Assembly (NCBI GenBank): GCA_049792555.1 | Contig: JBARBA010000557.1 | Location: 1 to 38,659 of the forward strand | Reading direction: 5' to 3' | From: Anaerolineales bacterium | GTDB lineage: Bacteria > Chloroflexota > Anaerolineae > Anaerolineales > Villigracilaceae | Length of the DNA: 38,659 nucleotides | Part shown: positions 1-38,659 of the stretch, one piece after another | How the letters are laid out: each line of letters starts with the position of its first letter | Numbering within the stretch: position 1 is the first letter of the stretch | Program-made: the position numbers and the translations under genes | Notes under the pieces: generated by a model | What the model was told of the DNA's origin: nothing | The model's input: the letters and a program-made list of their open reading frames with translations, nothing else | The model's database searches: none

Positions 1-2529
1 GGCCAGGTTCGTACCTGTTCCGGGGGTGGGGGTGCGTGTCGGGGTCAGCGTCGGGCCGGAGGTGGGGGTGGATGTGCGCGTGGGGGTGGAGGTGCGCGTG
101 GGAGTCGGGCCGGTAGGGGTTGGGGTGGTTGTGCGGGTCGGCGTTGCGGTCGGGCCGCCGCAGCGGTCGGCGGGGCAGGCTGGCAGGCCGGAGACGGCCT
201 GGCTGGTCAGATTGACGCTGGCGGAGGTCAGGCCGGAGCCGCTGGCCGTCAGGGTGATCGTTCCGGCCGCGCGGCCCGAACGCACCCAGGTGGCCAGTTG
301 GCCACCCTTCATCGTCACGGAAGTGGGGCCGACGATGGTTCCGGGGCCGCTGATGCTCAGAGTGACGGTGTGGCTGTCGGTCGGGACAACCGTCCCGTTG
401 GCGTCGACCACGTCGATGAAGACCAGGCGCGCGTCGCTCAGGTCGGCTTGCAGGGTGGCAGCTTCGGGGCGCAGGCGCAGGGCGGTTGCCGTCCCTGGCG
501 TCTGACGGCTGGTGGTGGCCTTGACCACGCCGCCGATCAGGCAGTCGGCGCGCAGGGTGCCGGCGGTGAAGCTGCTCAGGCTAAAGTTGAAGGGCGGATG
601 CGCCAGGTTGGTGCCGGTATCCGGCGAACGGGTGGAGGAAAGGGTTCCGTTCAGGTAGAGCGAGACTTGTGCGCAGTTGCTGTAGACGCGCACCGTCGTC
701 GGCGAACTGGACATCCACTGGTTGGCGATGTAAACCATCGGCCCGGAATCCACGCCGCTGACGGTTACGTTCGGGTCGCGCTGGCTCTGGAAGAAGTAGT
801 AGGAATGCTTGGGCAGGCGATACATGTCCACAACGCCGGAGCGGGTGATGCCATAGCTGGTGAAACCGCCGTAGTCGGCGTAATCCCAGTAGCCATCGGC
901 GGTGAACCAACTGAGGGCCAGGTTCTTGCTCATGCCGTCCTGGATGTTGTTGGCCTGGGTCAGCATGGCGTTGTCGCCGTCCTCGCGCTTCTGGCGGCTG
1001 GTGGAACTGGAACCGCCGTAATCCCAATCGCCGTACTCGCTGATGATGATCGGGCGCGTGTCGCTGGAGGTGCGCACGCTGGCCTGGGACGACCCGATGA
1101 AGATGTCGGAGTAGGTTAACGACCACTGCGCTGCGAAGGCCTGGTTGCCCGGATATTCGGCGTGGACGATGCTGTTGGCCGCCTGCGCCCACGCAGCCGG
1201 GAAGTTCGATTCGTTCAGGCTGTCTTCCCAGGCCACCACACTGGGGTGGTTGCGGTCGCGGCGGATCATGTCGCGCAGTTCCTGGTAGGTGAAGTTGTTG
1301 AAGTTGGTGGTGTTGTTGTACTGCTGCCAGCCGGTTTGCTCGTCCATCACCAAAATGCCCAGCTTGTCGGCGGCGTCGTAAAAGGCCGGGTCGTGCGGGT
1401 AGTGGGAGCCGCGGATCCAGGTCATGCCGGCGTCGCGGATGCGTTTCAGGTCATAGTAAATGGACTGGTTGGGGATGGCGTTGCCCAGGCCAAAAATCTC
1501 CTGGTGATAGTTCGTCCCCATTGCCTTGAAGCGTGCGCCGTTGATGGTCAGCCCGCCGCTGTGGCTCCAGCCGATGCTGCGGATGCCGATGGTGGTCTTG
1601 TAATTATCCACGGCGGTGGAGCCGTTGTTGACGGTGGTGTAAAGGGTATACAGGTTGGGCGTGTTGGGATGCCACAACTGCGGGCTCGAGATGGTGATGT
1701 TCTGGTTGAAGGTCAGGTTGGCCGCCGCGTTGATGGAGCTGGTGGTGGTGGCCGTGCCTGCCACGTTCCCGGCCGAGTCGACGATATCCGATACGACGGT
1801 GGCGCTGATGGCGGCGGTGTTTTCGTTGATGACGTTGGTCAGGATGTTGACGGTCGCCGAGCTTGTGCTGACCGAGGGATAGGTGACAAAGACGCCGCCG
1901 CCCGCGACGATGTTGGCGTAGACGGCGTCGGTGACGTGCAGTTTGTCGGTGACGTACATGTGAACGTCGCGGTACAGGCCGCCGTGATATTGAAAGTCCA
2001 CGCCGCTCCAGCCGGGGGCCCAGTTGGCGTTGGCGTTGTTGTCGATTTTGACGGCGATGACGTTGTCGGCCCCGCCGTAGGTGACAGCGCTGGTCAGGTC
2101 AATCGTAAAGGGCGTGTACCCGCCGTTATGGGTAGCCACCGAAACGCCGTTGACCCATACCTGCGCGGTCTGCATGGCAGCTTCGAATTCGACCCATAGC
2201 TTGCGGCCCTGGTAGGCGCTATCGACCGTGAAGTGTTTGCGGTACCAACTGATGCCCAGCAGGGCGTTGGGGTCGTCGGGGGTGACGAATTTGGTGGTGT
2301 GGGGCAGGTCGACGTAGGTCCAGGCCGTGTCGTTGAAGGCGGTGGCTTGCGCGCCGCTGACGTCGCCCTGGTTGTATTTCCAATCGGTGTTGAAGATCAG
2401 GTCCACGCGGTTGGTGGTCGGCGGGGTGTAGGCCGCCTTGGCGGATGGGATATTCTGGAGAGTTAGCGCTGCGATGGCGATGATGGTGAGAAGAATTCCC
2501 AATGCGGAAAGGTATTGCGTGCGTTTCAT
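1..2529 (-). CDS. Secreted glycoside hydrolase family 2 (beta-galactosidase/beta-mannosidase-like), 3'-partial (C-terminus beyond window start)
   Basis: Missing from the ORF track because it has no stop in the window. Reverse translation from the ATG (rc of 2527-2529, AAGGAG 9 nt upstream) is open for 843 codons to position 1. It begins MKRTQYLSALGILLTIIAIAAL (signal peptide). GH2-type motifs present: GISWYRKHF, NHPSVVAWEDSLNES and IIISEYGDW. A C-terminal Ig-like part is followed by a PT-rich linker (PTATPTRTTTPTPTGPTPTRTSTPT...) that runs off the edge. The G/V-rich plus-strand ORFs here are antisense artefacts. Confidence 0.85.
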   Translation of the reverse strand, partial: MKRTQYLSALGILLTIIAIAALTLQNIPSAKAAYTPPTTNRVDLIFNTDWKYNQGDVSGAQATAFNDTAWTYVDLPHTTKFVTPDDPNALLGISWYRKHFTVDSAYQGRKLWVEFEAAMQTAQVWVNGVSVATHNGGYTPFTIDLTSAVTYGGADNVIAVKIDNNANANWAPGWSGVDFQYHGGLYRDVHMYVTDKLHVTDAVYANIVAGGGVFVTYPSVSTSSATVNILTNVINENTAAISATVVSDIVDSAGNVAGTATTTSSINAAANLTFNQNITISSPQLWHPNTPNLYTLYTTVNNGSTAVDNYKTTIGIRSIGWSHSGGLTINGARFKAMGTNYHQEIFGLGNAIPNQSIYYDLKRIRDAGMTWIRGSHYPHDPAFYDAADKLGILVMDEQTGWQQYNNTTNFNNFTYQELRDMIRRDRNHPSVVAWEDSLNESNFPAAWAQAANSIVHAEYPGNQAFAAQWSLTYSDIFIGSSQASVRTSSDTRPIIISEYGDWDYGGSSSTSRQKREDGDNAMLTQANNIQDGMSKNLALSWFTADGYWDYADYGGFTSYGITRSGVVDMYRLPKHSYYFFQSQRDPNVTVSGVDSGPMVYIANQWMSSSPTTVRVYSNCAQVSLYLNGTLSSTRSPDTGTNLAHPPFNFSLSSFTAGTLRADCLIGGVVKATTSRQTPGTATALRLRPEAATLQADLSDARLVFIDVVDANGTVVPTDSHTVTLSISGPGTIVGPTSVTMKGGQLATWVRSGRAAGTITLTASGSGLTSASVNLTSQAVSGLPACPADRCGGPTATPTRTTTPTPTGPTPTRTSTPTRTSTPTSGPTLTPTRTPTPGTGTNLA

Positions 2530-2867
2530 AAGTGTTTTCTCCTTGTGAAAGAATGAGGATGAATGGCCTATCTTATTAGAGACGAAAACGCTTTGGCTTG
2601 ACTCCGGCTTGACTCTAGAAAATCGCAGTTTTGGATGGGCGCAAAGGTTATTTCATTATATGTTTTATCGTTGGGGTTGTCTTGCCTGCAAGCAGGATGT
2701 TTTTGATGATTACCGGGATGGGAAGCAAAAGATACAAGCAGGCCAGGGGCGGTTGTTTCCTAAATCGCGTATGTTGGGCGGTGGGCAGCGTGAGCGCGCG
2801 GGCAATTTTCTTAAGTAACGCTAATCAAAAGCCACATAAATCCGGGATGGTTCCATCCCATGTGACA

Positions 2868-2873
2868 TATAAT
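2868..2873 (+). promoter_or_regulatory. Candidate -10 box (TATAAT) upstream of hemB, preceded by a 16-bp palindrome
   Basis: Perfect TATAAT lies 74 nt before the hemB ATG. The palindrome GGGATGG-TT-CCATCCC sits at 2844-2859, where a -35 element would be. No good -35 hexamer is present. Confidence 0.3.
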
Positions 2874-2946
2874 GAATTATTTGCGGATTTCCTTTTTCTG
2901 TATGGCCTATTGATTTTAGATTTACGATTATTTATGCGAGGTCTAT

Positions 2947-4017
2947 ATGCCCCAAAAAACGCCAGTCAATCGTCGATCCCCTACGGGAACAAGCTCGTCA
3001 AGCGTCAGCAGTCAATCGTCAATCCCTTACGGGGACAAGCTCCAAAATCGTCAATCCATCCGTCCGCGCCGTTTGCGGACTTCGCCGGGTATCCGCGCGA
3101 TGGTGCGCGAGACGGAGTTGAACGCCCGCGACTTCATTTATCCGCTGTTCGTGCGGCATGGTTCGGGGCGGACGGAAATCCGCTCGATGCCGGGCATCAG
3201 CCAGTTATCGGTGGATGAAGCCGTGCGCGAAGCGGAGTCGGCTTTCAGCCTGGGAATCCCGTCCGTTATTTTGTTTGGCATTCCGGCGGAGAAAGATGCG
3301 ATTGGGCTGGAGAACTTTGCCGATAACGGGATCGTTCAACAGGCGATCAAGGCCATTAAACGGAACATTCCAGAAATGGTTGTGGTGACGGACGTGTGCC
3401 TGTGCGAGTACACCGATCACGGGCACTGCGGCATTTTGGGCGCGGACGGTTATGTGCTGAACGACCCGACGCTCGAAGTGCTCGGTAAGGTGGCGCTTTC
3501 GCACGCCGAATGCGGCGCGGACATTGTGGCCCCATCGGGCATGATGGACGGCATGGTGGTGGCCATCCGCGCGGCGCTGGACGGGAAGGGCTTTGTGAAT
3601 ACGCTGATCCTGTCGTATGCGGTCAAATATGCTTCGGCGTTTTATGGGCCGTTCCGCGACGCGGCGGAGGGCGCGCCCAAGTTTGGCGACCGCAAGAGTC
3701 ACCAGATGGACCCCGGTAACGCGCGCGAGGCGCTGCGCGAAGCGGCGTTGGACGTGGCCGAAGGCGCGGATATGCTGATGGTCAAACCGGCGCTGGCCTA
3801 CCTGGACGTGGTCCGCGCCGTGAAAGAGGCCTTCCCCGAACTGCCGCTGGCGGCCTACAACGTCAGCGGCGAGTATGCCATGATTAAGGCCGCCGCCGCC
3901 AACGGCTGGATCGACGAGGCCAAAGTGACGCTCGAAACGTTGACCGGCATGAAGCGCGCCGGGGCCGATTTGATTTTGACCTATCATGCGCTGGATGCGG
4001 TGAAGTGGTTGAAGTGA
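2947..4017 (+). CDS. hemB: Porphobilinogen synthase (delta-aminolevulinate dehydratase), Zn-type
   Basis: [32 protein letters not shown]-terminal signature; cysteine-rich Zn site [14 protein letters not shown]; [11 protein letters not shown]. The first roughly 35 codons derive from a non-codon-phased DNA repeat, so the start is uncertain, but there is no alternative in-frame ATG/GTG before the conserved RPRRLR. Confidence 0.93.
2963..3060 (+). repeat. Direct repeat, 2 full units (2963-2996, 3009-3042; period 46 nt) plus a partial third, inside the 5' end of the hemB ORF
   Basis: The two units are CAGTCAATCGTCGATCCCCTACGGGAACAAGCTC and CAGTCAATCGTCAATCCCTTACGGGGACAAGCTC. The submotif AATCGTC(A/G)ATCC occurs three times (2968, 3014, 3046). 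Confidence 0.85.
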
Positions 4018-4098
4018 TTCGTATTGCGTAGAGCGTATTGCGCATTGCGCCAACGAACACGCGCCCCAAATGTACTATTTTCTAACCTCGAGGCTTCC

Positions 4099-5382
4099 AT
4101 GCACATCCCCAAATCCATCGAACTCTTCCGGCAAGCCCAAAGCCTGATCCCCGGCGGCGTGGATTCGCCGGTGCGCGCTTTCCGCGCGGTGGGCGGACAG
4201 CCGCTGTTTATCGAGCGCGGCGCTGGGCCGTATCTCTACGATGTGGACGGCAATCGCTTCATCGATTATGTGCTTTCGTGGGGGCCGCTGATCCTGGGGC
4301 ACGCGCACCCGGATGTGGTTGTGGCGTTGCAAAGAGCTACCGAGAAAGGCACTTCCTTCGGCGCGCCCAGCCCGCTGGAAGTGGAGCTGGCCCAACTGGT
4401 GACGGAAATGATGCCCAACATCGAAATGATCCGTTTTGTCAATTCGGGCACCGAGGCCACCATGAGCGCGCTGCGTTTGGCGCGCGCCTTCACCCGGCGC
4501 GACAAGATCGTCAAGTTCGAAGGCTGCTATCACGGCCATGCCGATCTGTTGCTGGTGCAGGCCGGCTCCGGCGTGGCGACGTTGGGGTTGCCCGATTCGC
4601 CCGGCGTGCCGGCTGCCACAGTGGCCGATACGCTGGTGGCGCGCTATAACGATTCAGACGCGGTAGCGGCGCTCTTCGCGCAGTACCCCGGTCAGATTGC
4701 GGCGGTCATTGTCGAGCCGGTGGCGGGCAACATGGGCGTCGTGCCGCCTGCAGAGGGCTTCCTGCAAAACCTGCGAAATATTACTGCCGAGAACGGTGCG
4801 CTGCTGATCTTCGACGAGGTGATGACCGGTTTCCGCGTCCATCTGGGCGGGGCGCAGGCGCTCTACGGCGTCAAGCCTGACCTGACGGCGCTGGGCAAGG
4901 TCATCGGTGGTGGGTTGCCGGTGGGCGCGTATGGCGGGCGGCGCGAGATCATGCAAATGGTGGCTCCCGCCGGGCCAATGTACCAGGCCGGGACGCTGGC
5001 GGGTAATCCGCTGGCGATGACGGCCGGCATCGTGACGCTCAAGCGGCTCCAGTCGCGGGACACGTGGCAGGAACTGGAAAAGGCCGCAGCCGCGCTGGAA
5101 ACGGGGATCGCTACAGCGGCGCAAAAAGCCGGTGTAACGGTGCAACAGACACGGGTGGGGACGATGTTTACCACCTTTTTTAGCGGGACCAGGCCCACCA
5201 ACTGGGAAACTGTCAAAACGGTGGATACCGTCCGCTTCGGGAAGTTTTTCCAAAAAATGCTCGAAAATGGCGTCTACCTGGCCCCTTCGCAGTTCGAAGC
5301 CGGTTTTATTTCGACGGCCCACACCGCCGAAGTCATCGCCGCGACGGTTGCGGCGGCGGAGAGGGCGTTTGTGGGGATTTGA
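4099..5382 (+). CDS. hemL: Glutamate-1-semialdehyde 2,1-aminomutase
   Basis: [28 protein letters not shown]..., [18 protein letters not shown] and FDEVMTGFR. Start placed at ATG 4099 (GAGG 5 nt upstream) rather than the track start at 4024. Confidence 0.94.
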
Positions 5383-5414
5383 TGGTGCGCTTGGCGCGAG
5401 TTGAACGAAGTCCA

Positions 5415-5470
5415 TATTGCGTGTTGCGTGTCCCGTTTCATAGGTTTACGGAATACGCAACACGCAATAT
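5415..5470. terminator. Long imperfect hairpin between convergent hemL and the ABC exporter (REP-like, probable bidirectional terminator)
   Basis: Arms are ATATTGCGTGTTGCGTGTCCCGT and ACGGAATACGCAACACGCAATAT (about 23 nt, 2 mismatches) around an 11-nt loop. The hairpin ends one base before the ABC gene stop codon. Confidence 0.6.
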
Positions 5471-5471
5471 T

Positions 5472-7247
5472 TTAACTGCCCTGCATTGTATTCAACCGCG
5501 CATACAACCCGCCGCGCGCCATCAATTCGGTGTGCGTGCCGATTTCGGTCATGGCCCCGTCGTCCAGCACGACGATGCGGCTGGCGTTGCGGATGGTGGA
5601 TAGGCGGTGCGCCACGACGAAGGTCGTGCGTCCGCGCATCAGCCGCGCCAGCGCTTCCTGGATCAGGCTCTCGCTTTCGGTGTCGAGCGCCGAGGTGGCT
5701 TCGTCGAGCACCAGCACTTTGGGGTTGCGGATCAGGGCGCGGGTGATTGCCAGGCGCTGGCGCTGTCCGCCGGAGAGTTTCGCGCCGCGTTCGCCGATGT
5801 GCGTGTCCAGCCCTTCGGGGAGTTGCTCCACAAAGTCCAGCGCGTTGGCGTCGCGCAAGGCGGCCCGGATGGTTTCCTCGCTGACGCTTTTTAGCCCGTA
5901 GGTGACGTTTTCGCGCACTGTGCCTTCGAAAAGGATCGATTCCTGCGGCACAACCGACAGGAAGCGGCGATAGCTGCGCAGGTCGAGGCTTTCCATGTCT
6001 TTGCCGTCGAGCAAAATGCGCCCGGCGCTGGGCCGGATGAATCCGACCACCAGGTTGATTACGGTCGATTTGCCCGCGCCCGACGGCCCCACCAGCGCGA
6101 TGGTCTCGCCGGGGGCAACCTGTAATTGCAAGTTGTGAATGGCAGCCGCGTTGCTGTCGGGGTATTGAAAATCGACGCCGTCGAAAATGAATTCGCCGCG
6201 GACGCTTTCCACCGGTTTTTTGCCTTCGTTGTGTTCCAGGTCGGGCGATTCGAGCACTTCGCCAATCGAGCGCACCGACTCGAGACCTTTGGTGATGACC
6301 GGCATCAGCGCCACCAGCGTCATCAGTGCGCTGGTCAGGCTGCTGAAATAGCTGGACAGCATGACCACGTCGCCGGTGGTGATGGCCCCAACCCCTGTAT
6401 AAGCCGCCCAGGCTGCGGCCACCAGGCACAGCCCGTTGAAAAGGTTGAAGGTGGCCCACGATAACGAGCCAAACCAGGCGTTGATCGCGTCCAGTTCCAG
6501 TCCCACGGTCTGGAGATGCGTAAAGGTTTGCTCCATGCGCGCCATTTCGTCCTGTTCCAGGCCGTGCGCGCGCGTGATCGGGATCAGGTGGGTCATTTCA
6601 GCCGTGCGGGCTGCCATGCGCTCCACTTCTTCACGGAACATCTTGTTGCGCGAAGTCAGCCGTCCGCGCAGGCTTGTCACCAGCAGCGCGGCAACCGGCA
6701 CGACCAGCAGGAAAAACGGCAGGAAGGCCGGCGCGCGGATGGCGGTGATGACCAGCGCGCCAAGCATGTTGCTAATGGCCGCTGCGCCGCCGTCGAACAA
6801 CTGGCGCACCATCTGTTCCAGGTTTTCCACGTCGCGCACCACCTTGGTTTGCAGCACGCCGGCGCTGATGCGCGTATAGTAGCCGATGGACAGGTGTTGC
6901 AGGCGCAGGCAGATGGCCGAGCGCAGGCGCATCTCCACCGAGCGCACCGCCAGGCTCAGGTAACGGACGTAGAAAAAATTCATCGGCACGTTTTGCAGCA
7001 GCAAGATTGCCAGCACGGCGGCGTTCAATCCCATCTGGGACAGCGGCAGGCGGTTGACCATCACGTCGATGATGTTGGCGGTCAGCAGCGGCAGGACCCA
7101 AACCGGGCTGTGCTTGACGATGAAAAGCGCCAGCGCCAACGCCAGCCTCTTGCGCTCCGGGTCGTACAAATACCATAGTGTGCGTAACGGGTGCTCACCC
7201 TGATAGCGACGTTCCAGGGGGTTTTCAAACTGATTTGAAATTGCCAT
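5472..7247 (-). CDS. ABC exporter, fused permease/ATPase (MsbA/multidrug-type)
   Basis: N-terminal 6-TM-type region; Walker A GPSGAGKST, signature LSGGQRQR, Walker B VLVLDEATSALD. Confidence 0.9.
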   Translation of the reverse strand: MAISNQFENPLERRYQGEHPLRTLWYLYDPERKRLALALALFIVKHSPVWVLPLLTANIIDVMVNRLPLSQMGLNAAVLAILLLQNVPMNFFYVRYLSLAVRSVEMRLRSAICLRLQHLSIGYYTRISAGVLQTKVVRDVENLEQMVRQLFDGGAAAISNMLGALVITAIRAPAFLPFFLLVVPVAALLVTSLRGRLTSRNKMFREEVERMAARTAEMTHLIPITRAHGLEQDEMARMEQTFTHLQTVGLELDAINAWFGSLSWATFNLFNGLCLVAAAWAAYTGVGAITTGDVVMLSSYFSSLTSALMTLVALMPVITKGLESVRSIGEVLESPDLEHNEGKKPVESVRGEFIFDGVDFQYPDSNAAAIHNLQLQVAPGETIALVGPSGAGKSTVINLVVGFIRPSAGRILLDGKDMESLDLRSYRRFLSVVPQESILFEGTVRENVTYGLKSVSEETIRAALRDANALDFVEQLPEGLDTHIGERGAKLSGGQRQRLAITRALIRNPKVLVLDEATSALDTESESLIQEALARLMRGRTTFVVAHRLSTIRNASRIVVLDDGAMTEIGTHTELMARGGLYARLNTMQGS

Positions 7248-7306
7248 TTACACAATACCTTTTTAGCGTACGCTCAGTTTGGGGTTTAACCCCAAACTGG
7301 GCAGCG

Positions 7307-8278
7307 TCAGCCACCTTCGATGAGTGTTTTACGCAGATAGGTCTCCACTTCTGCGGCAGTTCCTGCCCCCATTTCAAACCAGGCGATCTGGGGGTCGTTT
7401 TCCTTGAACCAGTTACCCTGGCGGCGCACGAAGATGCGCGTCATTTTTTTGATCTGGGTTTTGGCTTCGTCGAGCGTTATTGCGCCTTGCAGCACGGCCA
7501 CGCACTCCCGGTATCCGATGGCCGAGAGGGTCGGCAGGGTGGGGGAATAACCTTTGTCGAGCAGCGTTTGGACTTCGTTTAACAGGCCGTTGGCGAACAT
7601 CGACTCGATGCGCTGGTCGACGCGCGCATACAACTCCGGGCGCGGACGCATCAACCCGACGCTTGTCAACCGATATGGTGAGTCGGATACGCCGCCCTGG
7701 GCCGAAAAGCGCCGCCCGGTGATGAAGATCACCTCCAACGCCCGCACCGTGCGCCGGACGTTGCGCGCGTCGATCTTTTCGGCGGCGGCTGGATCGATTA
7801 CCCTTAATTTGTCGTGTAACCAATAAGGGCCGTATTCCTGCGCCAAAGCTTCCAACGCGGAACGCAGTTGCGGGTTGGGGATGACTTCGGGCGGCGTCCA
7901 GCCTTCGGTCACGGCGCGGACGTATTGTCCCGTGCCGCCCACCAGGAAGGGCAGCTTTCCGCGGCGGTGGGTGTCGTCAATCGCCTCGCGGGCGGCTGCC
8001 TGGAAAACGGACAGAGACCAGTTTTCGTCGGGGTCTGCCACGTCGATCAGGTGGTGCCGCGCCCGCGCCATTTCCGCGGCGGACGGTTTGGCCGTGCCGA
8101 TGTCCATGCCGCGATAAAACAGGCGCGAATCAGCCGAGACGATTTCCCCGTCCAGGCGCTCGGCGAGTTGGATGCCCAGTTCGGTTTTGCCGACGGCGGT
8201 GGGGCCGACGATCACGATCAGGGGAGGGCGTGCCAAAGTGTCGGGTATCCTTAACCTTTCGTGAGAAGACCCATTCAC
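7307..8278 (-). CDS. miaA: tRNA dimethylallyltransferase
   Basis: P-loop IVIVGPTAVGKT; SADSRLFYRGMDIGTAKP; full-length similarity to the MiaA layout. The GTG start overlaps the upstream gene stop (GTGA). Confidence 0.92.
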   Translation of the reverse strand: MNGSSHERLRIPDTLARPPLIVIVGPTAVGKTELGIQLAERLDGEIVSADSRLFYRGMDIGTAKPSAAEMARARHHLIDVADPDENWSLSVFQAAAREAIDDTHRRGKLPFLVGGTGQYVRAVTEGWTPPEVIPNPQLRSALEALAQEYGPYWLHDKLRVIDPAAAEKIDARNVRRTVRALEVIFITGRRFSAQGGVSDSPYRLTSVGLMRPRPELYARVDQRIESMFANGLLNEVQTLLDKGYSPTLPTLSAIGYRECVAVLQGAITLDEAKTQIKKMTRIFVRRQGNWFKENDPQIAWFEMGAGTAAEVETYLRKTLIEGG

Positions 8279-8832
8279 AGATTTACCCTTAATTCGTCAT
8301 GCGTCTGATTTTTTATCGTGCCATTTAAGACGGTTAATATTTGTCTCGTGCGTTCATTAAGCTTCCTCGGCTGACCAGATATGCTTCCAATGTTCACCCG
8401 TTCATTTGCCCTAAGAACCATGATGAATGTGACAACAACCATTCCTTCTATCACAGGCATTGGTCTTGTCTGAGAAATTACTGTGTCTACCTCGGCAAAT
8501 GAAATTTCACGGTTTCCGTTATTTATAAGTCTGGTCACAGGGTCGATTGTGATAGACCCTCTCTTTGAATTTTGGAACAAATAGAAGGTTGCCAACCCAA
8601 AAAACAGGGTGGTTGCCAATGGTTCAGCGATTGTTTCCAATTTTGGTTGACCATTGGAGTGAAAAAGGTCGATCACGTTGAAAATTATTAAGGTTACCAT
8701 ACCGAGTGTTGCCAAACCCATGCAACCAACCAATATCCACATGATGCACCATCCTCCCCCAAGCGTTATTTTTCCATCAGTGGACTTAATGAATGAGCCG
8801 TGATCCATTTTGATTTTGATTTCTGGTGACAT
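8275..8832 (-). CDS. Hypothetical membrane protein (two predicted TM helices), low G+C orphan
   Basis: 185-aa ORF with hydrophobic segments WCIMWILVGCMGLATLGMVTLIIF and TTLFFGLATFYLF. A sampled 60-nt stretch is about 40% G+C against about 60% in adjacent miaA. No recognisable motif. Confidence 0.5.
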   Translation of the reverse strand: MSPEIKIKMDHGSFIKSTDGKITLGGGWCIMWILVGCMGLATLGMVTLIIFNVIDLFHSNGQPKLETIAEPLATTLFFGLATFYLFQNSKRGSITIDPVTRLINNGNREISFAEVDTVISQTRPMPVIEGMVVVTFIMVLRANERVNIGSISGQPRKLNERTRQILTVLNGTIKNQTHDELRVNL

Positions 8833-8851
8833 TTTATTCCTTCAACGCCAA

Positions 8852-9205
8852 CTACGATAATACATTCTCAAAATGTTCAATGGATGGGGTTTTGCCGGGC
8901 TGGCCTTCAACCGCCAACACATCCGCCTGCCACGAGTCGATTTCGTGCTCGGCGGCGTAATGTTCGGCGGCGGCCAGCATGTGGGCTTGTTTGCGGGGCG
9001 TGATCGCTTCTTCGGGCAGGCCAAAGCGGCGGGACGTGCGGGTTTTGACCTCCACGAAAACGGTCAGCCCGTCGCGGCGGGCCACCAGGTCGATTTCCCC
9101 GCAGGGAGTCCGGGCGTTTTTCTCGACAATTTCATAGCCGCGTTCCTGCAAATAGGCTGCGGCCATCTCTTCGCCCCAGCGCCCGATTTTTTGGTTATGG
9201 GCCAT
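8852..9205 (-). CDS. yraN: YraN-family (UPF0102) endonuclease-like protein
   Basis: GRWGEEMAAAYLQERGYEIVEKNARTPCGEIDLVARRDGLTVFVEVKTR is the family signature. Start placed at ATG 9205 (GGAGAG upstream), because the track extension to 9262 covers a REP-like hairpin. Confidence 0.8.
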   Translation of the reverse strand: MAHNQKIGRWGEEMAAAYLQERGYEIVEKNARTPCGEIDLVARRDGLTVFVEVKTRTSRRFGLPEEAITPRKQAHMLAAAEHYAAEHEIDSWQADVLAVEGQPGKTPSIEHFENVLS

Positions 9206-9327
9206 CGCGCTCTCCACTTTTGCGGTAAATTGGTTTCCTGCGGTCTGTAGGTCGAAATTCATTTCGACTTACGGGCTGGGGTTATTATATCCTTGCTCAT
9301 GGTAGAATCGGCGCTCCAGGAGTTGAC

Positions 9328-9531
9328 ATGACTGTTAAATTGGTTTTACGTGATAAAGAAGTGGAAGTCAGGCCGGGCATGAACTTGCTCGATGCGCTCA
9401 AAAAAGCCGGCATCCTGCCCGAAGCGGTCATCGCCACACGCGGCGGCGAAATGATCCTTGAAGACGAGATACTCAAGGACGGCGACGTGATCCGGCTGAT
9501 TGCGGTAATTTCGGGTGGATATGAAATGTAA
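9328..9531 (+). CDS. ttuB: ThiS/MoaD-fold sulfur-carrier protein (TtuB-like) with GG followed by a 3-residue tail
   Basis: 67 aa with a ubiquitin-like pattern, ending ...VIRLIAVISGG-YEM. Sits immediately upstream of, and overlapping, ttuA. Confidence 0.7.
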   Translation: MTVKLVLRDKEVEVRPGMNLLDALKKAGILPEAVIATRGGEMILEDEILKDGDVIRLIAVISGGYEM

Positions 9532-10459
9532 AACTTGCGGCGGGAAAGCCGTCGTCAACCTGAAGCAGCACCGGCTGGCCCTGTGCAAGGAACACTTCCT
9601 GGATTGGCTCCCCGACCAGACGGCGCGCTTTATCAAAAAGTACCGCATGTTCGGCCCGGACGAGAAAATTTTGGTGGCGGTTTCGGGCGGCAAGGATTCG
9701 CTTTCGCTGTGGGATATTCTCCTGCGCCTGGGCTACCAGGCCGACGGGCTGTATCTTGGCTTAGGGATTAACCCGCCCTCCGAAAGCGGCCTGGGCTACT
9801 CGAACGAGTCGCACCGTTTAACCGAGAAATTTGCCGCCGAACGCGGACTCAAGCTGCACGTGGTCGATATCGAAAAAACGTACGGCCATAGTATCCCGGT
9901 GTTGGCCGACAACTCAAAGCGCGGACGGGGCAAACCTTGCTCGGTGTGCGGCGTGGTCAAGCGCCACGAGTTAAACCGCGTGGCCCGCGACATGGGCTAC
10001 GACGTGCTGGCTACCGGCCACAACCTGGATGATGAAGCAGCCGTCTTGTTTGGCAATACGCTTTCATGGTCCGCCGACTTTCTCTCGCGCCAGTGGCCGG
10101 TGCTGCCCGAACGCGACGGGCTGGCGCGCAAGGTCAAGCCCTTGTGCCGCTTTTACGAGAAGGAAATGGCGGCCTACGCCGTCCTGCGCGGCATCGAGTA
10201 TATCTATGAAGAATGCCCGTTTTCCGTCGGCTCGACTTCGATTTACTATAAGGAATTGCTCAACAAACTCGAAAACGACCGTCCCGGCGCGAAGATGGTT
10301 TTTTACATTTCGTACCTTGAAGCCAAGAGCAACGGCATGTTCGTCGAGCCGGAGACCATCCGCCCGGTCTTGAACGCCTGTCCGGTTTGCGGTCAGTCGA
10401 CGTCGTCCACCGGCGAGTGCTCGTTTTGCAGGATGATCAAGAAAGTGAGTAGCCAGTAA
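9521..10459 (+). CDS. ttuA: tRNA 2-thiolation protein TtuA/Ncs6 family (PP-loop ATPase with Zn fingers and an Fe-S cysteine set)
   Basis: N-terminal CKTCGG...LCKEHF; PP-loop VAVSGGKDS; CSVCGVVKRH; HNLDDEA; C-terminal CPVCG...CSFC. The start could be GTG 9515 or ATG 9521. Confidence 0.85.
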   Translation: MKCKTCGGKAVVNLKQHRLALCKEHFLDWLPDQTARFIKKYRMFGPDEKILVAVSGGKDSLSLWDILLRLGYQADGLYLGLGINPPSESGLGYSNESHRLTEKFAAERGLKLHVVDIEKTYGHSIPVLADNSKRGRGKPCSVCGVVKRHELNRVARDMGYDVLATGHNLDDEAAVLFGNTLSWSADFLSRQWPVLPERDGLARKVKPLCRFYEKEMAAYAVLRGIEYIYEECPFSVGSTSIYYKELLNKLENDRPGAKMVFYISYLEAKSNGMFVEPETIRPVLNACPVCGQSTSSTGECSFCRMIKKVSSQ

Positions 10460-10530
10460 TCAGTGTTCAGTGTGCAGTGTTCAGTGTGCAGTAGCCACCG
10501 ATTACTGAACACTGAACACTGAACACTGTA
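10453..10530. terminator. Palindromic block built from CAGTGTT-type units downstream of ttuA
   Basis: CAGTGTTCAGTGTGCAGTGTTCAGTGTGCAG ... CTGAACACTGAACACTGAACACTG. Several alternative long hairpins are possible and there is no clear U-tract. Confidence 0.45.
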
Positions 10531-10532
10531 AT

Positions 10533-10596
10533 TGCGGTCGCAGTCCTCCCGCTTGCGTTCGGGCTTGGCCCGGCGCTAATCAAAACAAGGAGCAAC
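10533..10596 (+). promoter_or_regulatory. Candidate preQ1-I-like riboswitch with an extra hairpin inserted before the A-rich tail
   Basis: GCGG-UCGCAGUCCUC-CCGC, then the hairpin GCGUUCGGGCUUGGCCCGGCGC, then UAAUCAAAACAAGGAG. The loop UCGCAGU and the tail CAAAACAAGG match my recollection of the Thermoanaerobacter preQ1-I aptamer (CUGGGUCGCAGUAACCCCAGUUAACAAAACAAGG). The tail covers the SD of the downstream yhhQ-type gene. Confidence 0.45.
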
Positions 10597-10598
10597 AA

Positions 10599-11312
10599 GT
10601 GAATACAGAAAGGCAGTTCCGTTATTTCGACCTGATCATGGCCGTCTTTGTGACCGTGCTCGTGGTCAGCAACGTGGCATCCTCGGCCAAGATCGTGGAT
10701 TTGCGTTTCAGCGTCTTGGGCGTAAAGATGGCCTTCGATGGGGGCACCATCCTTTTCCCTGTCAGTTACATTTTTGGCGACATCCTGACGGAAGTCTACG
10801 GCTACAAGCGTTCGCGCCGCGTGATCTGGACGGGTTTCTTCTGCCTGGCGCTTTCGGCGGTCGTATTCTGGGTGCTCCAGAACCTGCCGGGCGAGGCCAC
10901 CTGGCAGAGCTACGCCGGGGACGCAGCTTACACCGCCATCCTGGGCGGCATGGCCAGCGGCGGGATCGTGCTCGGCTCGTTGGCCGGGTTCTGGTCGGGG
11001 GAGTTTTCCAATTCTTTCGTGCTGGCAAAAATGAAAATCTGGACGGATGGCCGCTACCTGTGGACGCGCACCATTGGCAGCACCCTGGTCGGCGAACTGG
11101 TGGATTCTGCCGTTTTCGTGAGCGTGGCCTCGCTCTTTGGCGTTTTCCCCTGGAGTCTGTTCCTCACGTTGACGCTGACCAACTACCTGTTCAAGTGCGC
11201 CATTGAAGCCCTGATGACCCCGGCCACCTACGCTGCGGTTGGTTTCCTGAAGCGCGCCGAAAGCGAAGATTATTACGACAGGGAGACGGACTTTAATCCG
11301 TTTAAGGTGTAG
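10599..11312 (+). CDS. yhhQ: Queuosine-precursor transporter (YhhQ / DUF165, VUT family)
   Basis: FRYFDLIMAVFVTVLVVSNVASSAKI..., GGTILFPVSYIFGDILTEVYGYKRSRRVIW; polytopic membrane protein; GTG start. Confidence 0.85.
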   Translation: MNTERQFRYFDLIMAVFVTVLVVSNVASSAKIVDLRFSVLGVKMAFDGGTILFPVSYIFGDILTEVYGYKRSRRVIWTGFFCLALSAVVFWVLQNLPGEATWQSYAGDAAYTAILGGMASGGIVLGSLAGFWSGEFSNSFVLAKMKIWTDGRYLWTRTIGSTLVGELVDSAVFVSVASLFGVFPWSLFLTLTLTNYLFKCAIEALMTPATYAAVGFLKRAESEDYYDRETDFNPFKV

Positions 11313-11340
11313 GTTGTGGCGCGGCGTTGGCGCTGGCCAT

Positions 11341-11470
11341 GAAAGCTTTGGGTCTTCAGCAATTGGGTGGCCCCAGCCCGTCAGTCGGGATTACTCCCGA
11401 CGACGGGCTGATTACCAGAGTTTTTGTCTAGCAAGAAAAGCAAGTTATGCGCTACTGCCCTTTAAGTTTT
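11341..11470 (+). mobile_element. MITE/REP-like element, copy 1 (lacks the left terminal inverted repeat)
   Basis: About 130 bp, roughly 88% identical by eye to 16148-16277. Central hairpin CCCGTCAGTCGGG/CCCGACGACGGG (11377-11406). Confidence 0.7.
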
Positions 11471-11474
11471 TAAA

Positions 11475-11620
11475 CTTTCACCCTTCATCTTTCGGAACCC
11501 TAATCTCCAGCTTCCCCTCCGCCATCCGCACCGGGTAAGCGGGAATATCCACCACGGTGGGCATGCCGGTGGCTTTTTGCCGCTGCGCGCGTCGAAGGTT
11601 GCGCCGGGGCGCGGGCAGAC
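11475..11620 (-). pseudogene. Degenerate duplicate of the 3' end of the Rieske gene (compare 13215-13362)
   Basis: Aligns base for base with the 3' 146 bp of the intact Rieske CDS and its downstream flank. It carries a 2-nt insertion (frameshift) and CPRHG changed to CPRPG, and it has no 5' part. Confidence 0.75.
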
Positions 11621-11636
11621 TGTCTTTTATGCGTCT

Positions 11637-13103
11637 CTAACCCATCACCGGCTCGTAAAGCTTCTGGATATATTCCCTGGCGCTTTGCGCCCAGCTAAAT
11701 CTCGTTCTGAAACCGCGGCGCAGGAGTTGTTCGAAGCCGGGCTTATCCTGTTGATAATAATCCCTGGCATCGATTACTGCTTTAATTAAATTGGTCAAAA
11801 CTTCATCCCGCCTCGAACCGTCAAAACCGAATCCGGTGCCGTCGCTGTCAGTGTAGGGCTTTACGGTATCCAATAACCCGCCTGTCCATCTCACCAACGG
11901 CGGGGTGGCATTGCTCAACGATTCCATCTGCGTAATGCCGCACGGCTCATACAGGCTTGGCATCAGAAAAACGTCGCTTCCCAAACTGATTTGTTTGGCC
12001 CTGGCGGCGTCAAAGCAAATGGAGACAGCGCAATTCCTGCGTCCACTTAGCCGGCGCAACAGGTTTTCATACTCAGGCGCTCCTGTGCCCAGGAAGGCGA
12101 TATTCACCCCCGGTATATCGAGGAGGTGTTCTATAACGGTTTTCCCGTCAACCATCTCGGCTAAAAGCTTGAATTTCTGTTCTGCAAGACGTCCGACAAA
12201 TCCCAAGAGGAAAGCTTCCGGGGTTTGAAAAGTTTGAGAGATGATCTGCTTCATCTCTGCTTTTTCTTCCAGGGTGCGCAAGAAACGCTTATCGGTTGGT
12301 TTGGCGTTATAGACGAAGCCGTTTAGTATGCCAATTAACTTTCCCTGTTCACATAATCTTTTGGCAATTTCGTGCAGGCCTTTTCCACCTTCAAAGTAAC
12401 GACTTTGGTCTTCCGGCTGGGTGATCTCCATGCAGTAACCAGGGCTTACGGTGTTTACCATGTCCGAAAGTTCCAGCGCCAGCCTTAAGGGGTTGATGCT
12501 GTTCCATTCAACGCGCGGGTCCGTAAACATCTGACTTGTGGCGTCGTTGTTTAGCAGGCGCTCGATGTCCCAACCTCGAATTGTATCTTTGCCCACGTTG
12601 CCCTGATAACCGATGTTGTGGACCGTTAACACGCGCTTTTGGGGCATCTTTTCGCCAAACATTCGGCCGAACAGATAGCCCAAAGCCCAATCATTGATAT
12701 GAACAATATCGGGCTTCTTCTCATTAATGAGCCAAAGACAAGCCTCAGAGAAGAATGAAAAACGTAACAGGTCATCGTAAAAGGGAATCGTAGGACTGAA
12801 AATATAGGGCGTGCCATATTTCCCCTCAAAATACGTGGGATTTCTAAGGAGGTTAACCGGGACCCCTTTTATTTGCCCATGGTGGATTTGAACGATTTCA
12901 TCTTTGCCTTGATAAGAAAGCTTATATTCACCGTAAGGTGAATTGTCATACAGATCAGGGCTTGTCGACCCGTATAGCGGTGTGACAATTTCAATATCAA
13001 CACCCTGTTCTTTTAATGCTACGGGAAGTTCGGCCGCTACATCCCCAACGCCGCCAACTTTGGAATACGGTTTACATTCGGTTGCGATGTATAAAACTTT
13101 CAT
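11637..13103 (-). CDS. glgA: Glycogen/starch synthase (GT5)
   Basis: MKVLYIATECKPYSKVGGVGDVAAELPVAL (KxGG-type motif) and a C-terminal LMPSLYEPCGITQMESL block. GGGAGGG SD upstream. Sampled stretches are about 38% G+C, clearly lower than the flanks. Confidence 0.9.
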   Translation of the reverse strand: MKVLYIATECKPYSKVGGVGDVAAELPVALKEQGVDIEIVTPLYGSTSPDLYDNSPYGEYKLSYQGKDEIVQIHHGQIKGVPVNLLRNPTYFEGKYGTPYIFSPTIPFYDDLLRFSFFSEACLWLINEKKPDIVHINDWALGYLFGRMFGEKMPQKRVLTVHNIGYQGNVGKDTIRGWDIERLLNNDATSQMFTDPRVEWNSINPLRLALELSDMVNTVSPGYCMEITQPEDQSRYFEGGKGLHEIAKRLCEQGKLIGILNGFVYNAKPTDKRFLRTLEEKAEMKQIISQTFQTPEAFLLGFVGRLAEQKFKLLAEMVDGKTVIEHLLDIPGVNIAFLGTGAPEYENLLRRLSGRRNCAVSICFDAARAKQISLGSDVFLMPSLYEPCGITQMESLSNATPPLVRWTGGLLDTVKPYTDSDGTGFGFDGSRRDEVLTNLIKAVIDARDYYQQDKPGFEQLLRRGFRTRFSWAQSAREYIQKLYEPVMG

Positions 13104-13227
13104 TAGGCCCTCCCAATCGTTTTCATCTCTAAATATTGGGGTTGGATTCTTTGTAGTACGCTGCCAGAATTGATTGCAGCGTATTCCCTGCTATTCTTTG
13201 CAATTATCGTTCAGTTTTCACCCACTG

Positions 13228-13572
13228 TCAAACCTTCGGAACCCCAATCTCCAAATTTCCATTCACCACCCGCACCGGGTACGCGGGAATATCCACCACG
13301 GCAGGCATGCCGGTTGCCTTGCCGCTGCGCGCGTCGAAGGTTGCGCCGTGGCGCGGGCAGACCACGTTGAAGTCTTCCAGGTCGCCGTCGCCGAGCGGGC
13401 CTTCGTCGTGCGTGCAGACGTCGCCGATGGCGTAATACATCCCGGCAATGTTGAAGACCACGATGGGCCGGTCGGCGATTTCGACGAACAGGCGCTCGCC
13501 GTTCGCCAGGTCGGCAGGGCCGATCTCGACGTATTCGATTTTCGATGCTTCGAACTGAGTGTAATTAAACAT
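13228..13572 (-). CDS. Rieske [2Fe-2S] ferredoxin-type protein
   Basis: CTHDEGPL ... CPRHGATFDARSG (CxH...CxxH Rieske ligands), 114 aa. Confidence 0.85.
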   Translation of the reverse strand: MFNYTQFEASKIEYVEIGPADLANGERLFVEIADRPIVVFNIAGMYYAIGDVCTHDEGPLGDGDLEDFNVVCPRHGATFDARSGKATGMPAVVDIPAYPVRVVNGNLEIGVPKV

Positions 13573-13578
13573 TGAATT

Positions 13579-15108
13579 TCACTTCCCTTTCAGTCTGTAA
13601 ATCGCCCAACCGGCAAATTGACTCGCCTGGACCGGCGCATACAGCGCCTGCACTTGCGCCATCAAAGCGCCGGTGTCTGCGGCGCGATAGGCAAAGTGAC
13701 GGTCATTCAGTTTTTTATCGGGGGCGGTCAAAATAATCAGTTGCGGTTTTTGTGTCAGGATGTCGTCCAGGAACTCCGTCGCGCTTTTCCGGTCGGAATA
13801 TGCATACAGATCATACTGATACACAAAACGGGTGGGGCTGCGCCGCCGGGACATAAAGTTATAGGCGCTCTCGGCGCCCCACATCAAGACGCTGTCCTGC
13901 GGGCCGGTAGTCCTGTCGATATAACTCGTCAGGGCCAGCGCCCGGATGGCGCTTGGGCTGACGTCGTCGATCTCGACGTAGTCGTTATAGGTGACGGCGC
14001 ACAGCGTCAGGCCGAGCACCGTTGCTGTGAGCGCGACCGCCACCCGGGGGATTCCATACTGTGCGAGTGAGTCGAACAGCAGCCCCAGGCTCATCCCGCT
14101 AAAAACCGCAAAGACCGGCAGCACGGCGATAAAATACGGCGCGCGCGGGCGTCCGCCCACGCTGACCAGCGCAATTTCCAACGGCATGGCGATCACCGCC
14201 ATCCACAAAAAAGCGCGCAACGGCGGCGGGAAATGCTCCCGCTTGAAAAGAAGAATCATCAGGCTGGCGGCCCAGCCAAACATGGCGAGTTGCGCCAGGC
14301 CGACGTTCGCCAGCAAGTTCATGCCTGCCAGTAAAGCCGAAAAACGGTCGGCGCTGTTGCGCTCACCCGCATAAGCGAAATTGTACAGGAAGGCGTTGTC
14401 CCACAGGCGGCCCAGCGCCCCGTTTGCTTTGAAATAAACGGCGATCACGGCCACGACCAGCAGGCCGCCGGCCAGGATCGGGAGGAGATCGCGCGCCAGC
14501 TTGCGAAAGTCGTGCTTCCACAGCCGGGTAACCAGCAGGTAAATCCCGATCGCCAGGACAATCCCGATCGAAGTCTGGCGTGTGAAAAAGGTCAGGCCCG
14601 CCAGGAGGCCGATTAAAAATCCCCGCCAGCCGTATTTCCCGTCGCGTTCTGCAACGTAAAACAAAAACAGCGCGCCGCACTGCATTGCCAGGGGGTATTC
14701 TTCCGTCAGGTTGCCCCCGGCGAGGATATAAAGCAATGTAAACAGCCAGAAAAATGACGCCAGGATGGCCGGGAACAGGCCGAACAAGCGCTTCACCAGG
14801 GCGTAGAAAAGCGCCGCCGCAATCAAAAGCAGCAGCGCCTCGATCCACCACACGCCCCAGTTGGAGCCGGGCGTCAGACTCAGGCCAAGCGCATCCAGGT
14901 AATAAATGACCGGGGGTTTATGGTCCCAGACGTTGAGATAAGGCAATTCGCCGTTCAAGATGCGCCAGCCAACGTACAGGAAGACGCCAGAATCGCGCGA
15001 AGGGAACGGCTGCCTGGCCGGGCTGGCAGGGATCAATACCACCAACACCAGGCAAATAATCAACAGTATTTCAAGCGCGATAACGCCGCGTGATTTCAAT
15101 GCCTGCAT
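13579..15108 (-). CDS. GT-C fold membrane glycosyltransferase (ArnT/PMT, GT39/GT83-like)
   Basis: 509-aa polytopic protein. The first-loop region SRDSGVFLYVGWRILNGELPYLNVWDHKPPVIYYL resembles the ArnT/PMT_2 signature. Confidence 0.62.
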   Translation of the reverse strand: MQALKSRGVIALEILLIICLVLVVLIPASPARQPFPSRDSGVFLYVGWRILNGELPYLNVWDHKPPVIYYLDALGLSLTPGSNWGVWWIEALLLLIAAALFYALVKRLFGLFPAILASFFWLFTLLYILAGGNLTEEYPLAMQCGALFLFYVAERDGKYGWRGFLIGLLAGLTFFTRQTSIGIVLAIGIYLLVTRLWKHDFRKLARDLLPILAGGLLVVAVIAVYFKANGALGRLWDNAFLYNFAYAGERNSADRFSALLAGMNLLANVGLAQLAMFGWAASLMILLFKREHFPPPLRAFLWMAVIAMPLEIALVSVGGRPRAPYFIAVLPVFAVFSGMSLGLLFDSLAQYGIPRVAVALTATVLGLTLCAVTYNDYVEIDDVSPSAIRALALTSYIDRTTGPQDSVLMWGAESAYNFMSRRRSPTRFVYQYDLYAYSDRKSATEFLDDILTQKPQLIILTAPDKKLNDRHFAYRAADTGALMAQVQALYAPVQASQFAGWAIYRLKGK

Positions 15109-15144
15109 GGATCAAGGGTAGTGTAATTAAACATAGGTTACTCT

Positions 15145-15612
15145 TTAGGGAGATAGATCAATGGTTACGCTGGAACGATAACAGAATGGAGGACAGCCTT
15201 TCCCGTTTACACTGCTGGCGTCCAGACAAGAGCCGGGGTCCATTTTCTGGGTAAAAGTCTTGTCGTTTGCGTGAACCGTAACCGAATAGTCTTCCGGGGG
15301 ATAATCGAAGCTGTCAGCAATAAAAGCGCCGCCGCCGGTGCATTTGCTTGAATATTCACTGGTGGCGCCGCCGTTTGGGCATATGATCTTTTGCGCGCCT
15401 CCCGGAGAGTTTACGACAATTTCGTATGACTTTGGCATCTCGGTGTGGGAAAATCGAACATCAATGCCGGTTCCTAAAGCCCCCAATAATGTGCAAAACT
15501 TTTTACCAGCAAAAGTAAGTGGGCCGAGAAGAATAATATACGCCATAAAACCCAAGAACAAAAAGAACAATACAAAAAAAGCTGTTTTCTTAATCTTACT
15601 CCACCAGTTCAT
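15145..15612 (-). CDS. Hypothetical membrane-anchored Cys-rich protein, low G+C orphan
   Basis: N-terminal TM segment TAFFVLFFLFLGFMAYIILLG, then a domain of about 110 aa with 7 Cys. The start is uncertain (track start 15633 overlaps sufU). No known motif. Confidence 0.45.
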   Translation of the reverse strand: MNWWSKIKKTAFFVLFFLFLGFMAYIILLGPLTFAGKKFCTLLGALGTGIDVRFSHTEMPKSYEIVVNSPGGAQKIICPNGGATSEYSSKCTGGGAFIADSFDYPPEDYSVTVHANDKTFTQKMDPGSCLDASSVNGKGCPPFCYRSSVTIDLSP

Positions 15613-15991
15613 CACTGCTTTCCCCCAAACCATACACCCCGGCCTTGAGCACCTTGAGCGAAAGCAGCGCGCATTTCAGGCGCACCGGGCCAAGTTCGAT
15701 GCCCAGCAGGTCGAGCACGTCCTGGCGGTTGAGTTTCTTGACTTCGTCCAGTGGTTTGCCGATGACCGATTCGATCAACAGATCGGCAGAGGCCTGCGAG
15801 ATGGCGCAGCCGTGACCGTCGAAACGGGCGTCGCTGACTGCGCCGTTCTCGTCCACGCGCAACTCGATCTGGATGTGGTCGCCGCACAGCGGATTGCTGT
15901 CTTCGAAGAAGATATCGTGCGGTTCAAGATGCCCGCGGTACGACGGGTTTTTGTAGTGTTCGATGATGAGTTCGCGGTAGAGGTCGTCCAT
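15596..15991 (-). CDS. sufU: SUF-type Fe-S scaffold/sulfur acceptor (SufU/NifU-like)
   Basis: LYRELIIEHYKNPSYRG, NPLCGD, FDGHGCAISQASAD, RLKCALL. Confidence 0.88.
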   Translation of the reverse strand: MDDLYRELIIEHYKNPSYRGHLEPHDIFFEDSNPLCGDHIQIELRVDENGAVSDARFDGHGCAISQASADLLIESVIGKPLDEVKKLNRQDVLDLLGIELGPVRLKCALLSLKVLKAGVYGLGESSDELVE

Positions 15992-16022
15992 GATTCACCG
16001 TTTTAAGAGCTTGACACGAAGT

Positions 16023-16086
16023 CCACGAAGGAACACGTAGAAGAGCTTTTAAGGCTTTCCTTTGTGTATCTTGGTGTTCCTTGTGG
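16023..16086. repeat. Hairpin CCACGAAGGAACAC ... GTGTTCCTTGTGG in the sufS-sufU spacer
   Basis: 13-14 nt inverted arms separated by about 37 nt. AAGAGCTT direct repeats lie inside and beside it. Confidence 0.55.
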
Positions 16087-16094
16087 TTAAAATT

Positions 16095-16274
16095 TTAATC
16101 GCACTACCGCATAACTTGCTATTTTATATTTGACTTGCGGACCTCGATAAAGTTTTGGGTCTTCAGCAATTGGGTGGTCCCAGCCCGTAAGTCGGGCTTA
16201 ATCCCGACTTACGGGCTGATTACCAGAGTTGTTGTCCGGTAAGTAAAGCAAGTTATGCGCTACTGCCTTTAATC
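16095..16274 (+). mobile_element. MITE-like element, copy 2, about 180 bp with imperfect terminal inverted repeats of about 26 bp
   Basis: Left TIR TTAATCGCACTACCGCATAACTTGCT (16095-16120) matches the rc of the right TIR (16247-16274) at 22/26. Perfect 13-bp central hairpin CCCGTAAGTCGGG/CCCGACTTACGGG (16184-16215). The element ends 2 nt from the sufS stop codon. Confidence 0.68.
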
Positions 16275-16276
16275 TT

Positions 16277-17497
16277 TTACGCAAAAGTTTTCTTGACTTT
16301 GTAAATTCCATCCACCAGCTTGTCCACTTCGCCGGCGGTGGTGTAAAGGTAAAAACTGGCGCGCGAGGTGGCTGTGATGCCAAACTTTTCGTGCAACGGC
16401 TGGGCGCAGTGATGGCCGGCGCGTATGGCAATGCCATCCTGGTCGAGGATTTGGGCGACGTCGTGCGGGTGGACGCCTTCCAGCGTGAACGCGGCGACTC
16501 CACCCTTATCCTTTGCCGCCGGCCCGAAGAGCCTCAACCCCGGAATTTCTTCCAGCCGCTCGAGCGCGTATTCTGTGATCTCGTGCTCGTGCGCGGCGAT
16601 GGCGTCCATGCCGATGGCGCTCAGGTATTTTGCGGCAGCGCCAAAGCCGACGGCTTCGGCAATCGCCGGGGTGCCGGCTTCGAACTTATAGGGCAGCTCG
16701 TTGGGACGGAAGGAGCGCAGCTTGACTTCCTTGATCATGTCGCCGCCGCCCATGAAGGGTGGCATGGCCTCGAGGATAGCCTGCCTGCCATACAGCGCGC
16801 CGATGCCGGTGGGGCCGACCATCTTGTGCGCCGAAAAGGCCAGGAAATCCACATCCAGCGCCTGAACGTCGACTTTGAAGTGCGGCACCGATTGCGCCCC
16901 GTCCAGCAGGGCCAGCGCCCCGGCGGCGTGTGCCAGTGCGATGATTTCTTTTGCGGGAGTGATCGTGCCCAGCACGTTCGACATGTGCGTGAATGAGACG
17001 AGTTTCGGCCCCTGCGTGAGCAGCTTTTTGTATTCGTCCAGGTCGAGCAGACCGTCGTCCGTGACCGGGATAAACTCCAGGCGGATGCCGCGCTCGGCGG
17101 CCAGGATATGCCAGGGCACCAGGTTGGAGTGGTGCTCCATCTCGGTCAGGATGACCAGGTCGTTGGCTTTGAGGTTGGCGCGCGCCCAGGTGTAGGCCAC
17201 CAGGTTGATCGACTCGGTGGTGTTGCGGGTGTAGATCACCTGTCGAGGGGAAGGGGCGTTGATGAAGCGCGCAACCGACTCGCGCGCCTGCTCATAGAGC
17301 GCCGTGGCGCGCTCGGCCAGGGCGTGTACGCCGCGATGGATGTTGGCGTTCGAACGACTATAGAAATCGTCCATGACGGCAAGCACTTCCACAGGCTTCT
17401 GGGAGGTGGCGGTTGAATCCAGATAGACGAGCGGAATCCCCGGGTAGATGTCCCTGCCCAGGATCGGAAAATCGGCGCGGATGCGTTGAATATCCAT
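16277..17497 (-). CDS. sufS: Cysteine desulfurase, SufS type
   Basis: YLDSTATSQKP, PLP-lysine region FSAHKMVGPTGIG, active-site loop RAGHHCAQP. Confidence 0.95.
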   Translation of the reverse strand: MDIQRIRADFPILGRDIYPGIPLVYLDSTATSQKPVEVLAVMDDFYSRSNANIHRGVHALAERATALYEQARESVARFINAPSPRQVIYTRNTTESINLVAYTWARANLKANDLVILTEMEHHSNLVPWHILAAERGIRLEFIPVTDDGLLDLDEYKKLLTQGPKLVSFTHMSNVLGTITPAKEIIALAHAAGALALLDGAQSVPHFKVDVQALDVDFLAFSAHKMVGPTGIGALYGRQAILEAMPPFMGGGDMIKEVKLRSFRPNELPYKFEAGTPAIAEAVGFGAAAKYLSAIGMDAIAAHEHEITEYALERLEEIPGLRLFGPAAKDKGGVAAFTLEGVHPHDVAQILDQDGIAIRAGHHCAQPLHEKFGITATSRASFYLYTTAGEVDKLVDGIYKVKKTFA

Positions 17498-17498
17498 A

Positions 17499-17567
17499 GC
17501 GAGTAGAGAATAGAGAGTAGTGAGTAGAGATTTGCCTTTTTACTATTCTCTACTCATCTGCTCACTA
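17499..17567. repeat. REP-like element family B (GAGTAGAGAATAG / TAGTGAGTAGAGA ... CTATTCTCTACTC / CTGCTCACTA)
   Basis: Shares both motifs with 20876-20935. Lies between the small ORF and sufS. Confidence 0.55.
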
Positions 17568-17852
17568 ATAGTCTGGAATTTCCTTCTTGGTCGATTTCTT
17601 CTGGATGGGGCGGATCTGCCCGGAATTGGTGGGGTACCACAGGATGCGGTCCGGCACCATCCAGCCGTCGGTCAGGAAGACATTGGAGCGGAACTGCACC
17701 GCCACCATCTTGTTGTCGACCTGGACGACGATGCCTTTCAACCAGCCGCGGATGCGATCGGTGTTTTTCTCGTGGTCGCAGAAGGCTTCGACCGTCTCGC
17801 CAACTTCGAAACCGATTTCAAAATCAGGTGAACGCATAAAAGTATAGGCCAT
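17565..17852 (-). CDS. Small hypothetical protein, possible SH3/Tudor-like beta-barrel, embedded in the SUF operon
   Basis: ATG at 17852 is preceded by GAGGAGG (4 nt spacer). The pattern FEVGETVEAF...WLKGIVVQV...VAVQF resembles Tudor/Agenet-type barrels, judged by pattern only. The track start at 17939 (TTG) is unsupported. Confidence 0.5.
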   Translation of the reverse strand: MAYTFMRSPDFEIGFEVGETVEAFCDHEKNTDRIRGWLKGIVVQVDNKMVAVQFRSNVFLTDGWMVPDRILWYPTNSGQIRPIQKKSTKKEIPDY

Positions 17853-18026
17853 GGAACCTCCTCGCACTTTTCGCTTGATCTCCCCGGTGACGGGGCCATT
17901 CGGGCGCACGGTTGTTGGTGTTTTCATAACTTGCCTCAATTATAGATGAATTTTTTCAACAAACAGACCGCGTCCCCTGCCTGGTTGGGGATGGGGTAAG
18001 GGTCATTTTCTGATATTGGCCGAAGC

Positions 18027-19391
18027 TTAAGCTTGCATCTTGTCCAGAATCGCCTGTTGAAAACGTTCGCGGACGCCCTCAAAAGGAATACGCTGCATGA
18101 TGGGGTCGAAGAACCCTTCCACCATGATGCGCTCGGCGTCATTGGGTGGGATGCCGCGCGACTCGAGGTAGAATAGCGGCTCTTGTTCCAGTTTGCCGAC
18201 CGTTGCGCCGTGGGTGCAGCGCACGTCGTCGGCCAAAATTTCGAGGCCGGGGATCGAATCGGCGCGCGCGCCTTCGCTAAGCACCAGGTTGCGGTTGGCC
18301 TGGTAGCCGTCGGTTTTTTGCGCGCCGGGGGCCACGTAGATCATGCCCTGCCAGACCGAGCGGCTCTTGCCCTTGAGTGCGCCTTTGAAGAGCAAGTCGC
18401 TGGTGGTGTGCGGCGCGAGGTGGTTTTGCTGGGTATCGTGGTCGAGGTGCTGGGAACCGTCGGTGAAGTAAAAGCCCGACATGCGCCCCGTTGCGCCTTC
18501 CCCGACCAGATCAAGCTCGGAGAAGTTTTTGGTCAGGCGCGAGCCAACTGCGCCAAAGATCCAATCGAGGTTGCCGCCGCGTTCGACGCGGATGCGCTCG
18601 TGGCTGAAGTTCCAGACGTTTTGGCCCCAGGATTGTAACTCAACAAACTTGAAATTGGCGTCATTGCCGACTTTGATTTCGACAATCCCGGCGTGCATGG
18701 ACTGTGATTTGGATTCGGTTGTCGAGGCCGATTCGTGGACGTAGGTGGCGGAGGCGCCCTCGTCGATCCAGACCAGCAGGTGCGAGATGTGCGCCAGGTT
18801 TTCGCCCGGCCCCCAGAGCACGGAGTGGAACGGCTCTTCGACGGTGACGCCTTTGGGGACGTAGAGCACCACGCCGCTTTGGGCGAAAGCGCCCACCAGG
18901 GCCGAGAACTTGCCTTCTTCGACATTGACCGTCTGCCCAAGCATCTGGGCCACCAGGTCGGGATGCTTTTGGATGGCGGTTTGTAGATCGGTAAAGATCA
19001 CGCCTTTTTGGGCGAGTTTCGCGTCCAGTTCCACTTTTGCGCCGCCCGGCAGCAGGATGATCTGCCCGCCGTGCTGGCCTGCCCCGGAATTATCAGGGGT
19101 CGTGACCAGGGGTTTGAGCAAACCTTCGGGGATGGGAGATAAGTCGAGGTAGGCGTCAGGCTGCGGGAGTCTGAAGAGGTCGACGGGCAGGGTGTGGATG
19201 TCGGTGCGACGCCAGGCTTCTTCGGTGCTGACAGGCAGGGACAGCCGCTTAAACGCGTTAAAGGCGCGGGTGCGGTAGGATGCGAGCGCAGCCCCACCTG
19301 CGGCGCGGTCGCTTTCAGCGAAGGTGAAATCTCGTGCGGCGGTTTCGGCCCGTCGCGTGCGGCTTATGACTACTTTGGGTTTTTCTTCCAT
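18027..19391 (-). CDS. sufD: Fe-S cluster assembly protein SufD
   Basis: 454 aa; C-terminal LFYLESRGIPPNDAERIMVEGFF; position between sufB and sufS. Confidence 0.92.
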   Translation of the reverse strand: MEEKPKVVISRTRRAETAARDFTFAESDRAAGGAALASYRTRAFNAFKRLSLPVSTEEAWRRTDIHTLPVDLFRLPQPDAYLDLSPIPEGLLKPLVTTPDNSGAGQHGGQIILLPGGAKVELDAKLAQKGVIFTDLQTAIQKHPDLVAQMLGQTVNVEEGKFSALVGAFAQSGVVLYVPKGVTVEEPFHSVLWGPGENLAHISHLLVWIDEGASATYVHESASTTESKSQSMHAGIVEIKVGNDANFKFVELQSWGQNVWNFSHERIRVERGGNLDWIFGAVGSRLTKNFSELDLVGEGATGRMSGFYFTDGSQHLDHDTQQNHLAPHTTSDLLFKGALKGKSRSVWQGMIYVAPGAQKTDGYQANRNLVLSEGARADSIPGLEILADDVRCTHGATVGKLEQEPLFYLESRGIPPNDAERIMVEGFFDPIMQRIPFEGVRERFQQAILDKMQA

Positions 19392-19408
19392 GTCGGCATT
19401 CTCGGTTT

Positions 19409-19451
19409 ATACGGAATACGCAATACGTATTGCGTGGTGCGTATTCCGTAT
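19409..19451. repeat. REP-like palindrome family A in the sufB-sufD spacer
   Basis: ATACGGAATACGCAATACG / CGTGGTGCGTATTCCGTAT, with an inner perfect palindrome ACGCAATAC-GTATTGCGT. Shares ACGGAATACGCAA with 5448-5470. Confidence 0.6.
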
Positions 19452-19456
19452 TTGTT

Positions 19457-20863
<1,407 letters not shown>

Positions 20864-20875
20864 GGTATACCTCCG

Positions 20876-20935
20876 GGGAGTAGTGAGCAGAGAGAAGTGA
20901 TACCGTTAAAGCAAAGCTTTGGCTATTCTCTACGC
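20876..20935. repeat. REP-like element family B in the sufC-sufB spacer
   Basis: GAGTAGTGAGCAGAGA ... GCTATTCTCTAC, the same motifs as 17499-17567. Confidence 0.5.
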
Positions 20936-20950
20936 TCTTTTCTCCAAGCA

Positions 20951-21721
20951 CTAAGCAACTTCTTCGTATTTTTCGCGCACCCAATCGTAGCCCTGCTCTT
21001 CGAGGTGCAGCGCCAAGTCGGGGCCGCCTGATTCGACGATGCGGCCATCCAGCATGATGTGGACAAAGTGCGGCTTGATGTAGTCGAGCAAACGCTGGTA
21101 GTGGGTGATGACCAACGTGCCCAAGTCGGGGCCGCTCAAGGCGTTGACGCCCTCGGCGACGATGCGCAGCGCGTCGATATCCAGGCCGGAGTCGGTCTCG
21201 TCGAGGATGGCGATCTCCGGTTTGAGGGTGGCCATCTGCAAAATTTCGGCGCGTTTCTTCTCGCCGCCGGAAAAGCCGTCGTTAAGGTAACGCCCGGCGA
21301 AGGCCGCGTCCATCTTGAGCAGTCCCATGCGTTCTTTGAGCATTTTGCGGAACTCAGGGATCGGGACGCCTTTGTCTTCGGGGTTTGCGGCGCGCCGGCG
21401 GGCGTTGACGGCCGTGCGCAGGAAGTTGGCTACGGTTACGCCGGGGATGGAGACGGGGTACTGGAAGGCCAGGAAAATCCCGGCGCGCGAACGTTCGTCC
21501 GGTTTCAATTCAAGCAGGTTTTGGCCCTTGAACGAGACTTCGCCCTCGGTGACGGTGTAATTCGGATGGCCCATCAAGGTGTAAGCCAGTGTGGATTTGC
21601 CGGTGCCGTTGGGGCCCATGATGGCGTGGGTTTCACCTTGCTTGACCGTCAGGTCAACGCCTTTTAGAATTTCCTTGCCCTCGATGCTGACGTGCAGGTT
21701 TTTGATGACTAACTCAGACAT
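20951..21721 (-). CDS. sufC: Fe-S cluster assembly ATPase SufC
   Basis: [24 protein letters not shown], Walker [32 protein letters not shown]. The track extension to 21880 would run over a consensus promoter, so ATG 21721 is used. Confidence 0.94.
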
Positions 21722-21841
21722 GGTCGCTCCGTTTAGTGGGTAGATGTTGGATTTTCGCTGTTGGATTCGAAAGAAACAGGCGCGCGATGGCTCAAGCTTT
21801 TCTCTAAACGCTAAAATCCAATGCCTTGCAGTGAGGGCCGC

Positions 21842-21870
21842 ATTATAGCAAATTTGGGTGAAACTGTCAA
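21842..21870 (-). promoter_or_regulatory. Consensus sigma-70-type promoter for the SUF operon
   Basis: The minus strand reads TTGACA-GTTTCACCCAAATTTGC-TATAAT (perfect -35, 17-bp spacer, perfect -10), about 114 nt upstream of the sufC ATG. Confidence 0.65.
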
Positions 21871-21957
21871 TATTTATCATATTTTTCTAGTATATTCAAA
21901 TGGAATAAGTGACTGCCGCTTGTCCCAAATTATTGGGAAGATGCTTTTCTTTTGCTG

Positions 21958-21963
21958 TATAAT
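21958..21963 (+). promoter_or_regulatory. Candidate -10 (TATAAT, preceded by TG) for tyrS
   Basis: GCTGTATAAT. The possible -35 TTGGGA at 21933-21938 gives a long 19-bp spacer. Confidence 0.4.
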
Positions 21964-22029
21964 AGGCGCATGATTTTCAGCGGATACACCTATCAAATTT
22001 GATTTTGGCCCCTGCTGTGGAGGATGCGC

Positions 22030-22067
22030 CGCGCCTGCGCTATCGCGCCAGCAGGCGCGTTTTTATT
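22030..22067 (+). terminator. Intrinsic-terminator-like hairpin inside the tyrS 5' leader (candidate attenuator)
   Basis: CGCGCCTGC-(12 nt loop)-GCAGGCGCG is a 9-bp G+C stem, followed by TTTTTATT. It ends 15 nt before the tyrS ATG and 3 nt before the GGAGAGAGAG SD. No upstream plus-strand gene needs terminating here. Confidence 0.55.
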
Positions 22068-22082
22068 CCAGGAGAGAGAGAT

Positions 22083-23294
22083 ATGGATATTAATGAGCAA
22101 GTCGAACTGTTGATGCAGGGCACCGAATACGGTGACGAGAGCCTGCACAAAACCATGGAGAACGAACTGCGCCAGCGCCTGATTGACGCCGAGAAGGAGG
22201 GGCGCAAGCTGCGCATTTACTGCGGTTACGACCCGCGCACCGCCGACCTGCACATCGGTCACACCGTCACCATGCGCAAGCTGCGCCAGTTCCAGGATTT
22301 GGGCCACGATGTGACCTTCCTGATCGGCACGTATACCTCGCTGATCGGCGATCCGTCGGACAAGGACAAGCTGCGTCCGCTGCTGACCCTGGATCAGGTG
22401 CTGGAGAACGCCCAAACCTACGCAAAGCAGGCCTACCGCGTGCTGGACGAGAGCAAGACCACCCTGCGTTATAACCACGAGTGGTTGGCGAAGCTGAGTT
22501 TTGGCGATTTGATCAAGCTGGCTTCGAACTTTACCATCCAGCAGTTCCTGACGCGCGAAGCCTTCCGCAAGCGCTGGGACGCGGAGGATGCGCTCTACCT
22601 GCACGAGTTTTTCTACGCCATCATGCAGGGTTACGACGCTTATGCGTTGCAAGCTGACGTGCAGGTGGGCGGCACCGACCAGTTGTTCAACATCATCACC
22701 GCCGGGCGCAAGATCATGACCGCGCTGGACGCCAAGCCCAACATCGGCATCATCATGGCGATCCTGCCCGGCACGGACGGCGTGGTCAAGATGAGCAAGT
22801 CGCTCGGCAACCACATCCCGCTCAACTCGACGCCGGAGGATATGTACGGCAAGGTCATGTCGATCCCGGATGTGGCCATGCTGCAATTTTCCAAGCTGGT
22901 GACGCGCTGGACGCCTGCGGAAGTGGCGGCCTTCGAGCAGGGTTTGCAGTCCGGGGCGACGCACCCGCGCGACGCCAAGATGAAGCTGGCCCACGAGGTG
23001 GTGGCGATCTACTACAGCCCGGCGCAGGCCGATGCGGCGCAGGAAGCCTTTGTGCGCCTGTTCCAGCAGGGCAGTGTGCCCACAGAGATGCCCGAGTTCG
23101 CCCTCCAGCCGGGGCAGACGGTGATCGAGGTGCTGCTGGCTGCCAGCCTGGTGGCCAGCAAATCGGACGGGCGGCGCATGATCGACCAGAAGGGCGTCAA
23201 GCTGGACGGTGAGACGCTCGAAAAGTTTGATGCGCTTTTCCCGCACGCGGGCGTTTTACAGGTGGGGAAGCGGCGCTTTGTGCGCGTGAAATAG
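22083..23294 (+). CDS. tyrS: Tyrosine--tRNA ligase
   Basis: HIGH motif DLHIGH, KMSKS motif VKMSKSLGN, C-terminal S4-like domain (SKSDGRRMIDQKGVKLDG). Start at ATG 22083 (MDINEQ...). Confidence 0.95.
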   Translation: MDINEQVELLMQGTEYGDESLHKTMENELRQRLIDAEKEGRKLRIYCGYDPRTADLHIGHTVTMRKLRQFQDLGHDVTFLIGTYTSLIGDPSDKDKLRPLLTLDQVLENAQTYAKQAYRVLDESKTTLRYNHEWLAKLSFGDLIKLASNFTIQQFLTREAFRKRWDAEDALYLHEFFYAIMQGYDAYALQADVQVGGTDQLFNIITAGRKIMTALDAKPNIGIIMAILPGTDGVVKMSKSLGNHIPLNSTPEDMYGKVMSIPDVAMLQFSKLVTRWTPAEVAAFEQGLQSGATHPRDAKMKLAHEVVAIYYSPAQADAAQEAFVRLFQQGSVPTEMPEFALQPGQTVIEVLLAASLVASKSDGRRMIDQKGVKLDGETLEKFDALFPHAGVLQVGKRRFVRVK

Positions 23295-23301
23295 GTATCA
23301 A

Positions 23302-23338
23302 CAGGCTCCCGAAGATATTTTTCGGGAGGCTGTTTTAT
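23302..23338 (+). terminator. Intrinsic terminator after tyrS
   Basis: CAGGCTCCCGAA-(7 nt)-TTCGGGAGGCTG (11/12 paired) followed by TTTT. Confidence 0.65.
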
Positions 23339-23406
23339 ATGGCAAAGCGGCGGCATTATAATAGCCTTCATACCAACGGGGTGATCCCCCAGGAAAGGAC
23401 AAACCA

Positions 23407-23931
23407 ATGAAAAAAATCCATGTTTTGCTGACCATCGCTGTATTGTTTTCCGTTGTTTTATCGGCCTGCGGGATTGCCGCCCCGCCACCCACGCCGACCG
23501 CGCAGCCGTCGGACACGCCCCTGCCCACGTTGACGCCCGCTCCGGCTCCGACGGACACGCCCATCCCGACCGATACGCCCATGCTTGAGCCGACCCTTAC
23601 CCAGGCGAATGCCCAACCCACAGGCGCATGTGTGTCTACCGACAAAACCTACGGGTATACACAAGAAAACCCGATCAAAGTCGGCGGCGATGACTTTGGC
23701 GGCCCTCCGCGCGAACGCGCCTACCTGGACAACCTGGCCGGCCCGCACGGCGAGCCGATCTCGTACAACCGCACCGGCTCCCTGGACTCTGGCGACACGA
23801 TCCTGGACGCTTACGAGATCAGCGGCTTGAGCAAACCCGTGACGCTTTACATCGACGAATATTCTTTCACAGAACCGCAAGCGCCGGTGGGTTTCACCTG
23901 CCTGGGCGCGTTTTCGCTGACTGCGCCGTAA
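23407..23931 (+). CDS. Putative lipoprotein with PT-rich linker, unknown function
   Basis: MKKIHVLLTIAVLFSVVLSAC (lipobox LSAC), then PPPTPTAQPSDTPLPTLTPAPAPTDTPIPTDTP, then a globular domain of about 100 aa with no known motif. Confidence 0.68.
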   Translation: MKKIHVLLTIAVLFSVVLSACGIAAPPPTPTAQPSDTPLPTLTPAPAPTDTPIPTDTPMLEPTLTQANAQPTGACVSTDKTYGYTQENPIKVGGDDFGGPPRERAYLDNLAGPHGEPISYNRTGSLDSGDTILDAYEISGLSKPVTLYIDEYSFTEPQAPVGFTCLGAFSLTAP

Positions 23932-23947
23932 AAGGGGAATTCACCCA

Positions 23948-24541
23948 ATGAAAATGAAGACAGCCTTGTGTATTTTGTTGCTGCTGCCCTGTTTCTTCAT
24001 GTCAGCCTGCGGCCCGGGGCAGTTATTCGGCCCCACGCTAACGCCCACGTCCACCCCCACGTTGACGCCCACGCCGACAGCCACTCCTACGCTGACGCCC
24101 ACGCTCACACCCACTCGCACGGCGACGCTTACCCCAACGCCGCTCCCGGGTCTGGGCGTAAAAGCCAGCGAAGTTACCAGCGCTTACAATTTCGATTTCA
24201 CCTTTAGCGATATCCCGGATGTCGACGGTCAGCCCGCCCAAAAGGGCGTCTCTACGAATGGGTTCGACACTATCACCCTGGTCGGCAAGCCTTACCTTTT
24301 CAGGGCGGAACTTAAAATCAATATGTCGCAAGAAAACAGCATGATTGCCACCGCCGAATGGATCCTGTTCCTCGAAATGACCTCGCACGGCGGCAAGGCA
24401 GCGGCAGATTGGGTGCGTGATAGTTATCCAGAAGCCGTCGAGAAGGGCGAGATCGAAAAGACCTTCGGCAAAGCGAAGGTCGTCCTCCAGGCCACGAATG
24501 GGTTTTTTACTTTGATTGTTACGCCGGTTGAAAATCCATAA
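23948..24541 (+). CDS. Putative lipoprotein with PT-rich linker, unknown function
   Basis: MKMKTALCILLLLPCFFMSAC, then TLTPTSTPTLTPTPTATPTLTPTLTPTRTATLTPTP, then a domain of about 130 aa. Lies 16 nt after the previous gene. Confidence 0.68.
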   Translation: MKMKTALCILLLLPCFFMSACGPGQLFGPTLTPTSTPTLTPTPTATPTLTPTLTPTRTATLTPTPLPGLGVKASEVTSAYNFDFTFSDIPDVDGQPAQKGVSTNGFDTITLVGKPYLFRAELKINMSQENSMIATAEWILFLEMTSHGGKAAADWVRDSYPEAVEKGEIEKTFGKAKVVLQATNGFFTLIVTPVENP

Positions 24542-24610
24542 ACCCACCATCAGAGAAATCCTTATGGATTTCATTCTTTCGATATCACTCCGAAATGCTA
24601 AACTACACAT

Positions 24611-27600
24611 ATGAAATTCGTCCTTTGTATTGACAATACCGGGTATGAAACCTCGCTTATCAAGCGAAAAGTGTATAAAGTCATCCCGGACGCGCCGGCA
24701 GAGAAAGATGACTTCATTCGCATCGTCGATGAACGCGGCGAGGATCATCTTCACCATACCAGTCATTTTGCTTTTATGGAACTACCGGCGGACGTCGATT
24801 ATTTGCCTGAACTCACGACCGGTGAAAAAGCGAGCGGTTATCCTGGCTATGTACATCGTTTTTGGGGTATCCTATGGGAAGAGCTGCAACGCTCTGCGCC
24901 GGGGGACAAATTTCTTTCCCAAAAGGCTTTAAGCTGGCTTCAAGATCATTCGCGTTGGGAAGACCCCGGTTGGACTTTCGTCTGGGAAATTCTACTTCAG
25001 TACCCGAAAAAGCTGCCCGAAGGCGTGACTGTCCAATCCATGGCCCAACTCGGCGTTCAATGGCTGGCTGGCAGAGAAGAAACAGACTCTTGGGAATTTG
25101 TCTGGGAAGCCCTGCTCCAGCACCCGGACGACCTGCCAGAAGGTGTGACCATCCAATCCCTGATCCAACTTGGTGTTCAATGGCTGGTTGGCAAAGAACA
25201 TAAAGACGCCTGGAACTTCGTCTGGGAAATTCTATTCCAGCACCCGGACGATTTGCCCGAAGGCGTGACCGTTAAATCCCTGATCCAGGCCGGCGTTCAA
25301 TGGCTGATTGGCAACGAAGACAAAGTCTCATGGTCTTTCGTCTGGCAAATTCTACTCCGGCATCCGGATGACCTGCCCGAAGGCGTGACCGCCCAATCCC
25401 TGGCCCAATTTGGCGTCCGCTGGCTGGCTGGCAACGAAGATAAAGCCCCGTGGTCTTTCGTCTGGCAAACCTTGCTCCGGCACCCAGACGAGCTTTCCGA
25501 AGGCGTGAATGTCAAATCCCTGATCCAGATCGGCGCTCATTGGTTGCCTGGCAGGGAACATACGGATTCCTGGAAATTCATTTGGGAAATTCTACTCAAG
25601 TACCCGGATGACCTGCCCGAAGGCGTGACCGTTCGATCCCTGATCCAACTCGGCCTTCAGTGGCTGCCTGGAAAAGAGGATAAAGACTCGTGGGATTTCG
25701 TCTGGCAAACCCTGCTTCAACACAAGGATGACCTGCCCAAAGGAGTGACCGTCAAGTCCCTTATCCAACTTGGCGTTCAATGGTTGTCTGGCAGGGAACA
25801 TAAAGACGCCTGGAGCTTCGTCTGGGAGGTTCTGCTCCAGCACCCGAACGACCTGCCCGAAGGTGTGACCTTCCGATCTCTGATCCAACGCGGCGCTCAT
25901 TGGTTGGCTGGCAAAGAAGAGAAAGTCTCGTGGGTCTTCGTCTGGCAAATCTTGCTTCAACACCCGAACAAACTGCCCGAAGATGTGACTGTCCAATCTT
26001 TGATCCAACTTGGCGTTCAATGGCTGCCCGGCAAAGAAGACAGCGACCAGTGGTCTTTCGCCTGGCGTATTGTGCTCGAACATTCGAATGACCTGCCCAA
26101 AGGCGTGACCGTCCAATCCCTGCTCCAACTCGGCGTTGAGTGGCTGACCGGTAAAGAAGATAATGACCAGTGGGATTTCGTCTGGCAAACCCTGCTTCAG
26201 CAGCGTCCGGACGACTTGCCCGAAGGCGCGACCGTCCAATCCCTGATCCAACTTGGCGCTCATTGGTTGCCCGGCAGGGAACATACAGACGCCTGGAAAT
26301 TCATCTGGGAAGCTCTACTCTGGCACTCGAACGACTTGCTTGAAAGTGTGGCCGTCCAATCCCTGATCCGGCTCGGCGTTGACTGGCTGGTTGGTAAAGA
26401 AGACAACGACCAGTGGTCTTTCGTTTGGCGCGCCCTGCTCGAACATCTGGACGACCTGCCCGAAGGCGTGACATCCCAATCCCTGGTCCAACTTGGCGTT
26501 GACTGGCTGGTTGGCAGAGAAGACAGCGATCAGTGGTCTTTCGTTTGGCAAGCTCTGTTTCAGCACCCGAACGACCTGGCTGGAGGCGCAACCGTTCAAT
26601 CTCTGACCCGACTCGGCAATCAGTGGCTGGTTGGCAAAGAAGAGAAAGACCCGTGGTCTTTCGTCTGGGAAATTCTGCTCCAGCACCCGAATGATTTACC
26701 AGAGGGTATGACCGTCCAATCCCTGGTCCAACTTGGCGCTCAATGGCTGGTTGGAAAAGAAGACAAAGACCAATGGGCTTTTGTCTGGCGTGTCCTGCTT
26801 GAACACCCGGACGACCTGCCCGAAGGCGTGAACGTCCAATCGCTGCTCCAACTCGGCGTTCAATGGCTGGTTGGTAAAGAAGACAAAGACCAGTGGTCTT
26901 TTGTCTGGCAAGTCCTGCTTCGGCGCCCAAACGACCTGCCCGAAGGCGTGACCGTCAAATCTCTGCTCCAACTTGGCAGCCACTGGCTGCCCGGCAGGGA
27001 AGACAAAACCTCGTGGTCTTTCATCTGGCAAATCCTGCTTCAGCACTCGAACAAGCTGCCCAAAAGCGTGACCGTCCAATTTCTGCTGCGATGCGGCGCT
27101 AAGTGGCTGTCCGGCAGGGAAGACAAAGACTCGTGGGCTTTCATCTGGCAAGTCCTGCTCGAATACCCGAATGACCTGCCTGAAGGCGTGACCGTTCGGT
27201 CTCTCATCCAACTCGGCAGCCGTTGGTTGGCCGGCAAAGAAGAGAAAGACCAATGGTCTTTCATCTGGCGTATTGTGCTCGAACACCCGGACGACCTGCC
27301 CGAAGATGTGACCGTTCGATCCCTGGTCCAAAGCGGCGCTCAATGGCTGCCCGGTAAAGAGTGTAAAGACGAGTGGGATTTCGTCTGGCAAAGCTTGCTC
27401 CAACACCCGGACGACCTGCCCGAAGGTGTAACCGTCCAATCTTTGATCCAACTCGGCGTTCAATGGTTGCGGTTGCCTGTCAGGGAACATACAGACGCCT
27501 GGGACTTCGTCTGGGAGGTTCTGCTCCAGCACCCGAACGACTTGCCGGAAGGCGTGACCGTCCAATCCCTGCTCGAACTCGGCGACCAATGGCTGACCGG

Positions 27601-28804
27601 CAACGAAGAGATAAGTCAATGGTCTTTTGTCTGGCAAACCCTGTTCAACTTACGGGATAAATTCTCAATTCCTCTGGATGGCTTGTTAACCAAAGGAACG
27701 AATTGGCTTAAGAACCACCCATCTCGAAAGGATTGGAACTATATTTGGCGCGATATTCTTAATTGCCAATATCAGCTCGAAAACATTGTTTCGATCAAAG
27801 AATTGCTTGCGCTCGGCCAAACCTGGTTGAGATCGACTGCGAGCGATGACCAGTGGCCTTTTGTCTGGCGCACCCTGCTCAAACACTCGGATGATTTGCC
27901 CGAAGGCGTGACTTTCCAAGCCCTGATCCAACTTGGCGTTCAATGGTTGCCCGGCAGGGAAGATAAAGACTCTTGGGAATTTATCTGGGAAGTCCTGCTC
28001 CTGCACCCGGGTGACCTGCCCGAAGGTACAACCGTCCAATCCCTGGTCCAACTCGGCGCCCAATGGCTGGCCGGCAAAGAAGATAAAGCCCCGTGGTCTT
28101 TCGTCTGGCACTTCCTGCTCCGACACCCGGATGAACTGCCCGAAGGCGTGACCGTGCAATCTCTGCTCCAACTCGGCGTGGAATGGCTGGCTGGTAGAGA
28201 TGATAAAGAGCAGTGGCCTTTCGTCTGGCAAATTTTGTACTATCGAAAAAAACTGCTTAAGAAAAACGACGCCAATGATCTATTCCGCGCCGGTGTGCAT
28301 TGGCTCATGTATCGCAAAGGCAGGGATAAGGAGTGGAGCATTATCTTTGAAGATTGCCTGCAAAACGGGATACTGGAACCGAGGCTCCTGAGAATGGGCG
28401 CCAGGTGGATTATCGAAAACGCCAAACGCTCCGAGGCGATTGGCCTTGCGTTAATCATTGCAAGACATTACGAGAAGTTGGAGCCAAAAGAACGAAACGA
28501 GCTTCACAAATGGATCAAAGATTGGGTCTACAAGACGGATTATAAAAGCCTGCAATGGACTTATGGCTGGGAGGCATACTGGCAAATGATGCCCACCGTC
28601 GAAACCGTTGATTTGGCCCTCAAATGGATCGAGATAAGCCCGGAAAATATCGGAAGCGCGAGTTGGTTGATCAACAAGCTTTTCGAAACAAGGCGATCGG
28701 ATGTCATTCAGAGAGTTGCCGTGTGGCACAGCCATCACCCCGACCACCCGGTTGCCGGAAAAATAGAAAGAAAACTACGAAAAATTCCAAAGCCTGCTGA
28801 GTAG
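24611..28804 (+). CDS. 1397-aa cytoplasmic protein built almost entirely of tandem 40-aa Trp-rich helical-type repeats (no family recognised)
   Basis: Single uninterrupted ORF, no signal peptide. Unique N-terminal domain of about 80 aa (MKFVLCIDNTGYETSLIKRKVYKVIPD...). About 27 consecutive units of consensus WsFVWqiLLqHPdDLPEGVTVQSLIQLGvQWLxGKEDKDx follow, then degenerate units to the C-terminus. Confidence 0.8.
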   Translation: MKFVLCIDNTGYETSLIKRKVYKVIPDAPAEKDDFIRIVDERGEDHLHHTSHFAFMELPADVDYLPELTTGEKASGYPGYVHRFWGILWEELQRSAPGDKFLSQKALSWLQDHSRWEDPGWTFVWEILLQYPKKLPEGVTVQSMAQLGVQWLAGREETDSWEFVWEALLQHPDDLPEGVTIQSLIQLGVQWLVGKEHKDAWNFVWEILFQHPDDLPEGVTVKSLIQAGVQWLIGNEDKVSWSFVWQILLRHPDDLPEGVTAQSLAQFGVRWLAGNEDKAPWSFVWQTLLRHPDELSEGVNVKSLIQIGAHWLPGREHTDSWKFIWEILLKYPDDLPEGVTVRSLIQLGLQWLPGKEDKDSWDFVWQTLLQHKDDLPKGVTVKSLIQLGVQWLSGREHKDAWSFVWEVLLQHPNDLPEGVTFRSLIQRGAHWLAGKEEKVSWVFVWQILLQHPNKLPEDVTVQSLIQLGVQWLPGKEDSDQWSFAWRIVLEHSNDLPKGVTVQSLLQLGVEWLTGKEDNDQWDFVWQTLLQQRPDDLPEGATVQSLIQLGAHWLPGREHTDAWKFIWEALLWHSNDLLESVAVQSLIRLGVDWLVGKEDNDQWSFVWRALLEHLDDLPEGVTSQSLVQLGVDWLVGREDSDQWSFVWQALFQHPNDLAGGATVQSLTRLGNQWLVGKEEKDPWSFVWEILLQHPNDLPEGMTVQSLVQLGAQWLVGKEDKDQWAFVWRVLLEHPDDLPEGVNVQSLLQLGVQWLVGKEDKDQWSFVWQVLLRRPNDLPEGVTVKSLLQLGSHWLPGREDKTSWSFIWQILLQHSNKLPKSVTVQFLLRCGAKWLSGREDKDSWAFIWQVLLEYPNDLPEGVTVRSLIQLGSRWLAGKEEKDQWSFIWRIVLEHPDDLPEDVTVRSLVQSGAQWLPGKECKDEWDFVWQSLLQHPDDLPEGVTVQSLIQLGVQWLRLPVREHTDAWDFVWEVLLQHPNDLPEGVTVQSLLELGDQWLTGNEEISQWSFVWQTLFNLRDKFSIPLDGLLTKGTNWLKNHPSRKDWNYIWRDILNCQYQLENIVSIKELLALGQTWLRSTASDDQWPFVWRTLLKHSDDLPEGVTFQALIQLGVQWLPGREDKDSWEFIWEVLLLHPGDLPEGTTVQSLVQLGAQWLAGKEDKAPWSFVWHFLLRHPDELPEGVTVQSLLQLGVEWLAGRDDKEQWPFVWQILYYRKKLLKKNDANDLFRAGVHWLMYRKGRDKEWSIIFEDCLQNGILEPRLLRMGARWIIENAKRSEAIGLALIIARHYEKLEPKERNELHKWIKDWVYKTDYKSLQWTYGWEAYWQMMPTVETVDLALKWIEISPENIGSASWLINKLFETRRSDVIQRVAVWHSHHPDHPVAGKIERKLRKIPKPAE
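24971..28213 (+). repeat. In-frame tandem repeat of about 120 bp, about 27 units (coding)
   Basis: Units are 40 aa except one of 41, one of 42 and one of 38. Units 23-24 (27620-27853) are strongly divergent. The antisense frames are also open because of the repeat composition. Confidence 0.9.
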
Positions 28805-28876
28805 ATGTCCGCATAATCTGAACGAATACCCTGGCGGGCGCGCGTCCGCGTTCTCTTTTCCACATGTGCGGTAGAG

Positions 28877-28924
28877 AAAAAAACTTCCGAAGTCTCTGTG
28901 CGAGGCTGCGGAAGTTTTGGTTTT
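28877..28924. terminator. Bidirectional intrinsic terminator between the repeat-protein gene and the convergent 120-aa gene
   Basis: AAACTTCCGAAGTCTC-TGTGC-GAGGCTGCGGAAGTTT has 15/16 paired (including one G-U). It is flanked by an A-run on the left (a U-run for the minus strand) and TGGTTTTGG on the right. Confidence 0.65.
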
Positions 28925-28949
28925 GGCGTGGATGGTGAATGGTCCTGGC

Positions 28950-29312
28950 TCAGGAGGTTGGCGTTGTTGGCGGCGTGGCCGTTTTCCTGGCCGGTTTCTT
29001 CTTTTCAGACAGGCGCGTGCCGCCCACCAATTCATATTGTGAAGAGTTGTCGCCGTAGATGCCCTTGATCCCGTTGCGCACGCGCTTGAGCATATCCCAG
29101 AGATTGTCGAGCAGCGTGACGCGTTCATTGCTCAGGTCGGTCACTTGCTTTTCGGCTGTGGTGAGCTGCTTTCGGTTGGCGACCGCCAGGTTGAAGGCCT
29201 CTTCCAACGTCGCCAGGGAAATATCGCCGATTTTCAAGTCCGGGTTGATTTTCTGCAAGGCTTGTATGGTATCTTCGGCTTCTTGAATAATATCGTGTTT
29301 CGGCATAATCAT
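28950..29312 (-). CDS. Hypothetical 120-aa protein, predicted helical/coiled-coil with a basic P/T-rich tail
   Basis: AAAGGAGAAT SD just before the ATG at 29312. Sequence ...QALQKINPDLKIGDISLATLEEAFNLAVANRKQLTTAEKQVTDLSNERVTLLDNLWDMLKRVRN..., ending KKKPARKTATPPTTPTS. No motif recognised. Confidence 0.6.
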   Translation of the reverse strand: MIMPKHDIIQEAEDTIQALQKINPDLKIGDISLATLEEAFNLAVANRKQLTTAEKQVTDLSNERVTLLDNLWDMLKRVRNGIKGIYGDNSSQYELVGGTRLSEKKKPARKTATPPTTPTS

Positions 29313-29367
29313 TCTCCTTTTGAATGGTTTCGGCCCGCTTCCCGCATGGGAGCGGTTTGATAAACAA

Positions 29368-29397
29368 ATTATGCACCCATCCTGATTTAACTGTCAA
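29368..29397 (-). promoter_or_regulatory. Near-consensus promoter for the 120-aa gene
   Basis: The minus strand reads TTGACA-(18 nt)-CATAAT. The -35 lies 32 bp from the first unit of the 21-bp array. Confidence 0.5.
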
Positions 29398-29428
29398 GAT
29401 ATCGCGCCCTTACATTTTCCAAAGGTGC

Positions 29429-29710
29429 GGACGTAACGTCCCGGACACTGGACGTAACGTCCTTTGCGCCGGACGTAACGTCCTTTTGGCTGGATGTAAC
29501 GGCGCGGACACTGGACGTAACGGCGCGGACGCCGGACTCAACGTCCTTTTTGCTGGACGTAACGACGTGGATGCTGGATCAACGACTTTTGCGCCTGATG
29601 TAACGTCACGAGTGCTGGACGTAACGACTTTTATGCTAGACGTAACGGCGCGGGCGCTGGACGTAACGGCAAGAATGCCAGACGAAACGGCAAAGCTTCT
29701 GTGCGAAACG
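29429..29710. repeat. Tandem array of 14 units of 21 bp (one unit 20 bp) with conserved core GGACGTAACG; palindromic GGACGT-A-ACGTCC in units 1-3
   Basis: Unit starts are 29429, 29450, 29471, 29492, 29513, 29534, 29555, 29576, 29596, 29617, 29638, 29659, 29680 and 29701. The core is conserved, the 8-11 nt spacers vary, and the last units are degenerate. Confidence 0.92.
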
Positions 29711-29970
29711 AGCAAAGATGCCACGCGCGAGCGCCCACCAGGCGCGCTGACCGTTAGAACGGGTGTATGTAATGATTGCCAGTGTGGATGTGTTGGTCGT
29801 GAGGGTAGATCAGCGCCCCAACGTTTACCAAGAACCCTTGCAAATCTGATTGTCTATATGAATTCAGTACACTTGCCTATTCCCTTTTAGCTCGCGAATC
29901 TGTACAATGTATACACCAATCGCGCCAGTCTCAAACTGGGAATTCTTGTTCATCAATGTCGGAGGGAACC

Positions 29971-32900
29971 ATGCGCACGAAAAACAAAATCTCGTTGATA
30001 CACAAAAGTCTTTATGGAATTATGTTACTGGGGCTGTTCCTTGCTACCGTTAGCACTCCCGGTTTTTCAACCGCGCGTGCGCAGCAGGTGGCAACTGCCG
30101 TGCCTACAACTCACACACACGAAGTAGACACTTTAACTCCCACGCCTGATATATCGCGTAATTTACCGGGAATAGTGGGCGGAGATCAAGCTACCCCAGG
30201 CGAATGGCCGTGGCAGGTGGCTATCGTATTTAATTCTGCGACAAATATATATAATGGTTTTACTTGCGGTGGTTCGTTGGTTGGTTATCAATGGGTGCTT
30301 ACGGCTACTCATTGTGTAATTCACCGTGATAAAGACGGTCATAAAATAGGATATTTGCGCCCAGACGAAATAGATATAATTGCAGGGATATATGATTTAA
30401 AAACCCCCGCTAGCGGGTATCAACGTCGGCATGTGAGCCAGATTATTGTGAATGATCTTAACTATAGTGATGTTCCAGACGATAATGACATTACCTTGCT
30501 GAAATTGGATAGCCTGATAACAATCGGCGGGAGTGGCGCAACCAGAACGGCGATTATTCCGCTTGTGCCATCTACTATAGGTAGCTTAATAGGTATTGAT
30601 TCATGGGTTACCGGCTGGGGAAAAACTACGCCACTAATCATTCCCACTCCCACTCCGCAACCTTCGCAAACTCCGCCGCCTTCGCAATTAGTATCGCAAT
30701 TTTTGCTTAAAGTACAACTACCAATTCGTGCCAATGCAATATGTAATGATAGCTCTCATTACAATGGACATATAACAGACAACATGTTATGCGCTGGTTT
30801 AGACGCTGGGGGTCATGATTTTTGTAATGGCGATTCTGGTGGCCCATTGGTGATTGATAATGGCGGAGGCGGAAACTGGAATTTAGCAGGCATAGTTTCT
30901 TTTAGCGGGGTCTCTAGGAGTATGAACATGGATTGCGCCGTGCCAAATTTGGAAGGAGTATATACACGAGTATCCAGATACGTCGACTGGATACGTAGCT
31001 ATGTTCCTCTTTGTGGCGCTCTCCTTAACATCACTACGCAGGGAGGTGGAACAGCCACCTCGTTTGGTTCTAATACATCAGGTTGTCCCTACCGTGAGGT
31101 TACAAGCGGACCCACAGTCACCTTGATGGCTCCAGCCGATTCAGGCTGGTCTTTCTCACATTGGATTGGCGCGAGTGGGGGGGCGAGCACAAATTATACA
31201 GTCACAGGCCCTGCAACTGTTACGGCTGTGTTTACGCAGGATGGCGGCTCTGACACAACGCCTCCCACCGGTTCATGGACAAGCCCCGGCAATGGGCAGA
31301 CTATTTCCGCGCGAACGGTTAACCTGACCGTTAACGCCAGTGACAACTCCGGCGGCAGCGGGGTCAGGGAAGTGCGCTGGAGCGCCAAATGGAATAATCA
31401 ATGGTCCAACATTGGCGCGGATAGCGTATCGCCTTATTCCATCACCTGGGATATGTGTACTTCTGACGTTCCCAATGGCGACGTTGAATTGGGAATGGAA
31501 GTATGGGACAACGCCAATAACCAATGGGTGTATAGCGAACATTACACAAATTACCACATCAACAAAAATTACACCTGCACTGCCAATGGAACAACCAACT
31601 GGTCAACGAAATATTACAACGGCCACGACCACTGGTCGGATACCAATAACTTTAACGGTCAGATGTGTGAAGAAACCATTAATAGCATCGGTTTGGAAAA
31701 AAATTACGGCTCTGCTGCGCCATGCAATAATGGCGTGTATGATAACTGGGTGGCTGAATATAATGGCACCATCAATTTTGCGCCTGGAAATTACGTCTTC
31801 CAGGTTCAAAATGATGATGGTCTTAAAATGTGGGCAAATGGGGCGGATGTTGTTAGTCGAGGCGGAAGTGACAGCCCATCCTATGCTTGCCCTGCCCATT
31901 ACTTCAGCGGCAACGTACCCATTCGGGTGATTTTGAATGAGGAAGCCGGTGACGCCCAAGTCAAAATCGGATGGACTACGGATACAAGTGTATGTAATTT
32001 GCCGGATGTCTTCAATAAAGCCAACCCATCAGATGGCACAGCATTCCAATTAACCAGTCCGGTGTTGGAATGGGGTAGCAGCAATGGTCAGAAAGATTAT
32101 GCTTATTGCGTCGACACATCCAACAATAATAATTGTGACACAGGCTGGCAAGGTGTTGGTAATGTCACCAGTACATCGTTAAGCAATCTTGCAGTCGGAA
32201 CTTATTATTGGCAGGTACGCGCCCAAAATGTTGGGGGAGAAACCTACGCTAATAACAATACATGGTGGTCGTTTACCGTGCAACCTGAATCAACGGTTCC
32301 ATCTGCAAATTTTGAAGCATTCTCGTTAAGTGGCATGGCTCCACTCACAACAACTTTCCATATTCTTAATATGGCGAATATCACGTATTGCTTCTGGGAT
32401 TATGGTGATGGTCAGACTAGCGAAACCTGCACTGAGATTCACGACCATACATATACCAATACAGGTTCGTATACCGTGGCTCTATGGGTAAATGGTCCCA
32501 ACGGACATGATTTTACGTCTCAAACAGACTATATTAATGTTCTTCCTCCTCCTGATACGGAGCCACCCACCGTTTCATGGACTGTGCCAACTACCGATAA
32601 ACAAGTTTATGATGTTGCAAACCAAATCATTCCGCTTGGAGTCGGTGCGAGTGATAATGTGGGAATCTCATCGGTTGTTTTCAGTCGTTGGGATTATGCC
32701 AACCAGGTATATGTTAATATCGGAACTATATCCATGTCCCCTTATCGCGTCAATTTTGACACGAGTGCGCTCTTACCAGGCTGGAATGAAATTGATGCTA
32801 ATGCTTATGATTCGGCTGGTAATTCTGCTTTTAGTTATATCTTTCTAAATCATGTTAGCCCAATTACAAAAACTATCTCTTCTGTCGCCGCTCAAGACGG

Positions 32901-33441
32901 CTGGATACTCGAATTGAGCGAGACCAGTAACGCAGGTGGCGCACTGAACAGCAGCGCAACCACCTTCTATCTGGGCGATGACGCGACAAAGAAGCAATAT
33001 CGCGGCATTCTGTCGTTCAGCACCGGGGCCAGCCTGCCGGATAACGCCGTCATCACCGGGGTGACGCTCAAGGTCAGGCAGCAGGCCATCCTCGGCGGCG
33101 GCAACCCCGTAACCATGTTCCAGGGCTTCATGTTCGATGTCAAAAATGGCTTCTTCGGCAGCGCCTCGACGCTGCAAACCGGCGATTTCCAGGCAGCGGC
33201 CAGCGCAACCTATGGCCCCTCTGCGCCCGCCCCGGTCGGCGGCTGGTATAGCTTCAACCTAACCGGCGCTAAACTCTTCGTCAACAAACTGGCAACCGGT
33301 TTCGGCCTGACCCAAATCCGCCTGCGCTTCAAGCTGGACGATAATAACAACGCGATTGCCAACTATCTCAGTTTGTACAGCGGCAATGTCACGACGGCGG
33401 CCTATCGTCCGCAGTTGGTGATTACATATTACCTGCCGTAG
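29971..33441 (+). CDS. Secreted multidomain trypsin-like (S1) serine protease with PA14-like, PKD-like, Ig-like and C-terminal DNRLRE-like domains
   Basis: GGAGGG SD lies 4 nt before ATG 29971 (MRTKNK..., signal peptide). Protease motifs: IVGGDQATPGEWPWQVAI, LTATHC (His), DNDITLLKL (Asp), GDSGGPL (Ser). PA14-like NWVAEYNGTINFAPGNYVFQVQNDDGLKMW, PKD-like WDYGDGQTS...HTYTNTGSYTV, and a C-terminus ending RPQLVITY. Confidence 0.88.
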   Translation: MRTKNKISLIHKSLYGIMLLGLFLATVSTPGFSTARAQQVATAVPTTHTHEVDTLTPTPDISRNLPGIVGGDQATPGEWPWQVAIVFNSATNIYNGFTCGGSLVGYQWVLTATHCVIHRDKDGHKIGYLRPDEIDIIAGIYDLKTPASGYQRRHVSQIIVNDLNYSDVPDDNDITLLKLDSLITIGGSGATRTAIIPLVPSTIGSLIGIDSWVTGWGKTTPLIIPTPTPQPSQTPPPSQLVSQFLLKVQLPIRANAICNDSSHYNGHITDNMLCAGLDAGGHDFCNGDSGGPLVIDNGGGGNWNLAGIVSFSGVSRSMNMDCAVPNLEGVYTRVSRYVDWIRSYVPLCGALLNITTQGGGTATSFGSNTSGCPYREVTSGPTVTLMAPADSGWSFSHWIGASGGASTNYTVTGPATVTAVFTQDGGSDTTPPTGSWTSPGNGQTISARTVNLTVNASDNSGGSGVREVRWSAKWNNQWSNIGADSVSPYSITWDMCTSDVPNGDVELGMEVWDNANNQWVYSEHYTNYHINKNYTCTANGTTNWSTKYYNGHDHWSDTNNFNGQMCEETINSIGLEKNYGSAAPCNNGVYDNWVAEYNGTINFAPGNYVFQVQNDDGLKMWANGADVVSRGGSDSPSYACPAHYFSGNVPIRVILNEEAGDAQVKIGWTTDTSVCNLPDVFNKANPSDGTAFQLTSPVLEWGSSNGQKDYAYCVDTSNNNNCDTGWQGVGNVTSTSLSNLAVGTYYWQVRAQNVGGETYANNNTWWSFTVQPESTVPSANFEAFSLSGMAPLTTTFHILNMANITYCFWDYGDGQTSETCTEIHDHTYTNTGSYTVALWVNGPNGHDFTSQTDYINVLPPPDTEPPTVSWTVPTTDKQVYDVANQIIPLGVGASDNVGISSVVFSRWDYANQVYVNIGTISMSPYRVNFDTSALLPGWNEIDANAYDSAGNSAFSYIFLNHVSPITKTISSVAAQDGWILELSETSNAGGALNSSATTFYLGDDATKKQYRGILSFSTGASLPDNAVITGVTLKVRQQAILGGGNPVTMFQGFMFDVKNGFFGSASTLQTGDFQAAASATYGPSAPAPVGGWYSFNLTGAKLFVNKLATGFGLTQIRLRFKLDDNNNAIANYLSLYSGNVTTAAYRPQLVITYYLP

Positions 33442-33537
33442 GGAAGGGGCTTCCCAACCCATCCCTACAGGGAAATGATACAATCAGGGATCAGGAGTAA
33501 TTGCGCTCAGATTACCTGCCAAACATGGAGATCGGAT

Positions 33538-33744
33538 ATGAAACTAAAAGTCGTAATTCACTCCGCTGAAGAAGGCGGATATTGGGCAGAAGTGCCCGCC
33601 ATCCCCGGTTGCGCCACACAAGGCGAGACTTTTGAAGAACTGCTTCAAAATTTATACGAGGCCGTGGATGGCTGTCTCTCGGTCGATATTGACGAAAAAG
33701 TAAAACTCGCCAAAGATGCCCACATGCTGGAAATCGTCGTATGA
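33538..33744 (+). CDS. hicB: HicB-family antitoxin (UPF0150)
   Basis: MKLKVVIHSAEEGGYWAEVPAIPGCATQGETFEELLQNLYEA is the typical HicB N-domain. GGAG lies 7 nt upstream. ATGA overlap with hicA. Confidence 0.8.
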   Translation: MKLKVVIHSAEEGGYWAEVPAIPGCATQGETFEELLQNLYEAVDGCLSVDIDEKVKLAKDAHMLEIVV

Positions 33745-33950
33745 AAACCGTTACAGGGGCAAAACTTGCCAGGACGCTGGAAAAACACGGCTGGAAATTG
33801 TTACGTATTAACGGCAGTCACCACATTTATGGGAAATCGGGGCAGGTGGAACGAATATCTGTTCCCATTCATGGCAATCAAGCGCTCAAAGTGGGGTTGC
33901 TACAGCATTTGCTAAAGGTTGCGGGCTTGAACGAGGATGACATTGTATAA
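33741..33950 (+). CDS. hicA: HicA-family mRNA interferase toxin
   Basis: GAKLARTLEKHGWKLLRINGSHHIY...IPIHGNQALKVGLLQHLLK (YcfA/HicA signature with the GSH motif). Confidence 0.85.
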   Translation: MKTVTGAKLARTLEKHGWKLLRINGSHHIYGKSGQVERISVPIHGNQALKVGLLQHLLKVAGLNEDDIV

Positions 33951-34262
33951 CGCATTTAATGTCGTTGGCAGCCAGGTTCTTTATCAGACCCTTTCGCCAC
34001 TTCATCGGGCAATCATCGGGCAGCCGTAGGGCAAGCGTCAAGCACGTTGGGACAGTCCATGATAAAGTAGGGGCACAGGTTTTTCTCTTCTCCTCCTTGA
34101 AAGAGAGCCGGGGTCGGCGTCCCCGGCTCTCTCGATTCTTGGGGCATGGCAGCTTCGTTCGTATCAAGATCATTCTTCCCCCACGAAATATACAACTGAT
34201 TCATCCGCTGTTCATCTTGACCCCTTATAGTTGATATACATTATCCAAATAAGGAGTTCACC

Positions 34263-34763
34263 ATGGCAAATTACAGATCGAACACCAATAGTTCTGGCGG
34301 CTTTGTATCGAAGCTTTTCCTGACTGCTTTTGTTGCACTCTCTTTCGTGGCATACGTTTTGCACGAACACTTTACCACCCCGGCCCAGGCCAATAGCAGC
34401 AACAACAATGGCGCGCCGTTCCCGTCCAACGGCGCTCAAACTGCAAACGTATCGTCCGGCGGGGGCATTTCAGGCGGACCCTACAAGGACGGCACGTATA
34501 CGGGCAGTCAAGCCGACGCGTATTACGGTATGGTGCAGGTGCAGGCAACCATCCAGAGCGGAAAAATCACCGGCGTGAACTTCCTGGAATATCCCAATCA
34601 CCGGCGCACTTCCCAACAAATCAATGACCAGGTCATGCCCTGGCTGCAACAGGAAGCCATCCAGGCCCAGAGCGCGCAGGTGGACCTGATCTCCGGCGCG
34701 ACGTTGACCAGCCAGGCCTTTGCGACGTCCCTCCAAGCTGCATTGAATGCGGCCCGGAATTAA
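34263..34763 (+). CDS. Membrane-anchored FMN-binding domain protein (ApbE substrate type)
   Basis: N-terminal TM segment LFLTAFVALSFVAYVL, then FMN_bind-like YKDGTYTGS...VQVQATIQSGKITGV...VDLISGATLTSQAF (SGAT flavinylation motif). Confidence 0.8.
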   Translation: MANYRSNTNSSGGFVSKLFLTAFVALSFVAYVLHEHFTTPAQANSSNNNGAPFPSNGAQTANVSSGGGISGGPYKDGTYTGSQADAYYGMVQVQATIQSGKITGVNFLEYPNHRRTSQQINDQVMPWLQQEAIQAQSAQVDLISGATLTSQAFATSLQAALNAARN

Positions 34764-34782
34764 CGCCGTGAGAGAGACGCGC

Positions 34783-35520
34783 ATGATGATGGGCATGCCC
34801 ATCATCGTCGAAGTGATCGACGCCTCGGCAGACGCCGGGTTGCTCGAAACGGTCTTCGCTTGGTTTGACGATGTGGACCGCAAATTCAGCACCTACAAGG
34901 AAGATAGCGAAATTTCACGCATCAACCGGGGAGAACTTGCCCTGTCGGAATCGAGCGAAGATATGCAAACCATCTTTGCCCTGGCCGAAGGCACCAAAAA
35001 GGCCACCGACGGCTACTTCGACATCCGGCGCGATGGCCGCTACGACCCTTCGGGGATCGTCAAAGGCTGGGCGATTTTCAACGCCGCCGATATCCTGCGT
35101 GGAAAAGGCTGCCGAAACTACTACGTCGACGCGGGCGGCGACATCCAGGTCGCCGGGAAAAATGCCCGGGGTCAGGATTGGCGGGTCGGCATCCAGAACC
35201 CGTTCGAGCCGCAGCAAATCGTCAAGGTGCTTTCCGTCAGCGATTGCGGCGTTGCCACTTCCGGGACGTATGTGCGCGGAGGGCATATTTACAACCCGAA
35301 AGAATCCGGGCAGCTTGTCACCGACATCGTCAGCCTGACGGTGGTCGGCCCGGATATTTATCAGGCAGACCGTTTTGCCACCGCCGCTTTTGCGATGGGC
35401 GCAGCCGGGATCTCTTTCATCGAAAACCTGGAAGGGTTCGAAGGCTATAGCATCGACCGCGACGGGCTGGCGACCTACACCACCAACTTCGAAAGGTACG
35501 TGTTGCATGAAAACCATTGA
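34783..35520 (+). CDS. apbE: FAD:protein FMN transferase (ApbE family), short form without a signal peptide
   Basis: MGMPIIVEV..., FSTYKEDSEISRIN, DPSGIVKGWA, YVDAGGDIQVAG, GVATSGTYVRG. Start at ATG 34783 after GAGAGAG. Confidence 0.85.
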   Translation: MMMGMPIIVEVIDASADAGLLETVFAWFDDVDRKFSTYKEDSEISRINRGELALSESSEDMQTIFALAEGTKKATDGYFDIRRDGRYDPSGIVKGWAIFNAADILRGKGCRNYYVDAGGDIQVAGKNARGQDWRVGIQNPFEPQQIVKVLSVSDCGVATSGTYVRGGHIYNPKESGQLVTDIVSLTVVGPDIYQADRFATAAFAMGAAGISFIENLEGFEGYSIDRDGLATYTTNFERYVLHENH

Positions 35521-37024
35521 TAACCTGCTCAATCGCATCACCATGTACCGGCTGACCCTGTATTATTTGATTTTCCTGCTCGGCGCGGCGGCGCTGCTCT
35601 CGCTGACCGGGTTCCTGACCTACGATATCTTTGCCCTGCTTTTCTCGGTTGCATTCCTGGTTGCGGTTTGTTGGGGCGCCAACCGGGTCTTTGCCGAAGT
35701 ATTCAACGTGCCCGCCAACGTGGAGTCGGTTTATATTTCGGCGTTGATCCTGGCGCTGATTATTGACCCGATCCGTTCTTTGAACGATCTCTGGTTTTTG
35801 GGCTGGGTGGCCGTGTTGGCGATGGCCTCGAAATACATCCTGGCGCTCAACCGCAAACACATCTTCAACCCGGTGGCTTTTGCCGTGGCCCTGACGTATT
35901 TCACCGTCAACCACTCGGCAAGCTGGTGGGTGGGCAGCGCGCCCATGCTGCCCTTCGTGCTGCTCGGCGGGCTGTTGATGCTGCGCAAGCTGGGACGTTT
36001 CGACCTGGCCCTCAGCTTTTTGGCGGCGGCCTTTGGCGTGACGCTGCTCGTTGACCTTTTCAACCCGGCCAACATCCTCGGCGACCTGCAAAAGATCGTG
36101 CTGTATTCTCCGCTGGTGTTTTTTGCTGCGGTCATCCTGACCGAGCCTTTGACCACCCCGCCCACGCGCCGCTTGCGCATCTATTATGGCGCGCTGACCG
36201 GCCTGTTGTTTTCCCCGCAGTTCCACCTCGGCAGTTTTTATGTGACGCCCGAACTGGCCATCCTGATCGGCAACCTGTACTCGTACGCCGTCAGCCCCAA
36301 AACGCGGGTGGCGCTCAAGCTCAAAGAAAAGCTCAAGATCGCGCCCGATATTTACGACTTTGTCTTCGCGCCTGTCAATAAATTTGCCTTCGTCCCCGGC
36401 CAATACATGGAATGGACGCTGGGCCATGCCCATACCGACGACCGCGGCAACCGGCGTTACTTTACCCTGGCCTCCGCGCCTGACGAAAACAACATCAGGA
36501 TGGGCGTCAAATTTTATGCGCGCTCCAGCAGCTACAAGAAAGCTCTGCTTGCCATGAAAAAGGGCGACGAAATCATCGCCGCGCAAGTTGCCGGGGATTT
36601 TGTCCTGCCGAAGGACCGCAGGCAGAAGTGTGTGCTGATTGCCGGTGGGGTGGGCGTCACGCCTTTCCGCAGCATGATTAAATCTTTGCTTGATGCCCGC
36701 CAAAAGCGGCCTGTGACCTTGTTTTACGCTAACAAGAGCGTTGACGAGATTATCTACAAAGATGTCTTCGACCAGGCCGAAAAGGAGTTGGGCATCAAGA
36801 CCATCTACACCGTCACCGACCGCCAAAACGTCCCGGCCACCTGGACGGGCAGGGTCGGGCGCATCGACGCGCAGTTGATCCAAAGCGCCGTCCCTGAGTA
36901 CAGGCAATGCGTCTTCTATATTTCCGGGCCGCGCAGCATGGTGGATGGGTTCAAGGCCACCTTGCGGCAGATGAACGTCCCGGCCTCGCAGATCAAGACC
37001 GATTTCTTTGCCGGGTTGGCTTGA
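35507..37024 (+). CDS. Fusion of an RnfD/NqrB-like polytopic membrane domain with a ferredoxin-reductase-type FAD/NAD(P)-binding domain
   Basis: The membrane half has KHIFNPVAFAV and ILTEPLTTPPT (RnfD/NqrB-like motifs). The C-terminal half has RRYFTLAS (RxYS/T FAD motif) and LIAGGVGVTPFRSM (NAD(P) motif). ATG 35507 overlaps the apbE end by 14 nt, so the track start at 35375 is rejected. Confidence 0.75.
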   Translation: MKTIDNLLNRITMYRLTLYYLIFLLGAAALLSLTGFLTYDIFALLFSVAFLVAVCWGANRVFAEVFNVPANVESVYISALILALIIDPIRSLNDLWFLGWVAVLAMASKYILALNRKHIFNPVAFAVALTYFTVNHSASWWVGSAPMLPFVLLGGLLMLRKLGRFDLALSFLAAAFGVTLLVDLFNPANILGDLQKIVLYSPLVFFAAVILTEPLTTPPTRRLRIYYGALTGLLFSPQFHLGSFYVTPELAILIGNLYSYAVSPKTRVALKLKEKLKIAPDIYDFVFAPVNKFAFVPGQYMEWTLGHAHTDDRGNRRYFTLASAPDENNIRMGVKFYARSSSYKKALLAMKKGDEIIAAQVAGDFVLPKDRRQKCVLIAGGVGVTPFRSMIKSLLDARQKRPVTLFYANKSVDEIIYKDVFDQAEKELGIKTIYTVTDRQNVPATWTGRVGRIDAQLIQSAVPEYRQCVFYISGPRSMVDGFKATLRQMNVPASQIKTDFFAGLA

Positions 37025-37032
37025 GCAGAAAT

Positions 37033-37077
37033 AATATCCCCCCGATGGAAATCATCGGGGGGATATTGTCATTTTTG
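37033..37077 (+). terminator. Strong intrinsic terminator
   Basis: AATATCCCCCCGATG-GAAAT-CATCGGGGGGATATT is a perfect 15-bp stem, followed by GTCATTTTT. Confidence 0.85.
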
Positions 37078-37212
37078 GGGAACGCTGTATCTTTTCAATA
37101 TTTGGGGAAATTGTTGTTGAGAGTGGTTTCGATACGGCGGCGGGATAGCACCGTCGCCTACTCAACCACCGATGATTGAGATGATACGGAACGCTTTTAC
37201 ATGGCAAAAGAT

Positions 37213-38659
37213 TTAGGGGAAAGTAATATTAACCGTGGAGACTCCTGTTCCGGAGCGCGTCGAATCGTATATCGTGCGGTTGAAGGCGGCGTAGATATCA
37301 TAGTTGACCCCTCCGGTATCGGATTCCCCGGTAAGGGCATACAAGAAGGGCGAATTCAGGAAACCGTTGACGACGTACATCTGCCAGTATAAATATTGAT
37401 CCTTGACCTGCAAATTCAACGGGTAAGACGTGTTGGCAATACCCGTGACAGTTTTAAGCACTCCACCTGGCGGAGTATTGAAATCGTTGCCATAAATTGC
37501 CATATTTGCGCCGACGACTTGCATTTCCGCATCCCTGGTCTGGGTTCCCGCGTCTCCGCCGTAACCATCGTTCGTTGCCGAGTCGCCGATATTCACGGTC
37601 CAACCTGTAGGCGTGCTTCCGTAAGTTACCTGGAAAGAGACGCTTGGCAGGCTCCACGATTGACCCGCAAGCTGGGTCGTTATTTTGGCAACAGCTTGCC
37701 CGCCGGATGGTGACTGAACCATGCTCACCACAGGCAGGCCACCGCAGGTGTGTGTGTTTGCGGTCAGGTTAATTTGGCAATTCATGAAACCGCTTATTTC
37801 GAATCTGCTCGTTGCCACCGTCCGTTCAACGTCAAGAGTTGGCGAATAGGTGCGAACATAGATTTTATTTCTCGATGGCGAGAAGGTCATAATCCGTAAG
37901 TACCCACTGCCGCCGTTTGCCATGGACTGGTAATCGGATAACAGGACATTCACGTTGCCGCCCAGGACGATCCTGCTTTCACCGGGTGTAGTGCTCGTGC
38001 CTCCCATGTGACCGGAAAGCATCATGGAAAGATTGGGATTGCCTTTCAGGGCATTGTAGATTGCAGTCCCCTGGTTCCCCATTACCCCCGATTCATTCAG
38101 AGTGTAGTGCGTGACGACGATGGCGCGTCGATTGGGGTATGTTTTCAAGATGCTGTCAGCCCATATCAAAACCGGGTCGGTGCCGGCGGCAGGCGGCACT
38201 GGCATCCCTGCATAACGGTCTCGCTGGTAACGCGCATCATAAGCCAAATTGACGACAACAAAGTCCATCCCACTGGCGCTGAAGAACATGTAGTTGTTGT
38301 CGTTTGTGCTGCCATAATGCCCACCATAAAGGGATCCATTGAAATACATCCTGCGGCCGGCGCTAAAAGTGTTATCGAAGTTAGTGACGCCGGTATCTGT
38401 CACGCCATCCTCATAGTCGTAATCGTGATTGCCGGGTTGGGCACTGTAAGGGATGCCGGCTGCGTCAAGCGTATACATGGCATTGGAAGCATTTGTCCAT
38501 TGCGTTGCAAGATTGCTTGCCGTGCCCCCGTTATTATTGACGATATCTCCCAGGTGAGCCACATAGACGATGTTGAGCGCAGCTTTATTATTGGCAATCC
38601 ACTGTGTTTGAGCCGCAAAAGTAGCCGGGTAGCTGTCGCTATAGTATTGGGTATCCGGC
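37213..38659 (-). CDS. Calcineurin-like metallophosphoesterase with an uncharacterised beta-rich C-terminal domain, 5'-partial
   Basis: The frame stays open upstream of the track start to the window end (...PDTQYYSDSYPATFAAQTQWIANNKAALNIVYVAHLGDIVNNN). Motifs DTQY, GDIV, GNHD, VTHY and SGHMG. Confidence 0.75.
   Translation of the reverse strand, partial: PDTQYYSDSYPATFAAQTQWIANNKAALNIVYVAHLGDIVNNNGGTASNLATQWTNASNAMYTLDAAGIPYSAQPGNHDYDYEDGVTDTGVTNFDNTFSAGRRMYFNGSLYGGHYGSTNDNNYMFFSASGMDFVVVNLAYDARYQRDRYAGMPVPPAAGTDPVLIWADSILKTYPNRRAIVVTHYTLNESGVMGNQGTAIYNALKGNPNLSMMLSGHMGGTSTTPGESRIVLGGNVNVLLSDYQSMANGGSGYLRIMTFSPSRNKIYVRTYSPTLDVERTVATSRFEISGFMNCQINLTANTHTCGGLPVVSMVQSPSGGQAVAKITTQLAGQSWSLPSVSFQVTYGSTPTGWTVNIGDSATNDGYGGDAGTQTRDAEMQVVGANMAIYGNDFNTPPGGVLKTVTGIANTSYPLNLQVKDQYLYWQMYVVNGFLNSPFLYALTGESDTGGVNYDIYAAFNRTIYDSTRSGTGVSTVNITFP

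What the first reader, a model, noticed from the sequence alone, without database searches (positions are those of the whole stretch)
24611..28804. 1397-aa protein made of about 27 near-identical 40-residue Trp-rich tandem repeats, a repeat family I cannot place
**Seen in the sequence**
- From aa 121 to 1201 the protein is a continuous run of units W-x-F-[VI]-W-x-x-L-L-x-H-P-x-D-L-P-E-G-V-T-V-Q-S-L-I-Q-L-G-x-x-W-L-x-G-[KR]-E-[DE]-K-D-x.
- Each 40-aa unit has three invariant Trp, so the protein carries roughly 85 Trp.
- DNA-level identity between units is high, which implies recent expansion or concerted evolution.
- Degenerate units extend the solenoid at both ends.
- There is no signal peptide. 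A unique N-terminal domain of about 80 aa (MKFVLCIDNTGYETSLIKRKVYKVIPDAPAEKDDFIRIVDERGEDHL...) precedes the repeats.
- Variable positions cluster at unit positions 2, 6-7, 10, 29-30, 33 and 35-40, so they could form one surface.

**Inference**
- This is a two-helix-per-unit alpha-solenoid, like HEAT, ARM or TALE repeats in geometry though not in sequence. It could act as a scaffold or a modular ligand or nucleic-acid binder.
- The unit length and motif do not match TPR (34), PPR (35), TALE (34), ANK (33) or Sel1 as I know them.
Basis: partly seen in the sequence, partly recalled or inferred. Interest (0 to 1): 0.72.

Follow-up and report, generated by a model that had tools for sequence, protein, structure and literature searches.

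The report
Immune-sensor repeat array without its engine
The giant tryptophan-rich repeat protein is real and is the ligand-sensing half of a bacterial NLR-like (STAND, nSTAND5-type) immune protein, but its ATPase and toxic effector domains have been replaced by a tiny SH3-like domain that normally exists as a separate small protein in an uncharacterised two-gene module.

Summary
The 1397-aa ORF (24611-28804, +) and its 27 tandem ~40-aa Trp-rich units are real. They are not near-identical: mean identity between units is 60% (protein) and 71% (DNA), dS is about 0.68, and the longest exact repeat is 37 nt. Recent expansion and assembly collapse are therefore both unlikely.

The repeat has no Pfam, NCBIfam or PDB model, but it can be placed. 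All 39 detectable homologues (E down to 1e-224) are 0.9-1.7-kaa STAND NTPases of the Pfam nSTAND_NTPase5 family. They carry TIR, CHAT, trypsin or nuclease effectors, and the repeats form their C-terminal array.

The window protein is collinear with the C-terminal ~60% of TIR-nSTAND5 proteins (pre-repeat cap, array, C-cap). It has no NTPase or effector, and none lies elsewhere in the window. AlphaFold2 gives a confident two-helix-per-unit alpha-solenoid of generic TPR/HAT type.

Residues 1-62 form an SH3-like barrel. It belongs to a very large unannotated family (at least 8000 clusters) of ~75-aa proteins, almost always encoded just downstream of a basic 77-aa partner gene. That partner is absent here.

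Best reading: an NTPase-less sensor/adaptor derivative of a STAND immune receptor. Its function is inferred, not shown. It is a new variant of a known kind.

The parts
24611..28804 (+). Complete ORF, 1397 aa, about 163 kDa, pI 5.1: SH3-like domain, linker, pre-repeat cap, 27-unit Trp-rich array and C-terminal cap.
   Evidence: ORF listing; composition and mass. No exact copy is on record in the public gene index.
24611..24796 (+). N-terminal SH3-like beta-barrel domain (aa 1-62). It belongs to a large unannotated family of ~75-aa stand-alone proteins with the motif F-x-x-C-x-D-N-x-G-Y...R-[VI]-[VI]-D-E-S-G-E-D-Y-L-Y.
   Evidence: phmmer against 1.84e9 representatives gives 1881 hits at E<=1e-3, best 1.4e-23 and 66% identity. 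A profile search gives at least 7999 clusters at E<=1e-5. AF2 pLDDT is about 93 with five strands. Foldseek matches SH3 domains at TM 0.55-0.64. A family HMM scores 100 bits on the window.
24797..24853 (+). Linker (aa 63-81), the junction between the SH3-like domain and the STAND-derived part.
   Evidence: Low pLDDT at aa 51-81. Homology to nSTAND5 proteins starts at nt 24854.
24854..24970 (+). Pre-repeat cap, a degenerate first unit (aa 82-120, HRFWGILWEE...SWLQDHSRWEDPG). It is collinear with aa ~580-625 of TIR-nSTAND5 proteins.
   Evidence: tblastn and blastp to P0001, P0004 and P0002 give 41-45% identity. Helices are predicted at aa 85-95 and 100-111.
24971..28213 (+). Array of 27 tandem ~40-aa Trp-rich helical-hairpin units (aa 121-1201). 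Units 23-24 (nt 27620-27853) are degenerate.
   Evidence: Unit parsing; TRF period 120; per-column conservation; AF2 solenoid for units 1-8; dN/dS 0.36 between units.
28214..28801 (+). C-terminal cap of degenerate units (aa 1202-1397). It is collinear with the extreme C-termini of TIR-nSTAND5 proteins.
   Evidence: blastp gives P0004 42%, P0001 39%, P0002 33% and P0003 26% identity, each running to the end of the homologue.
28834..28853 (+). Terminator-like GC-rich hairpin followed by a T-rich tail, 30 nt after the stop codon.
   Evidence: Consensus scan only. It is not evidence of function.

Best explanation
**What it is**
- The gene encodes the sensor half of an nSTAND5-type STAND (bacterial NLR-like) conflict or immunity protein, cut free of its engine.
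- The ancestor was a single polypeptide: a TIR effector, a P-loop STAND NTPase, helical domains, a Trp-rich repeat array and a C-cap.
- In this gene the first ~580 residues (effector plus NTPase) are replaced by a 62-aa SH3-like domain and a short linker. The pre-repeat cap, the 27-unit array and the C-cap are kept intact.

**How it is built**
- Each 40-aa unit is a helical hairpin.
- The invariant W1, W5, L8/L9, L15, L24, G28, W31 and L32 most likely build the stacked hydrophobic core.
- Positions 2, 6, 7, 10, 25, 29, 30 and 33 and the 35-40 loop vary between units. They most likely form a long, strongly acidic, solvent-exposed binding surface.

**How it most likely works**
- It most likely acts as a protein-binding receptor or scaffold that recognises a large, probably basic, protein ligand. 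This is how TPR-like sensors of Avs and STAND proteins bind phage proteins.
- It cannot signal by NTP-driven oligomerisation. Output must go through the SH3-like domain, through partners supplied in trans, or by sequestering the ligand as a decoy or sponge.

**Shown versus inferred**
- Shown: the homology, collinearity, absence of NTPase and effector, the predicted fold, and the family membership of the SH3-like domain.
- Inferred: ligand binding, an immune role, and the output route.
For: - All 39 homologues found (E 2.6e-224 to 1e-13) carry the repeats C-terminal to a P-loop NTPase. Most match PF25199 nSTAND_NTPase5, and many also carry TIR_2, CHAT, trypsin, a Cap4/LmuA-like nuclease or a C-terminal S1 domain.
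- A Walker A motif is present in 38 of the 39. The exception, P0013, is a split gene with an nSTAND5 ORF immediately upstream.
- The window pre-repeat cap and C-cap are collinear with aa ~580 to the end of the TIR-nSTAND5 proteins P0001-P0004.
- No NTPase or effector remnant exists anywhere in the 38.6-kb window in six frames.
- AF2 predicts a two-helix-per-unit solenoid at pLDDT above 90.
- Framework codons are under purifying selection (dN/dS 0.21). Variable positions are more relaxed (0.58), with pN at or above pS at positions 2, 25 and 33.
- The ORF is intact over 4.2 kb.
- Of the residues that are invariant or nearly invariant in the SH3-like family, only Y46 is changed (to H).
- Literature on function: STAND proteins have an effector-NTPase-sensor layout, most sensors are TPR-like helical repeats, and they bind phage proteins directly (PMC13581612).
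- Literature precedent: the Avs7 sensor also occurs in NTPase-less defence proteins such as Dsr1 and a HEPN fusion, which respond to the same trigger (PMC13581612).
Against: - No ligand, partner or phenotype is known for any member of this repeat family.
- PADLOC has no model for it.
- NTPase-less precedents such as Dsr1 carry a catalytic effector. A 62-aa SH3-like barrel has no obvious catalytic potential.
- The usual partner gene of the SH3-like family is absent from the window.
- The flanking genes are housekeeping or secreted proteins, not defence genes.
- No orthologue with this architecture was found, so conservation of the fusion cannot be shown.
- Expression is untested, and there is no clear Shine-Dalgarno sequence or promoter.
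Confidence: 0.6

Rival explanations
1. **Evolutionary relic.** A deletion or recombination joined a small SH3-like gene in frame to the 3' part of a TIR-nSTAND5 gene. The product is non-functional or on its way to decay, and the ORF is still open only because the event is recent.
For: - The architecture is unique. None of the 39 repeat homologues has the SH3-like domain.
- Essentially none of the best 150 or 120 SH3-like family members is fused to a large protein.
- Split or decaying nSTAND5 genes do exist, for example P0013.
- No ribosome-binding site or promoter is evident.
- The usual partner gene is missing.
Against: - The 4.2-kb ORF has no stop or frameshift.
- Both parts are well diverged from their nearest known relatives: at most 73% identity for the SH3-like domain and 37-44% for the array. 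The fusion does not look very recent, although database sampling is thin.
- Framework residues are kept in all units, with dN/dS 0.21. Part of that signal may predate the fusion.
Confidence: 0.2
2. **Housekeeping scaffold.** The protein is an ordinary cytoplasmic alpha-solenoid adaptor (TPR/HAT-like) that assembles a cellular complex. It has no role in conflict or immunity, and the similarity to STAND sensors reflects only shared ancestry of a repeat module.
For: - The neighbours are housekeeping or secreted-protein genes: SUF ABC ATPase, TyrRS, lipoproteins and a secreted protease.
- The structural matches are generic scaffolds such as spliceosomal HAT proteins, LapB and PUF.
Against: - Every detectable sequence relative of the array sits in a STAND NTPase with death or defence-type effectors (TIR, CHAT, trypsin, nuclease).
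- Collinearity includes the caps specific to the TIR-nSTAND5 subgroup.
- TIR-nSTAND5 relatives are themselves solitary genes in housekeeping contexts, so the context does not discriminate.
Confidence: 0.13
3. **Modular nucleic-acid binder.** The array reads a nucleic-acid sequence one unit per base or base group, like TALE, PUF or PPR proteins.
For: - The array is long and regular, with variable positions on one helical face.
- PUF proteins appear among the weak Foldseek matches.
- Many nSTAND5 relatives carry a C-terminal S1 RNA-binding domain.
Against: - The array has a net charge of about -67 and pI 4.7.
- There is no TALE-like pattern of near-identical units with a two-residue code. Variation is spread over about 13 of 40 positions.
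- The window protein has no S1 domain.
- Foldseek TM-scores to PUF are only about 0.3.
Confidence: 0.03
4. **Assembly artefact.** The array length or the N-terminal fusion results from mis-assembly of repeats or a chimeric contig.
For: - The window comes from an unidentified assembly.
- Exact copies of the protein and of the window's SufB-like protein (19457-20863, -) are not on record elsewhere, so there is no independent assembly to compare.
Against: - Units differ by at least 17% at the DNA level.
- The longest exact repeat is 37 nt, which is too short to mislead assemblers that use k of 55 or more, or 150-nt reads (my estimate from common assembler settings).
- The junction region (24797-24970) is unique sequence inside one continuous reading frame.
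Confidence: 0.04

Closest known systems
TIR-nSTAND5 STAND NTPases (Pfam PF13676 TIR_2 + PF25199 nSTAND_NTPase5 + unnamed C-terminal Trp-rich repeats), e.g. hits P0001-P0004
   Same: - They share a homologous repeat array: E 1e-157 to 1e-224, and 37-44% identity over 34-62% of the query.
- The unit is the same 40-aa motif, W-x-[FH]-[VI]-W...L-P-E-G...G-x-x-W-L-x-x-R-E-D.
- They share the pre-repeat cap and the C-terminal cap.
- They are solitary genes, not operons.
   Different: - The window protein lacks the TIR effector, the P-loop NTPase and the ~300-aa helical region that follows it.
- It has an SH3-like domain instead.
- It has more units (27) than any homologue found, which have 3-26.
Avs7 / Dsr1 shared sensor (STAND and non-STAND defence proteins using one TPR-like sensor; PMC13581612)
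   Same: This is the same architectural idea. A helical-repeat sensor typical of a STAND family is re-used in a protein without the STAND NTPase, fused to a different N-terminal module.
   Different: - There is no sequence relationship to the Avs7 sensor.
- Dsr1 carries a catalytic SIR2 effector, whereas the N-terminal module here is a 62-aa SH3-like barrel with no evident enzymatic capacity.
- No defence phenotype is known for the present family.
TPR / HAT / Sel1-type alpha-solenoid repeats
   Same: - The units are helical hairpins of 34-41 residues stacked into a solenoid.
- Some family members have the TPR-like 34-aa period.
- The best Foldseek matches are HAT- and TPR-repeat proteins.
- Conserved aromatic residues are spaced along the helices as in HAT repeats (this point is from my own knowledge of HAT repeats).
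   Different: - No Pfam repeat model matches, even at E<=1.
- Foldseek gives E >= 2.5e-3 and TM 0.15-0.33.
- Three invariant Trp per unit and a conserved G-[KR]-E-D loop are not features of those families.
Small two-gene (toxin-antitoxin-like) modules; fused sensor-antitoxin proteins such as CapRel(SJ46) (recalled from my own knowledge, not tested here)
   Same: - The SH3-like domain family is normally a ~75-aa mildly acidic protein. It is encoded 0-10 nt downstream of a ~77-aa strongly basic protein (pI 10.3).
- The flanking genes vary from locus to locus.
- That gene organisation is the one typical of type II TA pairs.
   Different: - Neither small protein matches any Pfam, NCBIfam, PHROG, PADLOC or PDB family.
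- Toxicity and neutralisation are untested.
- The basic partner is absent from the window.

Membership tests
nSTAND5 STAND NTPase (Pfam PF25199) | P-loop STAND NTPase domain (Walker A/B) in the polypeptide | tested here: not met
   - Pfam and NCBIfam scans of the window protein find no NTPase.
- tblastn with the N-terminal halves of P0001, P0005, P0010 and P0020 finds nothing in the whole window except the pre-repeat cap.
- All 39 homologues have an NTPase, one of them as a split gene.
nSTAND5 STAND NTPase (Pfam PF25199) | C-terminal Trp-rich helical repeat array with family-specific caps (the presumed sensor) | tested here: met
   - phmmer E-values go down to 2.6e-224.
- The pre-repeat cap and C-cap are collinear with P0001-P0004.
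nSTAND5 STAND NTPase (Pfam PF25199) | N-terminal effector domain (TIR, CHAT, trypsin or Cap4/LmuA-like nuclease) | tested here: not met
   - The window protein has no effector-domain hit in Pfam or PADLOC.
- Its N-terminus is an SH3-like barrel.
- Homologues carry these effectors.
TPR / HAT / Sel1 / HEAT / PPR / ANK repeat families (Pfam) | Significant match to the family sequence model | tested here: not met
   hmmscan against Pfam-A at E<=1 returns only a sub-threshold DUF6890 hit. No PDB sequence relative was found.
TPR-like alpha-solenoid (structural class) | Antiparallel two-helix unit stacked into a superhelix | tested here: met
   - AF2 gives pLDDT above 90 with helices at unit positions 1-10 and 21-32.
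- Only weak, generic Foldseek matches were found. The structural class is supported, but no specific family is.
TALE / PUF-type modular nucleic-acid binders | Basic binding surface, with one or two code residues per otherwise constant unit | tested here: not met
   The array has a net charge of about -67. Variation is spread over about 13 positions.
Unnamed SH3-like small-protein family ('DESGEDYLY' family) | Sequence membership and a five-strand small barrel | tested here: met
   - The best phmmer hit is 1.4e-23 at 66% identity.
- A family HMM scores 100 bits on the window.
- The invariant residues L16, Y22, R37, D40, D45 and L47 are retained.
- The AF2 model has pLDDT about 93.
Unnamed SH3-like small-protein family ('DESGEDYLY' family) | Encoded immediately downstream of the basic ~77-aa 'GRWRKLKG...HWYEAHGIG' partner gene | tested here: not met
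   - The partner is present in 64 of 81 loci, and in 64 of the 71 loci with enough upstream sequence.
- tblastn of the partner against the window finds nothing better than E=1.1.
Type II toxin-antitoxin system (for the SH3-like/partner module) | One product toxic, the other neutralising it by direct binding | not testable with these tools
   Only gene organisation, size, charge and variable context are available.

The most novel reading that the evidence does not exclude
The protein may be a new kind of NTPase-independent immune sensor. A STAND-type repeat array is wired to one component of a toxin-antitoxin-like pair.

In this reading the SH3-like domain is the neutraliser or adaptor for a basic ~77-aa 'GRWRKLKG...HWYEAHGIG' protein encoded elsewhere in the genome. 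Binding of an invader protein along the acidic solenoid would release or recruit that partner and convert recognition into growth arrest.

A weaker variant of the same idea is a dedicated decoy or sponge that titrates the ligand of nSTAND5 receptors.
Probability: 0.12. Interest if true: 0.7.

Novelty: new variant of a known kind. Interest (0 to 1): 0.45.

Why it matters
- **It places an unplaced repeat.** The Trp-rich 34-41-aa repeat has no model in Pfam-A, NCBIfam or PADLOC. It is in fact the presumed sensor of a whole family of bacterial NLR-like proteins (nSTAND5) with TIR, CHAT, protease and nuclease effectors.
- **It gives a natural sensor-only construct.** A sensor with no NTPase or effector is well suited to ligand hunting by pull-downs or structural work, without toxicity. 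It also adds a second example, after Avs7/Dsr1, of STAND sensors being re-used outside STAND proteins.
- **It exposes an unstudied module.** The work uncovers a very abundant two-gene module (at least 8000 protein clusters) with no annotation. Its SH3-like member has been captured here as a fusion partner.
- **If the rivals are right.** If the protein is only a relic or an ordinary scaffold, the finding is of modest interest.

Tried and rejected
- **Family libraries.** Pfam, NCBIfam, PADLOC and PDB sequence searches of the whole protein gave only sub-threshold noise: DUF6890, a phage holin model and ROS kinase.
- **Exact look-ups.** The repeat protein and the window's SufB-like protein (19457-20863, -) are not on record, so the source organism could not be identified directly. 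Chloroflexota is only suggested, by the names attached to the closest SH3-like relatives.
- **First N-terminal search.** A word-index search with the N-terminal 120 aa found nothing. The exhaustive phmmer search was needed.
- **First MSA for structure prediction.** An alignment built from shifted segments of the same protein was useless, because MAFFT simply staggered the overlapping pieces. It was replaced by an alignment with homologues.
- **Foldseek.** Neither model gave a specific functional relative. The array matched generic solenoids and the N-domain matched generic SH3 or PRC barrels.
- **The partner protein.** It has no Pfam, NCBIfam, PHROG or PDB match.
- **Viral contigs.** No relative of the repeat protein was found by pattern scan, and only 8 loci carry the SH3-like domain, so a phage origin is not supported.
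- **Literature.** 'nSTAND5' appears in no searchable paper, and the Nature 2026 STAND survey has no held supplements.
- **Rfam.** Nothing was found in the window.
- **Ideas considered and rejected.**
  - Recent expansion or concerted evolution.
  - Assembly collapse.
  - A TALE-like code.
  - An upstream pseudogenised NTPase.

Full report
**1. The observation**

The ORF 24611..28804 (+) encodes 1397 aa. Parsing on W-x-[FY]-x-W gives 27 consecutive units from aa 121 to 1201. Of these, 24 are exactly 40 aa and the others are 41, 42 and 38 aa. Units 23-24 are degenerate. Degenerate units also flank the array: aa 82-120 upstream and aa 1202-1397 downstream.

The protein has 99 Trp (7.1%). Tandem Repeats Finder reports a 120-bp period over 24971-27643 (22.2 copies, 73% matches) and 27874-28231 (3 copies, 76%). 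W1, W5, L15, G28, W31 and L32 are invariant in the 24 exact 40-aa units. The most variable positions are 2, 33, 10, 7, 30, 29, 25 and 40.

The claim of 'near-identical' units with high DNA identity does not hold.
- Mean pairwise identity is 60% for protein and 71% for DNA, with a DNA maximum of 83%.
- Synonymous divergence between units is about 0.68.
- Identity is flat at 72-75% whatever the distance between units.
- The longest exact repeat in the ORF is 37 nt.

The array is therefore old and diverged. Assembly collapse is unlikely.

**2. What the repeats are**

No Pfam, NCBIfam, PADLOC or PDB sequence model matches the protein. A search of 5.8 billion proteins returned 39 homologues, with E from 2.6e-224 to 1e-13.

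These are proteins of 865-1681 aa in which the same repeats form the C-terminal part. Upstream lies a P-loop STAND NTPase, matched in most of them by Pfam PF25199 'Novel STAND NTPase 5'. The N-terminal modules are TIR_2, CHAT, a trypsin-like protease or a Cap4/LmuA-like nuclease. Many also have a C-terminal S1 domain.

A Walker A motif is present in 38 of the 39. The exception, P0013, is a split gene whose upstream ORF carries nSTAND_NTPase5. The unit period varies between lineages (34, 37-41 aa), and the unit number ranges from 3 to 26. The window protein has the most units.

**3. Collinearity and what is missing**

The closest relatives, P0001-P0004, are all TIR-nSTAND5 proteins. The window's pre-repeat cap (aa 79-125) aligns with their aa ~580-625. 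Its C-terminal cap (aa 1202-1397) aligns with their extreme C-termini at 26-42% identity. The window protein thus corresponds to the C-terminal ~60% of such a protein.

Six-frame searches of the whole window with the N-terminal halves of four homologues found no TIR, nuclease or NTPase remnant. The genes immediately upstream are two PT-rich lipoproteins. The NTPase and effector are truly absent in cis.

**4. Structure**

AlphaFold2 was run on aa 1-440 with an alignment of homologues. It gave pLDDT above 90 throughout the repeats, with helices at unit positions 1-10 and 21-32.

Foldseek against the PDB gave only generic solenoid matches: spliceosomal HAT-repeat proteins, LapB TPR and PUF. None reached E<=1e-3, and TM-scores were 0.15-0.33.

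The variable positions 2/6/10 and 25/29/33 follow an i, i+4, i+8 spacing on the two helices. The conserved W/L positions fall between them. This fits a conserved core and one variable exposed face.

Between units, dN/dS is 0.21 for framework codons and 0.58 for variable codons. The array carries a net charge of about -67, which argues against direct nucleic-acid binding.

**5. The N-terminal domain**

Residues 1-62 are not unique. An exhaustive phmmer search of 1.84 billion representatives found 1881 relatives at E<=1e-3. The best has E 1.4e-23 and 66% identity. Almost all of the best 150 are 55-190-aa proteins (most 70-120 aa), a few of them tandem duplications.

A profile search of the 5.8-billion set found at least 7999 clusters at E<=1e-5. 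The 120 listed are all unannotated and nearly all 71-81 aa. The few that carry source names are from Chloroflexi, Anaerolineae and Binatia MAGs, and the closest is 73% identical.

There is no Pfam or NCBIfam model. Only a weak match to PHROG 34144, of unknown function, was found. With the family alignment, AlphaFold2 gives a five-stranded small barrel at pLDDT about 93. It resembles SH3 domains at TM 0.55-0.64. Matches to viral models are equally generic.

None of the 39 nSTAND5 homologues contains this domain, and the window has only this one copy.

**6. Context of the SH3-like family**

In 64 of 81 loci, the SH3-like gene is immediately preceded on the same strand by a 77-79-aa gene. That is 64 of the 71 loci with at least 300 nt upstream.

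The partner encodes a strongly basic protein (pI 10.3). Its motif is G-R-W-R-K-L-K-G...E-L-H-W-Y-E-A-H-G-I-G. It is the only conserved neighbour. It has no Pfam, NCBIfam, PHROG or PDB match.

The same pair is called as two adjacent genes in independent assemblies. The size, the abutting genes, the basic/acidic pairing and the variable context resemble a type II toxin-antitoxin-like cassette. That is only an analogy.

The partner gene is absent from the window. In one locus (L025) the SH3-like domain is fused to a MucR/Ros-like zinc-finger protein, as judged by motif. Fusions of this domain therefore do occur, but they are rare. The module is rare in viral contigs, with 8 loci.

**7. Surroundings**

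The neighbours are as follows.
- A SUF-type ABC ATPase (20951-21880, -).
- TyrRS (21999-23294, +).
- Two lipoproteins (23407-24541, +).
- A 120-aa ORF of unknown function (28950-29312, -).
- A secreted trypsin/Big/PKD/PA14 protein (29956-33441, +).
- A HicB-like gene (33475-33744, +).

No defence island or mobile element is evident. The TIR-nSTAND5 relatives are themselves solitary genes in housekeeping contexts, so context does not discriminate.

A terminator-like hairpin follows the ORF at 28834-28853. No convincing promoter or Shine-Dalgarno sequence precedes it.

**8. Interpretation**

STAND/NLR proteins have an effector-NTPase-sensor layout. Most bacterial sensors are TPR-like helical repeats that bind phage proteins directly and trigger NTPase-driven oligomerisation (PMC13581612). 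The same paper shows that one sensor type (Avs7) also occurs in NTPase-less defence proteins, namely Dsr1 and a HEPN fusion, which respond to the same trigger.

By homology and by this precedent, the window protein is best read as an NTPase-less derivative of a TIR-nSTAND5 receptor. It keeps an intact ligand-binding solenoid and has gained an SH3-like adaptor domain.

It cannot oligomerise through a NOD. Its output must therefore run through the SH3-like domain, through trans partners, or by ligand sequestration. These last steps are inference.

Rivals and their probabilities:
- A recent non-functional fusion relic (0.2).
- An ordinary non-immune scaffold (0.13).
- An assembly artefact (0.04).
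- A nucleic-acid binder (0.03).

**9. Novelty and score**

The repeat family is implicitly known as the C-terminal region of Pfam's nSTAND5 proteins, but it has no model or description of its own. I found no paper that names nSTAND5. The sensor-only, SH3-fused architecture was not seen in any other sequence searched.

This is a new variant of a known kind. It is interesting mainly as a natural sensor-only construct and as a pointer to a large uncharacterised two-gene module. Interest is 0.45.

Noticed in passing
window 29429-29692 (+): About 13 copies of a 10-nt motif, GGACGTAACG, are spaced every 21 nt (two helical turns). There are 12 matches at one mismatch or fewer, against 2.2 expected by chance. 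They lie in the 640-nt divergent intergenic region between the 120-aa ORF 28950-29312 (-) and the secreted protease gene 29956-33441 (+). The 188-aa ORF listed across the array (29324-29890) is probably spurious. This could be an iteron-like or transcription-factor binding-site array. There is no Rfam hit.
   Followed up: partly
loci L002-L081 (e.g. L005 871-1330; L044 5747-6222; L085 5764-6222): A very abundant, unannotated two-gene module. It consists of a basic ~77-aa protein (motif GRWRKLKG...ELHWYEAHGIG, pI about 10.3) followed within 0-10 nt by an acidic ~75-aa SH3-like protein (motif DESGEDYLY). There are at least 7999 protein clusters, the flanking genes vary, and neither protein matches Pfam, NCBIfam or PDB. 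It is toxin-antitoxin-like in organisation only.
   Followed up: partly
L025 5968-6708: Here the SH3-like domain is fused in frame to a MucR/Ros-like zinc-finger regulator (246 aa; the C-L-E-C-G...H...H and KWG motifs were read by eye). This is the only other fusion of the domain seen. It was not checked with Pfam.
   Followed up: no
L099 621-4554 (protein P0013): An nSTAND5 repeat protein is split into two overlapping ORFs: a 386-aa ORF with nSTAND_NTPase5 and a 930-aa repeat ORF. This is a frameshifted or decaying relative, and the same 930-aa ORF recurs in a second assembly (L100).
   Followed up: partly
L082 5175-12350 and L083 5237-11261: Two TIR-nSTAND5 relatives (P0001 and P0004) share local synteny. 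Each has a BipA/TypA-like GTPase and a MazE-like/ParE-like pair divergently upstream of the receptor gene.
   Followed up: no
window 23407-24541 (+): Two tandem lipoprotein-like genes (174 and 197 aa) lie directly upstream of the repeat gene. Each has a signal peptide with a Cys lipobox and a long Pro/Thr-rich linker. Neither has a Pfam match.
   Followed up: no
window 29956-33441 (+) and 33475-33744 (+): A 1161-aa secreted protein combines trypsin, Flg_new_2, Big_7, PA14 and PKD domains. It is followed by a HicB-like antitoxin gene with no obvious HicA next to it.
   Followed up: no
L001 4301-6883 (Deltaproteobacteria MAG JAPLJZ010000161.1): A stand-alone 86-aa SH3-like family member lies 30 nt downstream of a 763-aa exported protein whose C-terminal half looks caspase-like. 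I read the H-G...D-A-C-F-S-G motifs by eye and did not test them. There is no basic partner gene at this locus.
   Followed up: no
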